DNA of 9,675 bases, from contig CAYRPF010000014.1 in the NCBI GenBank assembly GCA_964426185.1, positions 39,627 to 49,301 on the forward strand. The letters run 5' to 3'. The notes under the pieces are model-generated. The model saw only the letters and a program-made list of their open reading frames with translations. It was not told the DNA's origin and did not search any database. The position numbers and the translations under genes were made by a program. Each line of letters begins with the position of its first letter. Positions within the stretch are counted from its first letter, which is position 1. The stretch is from an uncultured archaeon (lineage in GTDB: Archaea > Asgardarchaeota > Lokiarchaeia > Sigyniarchaeales > Promethearchaeaceae). Positions 1 to 9,675 of this stretch are shown here, in pieces.

Positions 1-154
1 ATAATCTGTTATAATCTCTTGCTTTATTTTGGGTAATTTTCCTAAAGTGAGTAGTTTAATACCCTTATTATAGTACTGGGCGCGCTTTTCCAGCGATTTC
101 ATATAAATATAAGACATTTTTTTTCTTCCAGTTTGTTGTATCTCTATTCTTTTA

Positions 155-916
155 TTAGTGTAATAAAGAGATAACCTTGGGTAATTCAGTTAGCGAATTT
201 ATTTCTATTGTAGGAGTGGGGCAAGATGGAGAAAGTTGTTCCGAATTCCGATTTATCCATACTGTTGGAATATTAAAATTGACTCCAGTGATTATATCTA
301 ACTCTGAATTACCAATATATGCCATTTCTTCTTTTTTTTGACCCGATTGTTCCAAAACAATTTCCATCGTTTTCGGGTTTGGCTTTCTTACCTCAAAATC
401 CCCTGAAAAATACATGTAATCGAAATATTTGGCTATTTGAAATTTCTCCATTAATGATCTACTAACAAAACCAGGGCTCTGCCATGGGGTATTCGACCAA
501 AGTCCCAAAATATTAGAATTTTTTCTAAGAAATTTTAGAGAATCCACCACATCTGGATAGATTTTCACGTATGGTTGCAGGCTTCTTTCGAATACTGAGA
601 TTATCCTATTTATCAATGAAGAAATTGGTTTGATGGAAAGATATGTCAAGATATCTTCAATCCTTGTTACCATGCTAAGTAATTTATTGGGGGGTTGTGC
701 AATTTTTTGATAAAATAATAGACGAAGTTCTTCTTCACTTATGTTTTTTAAATGTTTAGAAGAAGTATCTGATTTTACAAGCATAATCATTTCGGGAATG
801 ACTTCCCACTGCAAATGATCATGCCATCTACCCTCAAGATTAAAATCTAATAAAGTTTCGCCTAAATCAAATACTAAAAATTTCGCCATGTTTCCTAACT
901 CGTAAAATTCATCCAT
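155..916 (-). CDS. HAD-superfamily hydrolase (subfamily IA-like)
   Basis: Motif I-like LVFDLGETL, motif II LWSNT, motif III RKPNPK after FDYMYFSGDFEV, motif IV-like YIGNSELDI, and the typical C-terminal PTIEINSLTEL. The true start may be the ATG at 889 (MAKFLVFD). Confidence 0.88.
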   Translation of the reverse strand: MDEFYELGNMAKFLVFDLGETLLDFNLEGRWHDHLQWEVIPEMIMLVKSDTSSKHLKNISEEELRLLFYQKIAQPPNKLLSMVTRIEDILTYLSIKPISSLINRIISVFERSLQPYVKIYPDVVDSLKFLRKNSNILGLWSNTPWQSPGFVSRSLMEKFQIAKYFDYMYFSGDFEVRKPNPKTMEIVLEQSGQKKEEMAYIGNSELDIITGVNFNIPTVWINRNSEQLSPSCPTPTIEINSLTELPKVISLLH

Positions 917-1002
917 GATAAAAAGTGGACTCTAAATGATTGATATGCTTGCTTCAATTTAAGTGTATTAAGAATTATCATTAAATGCTTTAGTGAAAAA
1001 AT

Positions 1003-1533
1003 ATGTCATCAATTACTCATACAGTTATTGTCAATGGTGGATTTAGTTCCTTTTTAGAAACTTTCATAAATTTCCGAGGTTGGCTTCATGCTCTTCCCGT
1101 GTTGAATCAAATATTAGTTTTTATTGGATTGATTGCCTTAACTGTTGGAATCGCGGTGGTTCTATATTATATTATTCAGGGTGCCTTCAAATTAACCTTT
1201 GAAGTGTTAAAAGCTATCGTTCATATGATTAAAGGATTATTAGACGCATTTTATCGCCATGCAACAGCTCCCCGCCATCCACGAAATCCACAACATCATC
1301 GAAATTCGCTACCCGCTTCATCTCCTTATCTAAGAAAACCCGCAAGAAGGATTAATTCACATCACCTTCCTAAAGTTCCTCCAACAGTATCTGCTGCTCC
1401 GAAAAATAATTCTTCCTTGCATTGTCCTGAATGTGGAGAGATCTTTACCCCAGAAATGATACAAGTAATGAGCAAACAACACCAGGTTTTCTGTGAATTC
1501 TGTGGAAAAAATTTGGAATATATAATGAGTTGA
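1003..1533 (+). CDS. Hypothetical membrane protein with C-terminal Cys4 zinc ribbon
   Basis: Long hydrophobic segment (ILVFIGLIALTVGIAVVLYYII), a His/Pro/Arg-rich linker, then CPECG...CEFCG at the C-terminus. A T-rich tract follows the stop. Confidence 0.75.
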   Translation: MSSITHTVIVNGGFSSFLETFINFRGWLHALPVLNQILVFIGLIALTVGIAVVLYYIIQGAFKLTFEVLKAIVHMIKGLLDAFYRHATAPRHPRNPQHHRNSLPASSPYLRKPARRINSHHLPKVPPTVSAAPKNNSSLHCPECGEIFTPEMIQVMSKQHQVFCEFCGKNLEYIMS

Positions 1534-1613
1534 TCTGGTTCTCATTCTCAGAAATAAGAAATTAAACCAACCAAATCCCCTTTTTTCGCTTTATTTTTAG
1601 TTTCAATCTAATT

Positions 1614-3401
1614 TCATCTGATTTCGGCGGTAAATAAGCACATTTTCTTCTTCTTCTTATGATTCGATTGTGGATTTACTACTAAAGGATGATCAAAACT
1701 TCCAAAAATTTTCACAAAATGCTTTTTCTGAGAATTCGCGCGGATAAATTTTATTTTAAATTTGATTTGCGTATCGAATATTGAAGCATGAGGAATCTCG
1801 AGAAATTTGGCAGATAATCCCTTTTCGGGATAAATTTCTAAAGTGTAATTTGCTTGAGAAAAAATAATATCCGTGTGATTCTCTAAAATTACGGATAATT
1901 CCATTGCCGAATTCTCGGATATTTTTAAAATCGGATTGGGTGGCTGAATAATGCGAATGCCAATATTTTCAAAACAATTATACAAAGTAATGCTCAGATC
2001 TTCCACCAATGCGGGTATAATTGCTTCATTCATTATTTCTTGTGTTATAAAGTCAAACAACTCTTGCCATTGCCATTTATTCCATAATTGGATGCATATA
2101 TTGCACTTTTCTATTATCAAATTTGATGCAGCAAGGGGAATAGCGATATCTTCTAAGCGTATCGTAGCTTCGGATTTGATTAATCCGATTTTCAAAGTAA
2201 AATACAATGCCCACAAAGTAAATGTCCCGTAATCCCGTTTAGAAATTAAGTTGTATTGCTCAACGATATCGGGTTTGGAGTAGATAAAATTCAGTACATC
2301 CACCACCAACTGTGAATTAAGGGGTAATGGAATGTATTGGTTAATTAAAGTCACGAGATCGATACCCGAATTTTGTGTTAAATAATAAAGCATGCTCTTT
2401 ATTAGGTGAAATTGTCGAATGTAGGGTAATTTTTGATGGATAGAAATAAATGTTTCAATATATAAGATTGTTTGAGTTAAAATTGAAGCGGGCTGCTTAA
2501 TTAAATCCAACATAAGGTGGGAAATACGATCTTGGAGAATTTTTTCAAAGGATTGTGGCTTTTTATCGGATTGCCAACGGTTGAAATAATTATTAATAAA
2601 TCTTTGTTGATTATTACTCTGATTTAAATTACCGCTTTTGCCTTGAAGTTGACTCTGGCACATTGCCCAGAAAGTGGCTAAAATAACTTCTGCAGGTTCT
2701 TTTTCATCTAAATTCCAAAAGGCTAAAAATAGTTCTCTCCAAAATATAACCTTAAATTCCGATTTATCCACCAAAGAAGGATCGAAATGAAGAATATTTT
2801 CGCTCATCTCTGCCCCAAATCTGAGCTTGGTTGAAATTATAGAATTCTTTGCTAAAGAAACTGTTGGAATGCGGTGTAGGGGTTTACCCCATTTTTTCTG
2901 AAGACTTTCCACCTGTTTTTTAAAGCGTTTGTTCAATTCAATGGATTTAACATCGAATTGTGAATTTTGAGAAATCTTTGGTAATCGATAAAGGGTGATT
3001 GCTTTTCCATAGAGCTCTTTTTGAATTTTTTGGGTGTTTTCAAGCGTAGATGCCCCCAAAGATTGACCTTTGCCATCAATTAAATAAAATCGTAGTTCTT
3101 CTCCAAAATCCAACGAAATAAGAAATACTGTTTGATCTATTGCACGTATCATCACATTCGGAAGTATAGTACCTCGTTTAAACACCGTTTTGGGCTTCAT
3201 CTTCATTAATCGAATCTCACGTGGTTTTTTCAATTGATATTCTTCTTTCACAAACTGGATCATTTTTTTTTTCAAATTCAGTTCTTCATGATGCTTAAAT
3301 CCATCGGAACTTCTCGAATTAGAAAATTTTTTACCTTGTCGCTTTTTTTTCTTAGAAGAAGAATGTTTCTTTCGCAGTGAAGGCGGTCGCGAAGTGGGCA
3401 T
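1614..3401 (-). CDS. Large hypothetical protein (595 aa) with basic low-complexity N-terminus and probable beta-rich C-terminal domain
   Basis: A 1.8 kb uninterrupted ORF in AT-rich DNA, divergent from rpo7. No family recognised with confidence. Confidence 0.7.
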   Translation of the reverse strand: MPTSRPPSLRKKHSSSKKKKRQGKKFSNSRSSDGFKHHEELNLKKKMIQFVKEEYQLKKPREIRLMKMKPKTVFKRGTILPNVMIRAIDQTVFLISLDFGEELRFYLIDGKGQSLGASTLENTQKIQKELYGKAITLYRLPKISQNSQFDVKSIELNKRFKKQVESLQKKWGKPLHRIPTVSLAKNSIISTKLRFGAEMSENILHFDPSLVDKSEFKVIFWRELFLAFWNLDEKEPAEVILATFWAMCQSQLQGKSGNLNQSNNQQRFINNYFNRWQSDKKPQSFEKILQDRISHLMLDLIKQPASILTQTILYIETFISIHQKLPYIRQFHLIKSMLYYLTQNSGIDLVTLINQYIPLPLNSQLVVDVLNFIYSKPDIVEQYNLISKRDYGTFTLWALYFTLKIGLIKSEATIRLEDIAIPLAASNLIIEKCNICIQLWNKWQWQELFDFITQEIMNEAIIPALVEDLSITLYNCFENIGIRIIQPPNPILKISENSAMELSVILENHTDIIFSQANYTLEIYPEKGLSAKFLEIPHASIFDTQIKFKIKFIRANSQKKHFVKIFGSFDHPLVVNPQSNHKKKKKMCLFTAEIR

Positions 3402-3424
3402 AATTATTATACCTTAACATATGA

Positions 3425-3432
3425 TTATTAAA
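3425..3432 (-). promoter_or_regulatory. Putative TATA box for the 595-aa gene
   Basis: TTTAATAA on the - strand lies about 24-31 nt upstream of the ATG at 3401, the spacing expected for a leaderless or short-leader archaeal transcript. Weak evidence given the AT-rich background. Confidence 0.3.
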
Positions 3433-3525
3433 GAATGCGTTCTCTTATTTCTATTAAAAAGGAAAATTTTTTTAGAAATCCATGCCTATCTTTGTTGTTG
3501 GAAATCGATTTTAGGAGACTCTAAC

Positions 3526-4104
3526 TTGTATAAACAACTCACTCTAGAACATGTTGTCCGGATTCCACCCACTAAATTTGGGAAAAATATTGAAGATGCC
3601 GCATTTGAGATCCTCTCTGAACAATTCTCTGGACAAATATTTGAAGATATCGGATTTGTCATCGTGGTAGTTGATGTTCTCGAATTAGGGGATGGAAAAT
3701 TATTACATAATGATCCTTGTCCATATTTTCCCGTTAAATTCACGGTCTTGGCCTATACTCCCGAATTACATGAAATTGTCGAAGGTATTGTCATCGAATG
3801 TGTCGAATTCGGGGTTTTCATCCGATTAGGGCCATCTGACGGATTATGTCATGTTAGTCAAATCACTGATGATTACATTAACTATGATAATATGAGTCAA
3901 CGCTTTATCGGAAAGGAAACTAATAGAATATTGACGGTAGAAGATATGGTCAGAGGGCGAATAATTGCAGTATCCATGGGTTCTGGTCGTTCAGGTAAAT
4001 TGGGCTTGACCATGCGTCAACCATACTTAGGTAAAATTGAATGGATTTGGGAAGAAATCGAAAAAAGTGAGAATTATCAAGAATCCATTGAAGTGGAAGA
4101 CTAA
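3526..4104 (+). CDS. rpo7: DNA-directed RNA polymerase subunit Rpo7 (RpoE', Rpb7 homolog)
   Basis: (M)YKQLTLEHVVRIPP N-terminus, S1 domain EIVEGIVIECVEFGVFIRLGPSDGLCHVSQITDD, and LGLTMRQPYLGKIEW. Start moved from 3421 to TTG 3526, which follows SD AGGAG (3513-3517) and matches the family N-terminus. Confidence 0.97.
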   Translation: MYKQLTLEHVVRIPPTKFGKNIEDAAFEILSEQFSGQIFEDIGFVIVVVDVLELGDGKLLHNDPCPYFPVKFTVLAYTPELHEIVEGIVIECVEFGVFIRLGPSDGLCHVSQITDDYINYDNMSQRFIGKETNRILTVEDMVRGRIIAVSMGSGRSGKLGLTMRQPYLGKIEWIWEEIEKSENYQESIEVED

Positions 4105-4132
4105 AATTTTTTTCAGCAGGAGTTTGATAATC

Positions 4133-4321
4133 ATGGTAAAAGAAAGGGCGTGTAAAAATTGTCATTTAATTACTACCAAAGAATACTGTCCCAAGTGCAA
4201 AACTCACACTTTAAGTGAGGATTTCTCTGGAGCAGTTATAATTTTAGATCCAAAAAATTCTCAGATTGCTAAACGATTGAATTTTGATGTACCAGGTAAG
4301 TATGCGTTGCGGGTTAGGTAA
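4133..4321 (+). CDS. spt4: Transcription elongation factor Spt4 (RpoE'')
   Basis: RACKNC...CPKC zinc finger, LSEDFSGAVIILDPKNSQIAKRL...PGKYALRVR. Start moved to ATG 4133 after SD AGGAG (4118-4122). Canonical position after rpo7. Confidence 0.97.
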   Translation: MVKERACKNCHLITTKEYCPKCKTHTLSEDFSGAVIILDPKNSQIAKRLNFDVPGKYALRVR

Positions 4322-4425
4322 TATATCCTGTTCTTATAAGCTTATTTTTCGAATTTTTTAAAAATTAGATTTCCATATCCGATACCTTTTTGACATTGGT
4401 GTTTCTTTAGATACATGGTGGTCAT

Positions 4426-4755
4426 ATGGAGGATCATGTTACACGGTTTGTTTCGCATGAATATCGAAACAAAGAATTTGAAAAGATGGTCAAAAAAATA
4501 AGTGCTGAAGGGGGGATCAGCGTCGAGCTTACCAGAAAATTTACAAAAGAAGCCATGCATGAATGGGAGCAACAACAGCATCAAGATGTTTTAACATTAT
4601 TTACCGCTCAACCCCAAACGCTTAATTTTGAAATCTCGAAAATGCTGGAAAATTTACGGGATAAACTACGTCCTGTAATTATATCTAAGAAGCGAATTGA
4701 TCGAGCTGTAGAAATTGCGGCGAATTGCTTAGAAAACATGTATCATATTTTATAA
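4426..4755 (+). CDS. Hypothetical protein (109 aa, predicted helical)
   Basis: Co-oriented ORF filling the gap between spt4 and DUF359. GGTGGT lies just upstream and an oligo-T tract follows the stop. Amphipathic, charged composition; no motif recognised. Confidence 0.65.
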   Translation: MEDHVTRFVSHEYRNKEFEKMVKKISAEGGISVELTRKFTKEAMHEWEQQQHQDVLTLFTAQPQTLNFEISKMLENLRDKLRPVIISKKRIDRAVEIAANCLENMYHIL

Positions 4756-4765
4756 AAGCAAAGCC

Positions 4766-4784
4766 TTTTTTTTCTTATTTTTTT
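4766..4784 (+). terminator. Putative oligo-T terminator
   Basis: Two long T runs beginning about 10 nt after the stop at 4755, typical of archaeal intrinsic termination. Confidence 0.4.
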
Positions 4785-4797
4785 ACACTTCATATTG

Positions 4798-5376
4798 ATG
4801 TTATATCAACTTCCTACTGAATTACGCGGGCAATTAGCCCGTCCGTTGGGATGCCATTTCATCGGCAGTCCCGCGCAAACATTACCTCATTTGATAAAGT
4901 GGATCAACGCAAATATCTCCGAATTTAATCAAAACCCTCCCTTAGTAATTTCATGTGTGGGTGATATTATTAGCAATACTTTCGTGGAAAATGAGGTGCT
5001 GCTACATTTTGTAAAATATGCATTTATCGATGGGGGAACTCAACGTGATTCAGATATCGATATTCATTGTCCTGCTTCATTCCTTCAAATTTCTTATCAT
5101 AATCCCGCTGGATACATTAATGAGGAAATTTTTGAGTTTATAAAAAAAACCCAAGGTGATTCCAATCAATACTTGGTTTCCATAGAAGGTGAAGAAGATT
5201 TGCTGGTAATTCCTTTAATTTTGAATCTTTCAAAGGGTATGGTATTTTATGGTCAACCTCCAGTTACGGATTTGCAACCTCCAATTCCTGCGGGATGTGT
5301 AGGGCTTCTTATCACACCTCATCTTAAAACTCAAATCCAGCGCTTATTTGATCAATTTCATGTTATCTCCGAATAG
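4798..5376 (+). CDS. GTP-dependent dephospho-CoA kinase (DUF359 family)
   Basis: LPTELRGQLARPLG, VGDI, IDG.T.R, NPAGYI, IEGEEDLLVIP and VFYGQP motifs, plus the conserved position between spt4 and rps24e. Start is ATG 4798 or TTG 4795. Confidence 0.92.
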   Translation: MLYQLPTELRGQLARPLGCHFIGSPAQTLPHLIKWINANISEFNQNPPLVISCVGDIISNTFVENEVLLHFVKYAFIDGGTQRDSDIDIHCPASFLQISYHNPAGYINEEIFEFIKKTQGDSNQYLVSIEGEEDLLVIPLILNLSKGMVFYGQPPVTDLQPPIPAGCVGLLITPHLKTQIQRLFDQFHVISE

Positions 5377-5437
5377 TATAAAATATATTTAGCGCTAAAG
5401 CACAAATTTTTTTTTCAATGATGCATTTTCATGTTTG

Positions 5438-5500
5438 AGCTGAAAACGAAGGTCACCAGCAGAACCGATTTGAACTATCTGCAGGCCACCAGATTCAGTT
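5438..5500 (+). promoter_or_regulatory. Predicted leader hairpin with kink-turn motif upstream of rps24e
   Basis: Stem AGCUGAA (5438-5444) / UUCAGUU (5494-5500), 3-nt bulge AAC, tandem G.A/A.G (5448-49 with 5492-93), then GGU/ACC and GCAGA/UCUGC. It ends immediately before SD AGGTGA (5501-5506). Paired by eye. Confidence 0.5.
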
Positions 5501-5511
5501 AGGTGAAAAAA

Positions 5512-5856
5512 TTGGTAAATATCAACGTTTTAAATCAAAAATCTAATCCGCTACTCCACCGAACCGAAATTGAGTTCGAAATTGAACACTTAGGAGCGGG
5601 TTCTCCGAATCGTTTAGAGGTTCGGGAAAAATTGGCTGCAATGATGACTGCTAAAAGCGAGTTAACCTTTGTTCGGATTATGAAACCTCGATTTGGCATC
5701 CCTCAAGTACATGGTATCGCTCATGTTTATGATGATGAAGCGACGGCGGAAAAACTTGAACCAACTTATATTAAAATTCGAAACATGCCGAAAGAAGAAC
5801 GGAATGATGCATGGAAGGCTGAAAAAGCCAAGAAAAAGAGGAAAAAGAAGAAATAA
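5512..5856 (+). CDS. rps24e: 30S ribosomal protein S24e (eS24)
   Basis: NPLLHRTEIEFEIEH.G.GSPNR.EVREKLA...FG...VHGIAHVYD...EP.YIKIRN with a Lys-rich tail. The GTG at 5503 is part of SD AGGTGA (5501-5506), so TTG 5512 is the likely start. Confidence 0.96.
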   Translation: MVNINVLNQKSNPLLHRTEIEFEIEHLGAGSPNRLEVREKLAAMMTAKSELTFVRIMKPRFGIPQVHGIAHVYDDEATAEKLEPTYIKIRNMPKEERNDAWKAEKAKKKRKKKK

Positions 5857-5872
5857 AAGGTGAAATCAAAAA

Positions 5873-6325
5873 ATGAGTGAAAATAACCTGGAAGCCATGC
5901 AAGAAATTTACAACTCGGGTTCAATTACCACCTACCGTGTGCATAAAGAAGCCAAAATTGAAGATTTACTTCAAGAATTAAATTTAGAAAACAAATATTT
6001 TGTTGTATTAGTTAACGGAAAGAAAGCTACTCCTGATTCAACCATTGCAAAAGATGCCGAAATTACAATTCTCCCCCGAATTGCTGGAGGCGGACGCGGT
6101 CGACGGAATGTAAAAACCAAAGAAAAGCGCCAAAAACCCCCTCGCAATAAAAATAAAGGACCAATGTGGAGTGTGGAAGGGGATAAGGTCATTCGAAATC
6201 GAAAAAGCTGTCCAAAATGTGGACCAGGTGTCTTTATGGCGGATCACTACGATCGGCACACTTGTGGCAAATGTGGATTTACCCAATTTAAGCGTGTCAA
6301 TCGGAAAATTCCAGCGAAAAAGTAA
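5873..6325 (+). CDS. rps27ae: Ubiquitin-like (ThiS/MoaD/SAMP-type) domain fused to 30S ribosomal protein S27ae (eS31)
   Basis: aa 1-73 show a beta-grasp pattern, [20 protein letters not shown]....DSTI...[12 protein letters not shown]. aa 74-150 are a basic tail plus [39 protein letters not shown] (eS31 Cys4 finger). SD AGGTGA at 5858-5863, no internal stop, canonical position after rps24e. Confidence 0.95.
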
Positions 6326-6350
6326 AAATCTCTATAACTTAACTTTGGAG

Positions 6351-6397
6351 ATTATTTTTTCAATTTTCCACTTTGTTTTATTTTTCATTCTTCTTAT
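6351..6397 (+). terminator. Putative oligo-T terminator region after rps27ae
   Basis: Several consecutive T tracts between the stop at 6325 and the kae1 SD. Confidence 0.4.
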
Positions 6398-6417
6398 TAG
6401 AATGATGGGTGCTCCTT

Positions 6418-8328
6418 ATGCAACTCCCTTTCTTATGCTTAGGTATTGAATCAACAGCTCACACATTCAGCGTGGGTATTGTTGATGAGCAAGGAAATGT
6501 GCTCGGTTTAGCCTCTGATACCTATTTCCCTGCGAAGGGAGGATTGAAACCTGCTGATGTAGTTGAACATCATTATAATGTTTTTGAAGTTCAACTTTCC
6601 CAAGCATTGCAGCAAGCCAATGTGAAGATACAAAATATAAATTTGATTGCATTTAGTCAAGGTCCCGGTTTAGGGCCATGTTTACGGATTGGGGCGGCAG
6701 TGGCGCGAACTTTGGCTTTAAAATTGAATGTTCCACTAGTTGGAGTGAATCATTGCATTGCTCACGTAGAAATTGGGCGTCAATCTTGTAAATGCGATGA
6801 TCCCCTTACAGTTTATGTTTCTGGCGGAAATACCATCATCAGCGCCTTTGAATCCGGGCGATATCAAATTTTTGGAGAAACCATCGATATTTCGCTCGGA
6901 AACCTATTAGATATGGTGGCTCGGGATTTAGGAAGACCTCATCCAGGAGGGCCTAAAATAGAAAAATTGGCTCAGAATGGGCAATCTTATTTTGTTCTTC
7001 CTTATATCGTGAAAGGAATGGATCTTTCTTATTCTGGATTATATTCTTTTAGTCGTAGGTTTTTAAACACACATCACATGCGATCAAAATCTCAAATGGA
7101 GAGCCATAACACTTCATTAGATGAGGATCAAGTTTCAAAAAGTATCTTTCTGGAAGATTTTGCCTACTCCTTGCAAGAAACTGCTTTTGCAATGCTGGGT
7201 GAAGTTTGTGAGCGTGCTATTGCTCATACCCATAAAAAATCTGTTTTACTCACAGGAGGTGTTGCAGCAAATCAACGGCTTCAAAAATTATTAGCGGATA
7301 TTTGCATGCACCAAAATATCGATTTCTATGTGGTTCCGAGAAAATTAGCTGGTGATAATGGAGCCATGATTGCTTGGACAGGATTTATTCAGTATCAAAG
7401 TGGTCGTGTAACTTCAGTAAAGGATTCCACCATTATTCCAAAATGGAGGATGGATGAAGTCCCAATTCCTTGGCGTTCTTCTCTTAAAGTGAATTCGTCG
7501 CAAGTTAAATTTAATGTTGATAATTCCCATAGTTCTAATTTTGATTATTTAAATTTAAAAGGGACAAATTTCAGAGAACTAAATATCAACGGAGTTGAAA
7601 CCAATTCAGAAAAGAAACTTTCCAGATTATCATATTTTTTCTCCAAAAACGCAGAAATAATTGCTCATGGAGCCGAAGCAATTTTATTTAAAATAAATTG
7701 GTTCAATCGAGATGCGTTACTCAAATTTCGTATTCCAAAACTTTATCGAATTAAATCTTTGGATGATCCTTTGCGTTTTCACCGCACAGTCACTGAAGCG
7801 CGTATTTTAATGACTCTATATGAAGCACACATCCCCGTCCCCCTTCTTTATGATTTAATTCCTACCGATGCAGCCATGATTATGGAGTTTATTCCTGGAA
7901 ATCGATTAAAAGATATCATTTCTCAACTTCCAGCTGAAGAAATTTCTCACTTTTGTGCATTGACCGGAAAATATCTAGCAGAAATTCATAATTTGAATAT
8001 TTCTCATGGAGATTTAACCACATCAAACATTATAATCACTCCAAATAACGAATTGTTCTTTATTGATTTTGGCCTTAGTTTTCCAGACGTAGGCATTGAG
8101 GAAAAAGCCATGGATATTCACCTTTTCTATCGCGTAGTAAGAAGTTCTCATGGAGAACATTATGAAGTTATGATTCATCCATTTTTATCTGGATATCAAA
8201 AGAATTATCAAGGTAATTTTTCCAAAATCATGGAACGTGTGCAAAATATAGGTTTAAGGGGTCGTTATATTGCAAAATCATTAAGAAAAGGCACTAAAAA
8301 TAAATCATATAGAAATAAATCAAAGTGA
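6418..8328 (+). CDS. kae1: Bifunctional Kae1-Bud32 (KEOPS tRNA N6-threonylcarbamoyltransferase / atypical kinase-ATPase)
   Basis: Kae1 motifs: LGIESTAHT, SQGPGLGPCL, NHCIAHVEIG, VSGGNT, GETIDISLGN, PHPGGPKIE, GGVAAN, DNGAMIA. Bud32 motifs: GAEA, K.RIPK.YR, RT..EAR, HGDLTTSN, IDFGL, RGRY. The GTG at 6409 lies within SD GGGTG (6407-6411), so ATG 6418 is the likely start. Confidence 0.96.
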   Translation: MQLPFLCLGIESTAHTFSVGIVDEQGNVLGLASDTYFPAKGGLKPADVVEHHYNVFEVQLSQALQQANVKIQNINLIAFSQGPGLGPCLRIGAAVARTLALKLNVPLVGVNHCIAHVEIGRQSCKCDDPLTVYVSGGNTIISAFESGRYQIFGETIDISLGNLLDMVARDLGRPHPGGPKIEKLAQNGQSYFVLPYIVKGMDLSYSGLYSFSRRFLNTHHMRSKSQMESHNTSLDEDQVSKSIFLEDFAYSLQETAFAMLGEVCERAIAHTHKKSVLLTGGVAANQRLQKLLADICMHQNIDFYVVPRKLAGDNGAMIAWTGFIQYQSGRVTSVKDSTIIPKWRMDEVPIPWRSSLKVNSSQVKFNVDNSHSSNFDYLNLKGTNFRELNINGVETNSEKKLSRLSYFFSKNAEIIAHGAEAILFKINWFNRDALLKFRIPKLYRIKSLDDPLRFHRTVTEARILMTLYEAHIPVPLLYDLIPTDAAMIMEFIPGNRLKDIISQLPAEEISHFCALTGKYLAEIHNLNISHGDLTTSNIIITPNNELFFIDFGLSFPDVGIEEKAMDIHLFYRVVRSSHGEHYEVMIHPFLSGYQKNYQGNFSKIMERVQNIGLRGRYIAKSLRKGTKNKSYRNKSK

Positions 8329-8361
8329 AAAAAAAGAGTTCTTTTAGCTTTATTTTGAGTG

Positions 8362-9105
8362 TTAATCTTCCATTTGATCAATTAATTCTTTTGCATTTGG
8401 CTTATTTTCCAACATAAACTTAATCCACTGCTTAATTGCGTTTTCGCCTCCAGCAATTAAGTCATCTATATCAACACTATCGGTCTCTGATTCACCCTCA
8501 ATAGCTTCTTTACCAATGCGGACATTCCAAATTTTTGCCAATTCTTCCACTGCAGGTGCACCTAGTTTGGCTAATCCCCAAATGGCAGATTCTCGCGTAT
8601 TCTTTTCTTCATGCGTAATCAGTTTAATTAAAGGTTTAATGGAAACGCGACCAAGTTTCGTAAGTGCCCATACTCCACTCGCTCGAATATCTTTAACTTC
8701 ACTGTGCAATGTTTCTAAAAGAGGTTCAACCGCCATAGCTCCCATTTTGCTTAAACTCCAAACAGCAGAAGCTCGCACATCCTTTGAGATGTTTCCCAAA
8801 GCACGAATGAGTAATGGAATTGATGGTTTTCCAATCCTGTTTAAAGCTTGAGCTGCACTCTTTCGTACATCTGCATTATCATCACCCAAAGCCTCAACCA
8901 ATATTTCAACAGATTCGGGTTTTCCCATCTTTCCAAGTATGTAAGCCGCGATTCTTCTATATGTATAATCTTCATGCTCTAGTAATTTCGTCACAGGGTC
9001 TAATGCTTCATCCCCTATTGATGCTAGCTCGTTGGCTGCATCAAGGCGAACCTTAGTGTTGGAATCGCCCAACTTTTGAATTAATTCTTCAATATTTGAA
9101 CTCAA
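8362..9105 (-). CDS. HEAT repeat (PBS lyase HEAT-like) protein
   Basis: About six 30-31 aa repeats of the form VRxxAxxALxxxGxxxxxxLxxxLxDxxxD, with an acidic C-terminal region. Likely start is TTG at 9105 after SD-like GGTGTGA (9111-9117), not 9177. Confidence 0.9.
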   Translation of the reverse strand: MSSNIEELIQKLGDSNTKVRLDAANELASIGDEALDPVTKLLEHEDYTYRRIAAYILGKMGKPESVEILVEALGDDNADVRKSAAQALNRIGKPSIPLLIRALGNISKDVRASAVWSLSKMGAMAVEPLLETLHSEVKDIRASGVWALTKLGRVSIKPLIKLITHEEKNTRESAIWGLAKLGAPAVEELAKIWNVRIGKEAIEGESETDSVDIDDLIAGGENAIKQWIKFMLENKPNAKELIDQMED

Positions 9106-9183
9106 AAAATTCACACCGAAAAAAGTTTTTCTATCATAAAAAGTGGGGGAGAGATTAAAAATATAACTAAATAACAAAATTAT

Positions 9184-9675
9184 TTAGAATATTAACTCTG
9201 AAAGTGATGATACAAAAAGAGTCGGAGTACAATCATTGGAAAAATGGTTCAGATGATCCCGTTTATGAATACCGGTTTCAACTGCTACTGTGGTAATTCT
9301 TGCTCGATTCCCTGCCAAAATATCGGTAGTTAGACGATCTCCAATCATAACCGCCCTTTCTTTTTGGATTTCAAATTTTCTCAAGATTAAGTTAATTCCA
9401 GATGGATCTGGTTTTCCAAAAATTTTCTTTGGAGGATGCTGCAAAGCTGTTTGTAGAAAAGCCACCAAAGCTCCAGCACCAGGCCAGAACGAATCTGGTC
9501 CCGGAAATGAAGTATCAGTATTTGTTGCGTAAAATTTAGCACCTTTTTGAATTAACATCATAGCGCATCGGAATTTGTTATAGGTTACATGTCGATCCCA
9601 TCCAACTAGTACAAAATCTGCCCTAATATCGGGAGGAAGAATTTCCATATCGATGATTTCAGGGTCTTCTTCATT
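9184..9675 (-). CDS. HAD-IIA family hydrolase (NagD-like), 5'-truncated by the window edge
   Basis: VLVGWD, FYATNTD, PGAGA, FGKP, MIGDRLTTDILAG and VETG motifs. The frame stays open to position 9675 (NEEDPEIID precedes the internal Met at 9648); motif I lies outside the window. Confidence 0.92.
   Translation of the reverse strand, partial: NEEDPEIIDMEILPPDIRADFVLVGWDRHVTYNKFRCAMMLIQKGAKFYATNTDTSFPGPDSFWPGAGALVAFLQTALQHPPKKIFGKPDPSGINLILRKFEIQKERAVMIGDRLTTDILAGNRARITTVAVETGIHKRDHLNHFSNDCTPTLFVSSLSELIF

Follow-up and report, generated by a model that had tools for sequence, protein, structure and literature searches.

A ThiS/SAMP2-family domain fused to ribosomal protein eS31 in one genus of Asgard archaea

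Eukaryotes produce ribosomal protein eS31 as a ubiquitin-eS31 precursor that is cleaved after a di-glycine. The archaeal protein, S27ae, is normally small and stands alone. A locus in the genome of an Asgard archaeon raises the question of whether an archaeon can also make eS31 behind a ubiquitin-like (Ubl) modifier and, if so, whether such a gene is a forerunner of the eukaryotic one or a convergent parallel to it. Here we analyze this locus in a window of 9,675 nucleotides (the whole stretch of DNA under study), following up an earlier reading that was made from the letters alone (hereafter the sequence-only reading) and that had proposed such a precursor.

A fused gene at a conserved ribosomal locus

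Positions 5873-6325 of the plus strand form a single ORF of 150 amino acids with no internal stop in its translation, in which a 73-aa domain of the ThiS/SAMP2 beta-grasp family is joined in frame to a 77-aa eS31 (S27ae). The features of the locus are the following:

5503-5856, plus strand: rps24e (eS24), the upstream neighbor in the conserved cluster (Pfam Ribosomal_S24e, 93.3 bits)
5859-5863, plus strand: Shine-Dalgarno (SD)-like GGTGA, 9 nt 5' of the ATG of the fused ORF, read from the sequence
5873-6325, plus strand: entire Ubl-eS31 fusion ORF, 150 aa plus stop, the sole eS31 gene of the genome
5873-6091, plus strand: Ubl domain, aa 1-73, with a Gly-Gly end (Pfam, AlphaFold2, PDB profile search, dN/dS)
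6086-6091, plus strand: codons of Gly72-Gly73, with the predicted cleavage site directly after 6091 (from their invariance)
6092-6166, plus strand: basic N-terminal tail of eS31, aa 74-98, which aligns with the tail of unfused orthologs
6167-6322, plus strand: eS31 core, a four-Cys zinc ribbon and C-terminal tail (Pfam Ribosomal_S27 on aa 99-137)
6409-8328, plus strand: kae1-bud32 fusion gene (KEOPS, t6A), the downstream neighbor (Pfam TsaD, 248 bits)

A third glycine codon (G74) follows the pair at 6092-6094, and the kae1-bud32 product carries a kinase/RIO1 domain at aa 458-557 (Pfam). Both flanking genes are also the neighbors of eS31 in unfused relatives, and rps24e is found there in divergent fused contigs too; the fusion thus occupies the normal rps24e-rps27ae-kae1 locus, as the sequence-only reading had it. 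The other structural statements of that reading hold as well. The ORF has its own SD-like motif, and a purine-rich motif of this kind lies at the same position in 6/6 fused genes examined; the coordinates given for the Gly-Gly and for the third glycine match exactly; and the fusion is truly in frame.

The C-terminal half matches Pfam Ribosomal_S27 (PF01599) at 70.9-72.4 bits (cut-off 22.3) and the NCBIfam S27ae model PRK00432 at 73-74.9 bits (cut-off 54). Its zinc-ribbon cysteines (C113, C116, C131 and C134) are invariant, and a Foldseek search with the whole model returned eS31 matches only, archaeal and eukaryotic (e.g., 6tmf_Z and 9fny_AX). Each of the three genomes of the genus, Ca. Harpocratesius, has a single PF01599 gene; the fusion is real and, as the sole such gene in all three, essential. 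It is invisible in databases because public annotation shortens the gene to 53-87 aa: NCBI records give the orthologs as S27ae of 53 aa (starting at Met98) or of 81 or 87 aa (ATT starts). It is likewise invisible in a ribosomal-protein survey of the very genome that carries the gene (PMC10833476).

The N-terminal half had been read as a domain of the ThiS/MoaD/SAMP type and not as ubiquitin, and profile searches agree. On aa 1-74 Pfam ThiS (PF02597) reaches 29.9 bits, and on the full protein 27.6 bits, both above the cut-off of 22.5; the ubiquitin family PF00240 gives no match to aa 1-74 at E<=1. Pfam SAMP2 (PF21965) reaches 27.2 bits on the isolated domain (cut-off 27) and only 25.0 bits on the entire protein. 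Judged by these profiles, the fused Ubl is SAMP2-like and not a SAMP2 equivalog: it scores 21.7 bits against the NCBIfam SAMP2 equivalog model NF041919, far under the cut-off of 70, and we therefore place it in a distinct subfamily (ILPxIAGG). The same genome encodes a separate ubiquitin-family gene (contig C28; PF00240, 35.8 bits, cut-off 25.4) and a free paralog of the fused Ubl, paralog B, that scores 36 bits with ThiS. Another paralog, the MBF1-linked paralog A, is present in both sister species; that it did not turn up in this 92%-complete assembly is not read as a loss.

In the AlphaFold2 model of the full protein, aa 9-68 of the Ubl adopt a strand-strand-helix-strand-strand-strand topology (E9-15, E18-23, H29-36, E42-47, E50-52 and E63-68; pLDDT 93-98), which is the beta-grasp topology that the sequence-only reading had expected; the domain modeled alone has a pLDDT of 81. 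A PDB profile search matched the Ubl, weakly, to Pyrococcus SAMP2 (5lda_B), PF1061, MoaD and TtuB, through their C-terminal ends. Foldseek and VIA-align searches that used only the N-domain found nothing significant (E>0.04, Z<5); its compact structural matches include TtuB, MoaD, ThiS and TGS, every one at Z<5. The assignment of the fold class is therefore built on Pfam, the predicted topology and the weak PDB profile match, and the N-domain is best described as a predicted beta-grasp of the ThiS/MoaD/SAMP superfamily. This half is under purifying selection (dN/dS 0.06-0.21). In the same genome pair (G000 vs G005), identity is 67% for the fused Ubl vs 85% for free paralog B; this faster evolution may indicate that the fused copy is losing modifier functions and serves only as a cis tag.

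The window belongs to a metagenome-assembled genome (MAG) of 155 contigs, and public contigs cover the locus at a low ~3-5x. Both facts would suit an artefact or a pseudogene, that is, a lost stop, a frameshift or a chimera made during assembly from a Ubl gene and rps27ae. We give this explanation virtually no credence. A Logan contig of run X2, from another sample and another study, spans 6043-6200 with 0 differences and 0 indels; the two contig pieces of run X1 meet at the junction, and only the X2 piece extends at least 31 nt to either side of it. Mapping of assembled contigs across the junction, close to a check that the sequence-only reading had suggested, thus finds it unchanged and with no stop after the Gly-Gly. 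The in-frame fusion is also present in all three species of Ca. Harpocratesius, including the closed genome of Ca. H. repetitus, and in ~9 protein clusters from Logan, ENA, JGI and NCBI assemblies. Furthermore, both halves are under purifying selection, and the genome has no other eS31 gene.

The Gly-Gly junction and the fate of the encoded chain

The Gly-Gly is invariant in 10/10 fused clusters although the Ubl itself diverges by 40-60%, and G72-G73 are kept in 27/27 aligned family members, fused and free. Their codons vary synonymously among lineages (GGA GGC, GGA GGT, GGG GGG, GGA GGA and GGT GGT). The pair aligns with the Gly-Gly that terminates the ThiS model and Pyrococcus SAMP2, the free paralogs share the motif ILP[KR]IAGG at their C-termini, which stop at the Gly-Gly or one residue after it, and the tail EITILPxIAGG, which resembles an E1- or protease-recognition sequence, is unchanged in the fused genes. 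Loss of the pair among fused homologs would have spoken against the proposal of the sequence-only reading; it is kept in every one of them. What follows the junction is also informative: unfused orthologs start with M-ARGAKRKVKTKEK, and in the fused proteins P0011 and P0012 the Gly-Gly is directly followed by ARGAKRKVKTKEK, with a matching stretch in the protein of this window, so that a cut after the Gly-Gly would recreate the Met-trimmed start. In the AlphaFold2 model, two confident domains are separated by a linker (aa 71-98) that begins at the Gly-Gly. The tail at aa 74-98 has a pLDDT of 62-78 and no predicted secondary structure, and the pTM is 0.50, so no fixed packing between the domains is expected.

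We consider that the protein is likely a precursor that is cut after Gly73 to give mature eS31 and a free Ubl. That the chain is cut, which protease does it and what becomes of the freed Ubl are matters that we infer; for the cut we draw on the conserved junction, the match to the start of unfused orthologs, the linker without predicted secondary structure, the JAMM genes of the genome and the HvJAMM1 precedent. Under this hypothesis, the single SD and ATG at 5873 would drive translation of Ubl-eS31 as one chain, and a Gly-Gly-directed metalloprotease would cut it after Gly73. Mature eS31, starting at G74 and carrying its basic tail, would be released for assembly of the 30S subunit, and the free 73-aa SAMP2/ThiS-type Ubl would be released with an exposed -IAGG end, which one of the E1-like enzymes of the genome could adenylate for conjugation or sulfur transfer. 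The Ubl would probably also help eS31, a very basic protein, in cis to be produced or to stay soluble, and the output of Ubl would be tied 1:1 to ribosome synthesis, like that of ubiquitin in eukaryotic UBI3/RPS27A.

The genome encodes machinery that could carry out these steps, with five ThiF/E1-like genes, one E2 and three JAMM genes (contigs C3, C28 and C37). In one JAMM the E...HSHP...S..D motif is intact; this protein is kept in 11/14 family genomes, and its relatives include Rpn11, CsRpn11 and PfJAMM1. The JAMM on contig C3 matches the CsRpn11 chains 6fjv and 6fju, and this 168-aa Rpn11/PfJAMM1-like protein would be the best candidate protease. Because the same genome encodes a paralog ending in GGF (contig C5) and a ubiquitin-family protein ending in GGN, it needs trimming after the Gly-Gly in any case. 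Small JAMMs co-occur with Ubls that need trimming, a suggestive pattern drawn from gene content that amounts to at most two independent contrasts: g2 and g7 have no small JAMM ortholog and their Ubls end at GG-stop, with other JAMMs present there.

Processing of this kind has parallels in known systems. In Ubl-MoaE fusions a ThiS/MoaD-type Ubl is likewise attached through its Gly-Gly, and HvJAMM1 cleaves such a linear fusion, SAMP1-MoaE, exactly after the terminal glycine (PMC4443979); DrJAMM is described as cleaving MoaD-MoaE (PMC8832034). In those fusions the Ubl is attached to its own enzyme partner (molybdopterin synthase), whereas the ribosomal protein in our case has no known functional tie to the Ubl. 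The ubiquitin precursor of Caldiarchaeum subterraneum is also an archaeal Ubl with a C-terminal extension, and is described as being processed by the Rpn11-like JAMM CsRpn11, which trims it (PMC6043591). In that case, however, the extension is a short peptide and the Ubl is of the ubiquitin type, encoded in an E1/E2/E3 operon.

Some observations sit less comfortably with a cleaved precursor. The fold could partly account for the conservation of the C-terminal motif, which contributes the last beta-strand; Giardia tolerates an uncleaved ubiquitin-like domain on its eS31; and divergence is faster in the fused Ubl than in free paralog B. The Ubl might instead stay on the N-terminal tail of eS31 in the 30S subunit as a docking or regulatory module, for which the ubiquitin-like-eS31 of Giardia offers a natural precedent (PMC8122580, PMC11354881) and under which faster divergence than in the free paralog would be expected if some modifier constraints had been lost. 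We regard such a permanent domain as unlikely. A review ascribes the resistance of the Giardia protein to a Gly-to-Ala change at the junction, whereas the Gly-Gly here is invariant despite synonymous variation of its codons, in an unchanged EITILPxIAGG tail. The residue after the Gly-Gly mimics the Met-trimmed start of unfused orthologs, and AlphaFold2 does not pack the two predicted domains together. In yeast, ubiquitin left uncleaved on eS31 impairs initiation, and non-cleavable ubiquitin-eS31 also shows poor assembly and instability (PMC8122580).

It could also be argued that eS31 is translated separately by internal initiation, the long ORF not being the main source of the ribosomal protein, and the NCBI gene calls of 53, 81 and 87 aa would point that way. 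This strikes us as very improbable. The three calls contradict one another on what is one and the same ORF; the ATT codons taken as starts fall within the final Ubl strand and lack an SD-like motif; and a start at Met98 would remove the basic tail, which is conserved and retained in unfused orthologs. No canonical in-frame start is found between the Gly-Gly and Met98 in any fused gene, and with no stop after the Gly-Gly, ribosomes that start at 5873 must read into eS31 anyway. Cleavage of a single chain after Gly73 is thus the account that we favor.

Distribution, known relatives and origin

Like the eukaryotic ubiquitin-eS31 proteins (yeast UBI3, human RPS27A/UBA80), the archaeal protein has an N-terminal, Gly-Gly-ending beta-grasp modifier directly attached to the basic tail of eS31; HMMER aligns the two Gly-Gly junctions, and the fusion is in each case the main or only source of eS31. 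The archaeal gene differs in its host, in its modifier, which is of the ThiS/SAMP2 family, in its likely protease, a JAMM metalloprotease and not a USP/UCH-type deubiquitinase (DUB) if cleavage occurs as we infer, and in an origin that appears independent and limited to one genus. Animal FUBI-eS30 (FAU) likewise places a divergent, non-ubiquitin Ubl ending in Gly-Gly N-terminal to a small basic 40S protein, and FUBI is described as being removed from eS30 before the latter functions (PMC8122580; PMC10611586). That system nevertheless involves eS30 and not eS31, its Ubl is a member of the ubiquitin family proper, and the precursor is eukaryotic and processed by USP36. With SAMP2/ThiS-type Ubls (Haloferax SAMP2, Pyrococcus PF1061/SAMP2 and TtuB) the N-domain shares Pfam families, an aligned Gly-Gly and a predicted beta-grasp, but known SAMPs are free-standing, whereas this Ubl is the N-terminal half of a ribosomal-protein ORF. 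Finally, thaumarchaeal Cgi121-Ubl is an archaeal Ubl fused to a KEOPS component (PMC2948915), and our fusion lies directly upstream of kae1-bud32; the partner differs, however, and that report describes no ribosomal-protein precursor joined at the Gly-Gly.

The sequence-only reading had left two origins standing, a forerunner of the eukaryotic fusion or a convergent parallel, and the evidence now speaks for the latter and against the former. A forerunner would imply that Ubl-eS31 already existed in the archaeal ancestor of eukaryotes and that its Ubl was later swapped for ubiquitin. The host is indeed an Asgard archaeon, the geometry of the junction is identical, with the Gly-Gly aligned by HMMER to that of ubiquitin, and the eS24+eS31 tree leaves space for a gain further back in time, with the fusion later lost from sister genera. 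The distribution argues strongly otherwise, and we hold an ancestral fusion to be highly improbable. Among 185,579 species genomes, the junction is confined to a single genus, to which more divergent metagenome lineages with the fusion at the same locus can be added. The other 397 of 400 Asgard genomes gave no full-length match (E<=1e-25), and eS31 is unfused at the same locus in all 11 other genomes of the family. No Ubl-bearing long eS31 frame from other Asgard genomes occurs among the 150 of 393 matches listed, the three longest of which (G136, G016 and G017) have low-complexity tails and not Ubls. Moreover, the Ubl is of the ThiS/SAMP2 type, the ubiquitin-family gene of the genome is separate, and eL40 is unfused. 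A scan of JGI contigs for the junction pattern returned one contig and missed three further fused JGI contigs known from the protein index, so the scanned collection is evidently not exhaustive. The survey of rps27ae that the sequence-only reading had recommended therefore limits the fusion to one genus and a few unbinned relatives, all with the Gly-Gly.

Separate trees of the two parts, also recommended there, are less decisive between a single gain and a gain with subsequent losses: in the best trees of the Ubl (66 columns) and of eS24+eS31 (179 columns) the fused rows are not monophyletic, and their monophyly is not rejected (AU p=0.19). Because the fusion occurs in one genus only inside Lokiarchaeales, with unfused relatives in the family and a different Ubl family, these comparisons of sequences favor convergence, and the fusion is probably an independent re-invention of the eukaryotic ubiquitin-eS31 arrangement and not its ancestor. 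It would have arisen recently and in this lineage only, when a third copy of a local Ubl family was inserted between rps24e and rps27ae.

Meaning for the ubiquitin-eS31 arrangement

Our search of the literature, which covered papers readable without a subscription, found no paper reporting an archaeal Ubl-eS31 fusion. The reason for the fusion of ubiquitin to eS31 and eL40, which almost all eukaryotes share, has long been debated. A specialist review of 2021 poses it as a matter of "chance or necessity" and states that no such fusion exists in archaea, this absence being part of the reasoning (PMC8122580). We put at about even the chances of the full proposal, namely that Asgard archaea independently invented a working, cleaved Ubl-eS31 precursor whose released Ubl works as a modifier or as a sulfur carrier, with its supply tied to ribosome synthesis. 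Ca. H. repetitus FW102 was derived from enrichment cultures (PMC8813620), so proteomic and structural tests are realistic.

If the proposal is true, two lineages have converged on the same attachment point for a Gly-Gly modifier in the same ribosomal protein, and ubiquitin-eS31 would answer a specific need of eS31 rather than being a frozen accident. Such a need might lie in the folding, the solubility or the delivery of the basic tail, or else in quality control at the decoding center. A second natural occurrence provides an independent test, with another Ubl family, another likely class of protease and a prokaryotic host. If the chain is not cleaved, it would parallel that of Giardia and mean that an archaeal ribosome is able to bear a Ubl close to its decoding center; if it is cleaved, the fusion would be favored by something about eS31 itself.

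The Ubl-eS31 fusion and its locus

One reading frame joins a ubiquitin-like (Ubl) domain ending in Gly-Gly to the ribosomal protein eS31 (S27ae). The sequence-only reading had placed this frame, its GG and a third Gly in the normal rps24e-rps27ae-kae1 locus; all its coordinates and motifs were correct on translation, and Pfam confirmed both neighbours.

Features of the fusion locus
5503-5856, +, rps24e, upstream neighbour (Pfam)
9 nt 5' of the fusion-ORF ATG, +, GGTGA motif (sequence reading)
5873-6325, +, Ubl-eS31 fusion ORF, one 150-aa reading frame
6086-6091, +, GG codons at the C-terminus of the Ubl domain, aa 1-73 (translation)
6092-6094, +, third Gly, directly after the GG (translation)
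aa 74-150 of the fusion ORF, +, eS31 part (Pfam Ribosomal_S27, NCBIfam S27ae)
6409-8328, +, kae1-bud32 fusion, downstream neighbour (Pfam)

Residues 1-74 match Pfam ThiS (29.9 bits; cut-off 22.5) and SAMP2 (27.2 bits; cut-off 27), and the Pfam ubiquitin family PF00240 gives no match to them even at E<=1, in agreement with the earlier assignment of the N-domain to the ThiS/MoaD/SAMP type rather than to canonical ubiquitin. The NCBIfam SAMP2 equivalog score, 21.7 bits, lies below the cut-off of 70. Judged by these profiles, the fused Ubl is neither a ubiquitin-family member nor a SAMP2 equivalog. The rest of the ORF matches Pfam Ribosomal_S27 (72 bits) and NCBIfam S27ae (73 bits; cut-off 54). 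A Ubl-family profile retrieved Pyrococcus SAMP2 (5lda_B), PF1061, MoaD and TtuB from the PDB (E 0.004-0.06); each match extends to the C-terminal end of the target, and GG is aligned with GG in Pyrococcus SAMP2 and PF1061.

AlphaFold2, run on a 43-row alignment (mean pLDDT 87), predicts a beta-grasp at aa 9-68 (pLDDT 93-98), as the Ubl assignment implied, and a zinc ribbon at aa 99-139 (pLDDT 91-96), with no predicted secondary structure at aa 71-98 (pLDDT 62-78). The pTM of 0.50 suggests that the two domains would have no fixed packing. In Foldseek, the C-terminal half matches eS31 in ribosome structures from archaea and eukaryotes. Structural matches of the isolated N-domain (pLDDT 81) are weak, all Z<5; the compact ones include TtuB, MoaD, ThiS, TGS and BubA.

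The fusion is no artefact. A contig from the public sequencing run X2, whose sample and study differ from those of the best holder, spans 6043-6200 without any difference or indel; the junction at 6080-6100 is unchanged, with no stop after the GG. The window's genome (3.26 Mb in 155 contigs, 92% complete) has no eS31 gene besides the fusion ORF. The in-frame fusion is also found in both other species genomes of the genus Candidatus Harpocratesius, one of whose species is Ca. Harpocratesius repetitus FW102, which carries it in a closed genome of 4,361,485 bp. It recurs in ~9 protein clusters (90% identity) from Logan, ENA, JGI and NCBI assemblies. At greater divergence (56-63% identity), three JGI samples each contain a fused gene in the same position, directly 3' of rps24e.

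The neighbouring Kae1-Bud32 has 639 aa from GTG 6409 versus 575 aa in relatives with an unfused locus; an ATG three codons downstream may be the true start, and the TsaD-kinase linker (~aa 325-455) appears longer and Asn/Ser/Lys-rich. The window also encodes HAD hydrolases (155-916 and 9184-9648), Rpb7/RpoE (3421-4104), DUF359 (4795-5376) and a HEAT-repeat protein (8362-9177). No Pfam family matches ORFs 1003-1533 (+), 1614-3401 (-) and 4426-4755 (+), of 176, 595 and 109 aa, at E<=0.001.

Distribution, conservation and annotation

Of 14 species genomes in the family (7 genera), only those of Ca. Harpocratesius carry the fusion (3/3); in the remaining 11 the locus encodes eS31 by itself, ~60-90 aa long. 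Among the genera closest to Ca. Harpocratesius, eS31 starts M-ARGAKRKVKTKEK and the rps24e-rps27ae interval has no Ubl. Only the three Ca. Harpocratesius genomes gave a full-length match among 400 phylum genomes (85 genera), where eS31 open frames are mostly 50-100 aa (150 of 393 matches listed). Three long frames among these listed matches were rejected as Ubl fusions, having low-complexity tails on inspection. These three eS31 genes, L081 (G136), L082 (G016) and L083 (G017), carry either a (KAPA)n-like repeat at the C-terminus or Lys/Ala/Glu-rich repeats of 60-150 aa at the N-terminus, with no relation to Ubls. Of 185,579 species genomes, a degenerate DNA pattern of the fused junction matched only two, FW102 and one Promethearchaeota MAG; it also matched one JGI contig. 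Searched exhaustively with HMMER, 1.84 billion cluster representatives gave the ThiS-type fusion as one cluster, P0012; the other junction-spanning hits inspected were all eukaryote-type Ub-eS31, with their own GG aligned to that of Ubl-eS31.

The GG on which the sequence-only reading turned is kept in all fused homologs, within EITILP[KR]IAGG followed by G or A, and its codons vary synonymously (GGA GGC, GGA GGT, GGG GGG, GGA GGA, GGT GGT). Among the three Ca. Harpocratesius species, dN/dS of the Ubl half is 0.06-0.21, with synonymous sites close to saturation. An SD-like motif precedes the Ubl ATG in 6/6 fused genes examined, and none of the six has a canonical in-frame start between the GG and a conserved Met ~25 residues on; translation of the fusion is thus the sole route to the conserved basic tail of eS31.

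Public annotation conceals the fusion. NCBI records give it as '30S ribosomal protein S27ae' of 53 aa (start Met98) or of 81 or 87 aa, the latter two with ATT starts within the last Ubl strand; the shortened annotation applies also to closed FW102, and orthologs lie at L006 (G005) and L007 (G006). The long Lys/Arg-rich N-terminal tail of eS31 (6092-6166) is not peculiar to fused genes: unfused relatives of genera g5 and g6 (L008-L013) share it, and HMMER aligns it with the N-terminal extension of eukaryotic eS31.

Free Ubls and candidate processing machinery

Each family genome encodes one or two free Ubls that share the ILP[KR]IAGG end with the fused one. Paralog A adjoins an MBF1-like zinc-ribbon/HTH gene, whose product ends FRKRG.KPEYDQ, and stops exactly at GG in Ca. 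Harpocratesius and genus g6. Since eukaryotic MBF1 associates with ribosomes, this neighbourhood may be another link between Ubls and translation. Paralog B adjoins an RNase Z-like metallo-beta-lactamase gene wherever its context was examined (G005, G007, G012) and usually carries a single residue after its GG (F, Y, H, C or M).

Free Ubls and conjugation-type genes
L060:1532-1738 (G005), L061:1561-1773 (G006), L021:1504-1710 (G012), paralog A loci, IAGG-stop, beside the MBF1-like gene
C5:120-329 = L002:117-323, -, paralog B of the window's genome (G000), ThiS 36 bits, ends ILPKIAGGF
C28:4226-4417 = L051:1486-1737, -, ubiquitin-family gene, PF00240 35.8 bits, 83 aa, ends TQAGGN
C37:19500-24500 (G000) = L062:1722-3261, -, operon-like E1-JAB pair, overlapping genes for a ThiF/E1-like protein (283 aa) and a JAB-domain protein (235 aa)

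Paralog A was not found in the window's incomplete assembly (92% complete). Both sister species retain A and B, which makes the fused Ubl a third copy. A weak Ubl tree places the fused copies nearer A. The eS24+eS31 tree is compatible with one gain or with gain and loss, and monophyly of the fused lineages is not rejected (AU p=0.19). Between G000 and G005 the fused Ubl is 67% identical versus 85% for paralog B, and the eS31 half 90%; by identity, the fused Ubl diverges faster than paralog B.

The GGF end of paralog B must lose one residue to expose its GG; the ubiquitin-family protein ends with one capping Asn, as yeast polyubiquitin does. With one protein ending GGF and one GGN, a post-GG trimming activity would already be required in this genome, which has three JAMM genes, five ThiF/E1-like genes and one UQ_con E2. 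The first JAMM (168 aa, contig C3) has an intact E...HSHP...S..D motif, is related to Rpn11/CSN5, the Caldiarchaeum Rpn11-like protein and PfJAMM1, and is conserved in 11/14 family genomes. Genera g2 and g7, where same-family Ubls end GG-stop, lack a small ortholog of this small JAMM (at most two independent contrasts). The second, with an AfJAMM-like domain, is on C28, ~3.5 kb from the ubiquitin-family gene. The third belongs to the E1-JAB pair on C37, possibly a separate module of Ubl-conjugation or defence type; its 235-aa JAB-domain protein has no PDB sequence match, and a 271-aa protein without assigned family follows the pair.

Proposed precursor cleavage and relation to eukaryotic fusions

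The best reading is that the fusion is probably a precursor, which a JAMM-class protease would cut after the GG, freeing Ubl and eS31; the cut itself, the enzyme that makes it and what then becomes of the Ubl are all inferred. We favour this reading because the GG and the recognition-like tail are invariant, because the post-GG residues are those with which unfused orthologs begin once Met is trimmed (GG followed by ARGAKRKVKT in the fused clusters P0011 and P0012 versus M-ARGAKRKVKT), because the post-GG region is predicted to lack secondary structure, and because the genome encodes the required protease class. We also count published cases in its favour. HvJAMM1 cuts linear SAMP1-MoaE in vitro exactly after the terminal Gly, and its action in vivo is GG-dependent (PMC4443979); CsRpn11 is reported to process an archaeal Ub precursor (PMC6043591), and DrJAMM to cleave MoaD-MoaE (PMC8832034).

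The main rival, that the Ubl stays permanently attached to eS31, has a precedent in Giardia (PMC8122580), yet we hold it to be rather improbable; in yeast, non-cleavable Ub-eS31 assembles poorly, is itself unstable and impairs initiation (PMC8122580), which by analogy would favour cleavage. Internal initiation yielding eS31, as the NCBI calls of 53, 81 and 87 aa imply, is unlikely: those starts are mutually inconsistent, being ATT codons in the last Ubl strand or removing the conserved tail; between the two halves there is no stop.

A cleaved Ubl-eS31 precursor would share its working principle with eukaryotic Ub-eS31 (UBI3/RPS27A), whose modifier is ubiquitin, unlike the ThiS/SAMP-type Ubl here, and with the FUBI-eS30 precursor; JAMM-cleaved MoaD-MoaE fusions offer a mechanistic likeness to Ubl-eS31, for which we infer cleavage. 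The sequence-only reading had proposed either a forerunner of the eukaryotic fusion or a convergent parallel. Four features point to convergence rather than ancestry: the fusion is narrowly distributed, its Ubl is of another family, the ubiquitin-family gene is separate, and eL40 of Ca. Harpocratesius is unfused.

We found no prior report of an archaeal Ubl-eS31 fusion in the searchable literature, and a 2021 specialist review holds that archaea lack one (PMC8122580). A text search of the 2010 archaeal Ubl census gave no match to S27 (PMC2948915), and 'ubiquitin' is absent from the FW102 genome paper (PMC8813620) and from the 2023 Asgard S24e-S27ae cluster paper, which includes FW102 (PMC10833476). 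The fusion bears on the evolution of both ubiquitin and the ribosome.
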